Shown here piece by piece: positions 1 through 64,000 of a stretch of DNA of 64,000 nucleotides (position 1 is its first letter; each line of letters starts with the position of its first letter). The position numbers were made by a program, and so were the translations under genes. Under the pieces are notes generated by a model that ran no database searches, was not told the origin of the DNA, and saw only the letters and a list, made by a program, of their open reading frames with translations. The stretch comes from Chitinophagaceae bacterium (GTDB lineage: Bacteria; Bacteroidota; Bacteroidia; Chitinophagales; Chitinophagaceae), in assembly GCA_051647125.1 (NCBI GenBank), contig JBOFDP010000085.1, forward strand, positions 50,548 to 114,547, read 5' to 3'.

Positions 1-681
1 TTGGATTCTACCCAATCCCACAACAGCATTCTCATTTTCAAATAATCCATATGTTGAAGTGTTATTTCTCAACATATCATTCAATCCACCCCATACACTA
101 TAAGAAGCAAACCCTGTATTTATATCATTGACAACACTACCATTAAACAACACTATATTTTGATTATTAGTATTACCTCGGGGCAAAAAACTAAAACTTC
201 CTAAATTAAATTGTGTTTGTTGTAAAAACAAATTCATTGTTGAGGTAAGTAATGAAGATACTGGTTGGCTAGCCCCACCACCATCCATATCATTTTCAGA
301 CATTTCTACTATCGGTATATCTATTATCCAGGCAGAGTTCTGGCTCTCTATTGTAATATTCCCCAAGTCATATTCTTTTTGTTCAGCATTAAGGTACAAG
401 ATAATTTGTTTGGGAGAGTAAGCTTCTTTCTGTATTTGAATTTCTATATATGGATTCTTATTCCATATAGTTGAAAAAGAAAAATTTCCATTAATATTAC
501 TAACTATAAACGTTGTATCTTCAAAAAGAACAACCTTTGCTCCCACAATAGGATCTCTAAAACTATTTACTATTTTGCCTTTAATAGTTACTGCATCATG
601 ACGATATATTGTTTTTATTTTTTCTTGACCATAAACAGAGAATGAAAATCCAAAAATAAATAATATATGTTTCATATTCAT
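1..681 (-). CDS. TonB-dependent outer-membrane receptor (SusC/RagA-like), N-terminal part; continues past the window start
   Basis: Absent from the ORF track because no stop lies in the window. Hand translation from ATG 681 (or 675): MNMKHILFIFGFSFSVYGQEKIKTIYRHDAVTIKGKIVNSFRDPIVGAKVVLFEDTTFIVSNINGNFSF. This reads as a signal peptide plus a carboxypeptidase-regulatory-like domain. It is followed by ..SSLLTST..FLPRGNTNNQNIVLFNGSVVND..SVWGGLNDMLRN, the plug-region pattern of Bacteroidota TonB receptors. Confidence 0.7.
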   Translation of the reverse strand, partial: MNMKHILFIFGFSFSVYGQEKIKTIYRHDAVTIKGKIVNSFRDPIVGAKVVLFEDTTFIVSNINGNFSFSTIWNKNPYIEIQIQKEAYSPKQIILYLNAEQKEYDLGNITIESQNSAWIIDIPIVEMSENDMDGGGASQPVSSLLTSTMNLFLQQTQFNLGSFSFLPRGNTNNQNIVLFNGSVVNDINTGFASYSVWGGLNDMLRNNTSTYGLFENENAVVGLGRIQ

Positions 682-693
682 AACTTCACACTA

Positions 694-701
694 CAAAAGT
701 A
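694..701 (-). promoter_or_regulatory. Candidate sigma-A -7 box (TAnnTTTG) for the TonB receptor gene
   Basis: TACTTTTG on the minus strand, 12 nt before ATG 681. Confidence 0.4.
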
Positions 702-1090
702 AATCAAGTTTATATAAGAAAGAATTTCTTGAGTTACAAAATAATTAATTTTTGATGTTTTGTCTATTAATAAGTTATAGTTAAAAATTTAACAAAAACA
801 CTTTAAAATCAAAAATCAAGGGATTCCACCCTATTTGTAATAAATACTACACATTTTTGTAAATCCTACAGATAGAGAATATAACGCTGAAGAGGTTTTG
901 GATACAAATCTATATGTTTGTAATAATTCCAATGTCATTTATGAATACACAAAAATAGAATCCAAGATTTTAAAAGGTGGAAAATATCCGATAGTAAAAT
1001 GCATTTTTTTACAGTAACTTGTAAATACAAGAAGGTACAATAAGGTGTCTCTAAAGAATAATCTTTAGTTATTCTTCTTTTAAATTATTG

Positions 1091-1098
1091 TAACTTTG
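1091..1098 (+). promoter_or_regulatory. Candidate -7 box (TAnnTTTG) for uvrA
   Basis: TAACTTTG, 9 nt before ATG 1108. This implies a very short leader. Confidence 0.4.
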
Positions 1099-1107
1099 TG
1101 CTTCTTT

Positions 1108-3864
1108 ATGGGAATAGAAAATATCCATATTCATGGTGCAAGAGAGAATAATCTAAAGAATATTAATGTAGATTTTCCTCAACAACAACTTATTATTGTT
1201 ACAGGTCTTTCTGGTTCAGGAAAATCCTCCTTGGCTATGGATGTACTTTTTGCTGAAGGGCAACGTCGCTATGCTGAAAGTCTTTCCTCTTATGCTAGGC
1301 AATTTCTTATACGTGCGAAAAAACCCGATGTAGATTATATTACGGGTATTGCTCCGGCTATTGCGATAAATCAAAAAGTGGTCAACAGAACACCTCGTTC
1401 TACCGTAGGGAGCATTACAGAAATTTATGATTATTTACGTATTTTATTTGCTCGTATAGGGAAAATTTATTCTCCAATTTCTGGCATAGAAGTAACAAGG
1501 CAAGATACTGATTTTGTATTAAATTTTATTCTTCAATCTTCATTAAATTGCAAAATATATATTTTATTTCCTTTCCCAAACACAAAAGATAAAAATGAGA
1601 TTACTAAAGATTGCCAAATTCTTCTTCAAAAAGGATTTACTCGGTTATGGATTAATAATGAAGTTACAAACATAGAAGATATTAGAAAAAAATCTATAGA
1701 TACTCAAAAAGCATTTGTTTTAGTAGACCGATTAATTATCTACAACAAAGAGGATGAAGATACCTTACATCGGTTAACAGATTCCTTGAATACTGCGTTT
1801 TTTGAGGGGCATAATGAGATGACGCTACAAATAAATAATAACATATATTCATTTACCAATAGCTTACAAGCTGATGGTATAAACTTTGAAACTCCTTCTC
1901 CTAATCTTTTTTCATATAACAACTCTTTAGGGTCTTGTGCCACCTGTGAAGGGTTAGGATTTAGTTTGGGTATTGATGAGCATTTAGTTATCCCTAATAA
2001 AAATATCAGCCTTTATGATGGGGCTGTTGTTCCTTGGAAAGGAGCAATTATGGGTTGGTGGAAAGAACAGTTTATAACTAATGCCCGTCAATTTAATTTT
2101 CCTATTCACAAACCTATCACCGAACTTACAGAAGAACAATACAAAACACTCTGGAAAGGTAATAAGTATGCACAGGGCATTGATGCATTTTTTGAAGACA
2201 TACAACGTCATCTATATAAAATGCACTACCGCATACTATATGCTAGATACAGAGGAAAAACAATCTGCCCTACTTGTAAAGGATCTCGCCTATGTAAAGA
2301 GTCTTTATATATAAAAATTAAAGGGAAAAATATATACGAACTTTGTACTATGCCTATAGAAGCTCTTTGGCAATGGCACAAAACACAATCTTGGGATACA
2401 CATGAAAAAAATATTGCAAAAAGACTTTTTATAGAAATAGAACAACGACTAAAAACTATTATAGACGTTGGAATGCCTTATCTTACATTAAATAGAGCTG
2501 CCAATACCTTAAGTGGGGGCGAAAGCCAACGACTGCAACTAGCAAAATTCTTAGGAAGTAATCTTACTCAATCTCTCTATATTTTAGATGAACCTTCTAT
2601 AGGACTCCATCCTCGAGATACTCATCATCTTATCAATATACTAAAAAAATTACGCGACTTAGGAAATACGGTTATTGTTGTAGAACATGATGAACAAATT
2701 ATAAAAGAAGCAGATTATATTATAGATATGGGTCCTTTAGCTGGTAAAAAAGGTGGGGAAGTAGTATTTGCAGGAACTCCTAAAAATTTATCACAAACAA
2801 AAACACTGACCTCTGAATACCTCAGTAAGAAAAAAAATATAGGTAACCATAAGCATCATCTCCCAAGTTATACAAAACTTATCAAAATAAAAGGTGCTGT
2901 ACATAACAATCTAAAAAATATAGATATTTCTTTTCCTCTATATGCTATGACCGTAGTTTGTGGAGTAAGTGGTAGTGGAAAATCTTCTTTAGTAAAACAT
3001 ATTTTATACCCCGCCCTGGTGAAGGCTAAAAAATTATCCCTCCCTATTACCAATAATCTTGGACAATATAAAACTTTAGTAGGTAATTTAGATGAAGTAA
3101 AACACATTGAATGGATTGATCAAAATACAATAGGACGTACTTCTCGTAGCAATCCGATTTCTTATATGAAAGCCTACGACGATATTCGACAACTTTTTTC
3201 AAATCAATACCAAAGCAAATTAAGAGGATTTCTTCCCAAACATTTTTCTTTCAATGTAGAAGGAGGAAGATGTGAAAAATGTAAGGGAGAAGGGGAAGAA
3301 GTTGTTGAAATGCAGTTTCTGGCAGATGTACGACTTGAATGTGAAGTATGTCATGGCAAAAGGTTTAAAGATGAAGTACTGGAAGTAACCTACAATAAAA
3401 AAAATATTTATGATGTTCTCAATATGACCGTCGATGAGGCCATAGATTTTTTTAACAATGAAAAACATTTTATACACAAAATAAAGGCTTTACAAAAAGT
3501 AGGATTAGGATATGTTGCTCTTGGGCAAAGCCTTTCCTCTATGAGTGGAGGAGAATTACAACGTACCAAGCTAGCCACTTTTCTGGTAGATAAAGATAAC
3601 CCTCCACATACCATATTTATCTTTGACGAACCCACTACAGGACTTCATTTTGATGATGTCAATAAGCTATACCATGCTTTTTCTCAACTCATAGAAAAAG
3701 GAAATACCATCATTATTGTAGAACATCATTTAGATCTTATAAGACATGCTGATTGGATTATAGAGCTAGGACCTGAATCTGGAGAAAAAGGAGGTTATTT
3801 ACTCTACTGTGGACATCAAAAAGAATATTTAAAACAAAACACCCCTACTACCAAATTTTTATAA
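1108..3864 (+). CDS. uvrA: Excinuclease ABC subunit A (UvrA family)
   Basis: Two ABC modules with Walker A GLSGSGKSSLA and GVSGSGKSSLV and signatures LSGGESQRL and MSGGELQRT. CxxC pairs are CATCEG, CPTCKG, CEKCKG and CEVCHG. The track start 1096 is TTG; ATG 1108 (MGIENIHIHGARENNLKNI) is more likely. Confidence 0.9.
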   Translation: MGIENIHIHGARENNLKNINVDFPQQQLIIVTGLSGSGKSSLAMDVLFAEGQRRYAESLSSYARQFLIRAKKPDVDYITGIAPAIAINQKVVNRTPRSTVGSITEIYDYLRILFARIGKIYSPISGIEVTRQDTDFVLNFILQSSLNCKIYILFPFPNTKDKNEITKDCQILLQKGFTRLWINNEVTNIEDIRKKSIDTQKAFVLVDRLIIYNKEDEDTLHRLTDSLNTAFFEGHNEMTLQINNNIYSFTNSLQADGINFETPSPNLFSYNNSLGSCATCEGLGFSLGIDEHLVIPNKNISLYDGAVVPWKGAIMGWWKEQFITNARQFNFPIHKPITELTEEQYKTLWKGNKYAQGIDAFFEDIQRHLYKMHYRILYARYRGKTICPTCKGSRLCKESLYIKIKGKNIYELCTMPIEALWQWHKTQSWDTHEKNIAKRLFIEIEQRLKTIIDVGMPYLTLNRAANTLSGGESQRLQLAKFLGSNLTQSLYILDEPSIGLHPRDTHHLINILKKLRDLGNTVIVVEHDEQIIKEADYIIDMGPLAGKKGGEVVFAGTPKNLSQTKTLTSEYLSKKKNIGNHKHHLPSYTKLIKIKGAVHNNLKNIDISFPLYAMTVVCGVSGSGKSSLVKHILYPALVKAKKLSLPITNNLGQYKTLVGNLDEVKHIEWIDQNTIGRTSRSNPISYMKAYDDIRQLFSNQYQSKLRGFLPKHFSFNVEGGRCEKCKGEGEEVVEMQFLADVRLECEVCHGKRFKDEVLEVTYNKKNIYDVLNMTVDEAIDFFNNEKHFIHKIKALQKVGLGYVALGQSLSSMSGGELQRTKLATFLVDKDNPPHTIFIFDEPTTGLHFDDVNKLYHAFSQLIEKGNTIIIVEHHLDLIRHADWIIELGPESGEKGGYLLYCGHQKEYLKQNTPTTKFL

Positions 3865-3918
3865 AATAAAGGTTTTTCATAATTTTAAAAAATTTCAATC
3901 TATTTAACAAAATACTAT

Positions 3919-3926
3919 TAATTTTG
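3919..3926 (+). promoter_or_regulatory. Candidate -7 box for tRNA-Met
   Basis: TAATTTTG, 16 nt before the tRNA 5' end. Confidence 0.45.
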
Positions 3927-3942
3927 TGGATCGTTAATGTTG

Positions 3943-4016
3943 GGCGAGGTAGCTCAGGTGGTTAGAGCGCAGGATTCATAACCCTGAGGTGGCGGGTTCA
4001 ATTCCCGCCCTCGCTA
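3943..4016 (+). tRNA. tRNA with CAU anticodon (Met; a lysidine-modified Ile2 cannot be excluded)
   Basis: Cloverleaf folded by hand: D stem GCTC/GAGC, anticodon loop TTCATAA, T arm GCGGG-TTCAATT-CCCGC. My fold gives G1-U72 and A31-C39 non-Watson-Crick pairs. No encoded CCA. Confidence 0.85.
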
Positions 4017-4064
4017 CTTATTATTTTAATTATCTAACTTTCAAAATATTAAACCCAAAAATTT

Positions 4065-4811
4065 ATGTTACTAGAAAAAAAAGTTGCTCTTATTACAGGT
4101 GCAAGTCGAGGTATAGGAGAAGCTATTGCTCTTAAATTTGCTCAGGAAGGTGCCAATATTGCATTTACCTATGCTACCAATGATAAAAAAGCTAAAATAT
4201 TGGAATATAAACTTACTACTCTTGGCATAAAAGCTAAAGCATATAAAAGCAATGCAGGGGATTTTTCTGCTTGTGAATTAGTTATAAGTGAGATTCTAAA
4301 AGAATTTGGAAATATAAATATTTTAGTAAATAATGCAGGTATTTCAAAAGACAATCTTTTATTACGTATAACGCCAGAGCAATGGGACGAAGTAATGAAT
4401 ATCAATTTAAAAAGCGTATTCAATATAACCAAGCAAGTACTTCGTCCAATGATGAAAACAGGAGGTAGTATTATTAACATGAGTTCTATTGTTGGCCAAA
4501 AAGGTAATGCCGGACAAGCAAGCTATGCCGCTTCCAAAGCAGGTATTATTGGTTTTACCAAAACAGTAGCACTAGAACTAGGTAGTAGAAATATTCGTTG
4601 CAATGCTATTGCTCCAGGATTTATAGAAACCGATATGACACAGTATCTTAAAGATAATCCAAAAGCTTCGGAAGAATATAATAAAAAAATACCTCTAGGA
4701 AGATTTGGGAGAACGGAAGACATTGCTGAAGCCACTCTATTTTTAGCTTCTGACAAAAGCGCTTATATCACTGGTCAAGTACTTAGTGTTTGTGGTGGAT
4801 TAAATATATAG
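4065..4811 (+). CDS. fabG: 3-oxoacyl-ACP reductase (short-chain dehydrogenase)
   Basis: TGASRGIG cofactor motif, NNAG, catalytic SYAASK. The length and pattern are typical of FabG. Confidence 0.85.
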   Translation: MLLEKKVALITGASRGIGEAIALKFAQEGANIAFTYATNDKKAKILEYKLTTLGIKAKAYKSNAGDFSACELVISEILKEFGNINILVNNAGISKDNLLLRITPEQWDEVMNINLKSVFNITKQVLRPMMKTGGSIINMSSIVGQKGNAGQASYAASKAGIIGFTKTVALELGSRNIRCNAIAPGFIETDMTQYLKDNPKASEEYNKKIPLGRFGRTEDIAEATLFLASDKSAYITGQVLSVCGGLNI

Positions 4812-4828
4812 TCTATAAAAAAAATTTG

Positions 4829-4836
4829 TAACTTTG
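4829..4836 (+). promoter_or_regulatory. Candidate -7 box for the lipoprotein-gldA unit
   Basis: TAACTTTG preceded by TTTG, 27 nt before ATG 4864. Confidence 0.45.
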
Positions 4837-4863
4837 TATAAACCATTAAATATTAAATTCATT

Positions 4864-5571
4864 ATGTTAAAATTAAAAACTTTTCTTGGAATTTTCATTT
4901 TGGGAATTTTCATTTTGGGTGGTTGTAAAAAAAAAGATAATAAGCCCATTGCTATTTTTAGCAGTTGGGGTGTTGCTTTAAATGATGATTCTCCTAGTTT
5001 TATACTGGATTGGAATTTTCCAAAGAAAATTATTATTAATAATATCAACAATATTGGCAATATTAGTCAAATTCCCGACAGCACACGTTGTTTTATGTAT
5101 TATTCTTTTGTAACGCCTTCTACAGATAGTTCATTAATTAATGTGAATACTATCACTACTATCCTTACTAAAAAACTACAAGAATATAATGCCTCCATAC
5201 CTGTTTCTGATACTTTTGGTAAAAATCCGTTATATATTGATAATCCTTTTGTATCACAAAACTTCCTTACTATTCCTTTTGCTTATTATTATTCTGACCC
5301 TAATATTAAACACATGATTTCTTTGGTATACAATGCCGATAATACTCTATGGGATAACGATACGATGTGTGTAGAATTTAAACATAATGCTAAGGGTGAT
5401 GAAGGAAACTATCGTTCGGGAACTACTTATATAGCCTTTAATCTAAATTCTCAACGCCCCCCTATAGGTATTAGAAAAGATAGTTTTTTTATCAAAATGT
5501 CTTATACTACAGCTTCTCTTAGTATAGGATCAGAATCTAAAACTATTGTAATACCTGCCAAATGGCAATAA
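4864..5571 (+). CDS. Hypothetical lipoprotein
   Basis: MLKLKTFLGIFILGIFILGGCKKK is a signal peptide with a lipobox Cys. The track start 4834 is TTG; ATG 4864 is preferred. I recognise no family. Confidence 0.6.
   Translation: MLKLKTFLGIFILGIFILGGCKKKDNKPIAIFSSWGVALNDDSPSFILDWNFPKKIIINNINNIGNISQIPDSTRCFMYYSFVTPSTDSSLINVNTITTILTKKLQEYNASIPVSDTFGKNPLYIDNPFVSQNFLTIPFAYYYSDPNIKHMISLVYNADNTLWDNDTMCVEFKHNAKGDEGNYRSGTTYIAFNLNSQRPPIGIRKDSFFIKMSYTTASLSIGSESKTIVIPAKWQ
4888..4917 (+). repeat. Perfect 15-bp tandem duplication inside the lipoprotein signal peptide
   Basis: GGAATTTTCATTTTG occurs twice back to back (4888-4902 and 4903-4917) and encodes GIFIL-GIFIL. Confidence 0.9.
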
Positions 5572-5586
5572 GAAGAATAGATTTTT

Positions 5587-6483
5587 ATGTCCATTGTAGT
5601 ACATGATATTTCAAAATATTTTGAACAACAGATAGCTGTAAATCATATATCTTTTACTATCAATAAAAATGAAATTGTAGGTTTTCTTGGACCTAACGGT
5701 GCGGGCAAAAGTAGCACTATGAAAATGATTACAGGATTTTGGCAACCTTGCACAGGAAGTATTGATGTATGTAATATTAGTACTCAAAAAAACTCTATTC
5801 TTGTTAAAAAAAAAATAGGATACTTGCCAGAACATAATCCTTTATATTTAGATATGTTTGTAAAAGAATATTTATTTTTTATAGCTACAAGTTATGCTAT
5901 AAGTCATCCTATAGATGCAGTAAATAATATTGTAAAACAAACTGGCTTACAAATAGAAAAACATAAAAAAATAGGACAACTTTCCAAAGGTTATCGACAA
6001 CGTGTTGGCTTAGCAGCTGCTCTTATTCATAATCCGGAGGTACTTATTTTGGATGAACCTACTTCTGGTTTAGATCCTAATCAAATTATCGAAATAAGAC
6101 AGTTAATAAAACATATTGCACAAAACAAAACTGTACTTTTTTCTACTCATATCATGCAAGAAGTAGAATCTCTTTGTGAACGGGTAATTATCATTAATCA
6201 AGGAAAAATAGTAGCCAATGAGAATCTTCATCATCTAAAAAATTCTTTTAAAAATACTCATACCCTTACTCTATCTTCCAAAAAAGAAATAGACCTTTAT
6301 TCTTTACAAAAAGATTTTCCTTCTGAAAAAATTATAGCTATAGATAAATATACAATTGATATTAGAACTTCTAATTCTGAAAAATTAGTTCAATGGTTTA
6401 TTAAAAATGATTATCCCATACAATCTTTACAACAAAAAAGCAGTGGAATAGAAGAAATTTTTAAAACCCTTACCTCTGTTTAA
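5587..6483 (+). CDS. gldA: ABC transporter ATP-binding protein, GldA-like (gliding-associated)
   Basis: Walker A GPNGAGKSS, signature LSKGYRQR, Walker B LILDEP. The N-terminus MSIVVHDISKYF..IVGFLGPNGAGKS..IGYLPEHNPLYLDMFVKEYL closely follows the GldA pattern I remember from Flavobacterium. Confidence 0.65.
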   Translation: MSIVVHDISKYFEQQIAVNHISFTINKNEIVGFLGPNGAGKSSTMKMITGFWQPCTGSIDVCNISTQKNSILVKKKIGYLPEHNPLYLDMFVKEYLFFIATSYAISHPIDAVNNIVKQTGLQIEKHKKIGQLSKGYRQRVGLAAALIHNPEVLILDEPTSGLDPNQIIEIRQLIKHIAQNKTVLFSTHIMQEVESLCERVIIINQGKIVANENLHHLKNSFKNTHTLTLSSKKEIDLYSLQKDFPSEKIIAIDKYTIDIRTSNSEKLVQWFIKNDYPIQSLQQKSSGIEEIFKTLTSV

Positions 6484-6597
6484 CAACATTTTGCACAAAC
6501 CTACTTATTGAAATACAATTTATGTAATTAACCTGTTTATTTGAGAATGATTATATTTTTTTGTAAAAAATAAAACTTAATATTTCTTAATTCTTAC

Positions 6598-6605
6598 TAC
6601 TTTTG
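6598..6605 (+). promoter_or_regulatory. Candidate -7 box
   Basis: TACTTTTG, 15 nt before ATG 6621. Confidence 0.45.
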
Positions 6606-6620
6606 TAGAAAAAAATAACT

Positions 6621-6941
6621 ATGTCAAACGAAAAAAATAAAGAAGTAAATAATCAGATTAATATAGAAATTAATGAAGAAATAGCAGAAGGTATTTATTC
6701 CAATTTAGCCATGATTACACATTCTTCAGCAGAATTTATTTTTGATTTTATTAATGTTATGCCCGCAATGCCAAAAAGCAAAGTTAAAGCTAGAATTATT
6801 ACAACGCCTCAACATGCTAAAAAGTTTATGATGGCTCTTGCTGATAATATCAATAAGTACGAAGAAACTCATGGAACAATAAAAGAAGATGCTATACCTG
6901 ATGTGGCTCTATCTATTGTATCTCCTACTTTAGAAGCTTAA
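6621..6941 (+). CDS. Small conserved protein, DUF3467-like
   Basis: The pattern EIAEGIYSNLAMITHSSAEFIFDF..ARIITTPQHAKKF recalls the DUF3467 family. Assigned from memory only. Confidence 0.5.
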   Translation: MSNEKNKEVNNQINIEINEEIAEGIYSNLAMITHSSAEFIFDFINVMPAMPKSKVKARIITTPQHAKKFMMALADNINKYEETHGTIKEDAIPDVALSIVSPTLEA

Positions 6942-6974
6942 AATAAATTTTAAGGAAAACTCTCCTTTAAGTTA

Positions 6975-7021
6975 AAAAAATATATGAAAAAAGAATGTAT
7001 ACCTAATTGACATACATTCTT
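6975..7021 (-). terminator. Rho-independent terminator after mdh
   Basis: 10-bp stem AAGAATGTAT (6991-7000) / ATACATTCTT (7012-7021). On the minus strand it is followed by TTTTCATATATTTTTTT. Confidence 0.6.
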
Positions 7022-7052
7022 TATAAATACAATTTTCTTTAATTCTTGTTTC

Positions 7053-8057
7053 TTATAAATTACTATTTAAGGTCTGCCATTTGTCAATAGAAGGTATTAC
7101 TCCGATACCAATTACTTCATCTCTCATAGTACATAAATGCTGATAGCTTTTTTCTAAGCTTGCCATTTCTTCAGAATTACCTTTAGGTTCTTTATAAGAA
7201 ACGCCATTTTTATCTACTACAGTTTCCATTGCCATTAGAATATGTTTAAATTTATCATTGCAAACATATGTACCAACGGGCAAGGTAAATGGTATTGCTC
7301 CCATAGCTGCGGCTACCATTTCTATAGATACATAAGATGGACTTTGAAAAGAAGTTCGCCCTCTAAGGTCTAAAATATTTTTGCCACCTTGTATTGTTTT
7401 ATGCTTAATTTTTTCCCATTCCTCCAAACTTAAACTTGGCGTACCTATCAATGAGTTTAAGGGTTTTCCCTCTACAAGAGCTAAGGATGAAAAAACAGCC
7501 ATTTGTTCTCCATGTCCTCCATAAGTACGAGAATTAGTAACTTTATCTTGAGGAATATGAAAATGTAAAGCCAAAGCTGATTGCAAACGAGTACTATCCA
7601 AAGCTGCTAATGTACTGACACAACAAGGTTTTAGACCCGAATGAATTAAGAAAATCAACCCCGTAATATCGGCAGGATTAAAAACAATAACTGCTTGTTT
7701 CAAATTAGGACAATAGCTTTTAACATCCTTACCCAACTGAGCAGCAATTTCAGCATTACCTTTCAAAAGATCTTCACGAGTCATACCCGCTTTACGAGCA
7801 GCACCACCAGAAGATACCAAGAAAGAGGCTCCTGTTAAAGCTTCTTTTATGTCTGTTGTCCAAGTAAGGTTTACACCTTTAAAACCACAGTGAAACATTT
7901 CTTCAGCAACTCCTTCTAATGCTTGACCAAAGGGATCATAAGCACAAATATTAGGCGTAAGTCCCATCATAATAGCAGTTTGCACCATATTGGAGCCAAT
8001 CATACCTCCAGCTCCAATAATAGTTAATTTTTCTTGTGTTAAAAATTTCATATGCAT
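7053..8057 (-). CDS. mdh: Malate dehydrogenase (LDH/MDH superfamily)
   Basis: Rossmann motif IIGAGGMIGSN. The substrate loop GGAARKAGMTREDL carries Arg (malate-type). The start may be 8051 (MKF). Confidence 0.75.
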   Translation of the reverse strand: MHMKFLTQEKLTIIGAGGMIGSNMVQTAIMMGLTPNICAYDPFGQALEGVAEEMFHCGFKGVNLTWTTDIKEALTGASFLVSSGGAARKAGMTREDLLKGNAEIAAQLGKDVKSYCPNLKQAVIVFNPADITGLIFLIHSGLKPCCVSTLAALDSTRLQSALALHFHIPQDKVTNSRTYGGHGEQMAVFSSLALVEGKPLNSLIGTPSLSLEEWEKIKHKTIQGGKNILDLRGRTSFQSPSYVSIEMVAAAMGAIPFTLPVGTYVCNDKFKHILMAMETVVDKNGVSYKEPKGNSEEMASLEKSYQHLCTMRDEVIGIGVIPSIDKWQTLNSNL

Positions 8058-8093
8058 TTTTTTTAATAATTAAAATATTTAATACTATCCCTA

Positions 8094-8101
8094 CAAAATT
8101 A
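8094..8101 (-). promoter_or_regulatory. Candidate -7 box for mdh
   Basis: TAATTTTG on the minus strand, 36 nt before ATG 8057. Confidence 0.45.
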
Positions 8102-8120
8102 ATGAAAAAAAAGAAAATTA

Positions 8121-8160
8121 TTAAAACAAAAAAGTTAGTGTATTTTCCTATTACACTAAC
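8121..8160 (-). terminator. Rho-independent terminator after the 8189-9073 gene
   Basis: 9-bp stem GTTAGTGTA (8134-8142) / TACACTAAC (8152-8160). On the minus strand it is followed by TTTTTTGTTTT. Confidence 0.7.
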
Positions 8161-8188
8161 TTCTAATGAAATAACTATTAATATCTTT

Positions 8189-9073
8189 TTAGTTTGCTTT
8201 AATAACTATCACTCTACTATTAGGCAAATCGGGTATGTATAGATAATTGTCTTTTAAAGTAATATCAGCAGGACCAATAAGTGGATTTTTAAGATTAATA
8301 GGAAAATATTGTAGCTTTTTAGTATTCATATCTATACTCCCTATTCTCCCTTTTACCCAATCGCTAAAATATAATGTTTTATGATTTTTACTAATTGCTA
8401 AACCGTCATACTGACCAGATTGATGGATAAAATGAATAGGCTTAGGATTTTTTATATTCGGAATAACATAAATTACATTCTCGGATGTGGGTGTACCTAT
8501 TGGGTTATAAGAAGCTACATACATTTTATCATCAACCAACAAAATACCATTAGCACCTGGTATATTCGTATATAAGACTGGAGTAATAGAAGATAGTGTT
8601 TCTATCTTTGAAACATCTATTGTGTACACATTGCCCGTATTCGTTACCGTAGCATATAAAGTATTACCTTTTAAAGATAAATCATTCACAAATACATCCT
8701 CTTTAGGAAAAACTATTTTTTGTGGCTTTTCTTTCAAATTAGTAAGATTATATACCACTATAATATTTACATCTGCAATAAATAAATAATTAGCTTTTAA
8801 GGCCATCCCTTTAGGAGCATTCAAATTTCCATCAGCAGGGATTAATATGGAAGTTTTACCCTCTTTATATTGTGTAATATACCCCTTGCCCTCTTTATTC
8901 AGCGGATTAAGAGGCGTACTTCCAAAATTAGCAACATATAAATCATTAGCATTCCAAAAAGTACTTTCACAATACTTTAAATCATGCTCCAATACACGTA
9001 CATTTTCTGATTGTGCTTGAACAATAAATGTAGATATTAAAAAAAATAGCGCAGTTAATAATTGTCCTGACAT
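8189..9073 (-). CDS. Secreted beta-propeller-like protein (SMP-30/gluconolactonase/NHL-like), function unknown
   Basis: Signal peptide MSGQLLTALFFLISTFIVQAQS. Short repeated blade-like segments (..LYVA.., ..LFIADV.., ..LYATV.., ..MYVASY.., ..LYFSDW.., ..LYIPD). Confidence 0.45.
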   Translation of the reverse strand: MSGQLLTALFFLISTFIVQAQSENVRVLEHDLKYCESTFWNANDLYVANFGSTPLNPLNKEGKGYITQYKEGKTSILIPADGNLNAPKGMALKANYLFIADVNIIVVYNLTNLKEKPQKIVFPKEDVFVNDLSLKGNTLYATVTNTGNVYTIDVSKIETLSSITPVLYTNIPGANGILLVDDKMYVASYNPIGTPTSENVIYVIPNIKNPKPIHFIHQSGQYDGLAISKNHKTLYFSDWVKGRIGSIDMNTKKLQYFPINLKNPLIGPADITLKDNYLYIPDLPNSRVIVIKAN

Positions 9074-9098
9074 AACAAAATTTTTATCAATTAAAGTA

Positions 9099-9106
9099 CA
9101 AAGATA
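9099..9106 (-). promoter_or_regulatory. Candidate -7 box
   Basis: TATCTTTG on the minus strand, 25 nt before ATG 9073. Confidence 0.45.
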
Positions 9107-9182
9107 CTTTTTTATTTAAAAACGATTATAAAAATAATTTATTATTTTTTATATCATACACAAAAACTTAGTTTTTTCGTTT

Positions 9183-10127
9183 TTAATTATATGCTAATTT
9201 TGAATAACTAGAAATAAATTCGTCATAGACCATTTTTATACCTTGTTCTAAAGAGATTTTTGAACTCCATCCGATCGCATATAACTTAGAACTATCCATC
9301 AGTTTTCTTGGTGTACCATCAGGCTTTGTTGTATCCCAAATAACACGACCATAATATCCAACTATATTTTTTATTTTTTCTGCTAATGTTTTGATTGTCA
9401 ATTCCTGCCCACTTCCTACATTAATATGTCCATAATCATTATAATTCAACATACAAAAAACAATAGCATCAGCCATATCATCGGCATACAAAAATTCTCT
9501 TAGTGGTGAACCCGTACCCCACAATAGGACTTCTTTTGAATGGTTGATTTTGGCTTCGTGAAATTTGCGTATCAATGCAGGCAGTACATGCGAATTTTGC
9601 AAATCATAATTATCTCCTTTCCCATAAAGATTGGTAGGCATTACACTCACATAATTACACCCATATTGCTTACGATAATAATTACACATTTTGATACCTG
9701 CAATTTTGGCTATGGCGTAGGCTTCGTTGATGGTTTCAAGCAAACCTGTTAGCAATGCCTCTTCTTTCATAGGCTGTGGTGCAAGTTTGGGATAAATACA
9801 AGAGCTGCCGAGAAACATCAATTTCTTTACACCATGAAGATATGAGGCGTGTATCACATTAGTTTCTATCATTATATTTTCATAAAAAAACTGAGCGGGA
9901 TAAGTATTGTTGGCTACTATGCCACCCACTTTGGCGGAAGCAAGAAATACATAATCAGGTTTTTCTTGGGCAAAAAAATCAGTAACAAAGAGTTGATTAG
10001 TTAGGTCAATTTGTTGGTGTGTAAGAAGTAGAAAATTAGTGTATCCTTTTTCTTCAAGATTGCGTAATATAGCACTGCCTACCATTCCCAGATGTCCGGC
10101 AATATATATTTTGGCATTTTTTTCCAT
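9183..10127 (-). CDS. fcl: GDP-L-fucose synthase (GDP-4-keto-6-deoxymannose epimerase/reductase)
   Basis: [20 protein letters not shown].., ..LGSSCIYP.., ..YAIAKIAG.. (extended SDR). The track start 10154 is TTG; ATG 10127 is preferred. Confidence 0.85.
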
Positions 10128-10146
10128 TGTTTTTAAGCTTATATTT

Positions 10147-11284
<1,138 letters not shown>

Positions 11285-12397
11285 TTAAGAAGCAAAAACT
11301 TCCACTTCTATTTTTTTATAGTGATTCCAAATAATATCCATAGCATAATTGTCTTCTACTTGTTTTCTACCATAGATTCCCATTGCCCTTTTTATTTTAT
11401 ACTCTAATTGAATAAATTTTTCCATAGCATTATATAAACTTTCAACACTTTTCATTTCACAAATAAATCCATTCTCTCCATCTTTTACAACATCTTTGCA
11501 ACCTGGTGCATTAGTGGTAATAATAGGTTTTTCCATAGCCATAGCTTCCAACAATGAAATAGGAATTCCCTCTCTATAAGAAGGCAACACAATGCAAGAC
11601 GCTTTAGCAATATAATTTTGTATGTCTTTATGATATCCCCAATAGTCTATTAATTTACTTTCAAACCATTTATCTAATTCTTGCTGAGTAAGTGCTGATG
11701 TATTGGATGCTCCAATTTCACCTATAAAAGCAAATAGACTATTAGGATATTTTTCTTTTAGTTTTTTAGCAACCTCAAAATATTCTACTATACCTTTTTG
11801 CCTAATAGCTCTGCCTATCATTAAAAAAGTAATATTTGGTATATTAGTATCTTGTGGTATATATTCTTCTATGGCTATACCTTCGCTGGGCAGTAAATAT
11901 AAGTTGTTTTTTATTTTAGGAATTAATAAAGACAATTCACTAAAATCATCTTTATTTAATACTACTACTCGTTTAGCTTTTGGAAAAACAAATTTATATA
12001 ATATAGATACTATTTTATAAATTAAACCTTTATCTATAAATGCCGTACCCAAACCTGTTACAAAATTGACAAATGGTATTTTTAACCAATACGCTATTAT
12101 TCCTCCATAAATATTGGGTTTAATGGTATAGTGATATATAAGGCTGGGTCTAATAGATTTATATATTTTATAATATTGGTGCATAACTCCTATTTCTTTA
12201 AATGGATTTTTGCTCTTACCTTGCATCTTAAGAGAATAGCAAGTACAGCCTATAGAATTATAATACCTCACATACTCACTATCATAAGGTGCAAGTAAAT
12301 AAATAGTATAGTCTTCTTTAAGATATCGTTTTATAATTTCATTTCTAAAATTATATAGCGAGGAATAGTTATTGACAGAAAATAATATTTTAGGCAT
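11285..12397 (-). CDS. Glycosyltransferase, GT4 (GT1-fold) family
   Basis: C-terminal EX7E region: LPSYREGIPISLLEAMAMEKPIITTN. Confidence 0.8.
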   Translation of the reverse strand: MPKILFSVNNYSSLYNFRNEIIKRYLKEDYTIYLLAPYDSEYVRYYNSIGCTCYSLKMQGKSKNPFKEIGVMHQYYKIYKSIRPSLIYHYTIKPNIYGGIIAYWLKIPFVNFVTGLGTAFIDKGLIYKIVSILYKFVFPKAKRVVVLNKDDFSELSLLIPKIKNNLYLLPSEGIAIEEYIPQDTNIPNITFLMIGRAIRQKGIVEYFEVAKKLKEKYPNSLFAFIGEIGASNTSALTQQELDKWFESKLIDYWGYHKDIQNYIAKASCIVLPSYREGIPISLLEAMAMEKPIITTNAPGCKDVVKDGENGFICEMKSVESLYNAMEKFIQLEYKIKRAMGIYGRKQVEDNYAMDIIWNHYKKIEVEVFAS

Positions 12398-13103
12398 AGT
12401 GGTTAAATATATATCTTTTTAATGTATAGTATAAGACATATAAGCGATATTTAATCATAAACCATAATGAATTTTTGCTTTTAGTACCAGATGTCGAGAA
12501 TGTTTGATTATGTCTTCTATAATAAATTAATGGTACATCAATATATCTTATACTATACTTCAGCTCTGCTAATAAACCAAACCAAACATCATGCCCTATT
12601 ATATTATTGGGAATAGGTAAAAAAAACGATAACATGTTTCTATTAAAAGCCATCGTGCAACCTACATAAACTCCTTTATATAAGTTATCAATATATCCAG
12701 ATTTATACCTTCTCCATTCGCTTAACTTTTTTATAGAGTTAAGGTTGTCATCACATATCCAAGCATCGGTTAATATCAATTGGTTTTCTTGTATATTTTT
12801 TAGAATAATATCTACTTTATTAGGTAGCCACACATCGTCTTGGTCACTTAAAAAAATATAATCTCCTGTACTATGTTTCAGAGCATTTTCAAAATTCTTT
12901 GTATATCCTTTTCTTCCTTGATTAATAAATATTTTAATCCTATCATCACTGTATTCTCTTATAATATCAAGTGTTTTGTCAGTAGAACCATCATCTGAAA
13001 TAATTACCTCACTATCTTCTCCTATTTGATATAGAATAGAATCTAATTGTTCTTTTATGTATTTTTCACCATTATAGGTAGCTATGCAAACGGAAATTTT
13101 CAT
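12390..13103 (-). CDS. Glycosyltransferase family 2
   Basis: MKISVCIATYNGEKYIKEQLDSIL..VIISDDGSTD..LSDQDDVW (GT-A DxD pattern). Confidence 0.8.
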   Translation of the reverse strand: MKISVCIATYNGEKYIKEQLDSILYQIGEDSEVIISDDGSTDKTLDIIREYSDDRIKIFINQGRKGYTKNFENALKHSTGDYIFLSDQDDVWLPNKVDIILKNIQENQLILTDAWICDDNLNSIKKLSEWRRYKSGYIDNLYKGVYVGCTMAFNRNMLSFFLPIPNNIIGHDVWFGLLAELKYSIRYIDVPLIYYRRHNQTFSTSGTKSKNSLWFMIKYRLYVLYYTLKRYIFNHYA

Positions 13104-13106
13104 GAT

Positions 13107-14168
13107 TTAGCTTTGATTATTTCTAATATAATGTTTAATAAACAGATGCATTTCTTCCATCTTTATACCCCAATCAAAAGAGTCTAAATATTTTTTAATT
13201 TTTTCTATATTTAATTCTTTTTTTGTAGTTTTTTCTAATAGATTAATAAGTTCTTTTTCATTTTTGGGATTAAAAAAATCAACGAATTCAGGAGAAAATT
13301 CTTTTAGTGCACCTCCATGAGAAGATATAATTGGAACTCCAAAAGATAATGCCTCCAAAACAGGCATTCCAAAACCTTCATAAAGAGATGGATATACAAA
13401 GGCTTTGCAATATTTATATAAAGAAGCTAATGTTTCTTCATCTACAAAATTAACAAATATAATCCTAGTATTTTGGCATATTATTCCTCCATTATTATTT
13501 CCGCATATTACTAATTTTTTTGATGTATTAGCTTTTAGAAAACAGGCTATTAAAAATCTAACATTTTTATGATGCATGGTAAGACCTACATATAAAAAAT
13601 ATTCATGTTTTTGTAAATTGAGTTTTTCAATTTTTAAAATATTTGTATTATGATGTATTTTATTTAGTCCATTTAATACGATTATGGAATTTTTGCCAAA
13701 AGCTTCATAAACATCTTTACGAGTAGTTTCTGAAATAGAAAAAATAATATCAGAGTTTTTAAGAGAATATCTAATAAAAAAATCTGTTTTTATAATACCC
13801 AATTTGTTTTTCCAAAAAGATTTTCTGTAAAAGTTGGGTACTACTTTATACATAATATCATGTATAGTTGTAATATAAATTTTTCCTTTTATTTTAAACA
13901 AAGAATTGTAGTGGTTGGGGAAATGATAAATATCGGCATCTATTTTTTTTAGAAACTTGTGAAAAGTAACAAAATTCCAAAAAGAATAGGTTTTCTTGTC
14001 AAAAATAATAGTTTGAAATCCACTATTTTTAGGGTATGATTTGTTCACAAGTACAAACACATTTTCAAATCTATATCGATCTATATAACTTTGAATTAAT
14101 ATCAATGTATAACGTTTAATTCCCGTACTTATCTCCATTAAACAGCGCCCGTCAATTAGGATTTTCAT
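13107..14168 (-). CDS. Glycosyltransferase, GT4 family
   Basis: YPSLYEGFGMPVLEALSFGVPIISS (EX7E region). Confidence 0.75.
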   Translation of the reverse strand: MKILIDGRCLMEISTGIKRYTLILIQSYIDRYRFENVFVLVNKSYPKNSGFQTIIFDKKTYSFWNFVTFHKFLKKIDADIYHFPNHYNSLFKIKGKIYITTIHDIMYKVVPNFYRKSFWKNKLGIIKTDFFIRYSLKNSDIIFSISETTRKDVYEAFGKNSIIVLNGLNKIHHNTNILKIEKLNLQKHEYFLYVGLTMHHKNVRFLIACFLKANTSKKLVICGNNNGGIICQNTRIIFVNFVDEETLASLYKYCKAFVYPSLYEGFGMPVLEALSFGVPIISSHGGALKEFSPEFVDFFNPKNEKELINLLEKTTKKELNIEKIKKYLDSFDWGIKMEEMHLFIKHYIRNNQS

Positions 14169-15346
14169 TATTGTATATCTTTTAAGGATTTTCTATTTTC
14201 ATTAAATTCTAAATATCTACTTTGAAAACTTTGAACTTCAAAAAGTAAATTTTCGTATTTCATAATTATATCAGAATTTAATTTTATTAATTTTAAAGAA
14301 CCATAAGTTAATAGTACAAAAATAAATATATATTTTTTATTTTTATGGTAAAATAGAGAATATATATTGGTAAAAAGAATCCAATATGAAAAGACAAATA
14401 ATAGAGAAACTCTTTCTGTTACTACAGTAGCTTCACTAAAATAAAAGAAACATATAAAATATAGAATATATCCATTTATAAAAAGAATATTTTGTTTATT
14501 TACTTGAATTAGTTTTTTATAATAGGTCAAAACAAATAAGTAGGACAAAAACCGCTCTATGTATCCTATTGAAAGACCATAGGGTTTACTAAAATATTCA
14601 CTAGCAAAATAAATCACTATTTTTTCTTGTATTTTTCCTCCAAATATATTACCTAATGTTTGAAATATGGGTTCTATATATTGTATCTGAAATAAAAAAA
14701 TGATATTTCCAATCACGAAAATGGCTATCAATAGTTTAATAGAAAATCGTTTGTGTAAGAAAAAGTATAATGGCAGATATATGATAGAGCTAATATGAAA
14801 ACTCATACCTATTAAATTTAAAATCATGTATTTTGTCAATTTTCTTTCTTCCAAATATTTTAAAGAAAGTAAAAATAACATAATAGCTTTAACATTTCTA
14901 TAGAAATTAAATTCTATAATTATTCCTTGAAAAAGAATGAATAAAATAAAACTTAAAACATAGTACTTTGAATATCGTTTAAAAATAATATTTAAAATAA
15001 GTACATCAATCAAGGTATTAATAAATACCCAAAAGAAATAATTATCCCAAATACTTTTAATAATCATTGAATACCATTCAAAGCCAATGTCAAATACATA
15101 ATCGGTAAACTTAAACCCATCCCATATAGTAGGTAAATCTTGAAAATATGGGTAATAATTAATAAAATCTGTATATACATGTCCTCTCAATCCAAAGAAA
15201 AAAAGGAACCCAATAATCACTGCCCAACGAACATATTTGGTATTAATATTTTTATTCATGCAATGAAACTCCGAAAACATCAACAAAACCAAATACCCCA
15301 AAAAAATAAGGTAAGGAATAGAATATGTATAGCTTATGAGTGGCAA
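14168..15346 (-). CDS. EpsG-family polytopic membrane protein (probable Wzy-like polysaccharide polymerase)
   Basis: About 10 predicted transmembrane segments, aromatic-rich, and located inside the glycosyltransferase cluster. TTG start as given by the track. Confidence 0.6.
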   Translation of the reverse strand: MPLISYTYSIPYLIFLGYLVLLMFSEFHCMNKNINTKYVRWAVIIGFLFFFGLRGHVYTDFINYYPYFQDLPTIWDGFKFTDYVFDIGFEWYSMIIKSIWDNYFFWVFINTLIDVLILNIIFKRYSKYYVLSFILFILFQGIIIEFNFYRNVKAIMLFLLSLKYLEERKLTKYMILNLIGMSFHISSIIYLPLYFFLHKRFSIKLLIAIFVIGNIIFLFQIQYIEPIFQTLGNIFGGKIQEKIVIYFASEYFSKPYGLSIGYIERFLSYLFVLTYYKKLIQVNKQNILFINGYILYFICFFYFSEATVVTERVSLLFVFSYWILFTNIYSLFYHKNKKYIFIFVLLTYGSLKLIKLNSDIIMKYENLLFEVQSFQSRYLEFNENRKSLKDIQ

Positions 15347-15348
15347 GA

Positions 15349-16230
15349 TTATCTATTTTTAAATATCGTTTTCCAAAGTTTTATTTTATGTTTATTACCC
15401 AGCAAAGTAAATATCACAATTCTTGAAAAACAAGTAGTTGTAAAAATAATATTTAATAGAATTCTTGCAAAGAAATAATGTGTTTTTCTATAGTATATTT
15501 TACGGCTTTGTAAGATATATTGTATTCTCTTGAGATTGTTGTCTAAAAAACTTTGACCTTCGAGGTGAATAATTTTTGCTTCTGGTATACTCATTATTAT
15601 ATATCCTTTTTTCGTTATTCTATAAGTGAGTTCAGTTTCTTCATAATACATAAAAAAATCTTTATCAAAACTACCTACTTCGTCTAATACCGATTTTCTA
15701 ACCATCATATCTGCTCCGGTAATGTATCCTACTTTTTGTGGTATGGTGGAATAATTAAAGTAATAATTTTTTCCATACCTTATTTTTGAAATCAATCCTC
15801 CAAATAACATATTCAATTCCCATACCATAGAGGGTAAATATTTTTCATAAGAATGTGTTGAATTATTTTCCTTATCGTACAAATTTCCACCCACGACGCC
15901 AACAGTTTCATTTGTATCTAAATAATCTGAAAGTATTTTTACAGCATTGTTTACAAGAATAGTATCAGGATTTAAGAAAAGAATATTTTCCCCTTTGGCT
16001 ATTTTTATTCCTTCATTGTTAGCTCTGCCAAAACCCACATTTTCGTAGCTTTGTATATAAACTATTTTATCTCCAAAATATTTTTTTACTTGTTCTCCAT
16101 CAGAAGAGCAATTATCTACCACAATCACTTCGTAAGTAATACCTTCCGTTTTTTCAAAAATAGAGTTTATAGCATTTTTGATTAGTTCAAATGAATTATA
16201 ATTTACAAGAAGTATAGAGCAATTCATCAT
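15349..16230 (-). CDS. Glycosyltransferase family 2
   Basis: CSILLVNYNSFELIKNAINSI..EVIVVDNCSSDG..FLNPDT. Confidence 0.8.
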   Translation of the reverse strand: MMNCSILLVNYNSFELIKNAINSIFEKTEGITYEVIVVDNCSSDGEQVKKYFGDKIVYIQSYENVGFGRANNEGIKIAKGENILFLNPDTILVNNAVKILSDYLDTNETVGVVGGNLYDKENNSTHSYEKYLPSMVWELNMLFGGLISKIRYGKNYYFNYSTIPQKVGYITGADMMVRKSVLDEVGSFDKDFFMYYEETELTYRITKKGYIIMSIPEAKIIHLEGQSFLDNNLKRIQYILQSRKIYYRKTHYFFARILLNIIFTTTCFSRIVIFTLLGNKHKIKLWKTIFKNR

Positions 16231-16277
16231 TTAATTTTTTAGTTTACTAATTTCATAATAATAATATTGGAAGCCAT

Positions 16278-16579
16278 TAAAAATTATAAGAGTAATCTCT
16301 TTATATCTCCTAAAAAGCAGAATTCAAATTTGAATTCTGCCATATTTTTTACAAAAATACATTTATATAAAAAAAGGTAAATAAAAAAAATTTGTGTGTT
16401 GAAAATTCAAAAAGTGCGTCTTAAAATTGTATATAAAAGAAGATACTCGTTCCACTCTCCGAGTGTATCTTTGTACTCTTTTCAAATCAAAAAACAACAT
16501 ACGTAGTAAAAACAATAGGAGACCTAAAGAGAGTATCCCTTCTTTATTATATGGAAAAATACCCCCACATGATACAGAA
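16278..16579 (+). repeat. Copy A of the dnaB upstream/5' repeat (a relic without a start codon)
   Basis: Aligns with 19093-19406 with roughly ten substitutions. It has a 27-bp insertion (16384-16410) and lacks the 37 bp that hold the dnaB ATG. It still encodes SKNNIRSKNNRRPKESIPSLLYGKIPPHDTE and carries an orphan TATCTTTG box at 16466-16473. Confidence 0.9.
16317..16340. terminator. Perfect 24-bp palindrome, possibly a bidirectional terminator or an operator
   Basis: GCAGAATTCAAATTTGAATTCTGC, flanked by AAAAA on the left and CATATTTTTT on the right. Confidence 0.4.
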
Positions 16580-16769
16580 TTAAATATAAAAGAGCTTTTT
16601 ATGGTAGAAAATTGGTATTTTTTCATATACAAAAAAGAAATTAGCCATTTAATTACTATTTTTTACACAGCAAATATACTATTTTTTTATTATTTGAGGT
16701 TGTTTTTAGGAAATGTAAAATATAATCCTTGCCATGATAGGTTGATATATAAGGCAACTGGGGAAGGCA

Positions 16770-18212
16770 TTATTTTAATCTCTTCTTCAATAATGTGATA
16801 GTATCTATTAAAATATAATTGCGAGCGATATACCTTTGCAAGATTAGATAAACAAGAGCAGACGCACCAATAAATATAACAAGAAATGATAAGCTAGTGG
16901 TTATTATACATGTATCCATTATCCAATATATTGCCACAATGGCAATACTGCAAATAGTAGCTTTTATCATGTTGATCCATTTCACTCGAATAGGTGTTAG
17001 TTTATATACAAAATATAGATTTAGAAACATCTCAAAACTTTGTGCAAAAACAGACCCAATAGAAGCTCCAATTGCCCCTAATCTTGGAATACAAATTAAG
17101 TTTAAGATAAAGGAAAAAATAGCAGTAATAATCACCGTAAATAAATATTTTTTTTCATATCCTAAAATAATTAATACATTAGTAACAAAGAAAATATTCA
17201 TCATGCTAAATATAATGTTTAAAGATAAAATTTGCATAGGAATAATACTACCTACAAATTCATATCCAAAAAACATAGGCACAAATCGTGAACTGCATAA
17301 ACATAAACCAATGGATGCCGGAATAATAATTAGCATTATAGCATCAAATGCATTTTGCAAAAGGATATTGTTTTGTATATGTTCTTTATTCGCATTATTT
17401 GCAGACAAACGAGGAATCAATACGGTATTAATAGCACCAATTACTACAAGAAGTAAAAAAATAATTCTACTTGGAGATGTATACAATCCTACCTGCTCAT
17501 AAGTAGAAAGGAAGCCAAGCATGAGTACATCCAGGATTAAATAAATACTTACTGAAATATGAGACAGAAAAAATACTCCCATTGATTTGAGATGTTGCTT
17601 GATATTCAACTTGCTAAAATATATTTTTAGCCCTTTTTTAGTAGCATAGATAATATTCCATACTTGATTGCCTACTATGGCAAAAGAAGATAATGCAATG
17701 TATGCCAGCAAATCGTCTCTTTCTCTCACAAATACAAAAAGCCCTATAAAACTAAGTGTTTTTATCACAGCAGAACGAATGGTGATAAGCCTGAAATTTT
17801 CTTGCCCCTGAAAAAACCAATCTATAGAAATAGGTACTAAATAAATACTCATTCCTCCTACGATATAAAGCCATTGATATGCCCTAAATTCGGGTATTAA
17901 AAAAGTAGTAGCTATATAGATGATACTTACAACGATTGTAGCTATTAGATTTATCCTAAAAAGTTCTGAAAATAGTTGATTGGTTTTTTCTTTATTCTCT
18001 CTACCTATCTTAGCTATTTCTCTCACACCATAATAGCTAATACCAAACATAGCGAAGAATACAAAATAGTTGGCATAAGTATTGATAAAACTTACTATAC
18101 CTACATTTTCTACACCAAGCACACGAGATATATAAGGTACTGTAACTAAAGGAAAAAGCACATTAAGCGCCTGCAAAGCCACATTGTATGCAAAATTCTT
18201 TTTTAGCAACAT
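16770..18212 (-). CDS. wzx: Polysaccharide flippase (Wzx, MOP/PST superfamily)
   Basis: MLLKKNFAYNVALQALNVLFPLVTVPYISRVLGVENVG is the typical Wzx N-terminus. About 12-14 transmembrane segments. The track start 18260 is TTG; ATG 18212 is preferred. Confidence 0.75.
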   Translation of the reverse strand: MLLKKNFAYNVALQALNVLFPLVTVPYISRVLGVENVGIVSFINTYANYFVFFAMFGISYYGVREIAKIGRENKEKTNQLFSELFRINLIATIVVSIIYIATTFLIPEFRAYQWLYIVGGMSIYLVPISIDWFFQGQENFRLITIRSAVIKTLSFIGLFVFVRERDDLLAYIALSSFAIVGNQVWNIIYATKKGLKIYFSKLNIKQHLKSMGVFFLSHISVSIYLILDVLMLGFLSTYEQVGLYTSPSRIIFLLLVVIGAINTVLIPRLSANNANKEHIQNNILLQNAFDAIMLIIIPASIGLCLCSSRFVPMFFGYEFVGSIIPMQILSLNIIFSMMNIFFVTNVLIILGYEKKYLFTVIITAIFSFILNLICIPRLGAIGASIGSVFAQSFEMFLNLYFVYKLTPIRVKWINMIKATICSIAIVAIYWIMDTCIITTSLSFLVIFIGASALVYLILQRYIARNYILIDTITLLKKRLK

Positions 18213-18238
18213 TTTTCCTTGATTTTTATTTTTGCAAG

Positions 18239-18246
18239 CAAAAATA
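18239..18246 (-). promoter_or_regulatory. Candidate -7 box for wzx
   Basis: TATTTTTG on the minus strand, 26 nt before ATG 18212. Confidence 0.4.
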
Positions 18247-18315
18247 TCCTTTTCTATCAAATTTTGAATATTTCTTTTTGTCCATGAAGTTTGTTTGTAG
18301 GTGTATTACAATTTT

Positions 18316-18972
18316 CTAATCTCTTGATTTATTTTTAATTAATCTATGAATTTCATCAAATGGGTACTTGTTTTCTTCAATTGGAGAATAAAATAAATTT
18401 ATATTTTCTAAAAAATCAGAGGTAGAAAGCATAGATAAATCAAATGTCAATAATTTACTAATAGTTTCATCTGTGAACCGTTTTTTGATCACGCGTGCAG
18501 GTATTCCACCAACAATTGTATATGGAGGTATGTCTTTGGTAACAATAGATCCAGTGCTAACAATAGACCCTTTTCCTATTGTTACTCCAGATAATATTTT
18601 TACTCCATATCCAATCCATACATGATCTTCAACAATAATATTTCCTTTGGATATAGCATCTATTTCAGAGCGTTTAACAAACATTGATTGAAAAGGAAAA
18701 GTAGATATATTTTTTGTTTGATGATTTTCATTAAGAAAAAAGATTACCTCATTAGCAATAGAAACAAAATTTCCAATGATAAGTTATTCTTTTGAATAAG
18801 GAGAATAACATATCAAATTAATTTCTCCATAAGAATAATTACCAACTGTAATCTGATATATTTTGCAAGATCCTTTTAGACTTGTATAATTGTGCTTATT
18901 CTTTTTTCTCCATTTTTTGTTTAAATAATAATTGCGCAAAATTTCTTTTATATTATAAATAAAGTTACTCAT
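18316..18972 (-). pseudogene. Hexapeptide-repeat O-acetyltransferase interrupted by one in-frame TAA
   Basis: Track ORFs 18784..18972 and 18316..18684 share a frame. Reading through TAA (18784-18786) gives ..[80 protein letters not shown], a continuous left-handed beta-helix acetyltransferase. Confidence 0.75.
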
Positions 18973-19133
18973 ATTTTAATTTGGGTATATCCGTGTCTCA
19001 ATTTTTCTTAGTTCAAAACAATTTCAGAGTTATCTATCAAAATGTAATTGTGTATCATTGTAATATTATATAAATAAAGGCAGAGAAGCAAATAAAAATT
19101 ATAAGAGTAATCTCTTTATATCTCTCCTAAAAA

Positions 19134-19157
19134 GCAGAATTCAAATTTGAATTCTAC
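19134..19157. other. Second copy of the 24-bp palindrome, with one mismatch
   Basis: GCAGAATTCAAATTTGAATTCTAC, in the divergent spacer between the acetyltransferase relic and dnaB. Confidence 0.4.
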
Positions 19158-19255
19158 CATATTTTTTCCAAAAATACATTTATATAAAGAAAGGTAAATA
19201 AAAGTGCGTCTTAAAATTGTATATAAAAGAAGATACTCGTTATACTCTTCGAGTG

Positions 19256-19263
19256 TATCTTTG
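19256..19263 (+). promoter_or_regulatory. Candidate -7 box for dnaB
   Basis: TATCTTTG, 23 nt before ATG 19287. Preceded by the imperfect inverted repeat AGATACTCG..CGAGTGTATCT. Confidence 0.45.
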
Positions 19264-19286
19264 TACTCTTTTCAAATCAAAAAAAT

Positions 19287-20852
19287 ATGGCAGAAATTAA
19301 TCTAAAAGACAAATCAAAAAACAACATACGTAGTAAAAACAATAGGAGCCCTAAAGAGAGTATCCCTTCTTTATTATATGGAAAAATACCCCCACATGAT
19401 ACAGAACTTGAAGAACTTATACTAGGGGCTATTATGTTAGAAAAGGGGGCTTTTGATATGGTATCTGAAATACTGAAACCTGAATGTTTTTATCTTGACA
19501 AGCATCAAAAGATTTTTACTGCCATGAGGCACCTTGTGTCTCAATCTCAACCCATAGATATTGTTTCTGTAAAAAACGAACTAGAATCTTTAGGTGATTT
19601 AGATATTGTAGGAGGTGCTTATTATATAGCCCAAATCACTAATAATGTATATTCTACAGCTCATTTAGAAATGCATGCTCGTATTTTACTTCAAAAGTTT
19701 ATTCAACGTGAACTTATAAGTATAGGAAGTACCATTATCAAAGATGCTAGTGAAAATACTACACAAGTATTTAACTTATTAGATAGTGCTGAAGATAGTA
19801 TTTTTAAAATTACTCAAAACTATTTACGTAGTGATTATCAGGATATAGATAAAGTTTTGGTAGACACCTACAAAAGAATAGAACATTTACGTACCCATCA
19901 AGAAGATCTTTCGGGTGTACCTTCGGGATTTTCTCATTTAGATAAAATTACTAATGGATGGCAATCTACCGACTTAATTATTTTAGCAGCTCGCCCCTCT
20001 GTTGGGAAAACTGCATTTGCTCTAAATCTTGTACGTAATGCCGCCTTACATCCTAAAAAACCCATACCTGTAGGCATCTTTTCCTTAGAAATGTCTTCCG
20101 CACAACTAGTACAAAGACTACTCGCCGCTGAATCAAAAATTTCAAATATAAAAATCTCCCGTGGACAATTACAACCTCATGAAGTTGAGCAACTCAAAAA
20201 AAAAGGTATCAATAGACTTACCAATAGTCAAATATTTATTGATGATACCGCCGCACTCAATATTTTTGAATTGCGTGCTAAATGTAGACGAATGGTTAAT
20301 AAACATAAAGTTGGGTTAATTGTGATTGATTATCTTCAACTTATGAATGCTATTAGTGATAACAAAAATGGGAATAGAGAACAAGAAATAAGCCGTATTT
20401 CTAGAGAGTTAAAAGGATTGGCAAAAGATTTAAATGTACCCATTATTGCCCTATCTCAACTAAATCGTTCTGTGGAAGGTAGGAAGGAAAGCAAAGTACC
20501 TATGCTTAGTGATTTGAGAGAATCTGGTGCTATAGAGCAAGATGCTGATATGGTATTATTTCTCTATCGTCCAGAACTTTATCAAAATAAAAACGAACAG
20601 GGAGAAGACCTTACAGGTATTACAGAACTGCATATTGCTAAACATAGAAATGGTTCTTTAGATATGGTAAACTTTATGTTCAATAAAAATTGTCAACATT
20701 TTGAAGAATCAGAAGAAAGTGGCTATAAGGTACAAGCAAAAATAGGGGCTGGAGGATTTGATGCTGTGCCACCATCTCATAAAACACTAGAAATTCATAG
20801 TACCATTCCTTCAAAAGCAGTTCCTGAAGATGACGATAATATACCTTTTTAA
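19287..20852 (+). CDS. dnaB: Replicative DNA helicase DnaB
   Basis: N-terminal domain ..IPPHDTELEELILGAIMLE.., Walker A ARPSVGKTAFAL, ..VIDYLQLM.., ..LSQLNRSVE... Plus an extra C-terminal tail of about 47 aa ending EDDDNIPF. Confidence 0.92.
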   Translation: MAEINLKDKSKNNIRSKNNRSPKESIPSLLYGKIPPHDTELEELILGAIMLEKGAFDMVSEILKPECFYLDKHQKIFTAMRHLVSQSQPIDIVSVKNELESLGDLDIVGGAYYIAQITNNVYSTAHLEMHARILLQKFIQRELISIGSTIIKDASENTTQVFNLLDSAEDSIFKITQNYLRSDYQDIDKVLVDTYKRIEHLRTHQEDLSGVPSGFSHLDKITNGWQSTDLIILAARPSVGKTAFALNLVRNAALHPKKPIPVGIFSLEMSSAQLVQRLLAAESKISNIKISRGQLQPHEVEQLKKKGINRLTNSQIFIDDTAALNIFELRAKCRRMVNKHKVGLIVIDYLQLMNAISDNKNGNREQEISRISRELKGLAKDLNVPIIALSQLNRSVEGRKESKVPMLSDLRESGAIEQDADMVLFLYRPELYQNKNEQGEDLTGITELHIAKHRNGSLDMVNFMFNKNCQHFEESEESGYKVQAKIGAGGFDAVPPSHKTLEIHSTIPSKAVPEDDDNIPF

Positions 20853-20863
20853 AAAAATTTCTG

Positions 20864-20871
20864 TAACTTTG
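20864..20871 (+). promoter_or_regulatory. Candidate -7 box
   Basis: TAACTTTG, 19 nt before ATG 20891. Confidence 0.45.
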
Positions 20872-20890
20872 TTTTAATAATTTTTATATT

Positions 20891-21385
20891 ATGCTAAAAA
20901 AAATTGTAGTTTTTTCGGTTCTTATTATTATAATAATACAATTTTTTCAAGTACCTCAAAATAAAGGTATTCGAGAAACCAAAGATTTTATTTTTAACTA
21001 TTTTGTTGCTCCAGATACTATTAAAAATATGCTGAATATTGCTTGTATGGATTGCCATAGCGACAACACCACCTATCCTTGGTATGCTTATGTACAACCT
21101 ATAGGTTGGTGGCTAAAAAGTCATATCTATAATGGTAAAAAAGAATTAAATTTTTCTGAATTTGGAAAATATTCTATAAAAGAACAAAAACGTAAGTTAG
21201 GAGCAATTACAACCTATATTTTTGACAAACAAATGCCACTCCCAAGCTTTCTTATTATTCATAAAAAGGCAAGGTTAAAGGAAGATCAAAGGGAATTAAT
21301 AATGAATTGGGCAGATAGTTGCATAGAAGGGCTTTACAATAAAAAAGCAATAGATACTACAAAAAATCCTATATACAAGGAGTAA
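20891..21385 (+). CDS. Haem-binding-domain membrane-anchored protein
   Basis: An N-terminal transmembrane segment is followed by CMDCHSDNTTYPWYAYVQPIGWWL..GKKELNFSEF, matching the CxxCH haem_bd-type domain pattern. Confidence 0.55.
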   Translation: MLKKIVVFSVLIIIIIQFFQVPQNKGIRETKDFIFNYFVAPDTIKNMLNIACMDCHSDNTTYPWYAYVQPIGWWLKSHIYNGKKELNFSEFGKYSIKEQKRKLGAITTYIFDKQMPLPSFLIIHKKARLKEDQRELIMNWADSCIEGLYNKKAIDTTKNPIYKE

Positions 21386-21431
21386 TACTCTTATAGTTTT
21401 TTTACACCCCACCTCTCTATTATTAATTTTT

Positions 21432-22478
21432 TTACGATATATTAGAAGATTGCTTTTTCAAAGGGTTTTCTCTTTGTTTTCTATATTCTATACGGTTTTT
21501 TAATACTTTTAAACTAAAAAACAAAGCTGCTATTATAGATTCTTCAGAAGCTTTATTTTGACCTGCAATATCAAAAGCTGTACCATGGTCTGGAGAGGTA
21601 CGTATTACCGGCATATTGGCAGTAAAATTAATCCCTCTATTACAATCTGTAGACTTGAATGGTATAAGTCCTTGATCATGATACATAGCCAAAACAACAT
21701 CAAATTCCTGAAAATGTCCTTTTGCAAAAAAACTGTCTGCACTATACGGACCAAAAGCATACATACCCTGTTCGTTGGCTTCTTGTATAGCAGGAATAAT
21801 ATGGTCTTTTTCCTCTGTACCTATCAAACCACCATCTCCCACATGAGGATTAAGTGACAAAACAGCAATTTTTGATTTATAAACACCAAAATTTTGAGAA
21901 AAAACAGATTCTAATGTTTTGATGGTAGATAAAATTTTCTCTTTAGTTACATATTGACTTACCTCTTTAAGAGATACATGTTCTGTAAGTAATGCCACTT
22001 TCATAGCTTCACTACACATCAACATGATAGCATCTTGAGATTGAAAAAAATTTCTAAAAAAGGGGGTGTGCCCTGTATATCGAAAAAAATCACTTTGTAC
22101 ATTATTTTTACTTAGTGGGGCAGTAATTAAAGCATTTATTTTGCCTTCTTTTAAAGCATTAGAAGCTGCCAATAAAGACAGAATGGCATATTTTCCTCCT
22201 ATTTCATTTTCTATACCTATTTGTACTTCCACTTCTTCTTGCCAAACATTAATAATATTTACAGACTGTGGCTTAAGAGATTCTAAATTAGGGGTTATTT
22301 GGTAATTAAATGTTGTGTTTTGTTGTACCTTCTTATAGTAGTTAAAAATTTTATTAGACCCAAAAATGACAGGAGTACAAAATTCTAACACTCTAACATC
22401 ACTCAACATTCTTATAATAATTTCAGGACCTATTCCATTAATATCCCCACAAGTTATTCCAATAAAAGGTTTTGACAT
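21432..22478 (-). CDS. pdxA: 4-hydroxythreonine-4-phosphate dehydrogenase
   Basis: ITCGDINGIGPEII.., ..GHTPFF.., ..LNPHVGDGG.., ..AMYHDQGLIPFK.., ..RTSPDHGTAFDIAG. Confidence 0.88.
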   Translation of the reverse strand: MSKPFIGITCGDINGIGPEIIIRMLSDVRVLEFCTPVIFGSNKIFNYYKKVQQNTTFNYQITPNLESLKPQSVNIINVWQEEVEVQIGIENEIGGKYAILSLLAASNALKEGKINALITAPLSKNNVQSDFFRYTGHTPFFRNFFQSQDAIMLMCSEAMKVALLTEHVSLKEVSQYVTKEKILSTIKTLESVFSQNFGVYKSKIAVLSLNPHVGDGGLIGTEEKDHIIPAIQEANEQGMYAFGPYSADSFFAKGHFQEFDVVLAMYHDQGLIPFKSTDCNRGINFTANMPVIRTSPDHGTAFDIAGQNKASEESIIAALFFSLKVLKNRIEYRKQRENPLKKQSSNIS

Positions 22479-22495
22479 CTAATATTAATTATATT

Positions 22496-23125
22496 TTAAA
22501 AATAAAAACGATTACCTACATTTATCATATATCCATTAGCAAAAAAAGCTGGGGCTCCTTTAATTTTTTCTGCAAAATTAGTCGTTAATATAGCTCCCAT
22601 TTCAAAGAAAATTCCATATTTCACTTTTGGTCTAATTTCCATACCACACTTCAAATACCCTCCATAACCAAATTTCTTATTAGTCATTTTAACCGTTGAG
22701 GAGGATTCTTCTTTATGAATAGTTTGATCTTTTGTATTATTAAAAGTCATCACACCGCCTATCTCAGTATAAATAGAAATCGTTTCATATAATTCAAACG
22801 ATTTTAAAATACCGAATCTAGTATCAAAATAAGGAATAAGCCCAGAACCACTTTCATTAAAGGTATTAAAAACTATATAATTACCTGCTACTCTCAACTT
22901 TACACCACTATTTCTCCAAAGATCAGGAGAGGTAATTTGTAAACCCCCTCCAAACTCATTTAATTGGACTCCAAGTTGTACACCTATACTAAACTTATTT
23001 TCAACCGGGCTATAATATGGCTTAAAACCTATCTGTTTTGTGTCCGTAGGAGTTGTCTTTTGCTCTTGAGCAAAAACCCAAAAGCCTATTGCTATATATA
23101 TTATTACAAATACAAATTTTTTCAT
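22496..23125 (-). CDS. Outer-membrane beta-barrel protein (hypothetical)
   Basis: Signal peptide MKKFVFVIIYIAIGFWVFAQ, alternating beta-strand pattern, C-terminal ..NVGNRFYF. Confidence 0.5.
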   Translation of the reverse strand: MKKFVFVIIYIAIGFWVFAQEQKTTPTDTKQIGFKPYYSPVENKFSIGVQLGVQLNEFGGGLQITSPDLWRNSGVKLRVAGNYIVFNTFNESGSGLIPYFDTRFGILKSFELYETISIYTEIGGVMTFNNTKDQTIHKEESSSTVKMTNKKFGYGGYLKCGMEIRPKVKYGIFFEMGAILTTNFAEKIKGAPAFFANGYMINVGNRFYF

Positions 23126-23160
23126 ATTTTATTCTTAGACATTAGAAAATTCTAATTAAG

Positions 23161-23168
23161 CAAATTTA
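23161..23168 (-). promoter_or_regulatory. Candidate -7 box for the OMP-pdxA unit
   Basis: TAAATTTG on the minus strand, 35 nt before ATG 23125. Confidence 0.4.
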
Positions 23169-23173
23169 ATTAT

Positions 23174-23181
23174 TAATTTTG
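23174..23181 (+). promoter_or_regulatory. Candidate -7 box for the UbiD-family gene
   Basis: TAATTTTG, 40 nt before ATG 23222. Confidence 0.4.
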
Positions 23182-23221
23182 TAAATAATTAAATATTTTT
23201 TACCCTTCTCTTTATGCTTTT

Positions 23222-25144
23222 ATGAATGCTAAAAATTTAGAAAAGTTTATTTCTATCTTAGAAAAAAATGATGAACTTATTCGTATTAAACAATTTGTAA
23301 GTTGTGATTTAGAAATTACAGAAATAGCCGATCGTTTTAACAAATCTACAACCAACAACAAAGCACTTCTTTTTGAAAATACAGGCACTTCTTTCCCTTT
23401 ACTTATCAATGCTTTTGGGAGTGAAAAAAGAATGTGTTTGGCTTTAGGCATTAACCAGTTTTCAGATATTGCTGAGGAGATGCAACAATTGTTTAAAAAA
23501 TTTACTACGCCTAAAAAAAGTTTTTTTGACAAACTACGTTTATTATCCGAATTACAAAAATTCTCCCAATGGATGCCTTCCATCCAAAAAAATAAAGGAG
23601 TTTGCCAAGATATCATTATAAAAAATCCTGATTTATCTTTACTTCCTATTCTTAAATGTTGGCCCAAAGATGGAGGCAGATATATTACTTTAGCTATGGT
23701 AAATACCCTTGATCCCATTACCCATATTCGCAATGTTGGTATGTATAGAATGCAGGTATTATCTAAAAATGATACTGGTATGCATTGGCAACGACATAAA
23801 GTAGGTGCAAAGCATTTTGAGGAATATAAAAAGTTAGGAAAAAGAATGCCTGTAGCCGTTTGTTTAGGAGGCGATCCTATCTATACCTATACCTCTACAG
23901 CACCATTACCAGAGCAGGTAGATGAATATATTTTGGCGGGTTTTTTACGAAAGAAAAAAGTTTCTTTAGTGCCTTGCATTACACAACCGGAAATCTATGT
24001 ACCTGAAGATGTTGATTTTGTGTTGGAAGGGTATGTAGATCACCAAGAACCTTTGGTATGGGAAGGTCCTTTTGGTGACCATACAGGGTTTTATTCTTTA
24101 GCTGATTATTATCCCAAGTTTCATATTACTGCTATTACTCATAAAAAGAATGCTATATATCCTGCTACTATTGTGGGTATTCCTCCTCAAGAAGATAAAT
24201 ATTTAGGATTGGCTACAGAACGAATTTTTTTACAACCTCTTCGGTTAGCTATCTGCCCAGAGTTAGAAGATATGCATATGCCTGTAGAAGGTGTTTTCCA
24301 TAATTTGGTATTAAACAAAATAGAAAAAACATATCCCGGACAGGCGACTAAGGTAATGAATGCCCTTTGGGGAGCTGGGCAAATGATGTTTACTAAAGTT
24401 CATATTATTAGTGATGTTAAAGGGGTTGAATTAACCGATTATTTTTCTTTTGCAAAAGAATGCTTTCAACATTTTAATCCTGCAAAAGATTTTCTTATTA
24501 CTCATGGACCAGCAGATGTGCTTGACCATAGCAGTAGAAAATTGGGATTTGGTGGGAAAATTGGGTTTGATGCTACACAAAAAACAGAAGAAGAAATTTT
24601 TCCTGAATACCTCTTTCCAAAGGTTCAAGACATCCATAAAACAACAGTTTTTGAAAATCCACTTATTATAGATGTTAATACCGATTTATTATCAAAAAAT
24701 ATACCTTGCGTACTGGTCTCTGTTCAAAAAAAGAAGGCTATAGATATAGTCGAAATACACAAATGGTTGATGAATAAGAATGAAATGACAGGTATTAAAA
24801 TGATTGTTTATACAGATGCCAATGTAAATATTCATAACTTATCTGGATTAATGTGGATTGTACTTAATAATATTGATGCGGAAAGAGATATTTTTGTATT
24901 TGAAAAAGAGATTCAAAGCAACAAAAAAACAGCTTGTATAGCAATCGATGGCACTATGAAAACAAAAACTATTGACGATTTTGACCGTGATTGGCCAAAT
25001 ATAGTAGTAAGTGATCCAGAAACTATAAACAAAATAGATACTATGTGGAGTTCTTTGGATATTGGAAATTTTGAACCCTCTCCATCTTTAAATTTTAAAA
25101 ACTATTTTTTAGGTAATGATGCCATTGCTACAAAAAATACATAA
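23222..25144 (+). CDS. UbiD-family decarboxylase (menaquinone-biosynthesis decarboxylase type)
   Basis: ..LIRIKQFVSCDLEITEIADR..ALLFENTGTSFPLLINAFGS.., ..NVGMYRMQV.., ..GPFGDHTGFYS... At 640 aa it is longer than a classical UbiD. Confidence 0.8.
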   Translation: MNAKNLEKFISILEKNDELIRIKQFVSCDLEITEIADRFNKSTTNNKALLFENTGTSFPLLINAFGSEKRMCLALGINQFSDIAEEMQQLFKKFTTPKKSFFDKLRLLSELQKFSQWMPSIQKNKGVCQDIIIKNPDLSLLPILKCWPKDGGRYITLAMVNTLDPITHIRNVGMYRMQVLSKNDTGMHWQRHKVGAKHFEEYKKLGKRMPVAVCLGGDPIYTYTSTAPLPEQVDEYILAGFLRKKKVSLVPCITQPEIYVPEDVDFVLEGYVDHQEPLVWEGPFGDHTGFYSLADYYPKFHITAITHKKNAIYPATIVGIPPQEDKYLGLATERIFLQPLRLAICPELEDMHMPVEGVFHNLVLNKIEKTYPGQATKVMNALWGAGQMMFTKVHIISDVKGVELTDYFSFAKECFQHFNPAKDFLITHGPADVLDHSSRKLGFGGKIGFDATQKTEEEIFPEYLFPKVQDIHKTTVFENPLIIDVNTDLLSKNIPCVLVSVQKKKAIDIVEIHKWLMNKNEMTGIKMIVYTDANVNIHNLSGLMWIVLNNIDAERDIFVFEKEIQSNKKTACIAIDGTMKTKTIDDFDRDWPNIVVSDPETINKIDTMWSSLDIGNFEPSPSLNFKNYFLGNDAIATKNT

Positions 25145-25159
25145 TATCACAACACTACA

Positions 25160-25624
25160 ATGGGACTAAATGATTTTAAAATTAATACTATTACAGCCAG
25201 TAATTTGTATCATGAAAATATTACCCTTGGAAAAATACCTTCAGACCAACCAATAGACCATAAAAAAGATATCGTCATAATCATAAACACAGAAGTGAAT
25301 AAAGAATATAAGATATGGCTTGACAAAGTATTAGCTTATTGTAAACTAAGTATAGACAATGCCCATCTCTTGACTTTCTCTAAAGAAAAAAATATAGACA
25401 TGATACTATCTACATTTAATCCCTCACAAATTTGGCTTTTTGGGATTTCCTTCCATGCTTTGGGTATGAAATCTATAAAAACCATACACTTTGAAATAAG
25501 TACATATAACGGTTTAACTTGCCTTCCTTTACCAAGAATAGAAACCTTTTTTGATAATCACATTATGAAGGAAAACAAGCGTGCCTTAATGTATTTCTTA
25601 AAAAAATTATTTAAAATAGCATAA
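25160..25624 (+). CDS. Hypothetical protein
   Basis: ORF 15 nt downstream of the ubiD-family gene. I recognise no motif with confidence. Confidence 0.4.
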   Translation: MGLNDFKINTITASNLYHENITLGKIPSDQPIDHKKDIVIIINTEVNKEYKIWLDKVLAYCKLSIDNAHLLTFSKEKNIDMILSTFNPSQIWLFGISFHALGMKSIKTIHFEISTYNGLTCLPLPRIETFFDNHIMKENKRALMYFLKKLFKIA

Positions 25625-25626
25625 AT

Positions 25627-26658
25627 CTATAATAAAACTACATCCTTCTTACTATAAAAATCAAGCATTTGCTGAGGCCATACTGATGCCTGTACTTCTC
25701 CTACATGCAATTTTCGGAGAAAAAACATACATATTCTTGACTGACCAATACCTCCACCTATAGAAAAGGGTAATTCTTCTTTAAGTATCATTTGGTGAAA
25801 AGCATATTTTTTTCTCTCTGTAGCATTGGCTAATTTCAGTTGTTCTTCTAATGCTTTATTATCTACTCTTATTCCCATACTAGAAAGTTCTACACAACCC
25901 TCCAGTATTGGATGATATAGCAGAATATCTCCATTAAGTTCCCAATCATCATAGTCGGGACTTCTGTTATCATGTTTAACCCCTGATTGTAGTTTTTTCC
26001 CTATTTTCATCAAAAACACTGCTTTCTTTTCTTGAATAATAACCTCCTCTCTTGCTTTGGGAGAAAGTTGGGGGTATTTATCTTCTAATTCTTGTGTAGT
26101 AATAAAAAAAATATCTTTTGGAAGTATAGGTATAATATCTGGATATTCGTGTGCCATATATAATTCTGTAAGTAAAAAAGCTTCATAAATATTACATACT
26201 TTTTGTTTTAGGAAATTGATATTTCTTTGTTTTTTATCTATTATAATTTCATAATCCCATTGGTCTACATACAAAGAATGTAAGTGATCCAAGTCTTCTT
26301 CTTTACGAATGGCGTTCATATCGGTATAAAGCCCTTCGCCTAAAGAAAATTGATATTTATGTAAAGCCATTCTCTTCCATTTGGCAAGAGAATGGACAAT
26401 TTCCATGCGTCCCTCTATACCATTTACCAAAAAATTAACTGGTTCTTCCAAACCATTAAGATTGTCATTAAGACCCGTATTATTAGCTAAAAACAAAGGG
26501 GCTGTTACTCTAGTAAGATTAAGCTTATAAGCCAATGCTTTTTCAAAAAAATCTTTTACCTTTTTTATAGCAATTTCTGTTTCTCTCATAGGTTTACTTT
26601 TATACCCTTTCTTGTAGTAAAATGATATCATACAAAGTTTTTTTGTAAAGATAATCAT
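25627..26658 (-). CDS. asnA: Aspartate-ammonia ligase (asparagine synthetase A)
   Basis: ..EIVHSLAKWKR.., ..LYVDQWDYE.., ..RSPDYDDWELNGDILLYHP..LSSMGIRVD.., ..GGGIGQSRICMFFL.. are collinear with E. coli AsnA as I remember it. The start may be the internal Met at 26631. Confidence 0.88.
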   Translation of the reverse strand: MIIFTKKLCMISFYYKKGYKSKPMRETEIAIKKVKDFFEKALAYKLNLTRVTAPLFLANNTGLNDNLNGLEEPVNFLVNGIEGRMEIVHSLAKWKRMALHKYQFSLGEGLYTDMNAIRKEEDLDHLHSLYVDQWDYEIIIDKKQRNINFLKQKVCNIYEAFLLTELYMAHEYPDIIPILPKDIFFITTQELEDKYPQLSPKAREEVIIQEKKAVFLMKIGKKLQSGVKHDNRSPDYDDWELNGDILLYHPILEGCVELSSMGIRVDNKALEEQLKLANATERKKYAFHQMILKEELPFSIGGGIGQSRICMFFLRKLHVGEVQASVWPQQMLDFYSKKDVVLL

Positions 26659-26668
26659 TTTTTAATAC

Positions 26669-28243
26669 CTATTTTTCTAAATAAATAATCCCAAACTTTT
26701 GGTTAAAAGGCTTACTATGCTTCATCCAGATATTTATAATTTCCTTACCATAACGAGCATACCACTCAAACATACTATCCATGCGTTCTTGTAGGTTACA
26801 ATTAGGAAAAATATGAGAAAGTACAGTTTTTAATTCTTCATTGTTATATTCCTTTCTGTATTCTCTCCAAACTTTTTTCTGTAATCTTTGAATACCTTGT
26901 ATGCTATGATTTTGTAAAAGCGCAATATATTGATTTTGGGTACGGTGTCCTTTTAGTAATTGTTTATACACTTTTTCCAATTGTATAATTTCTTTCTTAA
27001 AATTAGGAACTATTTTTTGAGTACTCATATGTTCCTCTATCAAAGTATCATAACTCTTAAAAAAACCAAGTTCATCTTTAGTATACGGCAATAGTATATC
27101 TTTTTCTTTTTGGGTAATCATCATAAAAGAATTACGAAGAAAGATAGCAGGATAATGAACACCTGCAGCTTCAAATACTTTCTTAAGTAATAACCAATAA
27201 GCCACCTCGCCACTACCTCCTACAAATGCAATATTAGGTAAAATAGTTTCTTGATACAAAGGACGAAGTATTACATTGGGACTTAGCTTTTCAGGATTTT
27301 TTTCTAAAATATTATCAATATCTAAAGTATGTTTTTGTTGTTGATGAATATAATAAAAATTATCCTTTTCTTTTATAATCCGTTCTCTAATATTTTTTTC
27401 TAAATAAAATAAATTAATATTTCTACCTTGTGTAGGGATAAAATAATTTTCAGCAAAAAAAGGGGTTCTTTGTTGTAAAATTTTTTCTGAAAATTGAGTA
27501 TGCAGTTCTTTATTGAAAATAGGAGTAAAGCAGCTTTTTAGTACCCTATCATCACCATCTATAACAAGAAGACCTTTATCCGCAAATAAATGATGAAATA
27601 TATTTGTATTTCCTTGTGCTAAAGTATTGTCTTGGGAATAACTTTTTGTTAAAACATCGATGATTTCTTCCGTAAAAGGTTCTCCCTTTAATAGCATTTT
27701 TATCTCTCGAAAAATACTATCCAACCCTTTTGAAGACATTCTACCAACTGCTCCTGTTTGTGAAGTATGAAATTCTATTTTTTGTTGCTTACAATAAACA
27801 TGTAACAATTCTTCTTTATCAGCATCTTCACTACCTACGTAATATATCGGTACAAAATGATATACAGGAAAGCGTTTTTTCAAATCATTAGCCAGTTGTA
27901 TAGTATGAATAATTTTGTACATGGTATACAATGGTCCACCCAATAAATTGGGTTGGTGAGCAGTACAAACGGTAAAGGTATTTTCTCTTTCTAAGGAATG
28001 CATTTGAAGTAAAGAAACTTCATTATGAATAATTTTTTTGTATTGTTTAAGTAATGTTTCAACTAATATATTTCTATGAAAAGGAAACAACCTTCTTTGT
28101 GTAATAGCTTCCTCTATAGCATCAATGTTTATTGCATAATTATAATATGGTTGTAGCTTAAAAGAATGATTTAGATAATCAATTACAAGAGAAGAAAATT
28201 TATAGGTTTTTTGATATGGAATAAATGAAACTTGAGTTTTCAT
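26669..28243 (-). CDS. bshC: Bacillithiol biosynthesis cysteine-adding enzyme BshC
   Basis: About 524 aa. The N-terminus ..IPYQKTYKFSSLVIDYLN....LQPYYNY.. and ..CTAHQPNLLGGPLYTMYKI.. fit the BshC pattern. Confidence 0.75.
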   Translation of the reverse strand: MKTQVSFIPYQKTYKFSSLVIDYLNHSFKLQPYYNYAINIDAIEEAITQRRLFPFHRNILVETLLKQYKKIIHNEVSLLQMHSLERENTFTVCTAHQPNLLGGPLYTMYKIIHTIQLANDLKKRFPVYHFVPIYYVGSEDADKEELLHVYCKQQKIEFHTSQTGAVGRMSSKGLDSIFREIKMLLKGEPFTEEIIDVLTKSYSQDNTLAQGNTNIFHHLFADKGLLVIDGDDRVLKSCFTPIFNKELHTQFSEKILQQRTPFFAENYFIPTQGRNINLFYLEKNIRERIIKEKDNFYYIHQQQKHTLDIDNILEKNPEKLSPNVILRPLYQETILPNIAFVGGSGEVAYWLLLKKVFEAAGVHYPAIFLRNSFMMITQKEKDILLPYTKDELGFFKSYDTLIEEHMSTQKIVPNFKKEIIQLEKVYKQLLKGHRTQNQYIALLQNHSIQGIQRLQKKVWREYRKEYNNEELKTVLSHIFPNCNLQERMDSMFEWYARYGKEIINIWMKHSKPFNQKFGIIYLEK

Positions 28244-28279
28244 AATCTAGAAGATACATATCGAAAGAAAATTTTTAAG

Positions 28280-28365
28280 TGCCCGAGGCGAGACTTGAAC
28301 TCGCACAACCGTTTCGGGTTACAGGATTTTAAGTCCTGCGTGTCTACCAATTTCACCACCCGGGC
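28280..28365 (-). tRNA. tRNA-Leu (UAA)
   Basis: The reverse complement GCCCGGGTGGTGAAATTGGTAGACACGCAGGACTTAAAATCCTGT..GCGAGTTCAAGTCTCGCCTCGGGCA folds with a long variable arm and anticodon loop CTTAAAA. Confidence 0.9.
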
Positions 28366-28384
28366 AAATTCGAAAATTACAAAG

Positions 28385-28457
28385 AGCGGAAGACGAGATT
28401 CGAACTCGCGACCCTCACCTTGGCAAGGTGATGCTCTACCAGCTGAGCTACTTCCGC
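28385..28457 (-). tRNA. tRNA-Gly (GCC)
   Basis: The reverse complement GCGGAAGTAGCTCAGCTGGTAGAGCATCACCTTGCCAAGGTGAGGGTCGCGAGTTCGAATCTCGTCTTCCGCT has anticodon loop TTGCCAA and discriminator U. Confidence 0.9.
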
Positions 28458-28483
28458 TTCTATCGCTTTCAAAAAAATCTTCA

Positions 28484-28491
28484 CAAAATTA
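28484..28491 (-). promoter_or_regulatory. Candidate -7 box for the tRNA-Gly/tRNA-Leu (and bshC-asnA?) unit
   Basis: TAATTTTG on the minus strand, 26 nt before the tRNA-Gly 5' end. Confidence 0.45.
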
Positions 28492-28517
28492 TAATCTTTT
28501 CTCTAATTTCAAAATGT

Positions 28518-28724
28518 TTATTTATAAATAGGTGTATATAGTGTACTCTCAGGAATCTGTAGATTAGGTTTTCCTCGATAAGAAAACCTATATAAACCAT
28601 AAGACATTCCTATTAAAAAAAATACCAATAAAATCCCTGACAAATAGGCTAAGAAATGAGAATAGGTTATCCAGTTTCTTAAACCATCATCATGAGTTGC
28701 AGACTTAGAACAACATTTGGACAT
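28518..28724 (-). CDS. Small membrane protein (hypothetical)
   Basis: 68 aa with one clear transmembrane segment (FLAYLSGILLVFFLIGMSYGLY). Lies downstream of rpsP on the same strand. Confidence 0.35.
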   Translation of the reverse strand: MSKCCSKSATHDDGLRNWITYSHFLAYLSGILLVFFLIGMSYGLYRFSYRGKPNLQIPESTLYTPIYK

Positions 28725-28762
28725 AATTAATAGAGTTTAATTTTTTTATTATTTTAAATTCT

Positions 28763-29263
28763 TTATTCCTTAGGAGGAGCTTCACTTGGAATAATAGGAA
28801 CAACTTTTTCTGTAAGTTCGTTAGCTGTTTTTATTTTTTGCTTTTTGGTATCTACAGAAAAATCCCATACTGCTTTTTGAGCTTCTTGCTTTTTATCCTT
28901 TACTTTCTTTATATTTTCAAGGACATCTATATCGTGTTTCTTTTTCCATTCTGAAAATTTTTGAATAGCGACACTACGTTCAAATAACCCTAACTTTACA
29001 CCACGCAATAAATGTTTAAAATACAATACTCCTTTATAGGATAATATTCCTTTTACTGTTTTTGTAGGTTGAGCACCATTTTCTATCCAACGCAATGCTT
29101 TTTGTTCATCAATTTGAATAGTTGCAGGGTTGGTTAATGGATTATATGTTCCTATCTTTTCTATAAATTTCCCGTCTCGTGGAGCTTTTGAATCGGCTAT
29201 TATAATAGAAAAAAATGGTCTTTTTTTAGCTCCTTGTCTTTGTAATCTAATTTTAACTGGCAT
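28763..29263 (-). CDS. rpsP: 30S ribosomal protein S16 with a Lys-rich C-terminal extension
   Basis: MPVKIRLQRQGAKKRPFFSIIIADSKAPRDGKFIEKIGTYNP. The track start 29287 is TTG; ATG 29263 is preferred. The long C-terminal extension is a known Bacteroidota trait. Confidence 0.9.
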   Translation of the reverse strand: MPVKIRLQRQGAKKRPFFSIIIADSKAPRDGKFIEKIGTYNPLTNPATIQIDEQKALRWIENGAQPTKTVKGILSYKGVLYFKHLLRGVKLGLFERSVAIQKFSEWKKKHDIDVLENIKKVKDKKQEAQKAVWDFSVDTKKQKIKTANELTEKVVPIIPSEAPPKE

Positions 29264-29305
29264 CTTAAATAAAGATTTATAATGCAAAAAATATTTTTAA
29301 CACTG

Positions 29306-29313
29306 CAAATATA
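29306..29313 (-). promoter_or_regulatory. Candidate -7 box for rpsP
   Basis: TATATTTG on the minus strand, 42 nt before ATG 29263. Confidence 0.45.
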
Positions 29314-29381
29314 AAGAAAAAAATGAATTCATAGAATTTAATTCTTTAATTCGGTTATATCTCCACTAAAGAAAATGCTCT

Positions 29382-31898
29382 TTATGTGGTTTTAGATTGT
29401 AGTTTTTTCTTTCTGTAGACATAAACCGAAAAAGCAATTATACCTATCCAAATAATCCATAAAGCAATAGATCCTATGGTTACATTTTTTGCTGCAGTAT
29501 CTAAAATTTTAGGACTAAAAACAAATAAAACTTCTCCCTCGCCTGCTGGTAAAGCCAAACCTCTAAGTACATAATTTGTTTTTATAATAGGGATTTCTTG
29601 CCCATTAAAATAAGCTGTCCACCCTTGATTTACATAAAAAATTTCACTAAATACCGCAAACTGAGGGGTAGTAGCACTATATTGATACCATATAGAATCA
29701 TTACGCATTTGGATAATCTTTATGGAGTCTGTTGTTGGATTATATTGTGGCGTTATAATTTGTGGTTTATACTGCTCATTCACAATAGCTATTTGTGATG
29801 AAAAACTATCCAGTGCTTTCATTTCCTGTAAGGCATTGGATACATATTTTATATCTTTCACTAGCCAACATGCTCCTAAATTATCAGGATTTATAGAAAT
29901 TTTTTCTCTACCATCTTGTCCTGTAAACACAAAATATTTAGTATTCAACATATTATATATACTCCTATTATTTCTTCCTAATTGATAAGAAATTAAATCT
30001 TGATAAATACTTAATTTGGCAGGAGAATATCCTCCCGTCATATTATGATAATATGCCATATAAGAATCATTAAAAGGAGAAATAGTCTGCCTTAAATCTG
30101 TTACTCTATAGTAAGTAGTATCTTGAAGCAACAAATCATTAATAGGTGTTTTTTGCAATTGTATAGGTAAGGTTTCACTATTGTCTGTAAATGTTTCTTT
30201 ATTCACAAAATTTAAATCTTCTTTTAATACATCTGCAAAGGCAATAACTCCTATAAAAATAAACGCATAGGTATATTTAATTTTCTTGTAAAGCACTAAA
30301 GCCACCAAAGCCACACTAATACCAATCATCCAAAGACATTGCCCAAGATTAAATAAATAAATTTTTTGACGTTCTTTAACTACTGCATTAAAAAAACCCT
30401 TAAAAAAAGATTGTCCTTGATCTGCTGTAATATTATTATTTATATAAAATAATGTTTGCTCGTCTTTAGGAGATAAAAAATTTAATCCCACATACATCAT
30501 TAACAAAAAAATCAATAAGCCTCCTGCTGTATATAATACCTTTTTTATATAGATAGTAGGATTCAAATCTTTTCTTGCAAACTCATTTAAACCTAAAATT
30601 GCTAATAAAGGAATTAATAATTGTGGAATTACCATAATCATAGAGGGTGCCCTAAACTTGTTGTAAAAAGGGAGATATTTCCAGATCAGCTCATTGAAAC
30701 TCCAAAAATACCCACCCCAAGCCAAAAAGATAGAAAGTATAATAACTCCCAAAAGATACCATTTAATTTTATTACGTACAACAACCAGTGCTACTAATGC
30801 AAAAAACACTAAAAGAATACCCACATAAGGAGGTCCTACGGTAGACCCTATTCCTCCCCAATAAGGAGAAGTAACACGAGTAATTCCAGTTTGTTGTGCT
30901 TCTTGTATATGTTCTTGTACATAATTCATTACAGGACCGTCCTCTTGCCATTGAGTAATATCTCCACCTCCAAAACAATTAGCCATCATCAATACTAAAG
31001 GTTCTCCTATACGCATGCTATAGCTCATAGCATAAGCACTATCATGCCCAGTACTAGGAGCAATTTGTTTAATCTGATTATCGGTTATATTAATATCCGG
31101 CAAACTACTTCCTCCTCTTGTACTAGCTTTGGAATATTCTGATAATACACTAGTAATGCCAGAATTAACCAGATAGGATAGGGCTAATAATATTACTACA
31201 ATAAAACCATGTCTAAACAATAGTCCCCATTTTTTTTCTTTAATATCATGAACCACATAATATAAAACAAAGAAAAACAAAACGATAAGCGTATAATATA
31301 TAATTTGAAGATGGGCAAATTGAAAGGCGGCAATAGTACTTACAGAAAAAAGTAATATCCCCGTAAGATATTTTTTTTTCCATATAAACATACATCCACC
31401 CAAAATAAACGGCATTAAAGCAATGGTTGCCATCTTGGTGTAATGTCCTGCATAAGGGCTAATAATTACTATATTATAAGTAGCAAAAGCATAACATAAA
31501 CCTATTACAATACCCAATATTTTTTTTACCCTAAATGCACAAGCCAAGACATAAAACCCCAAAGCTGCCCAAAAAAACATATTAATAGGATACGGTAACA
31601 CATAGTCCATGTAGGTTCTAAATGGAGGTATATTAATAGCAGGGTCAATAGTTCCTCCTCCTAATGCAAATTCTGGCAAGCCTGAAAACATATTCGTTTT
31701 CCATAGTTTACCTGGATGATAACTATTTTTTGCTCCCGCACCTGTCATTCCAGAAAAAGAAGATTGATCGTGGGTAACAATAGTATCTCCATATAAAGCA
31801 GGAGAAAAATAGATTGTTGTAACTACTAAAAATACTAATATACTAACGATATGAATATACCAGGAATTTTTTTCAAACCAATTTTTATGTTTTATCAT
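29382..31898 (-). CDS. Large polytopic membrane protein, YfhO-like
   Basis: 838 aa with many transmembrane segments in the N-terminal two-thirds, a large extracytoplasmic C-terminal domain and one final transmembrane segment. The architecture fits the YfhO family. No motif-level proof. Confidence 0.5.
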   Translation of the reverse strand: MIKHKNWFEKNSWYIHIVSILVFLVVTTIYFSPALYGDTIVTHDQSSFSGMTGAGAKNSYHPGKLWKTNMFSGLPEFALGGGTIDPAINIPPFRTYMDYVLPYPINMFFWAALGFYVLACAFRVKKILGIVIGLCYAFATYNIVIISPYAGHYTKMATIALMPFILGGCMFIWKKKYLTGILLFSVSTIAAFQFAHLQIIYYTLIVLFFFVLYYVVHDIKEKKWGLLFRHGFIVVILLALSYLVNSGITSVLSEYSKASTRGGSSLPDINITDNQIKQIAPSTGHDSAYAMSYSMRIGEPLVLMMANCFGGGDITQWQEDGPVMNYVQEHIQEAQQTGITRVTSPYWGGIGSTVGPPYVGILLVFFALVALVVVRNKIKWYLLGVIILSIFLAWGGYFWSFNELIWKYLPFYNKFRAPSMIMVIPQLLIPLLAILGLNEFARKDLNPTIYIKKVLYTAGGLLIFLLMMYVGLNFLSPKDEQTLFYINNNITADQGQSFFKGFFNAVVKERQKIYLFNLGQCLWMIGISVALVALVLYKKIKYTYAFIFIGVIAFADVLKEDLNFVNKETFTDNSETLPIQLQKTPINDLLLQDTTYYRVTDLRQTISPFNDSYMAYYHNMTGGYSPAKLSIYQDLISYQLGRNNRSIYNMLNTKYFVFTGQDGREKISINPDNLGACWLVKDIKYVSNALQEMKALDSFSSQIAIVNEQYKPQIITPQYNPTTDSIKIIQMRNDSIWYQYSATTPQFAVFSEIFYVNQGWTAYFNGQEIPIIKTNYVLRGLALPAGEGEVLFVFSPKILDTAAKNVTIGSIALWIIWIGIIAFSVYVYRKKKLQSKTT

Positions 31899-31923
31899 AT
31901 AAGATTAAGAAATTTATTTGTTG

Positions 31924-31931
31924 CAAAAATA
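31924..31931 (-). promoter_or_regulatory. Candidate -7 box
   Basis: TATTTTTG on the minus strand, 25 nt before ATG 31898. Confidence 0.4.
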
Positions 31932-31955
31932 TATTACTATTTTAAAATACTACTT

Positions 31956-34430
31956 TTATAAATTAATCCACTCCATTTCAGCAATTTTTTCATCTACCGG
32001 TATTTTGTTTCCTATGGCTTTCCAGCCCATCACTTCTACCCAAGTATTCGTATTAGCTTGAATATACAAAGGCATTCCTTTTTTACCCATATTGAGTTGT
32101 AAAGTTGGGTATTCTTGTGTTGTGGCTATTTGTACATAATTCCCTTTACCTTCCTTGATAAAAGAAAACTTTGTTTTTATAGTAGAGGTTTCTATTTTAA
32201 ATCGCTTGATGTAATATTGCTTTTTTTCATTATCCCAGTATATCGTGGTTATCACCTCCTCAGAATCAAATTTTTGAATATGCAATAGCTGGTTTGAATA
32301 AAAATATTTATTTAAATCAACCTCTGTAATTTCATAGTTGCCATCTTTATAAATTAATAATAAAAAATCTCCAGTATTAAAATTTCCTAAATATTGACCA
32401 CGGTTATTGGTATTAAGTCTATTAAAAGTAGCATCAAAATATAGATTTTGTCCTCCAAACTGAGCTTTCCCTTTAGCTATTAATTTTACTGTACGAACAG
32501 GATATTTAGTAACCTGATTACCTATAGAAACTCTGTTTTTAATTTCTAAAGATTTAAAATCCAATTCTATCTCTTTGTTTTTAGCACTACAATTAGGACT
32601 TAAAGTAAATTTTATTTTCTCAGTTTCTCCTAATGGATTCGAGGTAAAATATAAAACTTTAGACTTTGCCGTTCCTTTGGTCAAAATATATTGCTTATCT
32701 CTAGTTACACCACCCACCTGAAAACGTTTCGCCATCGTAGTGCCAGTGGCACCATCCAAATACACCATATTGTAGGTCGTTTTTATATCATTTTTCTTAA
32801 ATACAGCTATGTGAATAATATTTTTCCCTATAAAAGCCTTATCACTCACTTTGACAACCTTCATAGTGCCTTCTTTCGTAAAAGCTACAATATCATCTAC
32901 ATCAGAGCAATCAAATATATGTTGATCTTTTTTTAATCCTGTACCCAAAAAACCTTCTTCAAAATTAGCATACAACTTTACATTAGCAATAGCAATATTA
33001 CGCACTTCTAAAGTTTCTATTTCTTGTATTTTTGTCTTTCGTTTTCTGTCTTTTCCGTATTTTATTTTTAGTTTTTCAAACCATTGTATAGCATATTCTA
33101 CCAAATTGTTAAGGTGGTATTTGGTTTCTTTAATATCTTTTTCTATGGCTTTAATTTGTGCATCTAATTCGTCAATATCTAATTTATAAATTCTACGCAC
33201 TGGTTTTTCTGTAAGTTTAAGAATATCCTCAGTAGTAATTTCTTTTTTAAGCTTCTTTAAAAAGGGAATAAAGGCATTTTTAATAGCTAATAGCACCACC
33301 TCCCAAGAGTTGTGTTTTTTTTCTAATTCTTGATAAATTTTTTCTTCAAAAAATATTTTTTCTAGGCTAGTATAATGCCATTTTTCTTGTAATTCTAACA
33401 AATGAATTAAAAGTTCTTTTTGTAATAAAGATTTGGTATTTTCTGTGGAAAAAGTAAGTAGCTCATCCACCCCTATAAAGCAAGGTTTTTTGTCGATAAT
33501 AACACAAGTATTAGGAGAAATACTTATTTCACAATCCGTAAAAGCATACAAAGCGTCAATCGTTTGATCGGTAGTAATACCTTGAGCTACATCTACTTGT
33601 ATTTCCACCTCTGCCGCCGTATTATCAGTAATTTTTTTTATTTTAATTTTTCCCTTATCGTTGGCACTTAAAATACTATCTATAAGTTGAGTAGTAGTTA
33701 CCCCATAAGGTACATTACAGATAGATAATGTTTTTTTGTCTATTTCTCTAATTACACACCTTAACTTAATTTTTCCTCCTCTTTTACCATAATTATATTG
33801 AGTAGCATCCATTAAACCACCAGTAATAAAATCTGGTAAGAGTTGAAATTTTTTTCCTTTCAAATATTGAATACTTGCATCACAAAGTTCTATAAAATTA
33901 TGTGGTAATATTTTTGTACTTAACCCTACAGCAATACCTTCAACACCCTGAGAAAGCACTATGGGAAACTTAGCAGGCAAAGTAACAGGTTCTTTTTTTC
34001 TACCATCGTAACTTAGTTGCCATTCTGTAATTTTGGGTTGATAAAGCACCTCCAAAGCAAACTTGCTTAATCTTGCTTCTATATATCTTGCAGCAGCAGC
34101 ACTATCTCCAGTACATACATCGCCCCAATTACCTTGCGTATCTATCAGTAAGTTTTTCTGGCCCATATTCACCAAAGCATCTCCGATAGAAGCATCTCCA
34201 TGAGGATGATATTGCATACTTTGACCTATGATATTGGCTACCTTATTATATTTACCATCATCCATTTCTTTCATTGCATGAAGAATTCTACGTTGTACAG
34301 GTTTTAACCCATCCTCTATAACAGGTACAGCTCGATCCAAAATAACATAAGAGGCATATTCCAAAAACCAATTTCTATACAGATTTTTTATACCTTTACT
34401 GTTTTCTATAGTAGTTTCAAAATTAGACAT
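31956..34430 (-). CDS. parC: DNA topoisomerase IV subunit A (GyrA/ParC family)
   Basis: ..LDRAVPVIEDGLKPVQRRILHAM.., ..YHPHGDASI.., ..AAARYIEARLS... Its length and divergent C-terminal domain fit Bacteroidota ParC better than GyrA. Confidence 0.8.
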   Translation of the reverse strand: MSNFETTIENSKGIKNLYRNWFLEYASYVILDRAVPVIEDGLKPVQRRILHAMKEMDDGKYNKVANIIGQSMQYHPHGDASIGDALVNMGQKNLLIDTQGNWGDVCTGDSAAAARYIEARLSKFALEVLYQPKITEWQLSYDGRKKEPVTLPAKFPIVLSQGVEGIAVGLSTKILPHNFIELCDASIQYLKGKKFQLLPDFITGGLMDATQYNYGKRGGKIKLRCVIREIDKKTLSICNVPYGVTTTQLIDSILSANDKGKIKIKKITDNTAAEVEIQVDVAQGITTDQTIDALYAFTDCEISISPNTCVIIDKKPCFIGVDELLTFSTENTKSLLQKELLIHLLELQEKWHYTSLEKIFFEEKIYQELEKKHNSWEVVLLAIKNAFIPFLKKLKKEITTEDILKLTEKPVRRIYKLDIDELDAQIKAIEKDIKETKYHLNNLVEYAIQWFEKLKIKYGKDRKRKTKIQEIETLEVRNIAIANVKLYANFEEGFLGTGLKKDQHIFDCSDVDDIVAFTKEGTMKVVKVSDKAFIGKNIIHIAVFKKNDIKTTYNMVYLDGATGTTMAKRFQVGGVTRDKQYILTKGTAKSKVLYFTSNPLGETEKIKFTLSPNCSAKNKEIELDFKSLEIKNRVSIGNQVTKYPVRTVKLIAKGKAQFGGQNLYFDATFNRLNTNNRGQYLGNFNTGDFLLLIYKDGNYEITEVDLNKYFYSNQLLHIQKFDSEEVITTIYWDNEKKQYYIKRFKIETSTIKTKFSFIKEGKGNYVQIATTQEYPTLQLNMGKKGMPLYIQANTNTWVEVMGWKAIGNKIPVDEKIAEMEWINL

Positions 34431-34578
34431 TGTATATTTGGTTAGAAAAAAATCAGTGCAATATTAAATCTTTTTTAATACAAAAAAATAGTATTTATTC
34501 TATAAATATATCCCTATGACAACTAAAGCAATGAAGTTTTCGAACTATGAAAAATCTATTTTTATGGAATAAATAGAT

Positions 34579-34586
34579 TATTTTTG
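34579..34586 (+). promoter_or_regulatory. Candidate -7 box; near-leaderless start
   Basis: TATTTTTG, only 6 nt before ATG 34593. Confidence 0.4.
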
Positions 34587-34592
34587 TAAGTT

Positions 34593-35492
34593 ATGGATTA
34601 TACCATAAACGATAATAATCAATTAAAAGAAAGGCAACAAATAAATGATTCTAATAAAAAAGCTTTTTTTATTAGTTGTTTCCTATGCTTATTGCTTTTT
34701 TTAAGCTTCTTGTTTATTAAACGAAAAGAGCCTCCTTTAGTAGAGATTGCTGGAGAACAGGAAATGGAGGTCAATATAGGCAATATAGAGAATGCTTGGG
34801 GCAATGACCAAAGTTTAACTCCAAACACCTCCAGTAGCCAAGAAGTGAACGAAGAACATATAACAGAGGCTTCTACTCCTATAGAAGAACATAACTTAGC
34901 TACAGACGATAATAGTGATGTAAAAACCTCTTCTTTTTCTCCTAAAAAACTAAACAAGCAAGTCGTAGAACCCAAATCTACAAACCCTACACCTCCCCAA
35001 GTTATTAATCAAGAACAAAACTCCTCTCTCCCAGAAAAAGCCCCACCTCTTCCAAAACCTAAAGCAGTAATGAGCGCTCTTGTTAAAGAAAATATAAACA
35101 AAGAAGAAAACCAATCGGATTCGTACAATAAAAGAGGCAATCAAGGTACTACTCAAGGTAATGGAGATATGGGCATGCTTCTAGGTTCTGAAGGTGGAAT
35201 AACTGCTCCTGTAAGCTTTAGTATTGTAAAAGGTTTAAGTAATAGAAATATTGTTTATGTACCACAATATAGTGATGATTTTAATAAAGAAGGGACTGTA
35301 AGAGTGCGTGTTTCTTTTAATAATACCGGCAATGCTATTGGGGCATCTTTTTACATGCCCGGCTCGAACACAACAGACAAAATACTAATTAACTTAGCTC
35401 TCAAAAGAGCAAAATCTATTAAACTTAATCAAGACCCATCTGCACCCATAGAACAAGAAGCAATTTTTGAATTTCTGTTTAAAATAAAGTAA
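34593..35492 (+). CDS. TonB-family energy transducer-like protein
   Basis: N-terminal transmembrane anchor (FFISCFLCLLLFLSFLFI), a Pro/Lys-rich spacer (..PPLPKPK..), and a C-terminal domain ..EGTVRVRVSFNNTGNAIGA....LINLALKRAK. Confidence 0.55.
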   Translation: MDYTINDNNQLKERQQINDSNKKAFFISCFLCLLLFLSFLFIKRKEPPLVEIAGEQEMEVNIGNIENAWGNDQSLTPNTSSSQEVNEEHITEASTPIEEHNLATDDNSDVKTSSFSPKKLNKQVVEPKSTNPTPPQVINQEQNSSLPEKAPPLPKPKAVMSALVKENINKEENQSDSYNKRGNQGTTQGNGDMGMLLGSEGGITAPVSFSIVKGLSNRNIVYVPQYSDDFNKEGTVRVRVSFNNTGNAIGASFYMPGSNTTDKILINLALKRAKSIKLNQDPSAPIEQEAIFEFLFKIK

Positions 35493-35499
35493 TTTTGTA

Positions 35500-36834
35500 A
35501 TGAACTACACTGAAACTTTATCTTTTCTATATGAACAACTACCTGTATTTAGTAGAATAGGACACCCCGCTTATAAAAAAGGTTTAGGTAATATTATAGC
35601 GCTATGCGATGCCCTTGATAACCCTCAAAAAAAAATAAAAACCATACACATAGCTGGAACCAATGGGAAAGGATCAACGAGTCATATATTAGCCTCAATA
35701 TTTCAAAAAGCTGGTTACAAAACAGGGTTGTTAACTTCTCCACATGTAATTGATTTTAGGGAACGTATTCGTAGTAATGGGGGAAAAATAAAAGAGACGT
35801 TTATAGTCAATTTTATACAAAAACTACTCCCTCTTATAAAAGAAAAAAAACCTTCCTTTTTTGAGCTTACTACAGCTATGGCTTTTGAATATTTCTATCA
35901 AGAAAAAGTTAATTATGCTATCATAGAAACTGGGTTAGGTGGTGAGTTTGATAGTACAAATATTATTGTTCCAAAAATATGTTTAATTACCAATATTGCC
36001 TATGATCATCAAGACATACTAGGTAATACCTTACAAGAAATTTCTACAGCTAAAGCGGGAATTATTAAACCCAATATACCTGTATTTATAGGCGATATAC
36101 CTCATGAAACAAAGTCTATATTTTTAGAAAAAGCTGCCGAAAAAAAAGCTCCTCTCGTCTTCTCAAAAGAAGCATATGAAATAACGCTACAACACTCTTC
36201 TTTAAAACAAAATACTTGGCTAATAGAAGAGAAAACACAGCATACCAAAACCTTGCTTTATACTGATTTATTGGGATATTACCAAGCGAATAATATCATT
36301 TTAGCAATGTCAGCATCTATGTGGTTTGTAAAAAAAGGGGTTTTAACAAAAAAACATTTGCATGAAGGTATTAAAACGGTAAAGAAAACAATACCTTTTT
36401 TCGGGCGATGGGATATACTGTCAGAATCTCCCCTTATCATTGCAGACGTAGCACATAATGAACACGGTATCCAACAGGTTATATCTCAAATCTATAAAAT
36501 ACAACCAGGAAACTTACATATTCTTTACGGCATGACAAAAGAGAAATCTATAGAAAAAATATTTTCTCTACTCCCAAAAAATGCTCATTATTACTTTACA
36601 CAAATAAAAGGCAATATTCGCTCTAAAGCTTCCGAAGAAATCCAACAAATAGGAAAAAAATATAATTTACAATGTTGTTCTTTTCTGACTATTTCTGAAG
36701 CCTTACAAGCGGTTAAAAAAAAGCTCCAAACAAAGGATACTCTTCTCATCACGGGAAGTATCTTTTTGGTAGGAGAAGTATATCAACAAATAGGAAAAAT
36801 ATTTACACAAATAAAAAATATATTTTATGAATAA
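35500..36834 (+). CDS. folC: Folylpolyglutamate synthase / dihydrofolate synthase
   Basis: P-loop HIAGTNGKGST, ..IETGLGGEFDSTN.., ..DVAHNEHG... Confidence 0.88.
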   Translation: MNYTETLSFLYEQLPVFSRIGHPAYKKGLGNIIALCDALDNPQKKIKTIHIAGTNGKGSTSHILASIFQKAGYKTGLLTSPHVIDFRERIRSNGGKIKETFIVNFIQKLLPLIKEKKPSFFELTTAMAFEYFYQEKVNYAIIETGLGGEFDSTNIIVPKICLITNIAYDHQDILGNTLQEISTAKAGIIKPNIPVFIGDIPHETKSIFLEKAAEKKAPLVFSKEAYEITLQHSSLKQNTWLIEEKTQHTKTLLYTDLLGYYQANNIILAMSASMWFVKKGVLTKKHLHEGIKTVKKTIPFFGRWDILSESPLIIADVAHNEHGIQQVISQIYKIQPGNLHILYGMTKEKSIEKIFSLLPKNAHYYFTQIKGNIRSKASEEIQQIGKKYNLQCCSFLTISEALQAVKKKLQTKDTLLITGSIFLVGEVYQQIGKIFTQIKNIFYE

Positions 36835-37048
36835 GAAAATAAACACATATCAAAAATGGGATAATATTATTTACGAACTCATTGCGAGTATTTTATTAGG
36901 AATTGCCATTGGTTATTTTATAGATAAAAAAATATATGGCAAGCTACATTTATATATAGCTATCATACCAGCCTTTTTTATTATTTCTGTATTTGTTCGT
37001 TTATACATTCAAGTAAAAAAAGTAAACCAAAACAACAATACTCCGTAA
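36827..37048 (+). CDS. Small two-TM protein, AtpZ/AtpI-like
   Basis: 73 aa with two hydrophobic helices. Overlaps the folC stop. Family assignment is tentative. Confidence 0.35.
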   Translation: MNKKINTYQKWDNIIYELIASILLGIAIGYFIDKKIYGKLHLYIAIIPAFFIISVFVRLYIQVKKVNQNNNTP

Positions 37049-37404
37049 TGAAAAAAGTACTCCTATATATTGGTATTATTAGTATACTCATTGGCATTAC
37101 CTCATTATTTCAATTTTGCGGGTATCATCTACAAAAAAAAGATTTTATTTTTATGATTCTAATAGGATTTTTAAGTATGGTATTTTTGTTTTTAAAAATC
37201 ATAGTACTAAAGAAAGAAAACACTTTCTTAAATATTTTTTTTATGTACATTGCCTTTTTCCTTAAAATTAGTTGTTTTCTTCTTTTATATGTGGTTTTTT
37301 ATCTTAAAACAGAAAAAGTTTTTTTAGGGTTTTTCATACTTTTTTCACATTATTTAGTATATAATATTGTAGAAATTATTTTATTAAAAAAAATAAAAAT
37401 ATAG
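37048..37404 (+). CDS. Hypothetical membrane protein
   Basis: 118 aa with about 4 transmembrane segments. Its start overlaps the previous stop (TAATG). Confidence 0.4.
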   Translation: MKKVLLYIGIISILIGITSLFQFCGYHLQKKDFIFMILIGFLSMVFLFLKIIVLKKENTFLNIFFMYIAFFLKISCFLLLYVVFYLKTEKVFLGFFILFSHYLVYNIVEIILLKKIKI

Positions 37405-37415
37405 CTTTCTCTATT

Positions 37416-38048
37416 GTGGCAAATAAAAAAGTAGATTGGTCTTCCTTACAACAATTTATACCTCCTAATACTTTTTCATTTATCAACAATTTGTTGAATG
37501 AACATTCTATTAAAATAGTAATTACAAAACCTCGTAAACATATACTTGGTTATTATAAACCTCCTTGCTCAAATAATACCGAACACACTATTACTGTAAA
37601 TGGAAATCTTTCTCGATATGCTTTTTTTATTATCTTGATACATGAAATTGCTCATCTTAAAACTTTTGTATTATACAAAAACACAGTGGCAGGGCATGGC
37701 ATAGAATGGAAAAAAACTTATGCCGACTTGCTGAAACAAACGCTACTTCTAAATTGTTATCCCACTGATTTGGAAAATATAATAAGAAAAAAATCCTCAC
37801 AATTTTCTTCATTACGTTCCTGTACAGATAATGATATTTTGAGAATACTCAAAAAATATGAATCTCAGCATAAAGATAGCAGCATATATACTATAGAAAA
37901 TATAGGAATAGGAAGTAACTTTTTATATAAAGAAAAAATATTTTATATTAAAGAAAAACGCCGTACCCGATTTTTGTGTATAGACAAAAAAACACATCAA
38001 CAATATCTATTTCATGGTTTAGTAGATGTACAAAAAGCTATAGAATAA
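37416..38048 (+). CDS. SprT-like zinc metalloprotease domain protein
   Basis: HEIAH motif within ..FFIILIHEIAHLKTF..GHGIEWK... GTG start. Confidence 0.6.
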   Translation: MANKKVDWSSLQQFIPPNTFSFINNLLNEHSIKIVITKPRKHILGYYKPPCSNNTEHTITVNGNLSRYAFFIILIHEIAHLKTFVLYKNTVAGHGIEWKKTYADLLKQTLLLNCYPTDLENIIRKKSSQFSSLRSCTDNDILRILKKYESQHKDSSIYTIENIGIGSNFLYKEKIFYIKEKRRTRFLCIDKKTHQQYLFHGLVDVQKAIE

Positions 38049-38159
38049 ATAATAATAGTTTACCACTTATCAAGAAAAAAGTTTCTTAACCAAGTTCGTA
38101 AAGAGTTTCTATTTTTCTAATTTTATCTAACAATAAATACCAAAATCAATAGTTTACAT

Positions 38160-38167
38160 TACTTTTG
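38160..38167 (+). promoter_or_regulatory. Candidate -7 box for alaS
   Basis: TACTTTTG, 55 nt before ATG 38223. Confidence 0.4.
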
Positions 38168-38222
38168 CAGGCATATAAAAATTCTTTATATTTAAAGAAA
38201 ATGATTATATAAAAATACTACT

Positions 38223-40823
38223 ATGTTGACCTCCAATGAAATTAGAAATGCTTTTTTTAAATTTTTTGAAAGCAAACAACATCTTATCATTCCTTCTGCC
38301 CCTATTGTGGTCAAGAATGACCCTACTTTGTTTTTTACCAACTCTGGAATGGCTCCACTAAAAGATTATTTTTTAGGATATAAAACTCCCAATAGTTCTA
38401 GAATTGCAGATACACAAAAATGTTTGCGTGTAAGTGGAAAACATAATGACCTTGAGGAAGTGGGTGTAGATACATATCATCATACTATGTTTGAAATGTT
38501 GGGAAATTGGAGTTTTGGGGATTATTTTAAAAAAGAAGCCATTGCGTGGGCGTGGGAACTTTTAACAGAGATATACAAAATTCCTAAAAATAGATTATAT
38601 GCTACTTATTTCGAAGGTGATGATAAAGAGGATTTAGAAGAAGATTTAGAAGCCAAAGAGTATTGGAGTTTGTTTTTGCCTAAAGATAGAATTTTGAAAG
38701 GAAATAAAAAAAATAATTTTTGGGAAATGGGAGATATGGGTCCTTGTGGTCCTTGTAGTGAAATTCATATAGATTGTAGAACTGATGAAGAAATAAAAAA
38801 AATAGATTGTAAAAATTTAGTAAATACCGATCACCCAGAGGTAATAGAGATTTGGAATCTTGTTTTTATGCAATTTCAACGACTAAAAAACGGACAACTT
38901 CAACCACTCATTCAAAAGCACGTAGATACAGGAATGGGTTTTGAAAGATTGGTACGCGTATTACAACAAAAAAAATCAAACTATGATACTGATATTTTTT
39001 TAGGTATAATCCAACAAATAGAAAAACTTACCTCTGAAAAATATACAGGCACAAAAAGCAAAAAAGATATTAGTTTTCGAGTGTTGTCAGATCACCTTAG
39101 AGCTATTTCTTTTTCCATTGCTGATGGGCAACTACCCTCCAATACAGGTGCTGGGTATGTAATTCGTCGTATCTTACGTAGAGCTGTTAGGTATTATTAT
39201 TCCTATTTGCATGTTAAGCAACCCTTGCTCACTAAACTAGTAGAAAAACTAGCTCAAGAAATGGCACTTTTTACAGAAATAAAAACACAACAGCATTTCA
39301 TAGAACAAGTTATTAAAGAAGAAGAAGAAGCTTTTTTACATACTTTAGAAAAAGGGCTTAAGCGTATCGAAGAAATTACAATTATAAACCATTGTTTAGA
39401 AGGATCAGAGGCTTTTGAACTCTATGATACATACGGATTCCCTTTAGATTTAATATCTCTAATTGCAGAGGAAAAAGGTTGGAAAATAGATGAAGAAGGT
39501 TTTGAAAAGGAGATGCAAAAACAAAAAAATCGTAGCCGTAATGCTAGCAACATAGATATAGAAGATTGGGTTGTTTGTAACCTCAAAAAATCTTCTTTTA
39601 TAGGGTATACAAAAAACATCTCAGATACAACAATTACACGTTATAGAAAAGTAAACGATAAAAATAAATCTTACTATCAGGTGGTTTTAGAAAAAACACC
39701 TTTTTATGCAGAAAGTGGAGGACAAGTAGGAGATACCGGGTTGTTACTTATAAATCAAAAAGAAATACCTGTATTTAATACTAAAAAAGAAAATGATTTA
39801 TTTCTCCATTTTGTTGACTCTATCCCTGAAAGCAACAATGTCATAATCGCAAAAATTAATGAAAATAGAAGAAAAAATATAGCCCTACACCACTCTGCTA
39901 CTCACTTAATGCATGCGGCATTAAAAAAAGTTTTGGGTACTCATGTGGCACAAAAAGGGAGTTTTATAAATGACCAAAAATTACGATTTGATTTTTCTCA
40001 TTTTTCAGCTATGACTACAGAACAAATTGAAGAGGTAGAAAAAATAGTTAATCAAAAAATTAGAGAAAATATTATAACCGAAATAGAAGAAATACCTAAA
40101 GAAGAAGCCTTAAAGAAGAATATAACGGCACTTTTTGGTGAAAAATATGGCAATATAGTACGAGTTGTTACTATGGGTAAAGATTTTTCTATAGAACTTT
40201 GTGGAGGTACGCACGTAAAGGCTACTGGCGATATAGGTTTTTTTAAAATCATACATGAAACTAACGTAGCTGCAGGAGTACGTCGGATAGAAGCTGTTGC
40301 CGGCGAAGTTGCAGAAAAATATATTTTACAAGAAGAACATCTTTTTCAGAGTATAAAAAAACAATTAAAAAATACTAAGGATATTCTAAAATCTATACAA
40401 CATTTGCAAAATGAAAATATTCAACAAAAAAAAGATATAGAGTTTTATCAATCTCAGATAATAGAAACAGAAGTAGAAAAACTTTCAAAACAAGCTACTG
40501 TTATAAAAGAGGTTACATTTGTTGGGGAAATAGTAAAAACTTCTTCTATAGATTTATTAAAAAAAATAGCTTTATCGCTAAGTAAAAATCAAATAATCTG
40601 TGTGTTGTGTAGCATCATTGACCAAAAAGCACAGGTAGTAATAAGTGCTAATGAGGAAATTTGTAAAAGAAAAAATTTAAATTTTTCCACCCTCTTAAAA
40701 ACAGATATTTTGCCTTTAATAGATGGCGTAGGAGGAGGAAAACCCAACTTTGTAAGTGCTATAGGAAAAAATGAGCAAGTACTAGACAATGTCATTATAC
40801 TAATTCAAAATTATCTTAAATAA
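38223..40823 (+). CDS. alaS: Alanine-tRNA ligase
   Basis: ..FFTNSGMAPLKDYF.., ..RVSGKHNDLEEVG..YHHTMFEMLGNWSFGDYFK.., editing-domain motifs HSATHLMH and CGGTHV. Confidence 0.95.
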   Translation: MLTSNEIRNAFFKFFESKQHLIIPSAPIVVKNDPTLFFTNSGMAPLKDYFLGYKTPNSSRIADTQKCLRVSGKHNDLEEVGVDTYHHTMFEMLGNWSFGDYFKKEAIAWAWELLTEIYKIPKNRLYATYFEGDDKEDLEEDLEAKEYWSLFLPKDRILKGNKKNNFWEMGDMGPCGPCSEIHIDCRTDEEIKKIDCKNLVNTDHPEVIEIWNLVFMQFQRLKNGQLQPLIQKHVDTGMGFERLVRVLQQKKSNYDTDIFLGIIQQIEKLTSEKYTGTKSKKDISFRVLSDHLRAISFSIADGQLPSNTGAGYVIRRILRRAVRYYYSYLHVKQPLLTKLVEKLAQEMALFTEIKTQQHFIEQVIKEEEEAFLHTLEKGLKRIEEITIINHCLEGSEAFELYDTYGFPLDLISLIAEEKGWKIDEEGFEKEMQKQKNRSRNASNIDIEDWVVCNLKKSSFIGYTKNISDTTITRYRKVNDKNKSYYQVVLEKTPFYAESGGQVGDTGLLLINQKEIPVFNTKKENDLFLHFVDSIPESNNVIIAKINENRRKNIALHHSATHLMHAALKKVLGTHVAQKGSFINDQKLRFDFSHFSAMTTEQIEEVEKIVNQKIRENIITEIEEIPKEEALKKNITALFGEKYGNIVRVVTMGKDFSIELCGGTHVKATGDIGFFKIIHETNVAAGVRRIEAVAGEVAEKYILQEEHLFQSIKKQLKNTKDILKSIQHLQNENIQQKKDIEFYQSQIIETEVEKLSKQATVIKEVTFVGEIVKTSSIDLLKKIALSLSKNQIICVLCSIIDQKAQVVISANEEICKRKNLNFSTLLKTDILPLIDGVGGGKPNFVSAIGKNEQVLDNVIILIQNYLK

Positions 40824-41497
40824 TGCAAACTCATAGTATCAATATACTTCCTCAAATTTATGATTTAAAACATGATGTAGTTATTGTTGCTAATGGACAA
40901 TTTCCCAAAAATCCATTTCTGCAAAACCTCATAAAACAGGCTAAAAAAATTATTGTTTGTGATGGGGCTTTACACCATTTACAGAAAAAAAATATAGAAC
41001 CTGATTTTATTATTGGTGATTGTGATTCTATTAGGAATAATTTACAAAAAAAATATCATCACAAAATTATACATCTTGCAGAACAAGACTCTAATGACCT
41101 TAATAAAGCCCTGTGTTTGGCAAAAGAAAAAAATTTAAACCATATTCTTATTCTTGGTGCTACGGGTTTAAGAGAAGATCATACCTTAGGAAATATCAGT
41201 ATTTTAGCAAAAAGTTTTCCAGTCTTTCAACAAATTGCCATGGTTTCTGATTATGGAATCTTTACAGCACACAACAATAATATAACGTTGCCTACTATTC
41301 CCTATCAACAAATTTCTTTTTTTACTTTTAGTTCAAAAACCTCTCTTAGTTGCCTAGAATTAAAATGGGTATTAAAAAATTTTACAACAAAATTTTGGCA
41401 TGAAGTGACCCTTAATGAAGCACTTGGAAATGAGATAAATATTCATATTACTAACGGTATTGTAGTTGTCTTTCGTGCTTTTGAAATAAACTTTTAG
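40823..41497 (+). CDS. Thiamine diphosphokinase
   Basis: ..IIVCDGA.., ..IIGDCDSI.., ..ILGATGLREDHTLGN... The start overlaps the alaS stop (TAATG). Confidence 0.75.
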   Translation: MQTHSINILPQIYDLKHDVVIVANGQFPKNPFLQNLIKQAKKIIVCDGALHHLQKKNIEPDFIIGDCDSIRNNLQKKYHHKIIHLAEQDSNDLNKALCLAKEKNLNHILILGATGLREDHTLGNISILAKSFPVFQQIAMVSDYGIFTAHNNNITLPTIPYQQISFFTFSSKTSLSCLELKWVLKNFTTKFWHEVTLNEALGNEINIHITNGIVVVFRAFEINF

Positions 41498-42081
41498 CTA
41501 TCCATTTTTAAATACTTTTCTAATAGTTCTCGGATTAACAAAAACATTTTATGGGTATATAGAGGAAGTTCTTTGATTGGTATCCATTTTACTTGTTCAA
41601 TACCTTCTTCTTTTTGTGGTTTTAGAATCTCTGTATGTAAAGATTGAAATACATACCAATATGTTTTCTTTAAAATACAAATATTATCTATAAAATATAA
41701 ATGATGAGTAATCTCTATGTCTTTTATATAAGCAAGCCTGGTTACATGGGTTTCTTCCTGTATTTCTCTAATTGCATTTTCTATACACCCTTCATTAGGT
41801 TCTTGTTTACCTTTGGGTAAATCCCAATGATTATTTCTATAAATTAATAATAATTCTTTTTTATGATTATAAACCAAACCACCTGCTGCGGTTATGGGTT
41901 TAGTATGCTTGTAAATAGTGTTTAAAAACTCTTGTTCATTCTTCCAGTATAAAACAGGCTGTATTGTTAGTTTTTGATGTTTAATTTGGTGTAAAATATC
42001 TAACAACAATTTGGTAGAAGAGATTTTTGACTCATCAAAATGATTAATGATTTTTCTACTCTCAAAATAAATGACAAACAT
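41494..42081 (-). CDS. NUDIX hydrolase
   Basis: Nudix box GKQEPNEGCIENAIREIQEETHV. Confidence 0.8.
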   Translation of the reverse strand: MFVIYFESRKIINHFDESKISSTKLLLDILHQIKHQKLTIQPVLYWKNEQEFLNTIYKHTKPITAAGGLVYNHKKELLLIYRNNHWDLPKGKQEPNEGCIENAIREIQEETHVTRLAYIKDIEITHHLYFIDNICILKKTYWYVFQSLHTEILKPQKEEGIEQVKWIPIKELPLYTHKMFLLIRELLEKYLKMDS

Positions 42082-42085
42082 ATTA

Positions 42086-42093
42086 CAAAAATA
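42086..42093 (-). promoter_or_regulatory. Candidate -7 box; leaderless-type spacing
   Basis: TATTTTTG on the minus strand, 4 nt before ATG 42081. Confidence 0.35.
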
Positions 42094-42141
42094 CTTGTTG
42101 TAAAGAATTAAAAAAAATATTAATTTTCCATTTACTATTAC

Positions 42142-42149
42142 TAAGTTTG
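42142..42149 (+). promoter_or_regulatory. Candidate -7 box for adk
   Basis: TAAGTTTG, 46 nt before ATG 42196. Confidence 0.4.
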
Positions 42150-42195
42150 CATTAAAATCAAAAAAATATTAATTTTCCTATAAAAAATTTCATTA

Positions 42196-42759
42196 ATGAA
42201 AAATATTATTTTATTTGGACCTCCAGGAAGTGGTAAAGGGACTCAGGCAGAAAGATTAATCGAAAATTTTCATTTAACACATATTTCTACAGGAGTAATA
42301 TTAAGAGAAGAACTTCAACAAAAGACACCTTTAGCGCAAGAAGCAAAATCCTTTATAGAACAAGGGAAATTGGTCCCCGACCAGATAGTAATAAACATGG
42401 TAAAAAATATTATCTGTAACAAAAAAAACACCTCTGGTTTCTTATATGATGGCTTTCCTCGTACATACAAGCAAGCTGAAGAATTAGAAACGATGTTGAA
42501 GGAATTAAAGTTAAAAATTGATAAAGTTTTTTTTATAGAAGTAGAAGAAGAAGCCTTGATAAAACGAATTTTACTTCGGGGTGCTTCAAGTGGTCGACCG
42601 GATGATGCTGATGAATCTATCATACGTGCTAGAATGATAGAGTATAAACTTAAAACAGACCCTATACAATCTTTTTACAAAAAGTCTGACAATATTTTTA
42701 ATATAGATGGTTCAAAATCTATTGAAGATGTCTATGAATCTATTGCCTCAAAGATGTAG
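42196..42759 (+). CDS. adk: Adenylate kinase (short-lid type)
   Basis: GPPGSGKGTQA.., ..ISTGVILR.., ..LYDGFPRT.., ..GRPDD... Confidence 0.92.
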   Translation: MKNIILFGPPGSGKGTQAERLIENFHLTHISTGVILREELQQKTPLAQEAKSFIEQGKLVPDQIVINMVKNIICNKKNTSGFLYDGFPRTYKQAEELETMLKELKLKIDKVFFIEVEEEALIKRILLRGASSGRPDDADESIIRARMIEYKLKTDPIQSFYKKSDNIFNIDGSKSIEDVYESIASKM

Positions 42760-42780
42760 TATAGATAATTAATTTCTTGT

Positions 42781-42788
42781 TATCTTTG
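42781..42788 (+). promoter_or_regulatory. Candidate -7 box for mreC
   Basis: TATCTTTG, 18 nt before GTG 42807. Confidence 0.45.
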
Positions 42789-42806
42789 TATTTTATTTGA
42801 TGTCCT

Positions 42807-43631
42807 GTGAATGATATATATTTTTTTGTAAAAAAACATGGTGTTATCTTATGGTTTCTCTTCTTACAGATAATCAATATTATTCTTTTTGTTAACTATA
42901 ATAGATTTCCAAGTATTGTATTTGGAGAATGGATTTTCTATAGTAATTTAAAGATGCAGTGTATGACAAACAATATTTCAGATTATCTATATCTTAAAAA
43001 AATCAACCAAAACTTGATAGAAGAAAACACCCACTTGAGAAATCAACTTACATACAATTATATAACCTATCAAAAAAATAACGATACCAACATTGTATTT
43101 TTACAACAATATAAATGGATTAAAGCTGAGGCTATTGATTTTATAAAAAAACAAGAGAACCTATTTCTTATTATCCGATCCGGAAAAGAAGAAGGTATAG
43201 AGGAAAATATGGCTCTTGTTTCTTCTCTTGGGGTTGCGGGTAATATTATTAAAGTATATAATAATTACTCCGTTGCAACTACCTTATTTAATGAAAAAAC
43301 AAAAGTTATAGGTACAGTTTCCTCAAATAATACTTTTTGTGCATTAGAATGGACACCCATAGAGCCAACTCTCTTAATTTGCAAAAATTTCCCTCATAAT
43401 ACTAATACTAAAGTTAAAGATACTATTATTACTAGTAATTATTCAGTCAAATATCCACCAAACTTACCTATTGGTATTATTGAAGAAATCATTGAAAATA
43501 AACAAACAAGAGAACTAACATTAAAAGTAAAACCCTTTGTAGATTATAATGTTTTATCTCAGGTATATGTTATAAAAAACAAAGATCACGACATATTAAA
43601 AACTATTAAATCTGATGTTTCTGCAGAATGA
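42807..43631 (+). CDS. mreC: Rod shape-determining protein MreC
   Basis: N-terminal transmembrane segment, coiled coil (..NQNLIEENTHLRNQL..), a beta-rich C-terminal domain ..GVAGNIIKV.., and a position upstream of mreD-mrdA-rodA. Confidence 0.75.
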   Translation: MNDIYFFVKKHGVILWFLFLQIINIILFVNYNRFPSIVFGEWIFYSNLKMQCMTNNISDYLYLKKINQNLIEENTHLRNQLTYNYITYQKNNDTNIVFLQQYKWIKAEAIDFIKKQENLFLIIRSGKEEGIEENMALVSSLGVAGNIIKVYNNYSVATTLFNEKTKVIGTVSSNNTFCALEWTPIEPTLLICKNFPHNTNTKVKDTIITSNYSVKYPPNLPIGIIEEIIENKQTRELTLKVKPFVDYNVLSQVYVIKNKDHDILKTIKSDVSAE

Positions 43632-44167
43632 ATATCTTAAGTAGTTATATCACACGCCTTTTAGGCTATTTTTTATTGTTGCTATTTATCCAGTTCGTGG
43701 TATTAGAAAAGGTCAATATATTTTATGGATATATTGTACCTTCTATTTATTTTTATATACTACTTTGGATCCCACTTTCTGTATCTATGATATGGCTTTT
43801 AATAATAGCTTTTATTTTAGGAAGTATGATGGATATTTTACACTTGTCTACTGGTATTTATTCCTTTGCATGCGTCAATGTGGCTTTTTTTAAAACTTCT
43901 ATATATAAAAATTTGAATGTCTTCCAAGATAGATATTCTATTACAAAAATAAGTATTTCAAATTTAGGTGTTCCTAAATATTTGTTATATTTATTAATAA
44001 TGACAAGTATTTATTTTTTAAGTACTACCATATTAGAATGGTTTTCTTTAGATATTTTTGAATATTATTTTATAATAAAATGGGTATCTGACATCATTAC
44101 ATCTATTTCTCTTATTATCCTCATAGATTTTATTACTCTCCGTTTTAGAAAGAATGCTTATTTTTAA
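43628..44167 (+). CDS. mreD: Rod shape-determining protein MreD
   Basis: 179-aa polytopic membrane protein. ATGA overlap with mreC. Assignment rests largely on operon context. Confidence 0.65.
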   Translation: MNILSSYITRLLGYFLLLLFIQFVVLEKVNIFYGYIVPSIYFYILLWIPLSVSMIWLLIIAFILGSMMDILHLSTGIYSFACVNVAFFKTSIYKNLNVFQDRYSITKISISNLGVPKYLLYLLIMTSIYFLSTTILEWFSLDIFEYYFIIKWVSDIITSISLIILIDFITLRFRKNAYF

Positions 44168-44173
44168 AATTAT

Positions 44174-46024
44174 ATGATAGAAAACTCTCCAAAAACTTTA
44201 TTTATTAAGGCTGTTATATTAATTGCTTTTTCTATTATCATAATACAATTAATCTATATTCAACTGCTAAAAAATGATTATACCAAACAAGCTACACAAA
44301 ATGTTCTTTTTGAAAAACGATTGTATGTAGAAAGGGGGATTATATACGATAGAAACCATAAAATTATTGTACACACAAAACTTTATTATGACTTATTAAT
44401 TTTACCTAGCGATGTTATCCCTTTTGATACAATATTACTTTGTAAAATTTTAAATATTACACAAGAAGAGGTAGAAAAAAAAATTAATGATGCTATTTTA
44501 AAAAATGGACGAAATCGTACCTCTGTATTTGTCAGCTCTTTAGACCAATCCACCTATGCCAAAATCTTTGAAAATCTTCCTATTTTTCAAGGATTTGACA
44601 TAGCCGAACATCCTATTAGAATATACCCTGATTCTGTAGGTGGACACTTTTTGGGCTATATAAGTGAAGTGTCTCAAGAAATAATTAAAAAGAAAAGTTT
44701 TTACTCCTATGGTGATTATGTGGGTATGGCCGGTTTAGAAAAAGAATATGATTCTGTTTTAAGAGGGAAGAATGGTATAGAATATTGGATAAAAAATAAC
44801 CATAACAAATTGATTGGAAGATATGACAACGGTAGTCATGATAAAAAATCAAGTCATGGTCAAGACTTACACACTACTATAGACATAGAATTACAAAAAA
44901 TAGCAGAGCAACTTTTGACAAATAAAGTAGGGGCAATTGTAGCTATAGAACCCTCCTCAGGAGAAATTTTAGCCCTTGCCAGTGGAACTACCTATGATCC
45001 TAATTTGTTGTCTGAAACAAATAGACCAACCTCAAGAGCTTTATTAGAAGACCCCTCTTCTCCTTTGCTAAACAGAGCTATTAGTGGAACTTACTCTCCA
45101 GGTTCTACATACAAACCTATAGGAGGGCTTATTGCTCTGAATGAAAATATTATTAGTCCTTCTTTTTCTATGGTTTGTAAAGGTGCCTATTTAACTTGTA
45201 TTTCTCCCGTAAAATGTGGGCATAGCAATATAGAACACTCCTCAAACCTTACAAATGCGATTGCCTATTCTTGTAACTCTTATTTTACTCAGATTTTTAG
45301 AATGTTTATCGATCATTTCCCCAACCCCAAACAAGGAATTGTGCAATGGTACAATTATATGACTCTTTTGGGATTCGGTCAAAAACTGGGTATTGACCTG
45401 CCCAATGAGCGTAAAGGATATATCCCTGATACCATATTTTATAACCATGCATACCCTAATAGGAAATGGAATTCTTGTACTATTAAACCTTTAGGTATAG
45501 GACAAGGAGAGATAAGCATGACTCCATTACAACTTTCTAATGCCATGTGTATTATTGCCAACAGAGGATATTATGCACAACCTCATTTAGTAAAAGCTAT
45601 TGATAAAATGCCTATTAAACGAAATCAAAAAAATGCCATTCATATCAATAATGAAGCTTATGATGCTATTATAAATGGAATGGAAAATGTAGTAAATTTT
45701 GGAACGGGCGCAAAAGCCTCTGTTTCAGAGGTTGCTATTTGCGGAAAAACAGGTACGGTACAAAACTATCGTAAATATAATGGCAAAAGAAGACGTTTTA
45801 AAAATACAGGTATTTTTGTAGGATTTGCTCCGAAAGAAAATCCTAAAATTGCTTTTGCTATTGTTATAGAAAATTCTGGTTTTGGGGCCACTTATGCGGT
45901 TCCTATGGCTTCCCTTATTGTAGAAAAATACTTGAAAAGAAAACTTTCTGAAAAAAATCAGAAGCTCCTAAAAGAACTTTCTAAAGAAAATACTATTTAT
46001 CATTATTTACACCCTATAGATTAA
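44174..46024 (+). CDS. mrdA: Penicillin-binding protein 2 (elongasome transpeptidase)
   Basis: N-terminal transmembrane segment and the motifs SxxK (GSTYKP), SxN (YSCNSYF) and KTG (GKTGTVQ). Confidence 0.88.
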   Translation: MIENSPKTLFIKAVILIAFSIIIIQLIYIQLLKNDYTKQATQNVLFEKRLYVERGIIYDRNHKIIVHTKLYYDLLILPSDVIPFDTILLCKILNITQEEVEKKINDAILKNGRNRTSVFVSSLDQSTYAKIFENLPIFQGFDIAEHPIRIYPDSVGGHFLGYISEVSQEIIKKKSFYSYGDYVGMAGLEKEYDSVLRGKNGIEYWIKNNHNKLIGRYDNGSHDKKSSHGQDLHTTIDIELQKIAEQLLTNKVGAIVAIEPSSGEILALASGTTYDPNLLSETNRPTSRALLEDPSSPLLNRAISGTYSPGSTYKPIGGLIALNENIISPSFSMVCKGAYLTCISPVKCGHSNIEHSSNLTNAIAYSCNSYFTQIFRMFIDHFPNPKQGIVQWYNYMTLLGFGQKLGIDLPNERKGYIPDTIFYNHAYPNRKWNSCTIKPLGIGQGEISMTPLQLSNAMCIIANRGYYAQPHLVKAIDKMPIKRNQKNAIHINNEAYDAIINGMENVVNFGTGAKASVSEVAICGKTGTVQNYRKYNGKRRRFKNTGIFVGFAPKENPKIAFAIVIENSGFGATYAVPMASLIVEKYLKRKLSEKNQKLLKELSKENTIYHYLHPID

Positions 46025-47364
46025 TGCAAGAAAATATAATAAATCAGAAAAAAGGATATAATTGGACGGTCTTACTATTGATGCTTATTATGATGAGTAT
46101 AGGGTTAGTACTGTTATATGCTATAGAGTATAATCCAAAAATTACTTTTTGGAATGCTTTTTTTTCTCTACATACTCTAATAGGAAAACAAGCCTTTTGG
46201 ATAGGAATTTCATTAATTTTATTTATCCTTATACAAATTATTGATGTACGAGTATTTACTTATTTTGCTTTTTATTTTTATATTTTTGGAATATTTATCC
46301 TTATACTTACCTTATTCATATCTTCAGATATACGTGGTAGTGGTTCTTTTATAAGTTTAGGACCTATCACTATACAACCTGCCGAATTATTTAAAACTTT
46401 TGCAATTATAGGATTAGCCAAGTTTTTAAGTAATTATAACCTTAACAACGGCATTAACCGAATAAAATCTTGGTTTATTATACTCCTTCCTTTTTTTATT
46501 GTTTTAGGGCAAAGTGAACTCGGGCAAGCATTAGTTTACATGTCATTAATTATTCCTTTATACCGAGAAGGTTTTACTGTATGGATTTTTGGATTCATCT
46601 TTTTAATATTATTACTTTTTATACTCACCATTTATATACATCCTACTATTTATATAATTGGAGCTGTGTCTATAGGCATGCTTTTTTTTGTCTTTTTATA
46701 CAGAAAAAGAAAAAAGAAAAAGTTATATTCTTTAATTTGGGTAATTGGTTGTTTATTATTTGTAATTTCGTTACAACAAATAGTATTTCCTTTTACAGTG
46801 AATAATGTACTAAAAAGCTATCATATAAAAAGAATTTATGCTACATGTGGTCCAGATTCTCTACAATCTCACCATACCTATTGGATGAATACAAAAACAT
46901 TAGAGGCAACAAAAAATGCCAAAAAAATTAATTACAACGTAACCCAATCAAAAATTGCCATTGGTTCAGGCGAACTTACAGGACAAGAATATTTACATGG
47001 TATGCAAACATTATTAAAATTTGTACCTGAACAAAAAAATGATTTTATTTTTTCTTCTTTAGGAGAAAATTTTGGTTTCATTGGTTGTTTTGTTTATATT
47101 CTGTTTGTCATTACTTTATTAATGCAAATTATAAATATTGCGGAAAACCAGCGAAGTCAACTTTCAAGAGCTTATGCTTATGGCGTATTTGCCATTTTGT
47201 TTTTCCATATAGTTATTAATATTAGTGTGGCTATTGGGTTGTTCCCTGTCGTGGGTATCACTTTGCCTTGGATAAGTTATGGAGGTACTTCCGTACTATC
47301 GTTTACCATCATGATAGCTATTTTACTAAAATTAGATATGTATAAAAAAGCAGCTGTCAAATAA
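46024..47364 (+). CDS. rodA: Peptidoglycan glycosyltransferase RodA (FtsW/RodA/SpoVE family)
   Basis: ..IQPAELFK.., ..VPEQKNDFIFSSLGENFGFIG.., ..GLFPVVGITLPWISYGGTS... Follows mrdA with a TAATG overlap. Confidence 0.85.
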   Translation: MQENIINQKKGYNWTVLLLMLIMMSIGLVLLYAIEYNPKITFWNAFFSLHTLIGKQAFWIGISLILFILIQIIDVRVFTYFAFYFYIFGIFILILTLFISSDIRGSGSFISLGPITIQPAELFKTFAIIGLAKFLSNYNLNNGINRIKSWFIILLPFFIVLGQSELGQALVYMSLIIPLYREGFTVWIFGFIFLILLLFILTIYIHPTIYIIGAVSIGMLFFVFLYRKRKKKKLYSLIWVIGCLLFVISLQQIVFPFTVNNVLKSYHIKRIYATCGPDSLQSHHTYWMNTKTLEATKNAKKINYNVTQSKIAIGSGELTGQEYLHGMQTLLKFVPEQKNDFIFSSLGENFGFIGCFVYILFVITLLMQIINIAENQRSQLSRAYAYGVFAILFFHIVINISVAIGLFPVVGITLPWISYGGTSVLSFTIMIAILLKLDMYKKAAVK

Positions 47365-48104
47365 TGCAAATAATTCCTTTAAACGAAGGTATTTTTTCTA
47401 TCAATAAAGAAAAACAAATACATCTTGCACAGCAAGATAATAATAAAAATTATCTTTGCCCTCAGGGTCATATCTTAATAGCAATACGACCATTCTTAAT
47501 CAAAACAAAACACTCGTGCATACTTTTAGATACTGGAATAGGTACTATCAATTCTATGACAGAAAAATATACGATTATAGAAGAACTAGAAAAACATAAT
47601 CTTACTGCTAACCATATAGATATTGTATTATTATCACACCTTCATAAAGATCATATAGGAAGTATTTTTTTACCTAATACTAATACACTCACATACCCTA
47701 ATGCTATCTATTATATCAATGAAAAAGAATATCTTTGGGCAAGCAAAAAATATACTTATTTTAAAGAGTTTTCTAATTACAAAAACTTCCTTTCTTCATA
47801 TCAAGTTTGTTGGTTAAATCAAGATAGAGGTATATTGAAAAATAATATTGAATATAAAGTTACAGGTGGACACACCCCTTACCATCAAGTATTTTGGATA
47901 AGAGAAGAACAACAAACTATTTTTTTTGGTGGAGATGTATCTCCTCAATATAAACAACTAATATCTAAAATTAATGCACGATACGATTATGCCCCAGAAA
48001 TTAGTAAAAACTATAGAGAGCTGTGGGCAATAGAAGGTAAGCAACAACATTGGGAGTTTCTTTTTTACCACGATATTCAATATTCAAAAGCTATATTGTA
48101 TTAA
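47364..48104 (+). CDS. MBL-fold metallo-hydrolase (cytoplasmic)
   Basis: HLHKDH (HxHxDH) motif, ..GGHTPYH... No signal peptide. The start overlaps the rodA stop (TAATG). Confidence 0.7.
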   Translation: MQIIPLNEGIFSINKEKQIHLAQQDNNKNYLCPQGHILIAIRPFLIKTKHSCILLDTGIGTINSMTEKYTIIEELEKHNLTANHIDIVLLSHLHKDHIGSIFLPNTNTLTYPNAIYYINEKEYLWASKKYTYFKEFSNYKNFLSSYQVCWLNQDRGILKNNIEYKVTGGHTPYHQVFWIREEQQTIFFGGDVSPQYKQLISKINARYDYAPEISKNYRELWAIEGKQQHWEFLFYHDIQYSKAILY

Positions 48105-48179
48105 TAGGTTAAATATCTGGTTTATAAAACACAAAATGTACAATATAGAGAAAATAGGAAAATTTTATTGAAATATAAT

Positions 48180-48187
48180 TAAATTTG
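48180..48187 (+). promoter_or_regulatory. Candidate -7 box for cysE-cysK
   Basis: TAAATTTG, 15 nt before ATG 48203. Confidence 0.45.
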
Positions 48188-48202
48188 CATAAAATTAGGT
48201 AA

Positions 48203-49072
48203 ATGACAAGCCAAAAAATTAATGAAATTATAAAGAAAAATACCTCTTTATTATTACAAAATGAAGGTGCTTTTTCTGAAAACATATTACCTTCTATACC
48301 TTGTATTATAAAAATAATAGATTTATGTAAGTCTGTTCTTTTTCCTTCATTTTTGTACAAAAAAAATTCCTATCACAATACACAAGAATATCAAATCCAC
48401 ATACATCTTGAAAAAATTTATAACCTATTGATAAATCAATTACACTGTGGTTTTTGTTTTATGCATAAAAATATATTTACGAAAGAACAAGCTGAAAAAA
48501 TAGCCCTTAGTTTTATAGATCTTCTTCCTGAAATTAAAAGACAATTAACTACAGATGCTCAAGCTATTAAAAAAATTGATCCTGCAGCAAATTCTATAGA
48601 AGAAATTATTTTTTGCTATCCCTCTATTATTGCCCTTACTCACCATAGAATTTCCCACCAACTTTTTAAAATGGACATCCCTATAATTCCTCGTATTATT
48701 ACAGAAATGGCACATAGCAATACCGGTATAGATATCCATCCTGCAGCACAAATAGGAGATTTTTTTAGCATAGATCATGGTACAGGAGTAGTTATTGGAG
48801 CAACATGCATTATCGGTCATCATGTTAGTATTTACCAAGGGGTTACTTTAGGAGCAAAAAGTTTTGTTTTTGATGATTGTGGTTTACCACTCAATACTCC
48901 TCGACATCCTATTATTGAAGACCATGTTACTATTTATTCCAATGCCTCTATCTTGGGACGTATCACAATAGGTCATCACAGTGTTATCGGAAGTAATGTT
49001 CGCCTTACGGAAAGCATTTCCCCAAATTCTAAAATTACTCAATCACAACCAATAAAAATTTATGAATCTTAA
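48203..49072 (+). CDS. cysE: Serine O-acetyltransferase
   Basis: ..DPAA..IEEIIFCYPSI.., ..GIDIHPAAQIGDFFSIDHGTGVVIGATCIIG.. (hexapeptide repeats). Adjacent to cysK. Confidence 0.85.
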   Translation: MTSQKINEIIKKNTSLLLQNEGAFSENILPSIPCIIKIIDLCKSVLFPSFLYKKNSYHNTQEYQIHIHLEKIYNLLINQLHCGFCFMHKNIFTKEQAEKIALSFIDLLPEIKRQLTTDAQAIKKIDPAANSIEEIIFCYPSIIALTHHRISHQLFKMDIPIIPRIITEMAHSNTGIDIHPAAQIGDFFSIDHGTGVVIGATCIIGHHVSIYQGVTLGAKSFVFDDCGLPLNTPRHPIIEDHVTIYSNASILGRITIGHHSVIGSNVRLTESISPNSKITQSQPIKIYES

Positions 49073-49979
49073 GAAAAATCTAAATGAACTAGTTGGAAAA
49101 ACTCCTTTAGTAGAAATTAGAAACTATGCAAAATACATGAATACAAAAAGTAATATTTTTGTAAAATTAGAATCTTTCAATCCTTGTAGAAGTGTTAAAG
49201 AACGTATTGCTTTAGCTATGGTAGAAGATGCTTTGAAAAAAGGAATTTTGAAAGAAAAAGGCACTATTATAGAACCTACAAGTGGAAACACAGGAATAGG
49301 TTTATCTATGGTAGGGGCTGCTAAAAATTTACGTGTTATGCTAACTATGCCGGAAACTATGAGTATAGAACGTAGGTCTTTAATGAGTTTATTAGGGGCA
49401 GAACTATTCCTTACTCCTGGAAATTTAGGAATGAAAGGTGCTATAGAAAAAGCAAATCAATTAAAAGAAGAAATTATTGGATCGGTGGTATTAGGTCAAT
49501 TTGAAAATAATGCTAATCCTTTAATACATTATCATACTACTGGGGTAGAAATTTGGGAAGATACTAATGGAAAAACAGATATTTTTATAGCTGGAGTAGG
49601 TACAGGAGGTACTATAAGTGGAGTAGGAAAAAAGTTGAAAGAAAATAATCCTAATATACAAATAGTAGCAGTAGAGCCGGTAGAATCTCCTGTATTGTCA
49701 GGAGGAATACATTCTCCTCATAAAATACAAGGTATAGGTGCTGGGTTTGTTCCAAAAAACTTTCATAAGGATGTAGTGGATACCATTATGCAAGTAAATA
49801 CTGAAGAATCTATAAATACAACTAAACTCTTGGCAAAGCAAGAAGGTATTTTATCAGGTATTTCTTCCGGTGCGGCACTAACCATAGCTACCAAGTTGGC
49901 ACAAATGCAAAATAATGCTGGCAAAAATATTGTAGTTATACTCCCTGATACAGGAGAAAGGTATTTATCAATGTTATAA
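49062..49979 (+). CDS. cysK: Cysteine synthase A (O-acetylserine sulfhydrylase)
   Basis: ..KLESFNPCRSVKERIA.. (PLP Lys), ..EPTSGNTGIGL.., ..GVGTGGTISG... Confidence 0.92.
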   Translation: MNLKKNLNELVGKTPLVEIRNYAKYMNTKSNIFVKLESFNPCRSVKERIALAMVEDALKKGILKEKGTIIEPTSGNTGIGLSMVGAAKNLRVMLTMPETMSIERRSLMSLLGAELFLTPGNLGMKGAIEKANQLKEEIIGSVVLGQFENNANPLIHYHTTGVEIWEDTNGKTDIFIAGVGTGGTISGVGKKLKENNPNIQIVAVEPVESPVLSGGIHSPHKIQGIGAGFVPKNFHKDVVDTIMQVNTEESINTTKLLAKQEGILSGISSGAALTIATKLAQMQNNAGKNIVVILPDTGERYLSML

Positions 49980-49993
49980 TATCTTTGGTATTT

Positions 49994-50965
49994 TTACCAA
50001 CCTAAGATATATGCAAACATCAATGGGGCAATAATTGTAGCATCACTTTCTATAATAAACTTTGGGGTATGAATATCTAATTTTCCCCATGTGATTTTTT
50101 CATTGGGTACAGCACCAGAATACGAACCATAGGAGGTGGTGCTATCAGTAATCTGACAAAAGTATGCCCAAAAAGGAACACCATGCCATTGTAAATCTTG
50201 ATACATCATAGGCACTACACAGATAGGGAAATCTCCTGCAATACCGCCTCCTATCTGAAAAAAACCAACCCCTTTTCCTTCCGAATTTTTCTTGTACCAA
50301 TCAGCAAGAAATACCATATATTCTATACCGCTTTTTGTAGTAGAGGCTTTTAGCTCATTTTTTATCACATAAGAACTAAAAATATTACCCATAGTACTAT
50401 CCTCCCAACCAGGTACTATGATAGGAATATTCTTTTCTGCAGCAGCTAACATCCAACTATTTTTTGGGTCGGCTTCATAGTCTTTTTCCATTACCTTGCT
50501 TAGCAACAATTGGTACATATATTCATAAGGAAAATAACGTTCTTTTTTTTCTTCAGCATTTTTCCAAAGTTTTACTATATGATGTTGTATTTTTCTAAAT
50601 GCCTCTTCTTCGGGTATGCAGGTGTCTGTTACCCGATTAAACCCTTGTTCCAAAAGTTTAAACTCTTGTTCAGGAGTTAAATCTCTATAATAAGGTATGC
50701 GTTTATAATGATTATGGGCTACTAAGTTCATAATATCTTCTTCAAGATTAGCCCCAGTACAAGTAATAATTTGTACTTTATCTTGGCGTATCATCTCTGC
50801 TAAGGAAATACCTAATTCTGCCGTACTCATAGCACCTGCCAAGGTTATCATCATTTTTCCACCTCTCTGGAGGTGTTTCACATAAGCCTTAGAAGCATCT
50901 ACTAGAGTAGCGGCATTGAAATGACGATAATGGCGTGTAATAAATTTTGATATTTCTCCATTCAT
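49994..50965 (-). CDS. Deoxyhypusine synthase-like protein
   Basis: ..MMITLAGAMSTAELG.., ..IITCTGANLEED.., ..GGGIAGDFP.., ..SDATIIAPL.. match the bacterial DHS-homologue family as I remember it. Confidence 0.65.
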   Translation of the reverse strand: MNGEISKFITRHYRHFNAATLVDASKAYVKHLQRGGKMMITLAGAMSTAELGISLAEMIRQDKVQIITCTGANLEEDIMNLVAHNHYKRIPYYRDLTPEQEFKLLEQGFNRVTDTCIPEEEAFRKIQHHIVKLWKNAEEKKERYFPYEYMYQLLLSKVMEKDYEADPKNSWMLAAAEKNIPIIVPGWEDSTMGNIFSSYVIKNELKASTTKSGIEYMVFLADWYKKNSEGKGVGFFQIGGGIAGDFPICVVPMMYQDLQWHGVPFWAYFCQITDSTTSYGSYSGAVPNEKITWGKLDIHTPKFIIESDATIIAPLMFAYILGW

Positions 50966-50983
50966 ATATTAAAAAAATTATAG

Positions 50984-50991
50984 CAAAGATA
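50984..50991 (-). promoter_or_regulatory. Candidate -7 box
   Basis: TATCTTTG on the minus strand, 18 nt before ATG 50965. Confidence 0.45.
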
Positions 50992-51066
50992 CAAATTTTA
51001 TAAAGAGAACTATGTTTAATTTAGTTTAAAAAATAGAGAAAGTATCTTCTATTATAGAATTTCTTG

Positions 51067-51074
51067 TATTTTTG
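51067..51074 (+). promoter_or_regulatory. Candidate -7 box for holB; leaderless-type spacing
   Basis: TATTTTTG, 4 nt before GTG 51079. Confidence 0.35.
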
Positions 51075-51078
51075 TAAG

Positions 51079-52230
51079 GTGAATTTTTCAGAACTAGTAG
51101 GACAAAAAAAAACAACTCATCATTTTATAGAAATGATACAAGAGAACCGTTTGAGCCATGCTGTTTTATTAAAAGGACATGAAGGCAATGGCTCGCTTGC
51201 TTTAGCTTTAAGTGTAGCACAATATTTGATGTGTGAAGAGCGAATTAAAAATACTCAACAACAAGATTCTTGTGGAAAATGCCCTAGTTGTATAAAAGCT
51301 CAACAATATATTCATCCAGACATTCATTTTTCGTACCCCATTATTAGCGAAAAAAATAAAATAAAAAGTATAGATTTTATTACACAATGGCGACATTTTT
51401 TAAATCATAAAATATATGGAAATATTTTCGATTGGTTTTTTTTTTTAAACCCAGAAAACAAACAAGGTAATATTTCTGCTGATGAATGCAATCAAATTAT
51501 ACATGATCTTTCCCTAAAAGGGTATGAATCTCCTTATAAAATTATGTTGTTATGGATGCCAGAATATCTTGGAAAAGAAGGTAATAAATTACTTAAATTG
51601 ATAGAAGAACCACCTTTGGGTACTTATTTATTTCTTATTACTGAAAATGCAAAAGATATTATTCCCACTATTGCCAGTCGTTGTTGCCCTATCCATATCC
51701 CTCTTGCCACAGATGAAAATATTACTCAATATCTTGTAAGAAAAGGAAATATTCCACAAACAGAAATACCTCAACTTGTGTCTACCTCGAAAGGAAATTT
51801 GAGAAAAATATTTTATTATGAAGAAATTACCTCTATGCAAAAAATTTATTTTTCTCACATAGACAAAATATTAAATGTGACATTTTCTTTAGGACCCATA
51901 GCTCATTCAAATTGTATAGAAGAAATTAATACTTTGGGCAGAGAAAAACAAAAATATTTACTTTTTTGTTTTTTATCGTTGATAGAAAAAATGATTACAC
52001 TAAAAGTGTTTCAAACTAACCAAAAAATACAAAATAAGAATCAAGAATTTTCACTTATTAACAAAATGCTTTCTTTTACTAGTATTTCTGTGTGGATTAA
52101 TATGGTACCTTTATTGGAAAAAAATATTTACTATATAGAAAGAAATGCCAACAGCAAAACATTATTTCATGCGTTGCTTATTCGGCTTTATTATGCAGTA
52201 AAAAAACAAACTTTAGTACATAATTTATAA
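51079..52230 (+). CDS. holB: DNA polymerase III delta-prime subunit
   Basis: (M)NFSELVGQ....RLSHAVLLKGHEGNG.., zinc module CGKCPSC, ..SRC... The track start 51064 is TTG. GTG 51079 gives the usual N-terminus, but the start is uncertain. Confidence 0.75.
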   Translation: MNFSELVGQKKTTHHFIEMIQENRLSHAVLLKGHEGNGSLALALSVAQYLMCEERIKNTQQQDSCGKCPSCIKAQQYIHPDIHFSYPIISEKNKIKSIDFITQWRHFLNHKIYGNIFDWFFFLNPENKQGNISADECNQIIHDLSLKGYESPYKIMLLWMPEYLGKEGNKLLKLIEEPPLGTYLFLITENAKDIIPTIASRCCPIHIPLATDENITQYLVRKGNIPQTEIPQLVSTSKGNLRKIFYYEEITSMQKIYFSHIDKILNVTFSLGPIAHSNCIEEINTLGREKQKYLLFCFLSLIEKMITLKVFQTNQKIQNKNQEFSLINKMLSFTSISVWINMVPLLEKNIYYIERNANSKTLFHALLIRLYYAVKKQTLVHNL

Positions 52231-52526
52231 AATAGCTCTTATTCTTTTTTATTTACTATAGAAAATCATTTTTACATCGAATAAACCCACGAATTCCTCA
52301 TACCATTGTGCGTCTATTTTTTATTATTGCGCGTTTACAGCTATAATTTTAGTACAATACCAAACAAAAATATTACAGATAATATTAATTTTTTCATAAA
52401 TACAGTTTTTTACTGGTTAAGGTATATTTATTAAATCATTTTTTTATAGTAATTAAGTATTTCTTAAATGACCTATAAAAAATACAAAGGCAACAAAAAA
52501 TTTTACAAATGAAAATATTTTTTAAC

Positions 52527-52534
52527 TAATTTTG
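52527..52534 (+). promoter_or_regulatory. Candidate -7 box, far from its gene
   Basis: TAATTTTG, 88 nt before ATG 52623. Confidence 0.3.
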
Positions 52535-52622
52535 CAATCTGAAAAAATGGATTATACACATAGTAGATATTGACCAAAAACAGACTTTTTCGTTTTACCA
52601 TTATCTAAACCTCCTTTAATTT

Positions 52623-53204
52623 ATGAGTGATTCAAGTATACATTATTTATCTTATTGGGGAAATCTAGATACTTGGTTAGATATTTTTTATCACCAAAAC
52701 GTATTTATTTTTGAAAATACTCCTTATCTAGATTTTCCTAAAGGTGCTTTAAACCGCACTTCTATTCTTTCGTCTCAAGGAGTTCTTAACTTAAGAATCC
52801 CCATACAAGGAGGACGTAAAAATAAACATTTGTTTAAAGATATTAAAATAGATAATAACAAACCTTGGAAAAAACACCATTACAAAAGTATAATCAGTTG
52901 TTATGGAAAATCGCCTTGGTGGAAAGAATATGAAGAAGATATAGAAAAATTTTATCAACAAAAAAAAATATTTTTATTGGATTTTAATCACTTAATCTAT
53001 GAATGGGTTGCTAATACTTTGAAGTGTAAGATTAATTATATTTCAACAAATTCTTTGGTTAAAAACTGTAATTTAAAAACCTCTTTTCCCATTTATCAAC
53101 AAGTCTTTGGACATCGATTTAATAAAGAAGTTTTTATATTAGATGCTATCCTGTGTTTGGGGGAAAAAGAATTGGTCTATTGTTTACAACACCATAAAAG
53201 ATAA
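52623..53204 (+). CDS. WbqC-family protein
   Basis: The pattern ..NRTSILSSQGVLNLRIPIQGG..IKIDNNKPWKKHHYKSIISCYGKSPWW.. resembles WbqC-like proteins. Assigned from memory only. Confidence 0.5.
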   Translation: MSDSSIHYLSYWGNLDTWLDIFYHQNVFIFENTPYLDFPKGALNRTSILSSQGVLNLRIPIQGGRKNKHLFKDIKIDNNKPWKKHHYKSIISCYGKSPWWKEYEEDIEKFYQQKKIFLLDFNHLIYEWVANTLKCKINYISTNSLVKNCNLKTSFPIYQQVFGHRFNKEVFILDAILCLGEKELVYCLQHHKR

Positions 53205-53243
53205 TATCACAGATATAGCTTTTTTGAATATTTATTTTTTTTC

Positions 53244-54728
53244 TTAACAAAGAAAAATAATTAGGCTCAATAGAAGTAAACATATCAAAGCATAAAGTAT
53301 TACAGATTTTAATATTTTTCCTTCCTGACCATCAAGCTTACAAGTAGAAGTAGCTACAGAAATACTTTGTGGAGAAATAATTTTTCCTACGGTTGCACCA
53401 GCAGTATTTGCCGAAGTAATCCATGTTGTGTCTAAGTGCAAATTATGAGCTACACTATATTGTAGCTTTGCAAATAGAATATTTGAAGCCGCATTACTGC
53501 CTGTTAAAAAAGTTCCAATACAACCAATAAAAGGAGCTATAAAGGAAAAATAATGTTGTGTAGAAGAAGCTAATGCATTTGCCAATATTTCTATCATACC
53601 TGAAAAATCCATTATAGTAGCAAAAATGACTAAAAACAATGTTGTAAGTACTGTTTTTTTCATCTGTAGACATGTTTTTCCTAAAATAATGCTCAACGTT
53701 TTTAAGCGAGCTCCTTGTATTAACCCACCGATTACTCCACCCAATAAAAGTAAAAAAGGAGTAGAGGTGAACCACCAAATTTCAAATACAGCCAACCTAC
53801 CTCCAATCATAAATTCAAATTGGTTATGAGCTAAATTTTCTAAAAAATATTTCAATGTTATTTTAAATGGACTTGTAACAATAATTAACCCCACAATAAT
53901 AATATATATACTCCAGGCTTTTAGAATATGTTTGTTTTTATAATGTACTTTGAAAGATTCCTTTTTATAAAAAACCTTTGCTATAACCATTAATGCTAAT
54001 AATACAAAAATACAACTAATAATACCAGGAACCTCTACACTTAAAAATAATGCTGAAAAATATTGAGAAACAAAAGAAACTATCCCTAAAGATATTGCTA
54101 AAATTATATTTTGCCAAATAGCTTTATGGTTGATAATCATGGTTACCATAAAAATAGTTACAATCATTAATGCTAATAATTGCCAGACTATCGTCAGACC
54201 CAAAGCTTTCTCTGGTATACCTGTTTCTTGAGACAGTGTAACAATAACTAAACCAATACTTCCAAAAGCTGTATTAGCACTATTGGCAATCAAACTTACC
54301 ATAGCCGAAACCATAGGTTTATATCCTATTCCTATTAAAATAGCCATAGGAATAGCTACAGAAGTGCCAAAACCTGCAAGTGATTCTAATAGCCCACCAA
54401 AACCAAAAGTAATTAGTAATACTTGTATTGTTTTATTTTTTGAAATAGAAGAAATTTGAGATTCTAATACTTTCATATATTTTGTATACAATAGTATATT
54501 ATATCCAAAAATAGCCATAATCACAATAAAGATAATAAGTCCAAATGCCTTGATTGAACCAAATGCCATAGATTGAAAAAAATCTTGGAGAGGAAAATGA
54601 AAATATAATACCGCTAACACCAAACAAACTACTAAGGCAATCAAACTACTAAGATAACTAGTAACTCTAAATACCCCGAGCAAAAGAATGAGGACCAAAA
54701 TAGGAATAGTTGATAAAAAAATATCCAT
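53244..54728 (-). CDS. lctP: L-lactate permease family transporter
   Basis: 494 aa with about 13 transmembrane segments. The N-terminus ..IPILVLILLLGVFRV.. and ..GFGTSVAIPMAILIGIGY.. fit the LctP family. Confidence 0.65.
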   Translation of the reverse strand: MDIFLSTIPILVLILLLGVFRVTSYLSSLIALVVCLVLAVLYFHFPLQDFFQSMAFGSIKAFGLIIFIVIMAIFGYNILLYTKYMKVLESQISSISKNKTIQVLLITFGFGGLLESLAGFGTSVAIPMAILIGIGYKPMVSAMVSLIANSANTAFGSIGLVIVTLSQETGIPEKALGLTIVWQLLALMIVTIFMVTMIINHKAIWQNIILAISLGIVSFVSQYFSALFLSVEVPGIISCIFVLLALMVIAKVFYKKESFKVHYKNKHILKAWSIYIIIVGLIIVTSPFKITLKYFLENLAHNQFEFMIGGRLAVFEIWWFTSTPFLLLLGGVIGGLIQGARLKTLSIILGKTCLQMKKTVLTTLFLVIFATIMDFSGMIEILANALASSTQHYFSFIAPFIGCIGTFLTGSNAASNILFAKLQYSVAHNLHLDTTWITSANTAGATVGKIISPQSISVATSTCKLDGQEGKILKSVILYALICLLLLSLIIFLC

Positions 54729-54748
54729 AAAAAGAAAATAACAACAAG

Positions 54749-54756
54749 CAAAAGTA
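54749..54756 (-). promoter_or_regulatory. Candidate -7 box for lctP
   Basis: TACTTTTG on the minus strand, 20 nt before ATG 54728. Confidence 0.4.
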
Positions 54757-54766
54757 TTGATTTTTT

Positions 54767-55702
54767 CTATTTTTTTGTAGATGGCATAGGAAAATCTAAG
54801 GCAATATTAGGTTTGATGGTATTGGTTTGGAAGATAAATTGTAATGTTTGGTGTTGGTTTTTGGTGTTAGTTATCTGATTAGAAATCATAAATTTTTTAG
54901 GTAAAAAATTATTCTTTGCTATAAGTTCATATTCTAAAAAATTAATATCCACATGTATTTTTCCTTGTTTCATAAAAAACTTATCAAGTAAATAAGTCTC
55001 TATATTATTGCTAAATAGTGCAATAATTTTTCCTTGCGGGAAGGAATAATTAATAGTATATTGTTGGGTAATGTTATTATACCAAATAGAATCAGAAACT
55101 ATTTTTGGGAAAGGAAAATTTCCTAAAAAACATAGATTCATAAACATAAAAACTTCTTGTGGGTTATCTTTAATATAATCTAACATAGATTTCATTTTGT
55201 TTAATTTATCTATTTCTATAGAATTATCTTGTTTCTTTTTTTTACTATGTTTTTTTATAAATGCCAATGTTGAATCATACTGATTTTCCAAAAGTTGATG
55301 TAAATGAAAAGCATTATTTTCCCCTATTATTTTCACTAAAAAATCTTTTTTTGTAGCTTTTATACGTACTATCTCTATTCCAAAATAAGTCATAGAACAC
55401 CAAAAAACACTATCTTTAAAAATACGTGTTTCCATACTAAAGTTTATCTTGTGCTTCTCTTCTTTTGCTTGAACATAAACTTTTGTTTTTATCTTTACGG
55501 TTTGAATATCTGTATGCTTTTTGGTATACAAAATAGAATTTATAAGAGCCGTATCTTGTAATCGTTTTTGGCTTAAAAGTATAGAATCATTAAATCCAAA
55601 ACCCTCATTTTCTACTATTGAAGAATACAACAAATCATTTTTGCTGCCACATTGTATAAATAAAAAAACACTTATACAACAAATCATTATTTTGGGTATC
55701 AT
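54767..55702 (-). CDS. Hypothetical lipoprotein
   Basis: MIPKIMICCISVFLFIQCGSKN is a signal peptide with a lipobox. I cannot name a family reliably. Confidence 0.5.
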   Translation of the reverse strand: MIPKIMICCISVFLFIQCGSKNDLLYSSIVENEGFGFNDSILLSQKRLQDTALINSILYTKKHTDIQTVKIKTKVYVQAKEEKHKINFSMETRIFKDSVFWCSMTYFGIEIVRIKATKKDFLVKIIGENNAFHLHQLLENQYDSTLAFIKKHSKKKKQDNSIEIDKLNKMKSMLDYIKDNPQEVFMFMNLCFLGNFPFPKIVSDSIWYNNITQQYTINYSFPQGKIIALFSNNIETYLLDKFFMKQGKIHVDINFLEYELIAKNNFLPKKFMISNQITNTKNQHQTLQFIFQTNTIKPNIALDFPMPSTKK

Positions 55703-55706
55703 ATAA

Positions 55707-55714
55707 CAAAACTA
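55707..55714 (-). promoter_or_regulatory. Candidate -7 box; leaderless-type spacing
   Basis: TAGTTTTG on the minus strand, 4 nt before ATG 55702. Confidence 0.35.
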
Positions 55715-55760
55715 CAACAATATGTTTGGAAAAACATTTTTCGTTCTCCTTTATCTAGAT

Positions 55761-55768
55761 TATCTTTG
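55761..55768 (+). promoter_or_regulatory. Candidate -7 box
   Basis: TATCTTTG, 20 nt before ATG 55789. Confidence 0.45.
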
Positions 55769-55788
55769 TAGAGGCTAAAAATACTTCT

Positions 55789-56682
55789 ATGAAAAAAATT
55801 ATTTTCCTAACTTTTTTTTTATGTACAACCCTTGCTTATACTCAAAAAAACTCCTTGTTTTGGAATATACGTATAGATAGTTTGCGGTATATTTATGAAC
55901 AAACATTATTAAGTTCTGAATCTTTCTCCTCTAATTATTCCCAGGATAGTCTTATAATAAAAATTATTGTGCGTATGCTACGTGATGACAATAGTTACAA
56001 ACAAAAATGGGATTCTTTATCAGGTTTTCTTACTTGTATGATAGCTCCGGACAATAAATTTAGGGTAATTACCTGGAAAATACCCATTCCCTCAGCTTCA
56101 AATCTTTTTTCTTATAGAGGTATCATACAAATGAATGATAAAACCAATACACTTATTCCTTTGTTTGATGGATATGTTTTTAGTCAAAATAGATATCGTG
56201 CCGATGGGTATGATAATCATAAAAACTGGTTTGGAGCTACCTATTATGCCATCTTTCAATTAGAAAAAAACGAACCCACTTATACACTTTTCGGACTTAG
56301 ACAAGATGATGTTTTTTCTGATAAAAAAATTATAGAAACCTTTTCTTTAAACAAAGATAAAAGTATTTCCTTTGGAGGAGCTTTTCACCTAAACGGTATC
56401 GACACAAACATTTATACCAATAATAACGAACGTTTCATTTTTGCCTTCAAAAAAGGTATTTCTACTACTTTTTTATATGAAAAAGATTTAAAAAGAATTG
56501 TTTTTGATCAGCTTACTTCTATATCCAATTCTCTAATGGGTCAAAATAAACTAATCTCTGGTATATCTGGAATTAACAATATTTTTGTACCTGATGGACA
56601 TTATTTAGGATTAAAATACCAAGGAAATGGTACTTGGTTTTTTGTTGGTGATGTTCTTAATTTGTTGAAAAAGAAAAATTAA
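55789..56682 (+). CDS. Hypothetical secreted protein
   Basis: Signal peptide MKKIIFLTFFLCTTLAYTQ. No recognisable motif. Confidence 0.5.
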   Translation: MKKIIFLTFFLCTTLAYTQKNSLFWNIRIDSLRYIYEQTLLSSESFSSNYSQDSLIIKIIVRMLRDDNSYKQKWDSLSGFLTCMIAPDNKFRVITWKIPIPSASNLFSYRGIIQMNDKTNTLIPLFDGYVFSQNRYRADGYDNHKNWFGATYYAIFQLEKNEPTYTLFGLRQDDVFSDKKIIETFSLNKDKSISFGGAFHLNGIDTNIYTNNNERFIFAFKKGISTTFLYEKDLKRIVFDQLTSISNSLMGQNKLISGISGINNIFVPDGHYLGLKYQGNGTWFFVGDVLNLLKKKN

Positions 56683-56743
56683 AAGAATCAATATTATAAA
56701 CTATATTATTATTCCCTTACATACAGGATATAAAGAAAACACT

Positions 56744-56751
56744 TATTTTTG
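56744..56751 (+). promoter_or_regulatory. Candidate -7 box for ubiE-porT
   Basis: TATTTTTG, 19 nt before ATG 56771. Confidence 0.45.
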
Positions 56752-56770
56752 TAAAAATTTTTTCTTATTT

Positions 56771-57514
56771 ATGGATTATCCACATGACAATATTGTACCT
56801 GATAAAAAAGAAACTACTGATAAAAAAAAGCAAGTGTCTACCATGTTTAATGAAATTGCTTCTCTTTATGATACTGCCAATAGATTATTATCCTTAGGTA
56901 TAGACAAAAATTGGAGAAAAAAAGCACTTAAAGAGCTGAAACTACAAAACCCTCAATATATACTAGATGTGGCTACTGGTACTGGTGACTTTGCTATAAT
57001 GACTTATGAGTATCTAAAGTCGAAAAAAATTATTGGTATAGATATTGCCCAAAAAATGTTAGAACAAGGTCATAAAAAAACTACCCTTAAAAACTTACAA
57101 TCACATATTGAATTTCAATTAGGTGATGCCGAAAAAATACAATTTCCGGATTGCTCTTTTGATGCTATCACTGTTGCTTTTGGGGTAAGAAATTTTGAAA
57201 ACCTACTCAAAGGATTACAAGAAATGTATAGAGTCTTAAAACCTAATGGGAAATGTGTTATTTTAGAATTTAGCCAACCTAAAGGCTGGTTTCAATATAT
57301 ATATAATATTTATTTAAAATACATTACTCCCAATATAGGAGGACTAATTACAAGAAAAAAAACGGCTTATTTATATTTAAGAAATTCTATACAAGCATTC
57401 CCTGAAAGAAATAATTTTGAGAAAATTATGCAAAATGCTGGTTTTGAAAAAACATATCGTATTTCATTATCTGGAGGTATTTGCCATATTTATGTAGGAT
57501 GCAAAAAATTATAA
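56771..57514 (+). CDS. ubiE: Demethylmenaquinone methyltransferase (UbiE/MenG)
   Basis: ..VSTMFNEIASLYDTANRLLSLGIDKNWR.., SAM motif ILDVATGTGD, ..VAFGVRNF... Confidence 0.88.
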   Translation: MDYPHDNIVPDKKETTDKKKQVSTMFNEIASLYDTANRLLSLGIDKNWRKKALKELKLQNPQYILDVATGTGDFAIMTYEYLKSKKIIGIDIAQKMLEQGHKKTTLKNLQSHIEFQLGDAEKIQFPDCSFDAITVAFGVRNFENLLKGLQEMYRVLKPNGKCVILEFSQPKGWFQYIYNIYLKYITPNIGGLITRKKTAYLYLRNSIQAFPERNNFEKIMQNAGFEKTYRISLSGGICHIYVGCKKL

Positions 57515-58269
57515 TCCATATATGTTTTTTACTTTGTTTGAGTATATCAACGAATGCTCAGCATGCAAATCGTTTTAGACTCCATACAGAAAGCTATTGG
57601 AATAATAAAGATTTTGAAAATACAAAATGGTTTTTTAGCCTTGTTTTAGGTCCTCAAATATCCTGGTATAACATACAAAAAAATAAAAATTTTTATTCTC
57701 AAGATACTCTCTTTAGCATTAAACCTAACCTGGGTGGTGGATTTACTGCTGGTATAGATTTTACTTGGAAACCTAATAAATATATTGAACTTAAAACCAA
57801 CCTTTTTCAGTTTTTAATAGAACAACGTTCTATTACTTATACCATTACCAAACCTGGATTTTTAGAAACGCCAATAATGACAAAGGTTTCTGAATCGGCT
57901 TTTTTACGTTTTCCTGTAATCGTTAAAATTAACTCCGATAGAATTAATAATTTTAGGGTTTTTGTTTTTTCCGGTTTTAAATATGATATAGAAGTAGCTT
58001 CTAATTTCTCTCAAAAGGTAGATATTACTCGTATTTCTTTTAATAAAAGTGATTGGGGACTACAAGGTGGTTTTGGATTTCATTTTTATTTGCCCACTGT
58101 GGTACTTACCACCCAATTTCAATTTGATTATGGTTTTAATAATTTGATTATCCCAAATTCGGAAAATAAGTTTTTAGCCTCTATTAGTGAAATTCATAAT
58201 AGAAGTATTTCTTTAAAACTAATTGTTGAAGGATTGTTTGGAGAAAATGGTTGGGTTAATTTACAATAA
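57499..58269 (+). CDS. porT: PorT-family outer-membrane beta-barrel protein
   Basis: Signal peptide MQKIIIHICFLLCLSISTNAQ and a beta-barrel pattern. The ubiE-porT adjacency is typical of Bacteroidota. The track start 57481 is TTG. Confidence 0.6.
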   Translation: MQKIIIHICFLLCLSISTNAQHANRFRLHTESYWNNKDFENTKWFFSLVLGPQISWYNIQKNKNFYSQDTLFSIKPNLGGGFTAGIDFTWKPNKYIELKTNLFQFLIEQRSITYTITKPGFLETPIMTKVSESAFLRFPVIVKINSDRINNFRVFVFSGFKYDIEVASNFSQKVDITRISFNKSDWGLQGGFGFHFYLPTVVLTTQFQFDYGFNNLIIPNSENKFLASISEIHNRSISLKLIVEGLFGENGWVNLQ

Positions 58270-58302
58270 AATATAAACAAACTTATTCTCAATAAAAAGT
58301 TC

Positions 58303-58310
58303 TATTTTTG
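58303..58310 (+). promoter_or_regulatory. Candidate -7 box
   Basis: TATTTTTG, 23 nt before GTG 58334. Confidence 0.45.
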
Positions 58311-58333
58311 TAAACAATTCTTTCTTTTTTGTA

Positions 58334-59260
58334 GTGAATCATGATTTTTGGATATACCTCTGTTTTGGTATCATATTATTGATAGGTCTTATTTTAGACA
58401 TTTCTTTTCTTTCTAAAAAAAATAAAGTTATTTCTTTTAAAATGGCTTTATTAGAAAGCTCTATTTGGGTTTTGATTGGGTTGGGTTTTGGATTATTTAT
58501 TTTGAATGAGCGTGGTTATTCTATAGCTTTGGACTATTGGACAGCATACCTTACAGAATGGTCTCTTAGTGTAGATAATCTTTTTGTATTTATTCTCTTG
58601 TTTCAAAGTTTTAAGGTAAAAGAAAAATATGAAGGCAGGGCTTTATTTTGGGGTATTTTATTAGCCATTATTTTAAGAATAATTTTGATTACTCTAGGTA
58701 TTGAGTTGGTAAAAAATTATTCTTGGGTACTTTATATTTTTGGATTATTTTTATTGTACACTGGTATAAAAATAGTTGTAACTAAAAACAAAGAGGCAGA
58801 AGTAGATTTTAAAAAAACAAAAATAGCAAAATTTTTTTATAAATTTCTTAAAGTACACCCTCGTTATGAAGGCAATCACTTTATTATAAAAAATAGAAAA
58901 CATGAATATTTTACAACTTCATTATTTATAGTTGTTTTAATATTGATGTTTATAGATATTGCTTTTGCGGTAGATTCCATTCCTGCTACTTTGGCAATTA
59001 CTCAGATTCCTATAGCTGTATATTTATCTAATGTCTTTGCGGTGCTTGGTTTGCGCCCTTTATATTTTGTATTAAAACATGCTATTCATCAATTTACATA
59101 CCTCAATTTTGGTGTTGGAATAATCTTGATTTTTATAGGGATAAAAATCTGTTTGCCTTTTTTTAATATACTTATAGGGTCAATATTTTCTTTTATTTTT
59201 ATTCTGAGTTGCTTATTTTTGTCTATCTTACTCTCTGTATTATTTAAGAAAAATAAATAA
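58334..59260 (+). CDS. TerC-family integral membrane protein
   Basis: ..YLTEWSLSVDNLFVF.. and ..AVDSIPA.. repeat motifs. About 9 transmembrane segments. Confidence 0.75.
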   Translation: MNHDFWIYLCFGIILLIGLILDISFLSKKNKVISFKMALLESSIWVLIGLGFGLFILNERGYSIALDYWTAYLTEWSLSVDNLFVFILLFQSFKVKEKYEGRALFWGILLAIILRIILITLGIELVKNYSWVLYIFGLFLLYTGIKIVVTKNKEAEVDFKKTKIAKFFYKFLKVHPRYEGNHFIIKNRKHEYFTTSLFIVVLILMFIDIAFAVDSIPATLAITQIPIAVYLSNVFAVLGLRPLYFVLKHAIHQFTYLNFGVGIILIFIGIKICLPFFNILIGSIFSFIFILSCLFLSILLSVLFKKNK

Positions 59261-59276
59261 TAACTTAGAACTTTTT

Positions 59277-60389
59277 ATGGAAACACACAATACTGTTTTA
59301 GAAATTCGAAAAAAGGCTCTACAACATAACATTCAAATTTTACGAAAAACTATAACTCCCTCTTCAAAAATAATGGGGATGATAAAAGCTGATGGCTATG
59401 GACATAGTCTTGTTAAAATGGCAAAACTTCTTGAACAAGAAAATATAGATTGTCTAGGTGTAGCTTTTGCTGATGAAGGAGCAATCCTCAGAACCAAGAA
59501 AATAAAGATCCCCGTTGTGGTAATGAATATAGAAAAAGAAGGCTTTGGAAATATTATAAAACATAATTTAGAACCTGTATTTTTTAACCTCTCTCTATTA
59601 AACGACTTTATTGATTTATTAAAACAAAAAAATATTCCTTCTTATCCTATTCACATTGAAATAGAAACAGGATTGAACCGCCTTGGTTTTGAAGAAAAAG
59701 AATGGCTTTCTCTTATAGATTTTATAAAAAATAAAACCCATAAAAAATATTTTTCTATAAAAAGTATTTTTTCCCATTTGTCTGCAAGTGATGAAGAGGA
59801 ACATGATAATTATACCTCACAACAAAGCAATTTATTAGATAAATTTATTACTCTTTGCAATCAACATGGCATAGAAAAAACATATTTTGTTCATATAGCA
59901 AACTCTGCCGGGGCCTTAAGGTTTCAAAAATTACAAAAAAATATCGTACGTATAGGAGTTTCTCTTCTTGGAATAGAACTTACTAACCCACCAGTAGGAT
60001 TACAACGTATAAGTACATTGAAAACAACAATTGCCCAAATCAAGCAATTAAAAAAAGGTGAATCCATTGGATATAATAGAAAAAGTATAACCGAAAAAGA
60101 AACGATAATTGCTACTATTCGTATAGGATATGCGGATGGATTTTCTAGACAATTTAGCAATGGTGTGGGCGAAGTTTTTTTACACGGGAAACATGCTCCC
60201 GTTGTAGGTAATGTGTGTATGGATATGACTATGATCGACATTTCTGACATTCCTGAAGCTAAAGAAAATGATACAGTAGAAATTTTTGGTGAAAATATAA
60301 CAATAGAAACACTTGCTCAAAAATTACATACGATTCCTTACGAAATTTTTACTAGTATTGCGCATAGAATAAGAAAAATAATTGTATAA
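59277..60389 (+). CDS. alr: Alanine racemase
   Basis: PLP-lysine region MGMIKADGYGHS, ..HIEIETGLNRLG.., ..GYADG.., ..VVGNVCMDMTMIDI... Confidence 0.9.
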   Translation: METHNTVLEIRKKALQHNIQILRKTITPSSKIMGMIKADGYGHSLVKMAKLLEQENIDCLGVAFADEGAILRTKKIKIPVVVMNIEKEGFGNIIKHNLEPVFFNLSLLNDFIDLLKQKNIPSYPIHIEIETGLNRLGFEEKEWLSLIDFIKNKTHKKYFSIKSIFSHLSASDEEEHDNYTSQQSNLLDKFITLCNQHGIEKTYFVHIANSAGALRFQKLQKNIVRIGVSLLGIELTNPPVGLQRISTLKTTIAQIKQLKKGESIGYNRKSITEKETIIATIRIGYADGFSRQFSNGVGEVFLHGKHAPVVGNVCMDMTMIDISDIPEAKENDTVEIFGENITIETLAQKLHTIPYEIFTSIAHRIRKIIV

Positions 60390-60457
60390 AAAGAAAAAAG
60401 GTAAGTTTTTTTTCTTTATTTGCTTTAAAGTTTTTATTTTAGTAAAAATTTTTTACT

Positions 60458-62569
60458 ATGTATAGACTTTTCATATTATTTTTATTCTGTGTTAGTATCC
60501 TTTTTGCTCAAAAAAATACACCTCAAGAATACAGAGCAAGTGCAAAAAAAATTAACCTTCTTATCCATACTGATTTAGAGATAAAGCCTGATTTTTCTAA
60601 AAGTTATCTTTATGGTAAGGCTATCATTACTTTACAACCCAATTTTTATTCTACAGATTCTCTTATCTTGGATGCTAAAGGTATGGAAATAAAAGAAATT
60701 TCTATACTTAAAGATGAAAAAAAAACAAAGCTTAATTACCAATATGATAGCTTACAACTTTTTATTAAACTCGATAAAATATATACCAAAGCCCAACCCT
60801 ATACTATTTTTATAGATTATATTGCCAAACCCAATGAAATAAAACAAAAAGGAAGCGACGCTATTACCGAGGCAAAAGGTATGTATTTTATAAACCCATT
60901 AGGCAAAGAGAAAAATAAGCCCACTCAAATTTGGACACAAGGAGAAACAGAATCTAACTCTTGTTGGTTTCCAACTATAGATAAGCCTAATCAAAAAATG
61001 ACCAATAGAATAAAAGTTACTATTCCCAAAAAATTTGTAACCCTTTCTAATGGGCTTTTAGAACAACAAATAAACCACACAGATAGCACAAGAACAGATA
61101 TTTGGTATATGGATTTACCACATGCTCCATATCTTGTTTTCTTAGGAATTGGGGAGTTTTCTATTATAAAAGACTATTATAAAGAAAAAGAGGTAGCCTA
61201 TTATGTAGAACCTTCTTACGAAAAAGTAGCTCGGAAAATTTTTGGTAATACGCCAGAAATGATTGGGTTTTATTCTACTCTATTAGGCGTAGAGTTTCCT
61301 TGGCAAAAATATGCTCAAATGGTGGGTAGAGATTTTGTAAGTGGAGCTATGGAAAATACTACAGCTACCTTACATCAAGAAACAGCTCAACAATCGGAAC
61401 AAGATTTAATAGATGGAAACATATGGGAAAGTACCATTGCTCACGAGCTTTTTCATCATTGGTTTGGTAATTTAGTAACTGCTGAAAGTTGGAGTAATAT
61501 TACTCTTAATGAATCTTTTGCTACCTATGGATCCTATCTTTGGAATGAATATAAATATGGAAAAAGTAAAGCTGACGAAACTCTTCTTCGTAATCAACAA
61601 AGCTATAAAAAAGGAGGATATATAAGTAGACAAAAACATCTGGTACGTTATTTTTATAAAGATAAAGAAGATGTTTTTGATAATGTTTCTTATCCTAAAG
61701 GAGCTACTATTATACATATGCTTAGAAAATATTTAGGAGATTCTGCTTTTTTTGAAGCTATAAAAATGTATCTTACTAAAAATAAATTTAAAGCAGCAGA
61801 AGTTTCTCAATTAAGATTAGCCTTTGAAGAAGTTTCTGGAGAAGATTTGAATTGGTTTTTTAACCAATGGTTTTTTAATAATGGACATCCTACTTTAAAT
61901 ATTAAAGATTCTGTTGACGTAAAAAATAATAAACTTATACTTTCTTTTCAACAAACACAAAACGAAGATTCTTTCAAAATTCCTATCCCTATTTGGGTAT
62001 TTGATAAAAATAAAAATCCTAAAAATTATATTTTTTGGAACACCACACGAAAGGATACTTTTTATATTCCTTTTATAGAAAAACCAGCTTTTTATATTGT
62101 TGATCCTGAAAGATATATTTTGTGTGATTTTATAGAATATTCAAAGAAAAAAAAAGATTATCTTTTTCAGATAGAAAATATCCCTTATTATATTGCAAAA
62201 AGAGAAGCTATTTTTAAAATAATGACATTAATAGATAGCAACATTAGCAAATCAAAGAACCCTGAGTTAGAAAAATTATTTAAAAATTTTATAAATGCTG
62301 AAAATAATATTCAAGAAATTTATTTAATAGCCTTTAGTATAAACAAAATAAAACTACAAAAAGAACAACAACAGTTTATTCTTTCTTTAGCAAAAAATAA
62401 ACAGAAACCTTCCTCTATAAGATGTTTGGCTATAGAATATTTAATGGGTACTAGAAATTATAAAAAATACAAAGGAGAATTAAAAAATTTAGGTAAAGAT
62501 TCTTCTAACCAAGTAAGTACCACTGCTATAAACTATTTCATAAATACATTTATGTCTTCTAATCAATAA
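60458..62569 (+). CDS. M1-family zinc aminopeptidase (aminopeptidase N-like), secreted
   Basis: Signal peptide, GAMEN exopeptidase motif, and HELFHHWFGNLVT...WSNITLNESFA (HExxH-18-E). Confidence 0.85.
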   Translation: MYRLFILFLFCVSILFAQKNTPQEYRASAKKINLLIHTDLEIKPDFSKSYLYGKAIITLQPNFYSTDSLILDAKGMEIKEISILKDEKKTKLNYQYDSLQLFIKLDKIYTKAQPYTIFIDYIAKPNEIKQKGSDAITEAKGMYFINPLGKEKNKPTQIWTQGETESNSCWFPTIDKPNQKMTNRIKVTIPKKFVTLSNGLLEQQINHTDSTRTDIWYMDLPHAPYLVFLGIGEFSIIKDYYKEKEVAYYVEPSYEKVARKIFGNTPEMIGFYSTLLGVEFPWQKYAQMVGRDFVSGAMENTTATLHQETAQQSEQDLIDGNIWESTIAHELFHHWFGNLVTAESWSNITLNESFATYGSYLWNEYKYGKSKADETLLRNQQSYKKGGYISRQKHLVRYFYKDKEDVFDNVSYPKGATIIHMLRKYLGDSAFFEAIKMYLTKNKFKAAEVSQLRLAFEEVSGEDLNWFFNQWFFNNGHPTLNIKDSVDVKNNKLILSFQQTQNEDSFKIPIPIWVFDKNKNPKNYIFWNTTRKDTFYIPFIEKPAFYIVDPERYILCDFIEYSKKKKDYLFQIENIPYYIAKREAIFKIMTLIDSNISKSKNPELEKLFKNFINAENNIQEIYLIAFSINKIKLQKEQQQFILSLAKNKQKPSSIRCLAIEYLMGTRNYKKYKGELKNLGKDSSNQVSTTAINYFINTFMSSNQ

Positions 62570-62810
62570 AAAAAGATTATCTATATTACGATTTCTTTCC
62601 TAAATCAATTATTTAAGCCAGAAACTGATTTTAAAAAATAGTAAATGCTCTTGTATAAAAGGTCAATCAAGCTTCTATTATTACAAAAGAACAAATTATT
62701 ACATCAGTTGAAATGGCAGAAAAAACCTTACAAGCTATTTCAAATGAAAAAAAAGGAACCTTTATAGATTTCAAGCAAAAAATAAATTATTTTAAAAATA
62801 TCTATAAAAA

Positions 62811-62819
62811 ATTATCCAC
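62811..62819 (+). promoter_or_regulatory. Perfect DnaA-box word TTATCCACA in a non-coding spacer
   Basis: Exact 9-mer match to the consensus. The same 9-mer also occurs by chance inside ubiE (56776-56784), so on its own this is weak. Confidence 0.3.
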
Positions 62820-62903
62820 ATAAAACTCTGAATTTATTCTTAATAAAATCATTTAATACTGAGTAAAATATTTTTATCTTCATTTACACCCTTTTTATTT
62901 TTT

Positions 62904-62921
62904 TTATGCACATGTGTATAA
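62904..62921. promoter_or_regulatory. Abutting inverted pair of 8/9 DnaA-box-like words
   Basis: TTATGCACA|TGTGTATAA. The second word is the reverse complement of TTATACACA. Confidence 0.3.
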
Positions 62922-63071
62922 AAATTAATTATAAAAATTTGAAATCTCAAAAGCCTTAATTTTATAGAGTTTTTAAATTTTTTTTATGTTAAAATATTTA
63001 TTTTAATATTGAATAACCTGTGTATATTTATTTTTCAACAAATTCACATACTTAATAATAAACTTCTCTTT

Positions 63072-63123
63072 TTTATAAAAAAAATATTATCTATTATATA
63101 TGTGAATTCAAATAATAGATAAT
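63072..63123 (-). terminator. Rho-independent terminator after mnmG
   Basis: 12-bp perfect stem ATTATCTATTAT (63086-63097) / ATAATAGATAAT (63112-63123). On the minus strand it is followed by ATTTTTTTT. Confidence 0.6.
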
Positions 63124-63125
63124 TA

Positions 63126-64000
63126 TTATCGCCTCATATAAATAATAAGTATTTGTATATCAGTAGGGTTTATACCACTTATTCTATAAGCTTGACCTAT
63201 AGTAGTAGGCTTTATTTTTTTTAATTTATCTATAGCCTCAGAACTAAGAGATTTTATATTACTATAGTTAAAATTCTCAGGTATAGGTAAGTTTTCTAGT
63301 GTATTTATTTTCTTAATGGTTTCTTTCTCTCGTTCAATATAAACACTATATTTTATTTGTATTTCTACCTGGTTTAATGTTGCTTTATCAAAATTATTGA
63401 GCTTATTCTTAATTAATTCATTAATATGTTTTATAGTAATTTCTGGACGCATTAAAAGTTTAGAAATTTTTTGTTTTTCTTTTATAACAGAAGAATTTAT
63501 TTTTTCTAAATAACTATTGATCTCATAAGGATTAATCACTGTGTTATATAGTAAATTTTTTATATTTTCTATATCTTGTATTTTTTCTATTACTTTATTA
63601 TATCTATTTTCTTTTATTAATCCTAAATGATAACCAATAGGACTTAGTCTTATATCTGCATTATCTTGCCTTAAAAGTGTTCTAAATTCAGCTCTTGAGG
63701 TAAACATTCTATAAGGTTCTTGAGTACCTTTACTTATAAGATCATCAATAAGAACTCCTATATAAGCTTCATCTCTCTTAAGTATTAGAGGGTTTTTTTC
63801 ATTTATTTTTTGATGAGCATTAATTCCAGCTATCAATCCTTGACAAGCGGCTTCTTCATATCCAGTAGTTCCATTTATTTGTCCTGCAAAAAATAAATTT
63901 TCTAATATATTTGTTTCTAACGAATAACGTAATTGTTGAGGAGGAAAATAATCATATTCTATAGCATATCCAGGTCTGAAGAACTTACAATTTTCAAAAC
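63126..64000 (-). CDS. mnmG: tRNA uridine-5-carboxymethylaminomethyl modification enzyme MnmG (GidA), C-terminal part; continues past the window end
   Basis: Hand translation upstream of the track ORF gives ..FENCKFFRPGYAIEYDYFPPQQL..LFFAGQINGTTGYEEAACQGLIAGINA.. and then ..YRMFTSRAEFRTLLRQDNAD.. Confidence 0.9.
   Translation of the reverse strand, partial: FENCKFFRPGYAIEYDYFPPQQLRYSLETNILENLFFAGQINGTTGYEEAACQGLIAGINAHQKINEKNPLILKRDEAYIGVLIDDLISKGTQEPYRMFTSRAEFRTLLRQDNADIRLSPIGYHLGLIKENRYNKVIEKIQDIENIKNLLYNTVINPYEINSYLEKINSSVIKEKQKISKLLMRPEITIKHINELIKNKLNNFDKATLNQVEIQIKYSVYIEREKETIKKINTLENLPIPENFNYSNIKSLSSEAIDKLKKIKPTTIGQAYRISGINPTDIQILIIYMRR

Follow-up and report, generated by a model that had tools for sequence, protein, structure and literature searches.

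A truncated dnaB duplicate between modules of a strain-variable polysaccharide locus in a Chitinophagaceae bacterium

How did a defective second copy of the dnaB 5' region come to lie upstream of the live gene, on the far side of a flippase module? The stretch analysed here (the window; 64,000 nucleotides) contains two direct repeats, copy A (16270/16278-16579) and copy B (19085/19093-19406), separated by ~2.8 kb. Comparison of the window with itself by blastn paired 16270-16611 with 19085-19444 (E=1.5e-93), the only substantial repeat across the 64 kb. The copies are 96.8% identical over 283 aligned bases; the high-identity core (16270-16579 versus 19085-19406) contains 9 substitutions in these 283 columns and is interrupted by three indels. 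An earlier note on this DNA, made by reading the letters, had described a ~300-bp direct repeat of the dnaB promoter and the start of its coding sequence, with roughly ten substitutions and three indels, and this description proved accurate. The smallest indel consists of two extra bases in copy B (19121-19122). A 27-bp segment (16383-16409, equivalent within an A-run to the previously given 16384-16410) is present in copy A and missing in copy B; comparison with outgroups favoured neither a gain in A nor a loss in B (p=0.23 and 0.46). The third indel, a 37-bp segment found in copy B only (19273-19309), contains the dnaB ATG (19287) and codons 1-8 and is bordered by two copies of CAAATCAAAAAA (19273-19284 and 19310-19321), the repeated word recognized earlier. 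About one third of the repeat length lies to the right of this deletion, including the longest perfect block shared by A and B (57 bp). The A-B divergence of 3.2% is as large as neutral between-strain divergence, indicating that copy A has long persisted.

Copy B (19093-19406, plus strand) is the native dnaB upstream region with codons 1-40. The gene itself (19287-20852, plus strand; Pfam DnaB and DnaB_C) encodes the replicative helicase and forms the conserved right flank of a variable locus. Two relatives were informative: L082, a conspecific MAG, and L081, a related species whose DnaB is 87% identical. Between the window and L082, dnaB is 99.06% identical at the nucleotide level (12 differences in 1276 nt; 2.6% divergence at 4-fold sites). 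The right half of copy B shows weak homology to the sequences upstream of dnaB in both relatives, the upstream region of L082, the only other conspecific strain, being ~62% identical. Copy A (16278-16579, plus strand) comprises the upstream region and codons 9-40 without the ATG. Its coding relic (16483-16579, plus strand) carries one substitution relative to the live gene (repeat family D1, 99% identity), and the open reading frame 16427-16798 runs through it, reading SKNNIRSKNNRRPKESIPSLLYGKIPPHDTE as previously noted; tblastn of DnaB against the spacer aligned residues 9-56 (E=7e-19). No second dnaB fragment was found in L082, whose contig spans the whole locus, or within 2.9 kb upstream of dnaB in L081. 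Copy A is thus a derived, truncated duplicate of the native region, as had been claimed, and these comparisons support its being specific to the lineage of the window. With only two informative relatives, the reconstruction of the ancestral architecture draws on few genomes.

The copies bracket a flippase gene with its own promoter-like box and a nonsense-hit acetyltransferase, in agreement with the first reading of the locus. The flippase gene wzx496 (16770-18260, minus strand; Pfam Polysacc_synt, E=2e-31) probably starts at Met17 (18212), with a TATTTTTG box at 18239-18246; blastp found no match between its product and wzx451 of L081 / L082. The hexapeptide-repeat acetyltransferase pseudogene (18316-18972, minus strand) contains one in-frame stop at codon 63 (18784-18786). 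This nonsense mutation is one of several further scars in the locus, together with wzx 3' relics and a gmd pseudogene carrying three lesions. Directly adjoining copy A on its left side, the glycosyltransferase gene GT2_293 (293 aa; 15349-16230, minus strand; Pfam Glycos_transf_2, E=1e-21) heads the left, gmd-proximal module. A single operon of another genome, L083, contains a GT2 70% identical to GT2_293 and a wzx 66% identical to wzx496, so that the two genes share ancestry and wzx496 is not independently foreign. Recombination between A and B could still remove the wzx and acetyltransferase genes with 2.79 kb of DNA, as had been suggested, but the ease of one-step excision was overstated, since a crossover to the right of the 37-bp deletion would leave dnaB without a start codon.

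The interval from gmd to dnaB is a hypervariable Wzx/Wzy polysaccharide locus with three conserved anchors, gmd/fcl at its left end, the spacer S1...E in its centre and dnaB at its right end, and its variation extends beyond the bracketed 2.5 kb. L082 has gmd (95%) and dnaB in common with the window, with unrelated genes between them; in L081 the dnaB-proximal module is again different. A wzx-containing module, not GT2, precedes dnaB in both relatives, which argues against the proposal that foreign DNA had been inserted at a GT2/dnaB junction. The variability of the entire interval and the shared ancestry of GT2_293 and wzx496 tell against it as well, and the bracketed DNA is compositionally unremarkable, its GC content of 28.2% comparing with 29.5% in the whole window and 25.9% elsewhere in the cluster. 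Window positions 1-29 kb revealed no recombinase or transposase and no adjacent tRNA, extending the earlier remark that no recombinase lay nearby, and no plasmid signal was found.

The foreign-insert proposal is further weakened by the junctions, where copy A overwrites part of the inter-module spacer S1...E that is intact in the relatives. On the left, spacer S1 (16231-16277) is common to L082 and belongs to a wzx496-type 3'-end relic: L082 4430-4480 is 84% identical to window 16227-16277, with similarity stopping where copy A begins, and L082 4457-4528 resembles the 3' end of the window wzx (16806-16877; z=14). On the right, dnaB codon 40 is joined to E_R (16580-16707), the right part of the conserved non-coding inter-module element E, which is 87% identical to L081 47-173 and whose sequence model also matches L082 4763-4874. 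The window lacks the left block of E, which both L081 (1-46) and L082 (4766-4806) carry. Both junctions are exact, homology to the L082 spacer ending at 16277 and E resuming at 16580. A comparable wzx496-type 3'-end relic, R3 (19040-19107), covers the left flank and first ~15 bp of copy B; it resembles window 16811-16885 (z=6.9) and L082 4487-4531 (z=7.8), and tblastn assigned it to Wzx residues 444-461 on the minus strand. Beyond 16579, faint in-frame dnaB similarity continues to ~16621 (DnaB residue 56), making the first ~40 bp of E_R weakly dnaB-like. Here 16584-16621 matches dnaB 19417-19454 at 28/37 nt (p ~0.001, uncorrected for ~9 tests); the same test inside L081 was not significant (p=0.13). 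Homeology between source and target was significant only at the two junctions (R2 versus R3, z=7.8; E_R versus dnaB codons 44-56, p ~0.001). Measured against the R relic, the left junction has a gap of 41 bp, which calls for either a misaligned crossover or an extra deletion.

We consider it somewhat probable that copy A is a non-functional scar left in situ by homeology-guided recombination at an internal junction of this modular, strain-variable locus. In such an event, a segment of ~300 bp, taken from the upstream region and 5' coding end of the resident dnaB, would have been copied ectopically over the central spacer, guided on the left by the wzx 3'-end relic that lies beside both S1 and the dnaB upstream region, and on the right by the ~37-bp stretch of E resembling dnaB codons 44-56. 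One ectopic gene conversion (a double homeologous crossover with self DNA) may account for the transfer, or else a tandem duplication of E_R...dnaB codon 40 may have been followed by loss of most of the first copy. Subsequent decay would account for the 37-bp slippage deletion that took the ATG, the 9 substitutions and the additional indels. Because dnaB is essential, a codon-40 junction survives only beside an intact dnaB, and a duplicate is therefore what is seen. We infer both the order and type of these steps and the absence of a present function of copy A. Of the two origins suggested earlier, segmental duplication lies nearer to this reading than Campbell-type integration; the insertion of foreign DNA was not supported. 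The scar models are topologically equivalent to re-integration of a circle, so that a Campbell event with conspecific DNA would be compatible with the sequence as well.

An actual Campbell-type single crossover at dnaB, by a circle carrying E_R-wzx-acetyltransferase together with a dnaB upstream/5' fragment, is an unlikely origin. Its topology fits, with same-orientation repeats of a host fragment around a discrete two-gene module; the circle could have been closed at the one novel joint (dnaB codon 40 / E_R), and essential dnaB is left intact, as insertion-duplication predicts. The A-B divergence of 3.2% lies within the inter-strain range, which would allow the donor to have been a different strain from the recipient. 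However, neither relative offers an empty site with GT2 beside dnaB, both carrying E and a wzx module, and wzx496 is co-ancestral with a gene outside the repeat. The bracketed DNA shows neither compositional contrast nor recombinase, plasmid or tRNA signs, and the recipient cluster would have been flippase-less. Copy A also replaces ~330 bp of spacer retained in the relatives, so that an extra deletion would still be needed.

Quite improbable is a one-sided import of the homology-facilitated illegitimate recombination (HFIR) type, in which a fragment running from gmd/fcl to the dnaB 5' end came from a donor with GT2 next to dnaB, joined homologously on the left and ended on the right at the dnaB-like patch of E, the recipient keeping its wzx module. 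Such an import would take a single step and would account for the S1/U junction, which resembles an R2 x R3 deletion product, and for the homeology adjoining the right joint. The gmd flank, more diverged from L082 (95%) than dnaB is (99%), is consistent with imports there, and HFIR is established in transformable bacteria according to work cited in PMC3784515 (references 42-44). Against this, the donor is hypothetical: a flippase-less cluster by dnaB with a 97%-identical upstream region, where that of L082 reaches ~62%. The import would also split the co-ancestral GT2_293 and wzx496 between donor and recipient.

We likewise give little credence to retention of copy A for a function, whether as a divergent promoter of the GT2 operon, as a terminator or insulator hairpin between wzx and GT2, or through antisense transcription into wzx driven by the retained dnaB promoter. 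Copy A retains the dnaB -7 box TATCTTTG intact (16466-16473, plus strand; live version 19256-19263), which is invariant upstream of dnaB in the window, L081 and L082. It also contains a perfect 24-nt palindrome, GCAGAATTCAAATTTGAATTCTGC (16317-16340), whose counterpart in copy B (19134-19157) has one mismatch. In both copies the minus-strand RNA would form a strong hairpin (-19.1 kcal/mol in A, -16.5 kcal/mol in B) followed by U5; the lone substitution in B retains a G.U pair in the minus-strand RNA only, and the plus-strand hairpin is weaker in copy B. Terminator prediction gave nothing on the plus strand from 16480 to the wzx body, and copy A was not lost through ~3% divergence. Yet the minus-strand TAnnTTTG box (TATTTTTG at 16352-16359 in A, with its counterpart at 19169-19176 in B) is a motif match only, in an AT-rich window where such matches are barely above chance (146 versus 119±11), and the hairpin and U5 follow almost directly after it. 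The relatives manage without such a copy, no Rfam match was obtained, and the persistence of copy A is equally explained by selection against wzx loss together with short perfect blocks (57 bp or less). As for an assembly artefact, in which cluster variants of co-occurring strains were joined via common dnaB-upstream sequence, the source is a MAG, the locus is strain-variable and the conspecific assembly is fragmented here, with a contig end inside dnaB, but we regard it as highly improbable: a strain switch would not make the dnaB codon 40 / E_R joint, where no long k-mer is common, the three indels, 9 substitutions and perfect blocks of up to 57 bp render the copies distinguishable in assembly, and the 157-kb contig runs into conserved synteny at both sides.

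Capsular polysaccharide loci of Bacteroides carry invertible promoters flanked by inverted repeats and acted on by a site-specific recombinase. The present locus is likewise a surface-polysaccharide locus of a Bacteroidota member with repeats around a promoter region, but it has direct repeats of 300 bp at a distance of 2.8 kb, and no recombinase lies close by. Campbell-type insertion-duplication and HFIR (Prudhomme et al. 2002; de Vries & Wackernagel 2002, both as cited in PMC3784515) provide a second comparison: they share direct repeats of a chromosomal fragment around a segment and one joint at micro-/homeology. The window differs in that its bracketed DNA is not demonstrably foreign, its relatives have no empty site and its second junction (S1/U) overwrites resident spacer.

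Merodiploidy by tandem duplication can rescue hits in essential genes, through duplications of 100-900 kb that are bordered by IS repeats and unstable (Johnston et al. 2013, PMC3784515). As there, duplication keeps one copy of the essential gene intact and so makes a disruptive junction tolerable, and self-DNA with unequal or alternative pairing of partial repeats can produce the structure without a mobile-element enzyme; unlike there, only ~300 bp is still duplicated, pairing would have involved short homeologies, and the arrangement is old (~3% diverged). Internal junctions of Wzx/Wzy O-antigen clusters, for example those of Salmonella groups B1, D1, D2 and D3, are documented to hold gene remnants and partial duplications; among them are wzy remnants, a partial wzy duplication in D3 and, where D1 and E sequences recombined, an H-repeat remnant, all of them fragments in intergenic gaps that were read as recombination footprints (Reeves et al. 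2013, PMC3715488). In contrast to these, the remnant in this Chitinophagaceae MAG stems from no cluster gene but from dnaB, an essential flanking housekeeping gene whose 5' end and promoter region are duplicated in direct orientation, with neither IS nor H-repeat involved. What the locus has in common with the Salmonella clusters is hypervariability between conserved flanks, with non-functional fragments where blocks of different ancestry meet.

A blastn self-comparison of the window pairs 16270–16611 with 19085–19444 (E = 1.5e-93); a repeat finder and MAFFT agree, and the pair is the window's sole substantial internal repeat. Copy B (19085–19406) spans codons 1–40 of bona fide dnaB (19287–20852; Pfam DnaB and DnaB_C) and the region upstream of that gene, and copy A (16270–16579) repeats copy B in the same orientation. 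This high-identity core contains 9 substitutions in 283 aligned columns (96.8% identity), together with 2 bp extra in copy B, a 27-bp segment confined to copy A (16383–16409) and a 37-bp piece confined to copy B (19273–19309). The 37-bp piece has a copy of CAAATCAAAAAA at each boundary and holds the dnaB ATG (19287) and codons 1–8. Copy A is truncated and non-coding: it is devoid of the ATG and codons 1–8, ends at codon 40 (in decayed form at about codon 56), and coexists with an intact dnaB elsewhere. ORF 16427–16798 runs through it in the dnaB frame, and this 123-codon ORF should be annotated as a pseudogene fragment. The earlier note's description of the repeat and of the flippase and acetyltransferase genes that it brackets was accurate in every checkable detail. 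MAFFT alignment suggested counterparts of the 27-bp segment in two relatives, as would fit a deletion from copy B; shuffle tests were not significant. A 25-nt same-diagonal match to the GT2 5' end left of copy B, where a relic, if present, would have enlarged the duplicated unit, was not significant (p = 0.049 in a narrow test, 0.56 in a wider one). The only other internal repeat in the window (2661–2756 vs 3699–3794, 73% over 96 nt) lies within a UvrA-like ORF (1096–3864) and most likely reflects the two ABC ATPase domains of that protein.

The locus left of dnaB is a Wzx/Wzy-type polysaccharide cluster on the minus strand (9183–18972), divergent from dnaB and containing Wzx, a Wzy-like polymerase (EpsG family) and GT2, GT4 and GT1 genes (family-2, family-4 and group-1 glycosyltransferases). 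Its left-to-right order is fcl, gmd (a pseudogene), GT4, GT2, GT1, the EpsG-family polymerase, GT2_293 (the GT2 gene at 15349–16230, immediately left of copy A), copy A, wzx and an acetyltransferase gene; right of dnaB lie housekeeping genes (a haem-binding-domain gene, pdxA and ubiD). Between the copies are the minus-strand flippase gene wzx496 (16770–18212/18260; Polysacc_synt), with a TATTTTTG box at 18239–18246, and a minus-strand hexapeptide acetyltransferase gene (18316–18972) with exactly one in-frame stop. No domains of an initiating phosphoglycosyltransferase, a chain-length regulator (Wzz) or an outer-membrane exporter (Wza) were detected among the ORFs of the gmd–dnaB interval, so the cluster, if at all active, must draw these functions from genes located elsewhere. 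The GDP-mannose 4,6-dehydratase gene gmd (10300–11284, minus strand) carries three lesions relative to a conspecific genome: its N-terminal GxxGxxG motif has lost 'ITG', a stop interrupts the frame (VEKR*FVLHYG), and the frame shifts near 10525–10535; the adjoining fcl is intact. Together with the nonsense mutation in the acetyltransferase, these lesions suggest ongoing decay or remodelling of the locus.

The protein database yielded two informative relatives: the conspecific MAG GCA_051659225.1 (contig L082), with only two conspecific assemblies in the cluster listing, and a related-species contig (L081). A DnaB scan of genome contigs found at most 64% DnaB identity among GTDB representative genomes, and JGI metagenomes yielded nothing close to an exact 23-mer of the dnaB relic or to the DnaB N-terminus. 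The conspecific dnaB shows 12 differences over 1276 nt, with 2.6% divergence at 4-fold degenerate sites; the L081 DnaB is 87% identical, with the same gene order right of dnaB. Between gmd (95% identical) and dnaB (99%), the conspecific cluster comprises wzx451 (another flippase type), methyltransferase, GT4, epimerase, GT2, EpsG, GT4 and GT2 genes, whose proteins reach at most ~30% amino-acid identity to those of the window, and the match resumes ~33 bp upstream of the dnaB ATG. In L081 the dnaB-proximal pair is a 260-aa gene and wzx451. Since both relatives carry other genes beside dnaB, the locus is swappable and dnaB forms its conserved right flank: gene content differs between conserved flanks even within the species, and each of the two modules, left and right, varies independently of the other from genome to genome. 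The dnaB upstream region (19093–19286 vs L082 9172–9451) is only ~62% identical against 99% for the coding sequence, and is conserved only in the −7 box TATCTTTG and in a small number of short patches; this places a cassette-exchange breakpoint at the very start of dnaB, with the dnaB promoter region travelling with the cassette. A second dnaB fragment is absent from both relatives, over the whole locus in L082 and over 2.9 kb upstream of dnaB in L081. The duplication of the dnaB 5' region is real and lineage-specific.

The junctions of copy A coincide with boundaries that the relatives make visible. On the left, the start of an unrelated GT2 gene plus 47 bp upstream in L082 (4430–4480) matches 16227–16277 at 84%, and the match ends exactly at the start of copy A. 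This spacer (S1) and its L082 continuation (R2, to ~4531) form a relic of a wzx496-type 3' end (L082 4457–4528 vs 16806–16877, z = 14). A second such relic, R3 (19040–19107), flanks copy B on the left and extends over its first ~15 bp (z = 6.9 vs wzx and 7.8 vs R2; tblastn aligns Wzx residues 444–461). Relics of this type thus stand in two places: in both strains beside the GT2 gene that comes first in the left module (window 16254–16292), and upstream of dnaB in the window. The present flippase of L082, wzx451, is of a type unrelated to them. This arrangement is evidence of earlier cassette exchanges. On the right, dnaB codon 40 gives way at 16580 to a conserved non-coding element, E, which over 16580–16707 is 87% identical to L081 47–173, against 78–79% for neighbouring coding DNA, and whose sequence model also matches L082 4763–4874. 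E forms the left border of the dnaB-proximal module in the window, in L081 (1–173) and in L082 (4763–4874). Copy A sits at the boundary between differently related blocks, S1 (common to L082) and E (common to both relatives). The left block of E, TTTTAAGGTAGaAAATAtGTTTTCTcAGAGAAGCAGGGT, is present in both relatives and missing in the window because copy A occupies its place.

Within E, 16584–16621 matches dnaB codons 44–56 in frame at 28 of 37 nt (p about 0.001, dinucleotide shuffles), and tblastn takes the DnaB match through to residue 56. With the wzx relics on the other side, each end of the repeat therefore abuts a weaker similarity of the spacer to the dnaB region, and no others are significant. 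A tblastn search of the spacers with all cluster proteins matched only DnaB and, weakly, the Wzx C-terminus. Neither the left block of E as a decayed dnaB relic (no similarity, p = 0.33–0.61) nor the L082 spacer X (4532–4760) as a homolog of the dnaB upstream region was sustained. The sequence model found no further copies of E in the window or in 90 other loci, and the idea of a dispersed family was rejected. E holds two imperfect TTTTAwrGTAGmAAAT copies and a minus-strand TAnnTTTG box (16671–16678) that is kept in L081 as TATCTTTG; it has no Rfam match. Its role may be that of a recombination anchor, or of a promoter or leader for the glycosyltransferase operon.

We lean towards reading copy A as a scar left by recombination in situ, at the central junction of a polysaccharide locus that is modular and varies between strains. 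The ancestral layout was probably that of the two relatives: glycosyltransferase genes, S1, a wzx relic (R), X and both blocks of E, then the dnaB-proximal module, a further relic joined to the dnaB upstream region (U), and dnaB. A copy of U and the dnaB 5' end would then have taken the place of R, X and the left block of E. One possible route is a single ectopic gene conversion, templated by DNA of the same cell or of a sister cell, in which R and the patch of E that resembles dnaB served as homeologous arms. Alternatively, an unequal, homeology-guided crossover would have duplicated in tandem the unit from the right block of E (E_R) to dnaB codon 40, after which an R × R deletion would have removed most of the first unit. 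The joint that a tandem duplication predicts is present: codon 40 of dnaB runs, without change of orientation, into E_R, a block situated 2.8 kb upstream of the gene itself. The whole unit is not present twice; only ~300 bp are duplicated and wzx and the acetyltransferase gene are single-copy, so this second route must assume a secondary deletion (the S1|U joint). Because dnaB is essential, the codon-40 joint could be recovered only with an intact dnaB persisting. Later decay of copy A would include the 37-bp deletion between 12-bp repeats that took the ATG. The 9 substitutions (3.2%) are near the neutral divergence between the two strains, which indicates that the scar is not recent.

The earlier note had read the repeats as the product of Campbell-type integration of a circle carrying a dnaB 5' fragment, an explanation that is topologically equivalent to the in-situ one and that we consider unlikely. 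It does account for an insert flanked by direct repeats of a host fragment, and that part of the interpretation stood; the separate arrival of wzx at a GT2|dnaB junction was not supported. Integration requires a flippase-less recipient with GT2 next to dnaB, and no such genome was seen: in both relatives, the only two available for this comparison, dnaB is preceded by the wzx451 module and E. It also still requires an extra deletion. Nor does the cargo look separate in origin. Outside the source genome, Wzx has its closest homolog (66% identity) in GCA_964450725.1 (contig L083), in an operon ordered wzx, GT1, GT2_293 (10001–13456), and GT2_293 of the window, which stands outside the repeats, is 70% identical to the GT2 of that same operon. 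The genes on either side of copy A therefore share ancestry, with which a separate arrival of wzx at the GT2|dnaB junction would, on this homology, be hard to reconcile. After L083 (66–70%), the nearest relatives of both proteins (~50%) are in Bacteroidales MAGs (Candidatus Symbiothrix, Prevotellaceae); none of these nearest relatives is in Chitinophagales, a distribution suggesting that this part of the cluster was transferred between orders long ago. The compositional comparison that the note had proposed gave no foreign contrast: GC is 28.2% in the bracketed DNA (16580–19092), 25.9% in the left module and 29.5% in the window. Plasmid similarity was limited to the hexapeptide core of the acetyltransferase, and a plasmid origin of the bracketed DNA was rejected. 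As the note had remarked, no recombinase is nearby: Pfam scans found no integrase or transposase among the ORFs in 1–29 kb. No tRNA lies beside the repeats (the nearest are at 3943 and 28279), and the repeats are ~300 bp of dnaB DNA and not short att-like sequences, so the locus does not qualify as an integrative mobile element. The direct repeats here should not be annotated as island ends.

One-sided import appears quite unlikely, and we hold it equally doubtful that copy A has been retained for a function. Each copy has, at motif level, the dnaB −7 box TATCTTTG, invariant across the window and both relatives, a minus-strand TATTTTTG box and a 24-nt palindrome. In minus-strand RNA this palindrome has a folding energy of −19.1 kcal/mol (copy A) or −16.5 kcal/mol (copy B) and is followed by U5; its lone substitution in copy B keeps pairing (G·U) on the minus strand only. 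The perfect form (16317–16340; counterpart 19134–19157) contains two EcoRI sites, lies between an A5 and a T6 run, and stands ~130–150 bp upstream of the dnaB start. It would terminate in both directions, and in copy B it lies between divergent genes, with nothing obvious needing termination. Neither relative has an equivalent of the palindrome. The motif-level nature of these signals, the bare enrichment of TAnnTTTG in this AT-rich window, the lack of an Rfam match in 15–21 kb (E-value mode) and relatives that do without the copy together account for our low rating of a regulatory role.

That the duplicated unit is a working regulatory cassette we consider very unlikely, in whichever of several possible forms. 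The dnaB promoter retained in copy A could fire antisense into wzx, tying flippase expression to regulation of the helicase gene; the minus-strand box and hairpin-U5 of each copy could be a promoter-proximal attenuator, a common control point for both halves of the cluster; or the direct repeats, 2.8 kb apart, could form a RecA-dependent one-way off switch for Wzx-dependent export. Were the last form true, the 37-bp deletion would leave only the left two thirds of the repeat open to viable crossovers. The copies share perfect-identity blocks of 57, 42, 39, 33, 28 and 23 bp, and the 57- and 39-bp blocks lie right of that deletion. A crossover there would yield a dnaB without its ATG, the next in-frame start being Met50, whereas one to the left would give an intact dnaB and a 2.79-kb deletion. 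One-step homologous excision, as the note had proposed, is thus possible only under this constraint, and general knowledge of Wzx-dependent pathways indicates that loss of the sole wzx is probably counter-selected. Unlike an invertible-promoter phase switch, the repeats are direct and have no recombinase, the sole inverted repeat being the palindrome in each copy. An assembly artefact is the most remote explanation, and we consider it highly improbable.

The favoured in-situ scar is of a kind already known. Salmonella O-antigen clusters provide well-documented cases of remnants and partial duplications at their internal joints (PMC3715488); what is unusual here is the derivation from an essential flanking gene, dnaB, and its promoter region. 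The logic of rescue by an intact copy has been shown experimentally in merodiploids with lethal cassettes in essential genes (PMC3784515). E is a more open-ended by-product than the repeat, and the finding opens no long-standing question. It documents the organisation and remodelling of a surface-polysaccharide locus in an uncultured Chitinophagaceae lineage, in which recombination has one of its anchors in the essential gene dnaB, a conserved spacer at the centre (from S1 to E) appears to let two cassettes be exchanged independently, and short homeologies would suffice to make new joints without a mobile-element enzyme.
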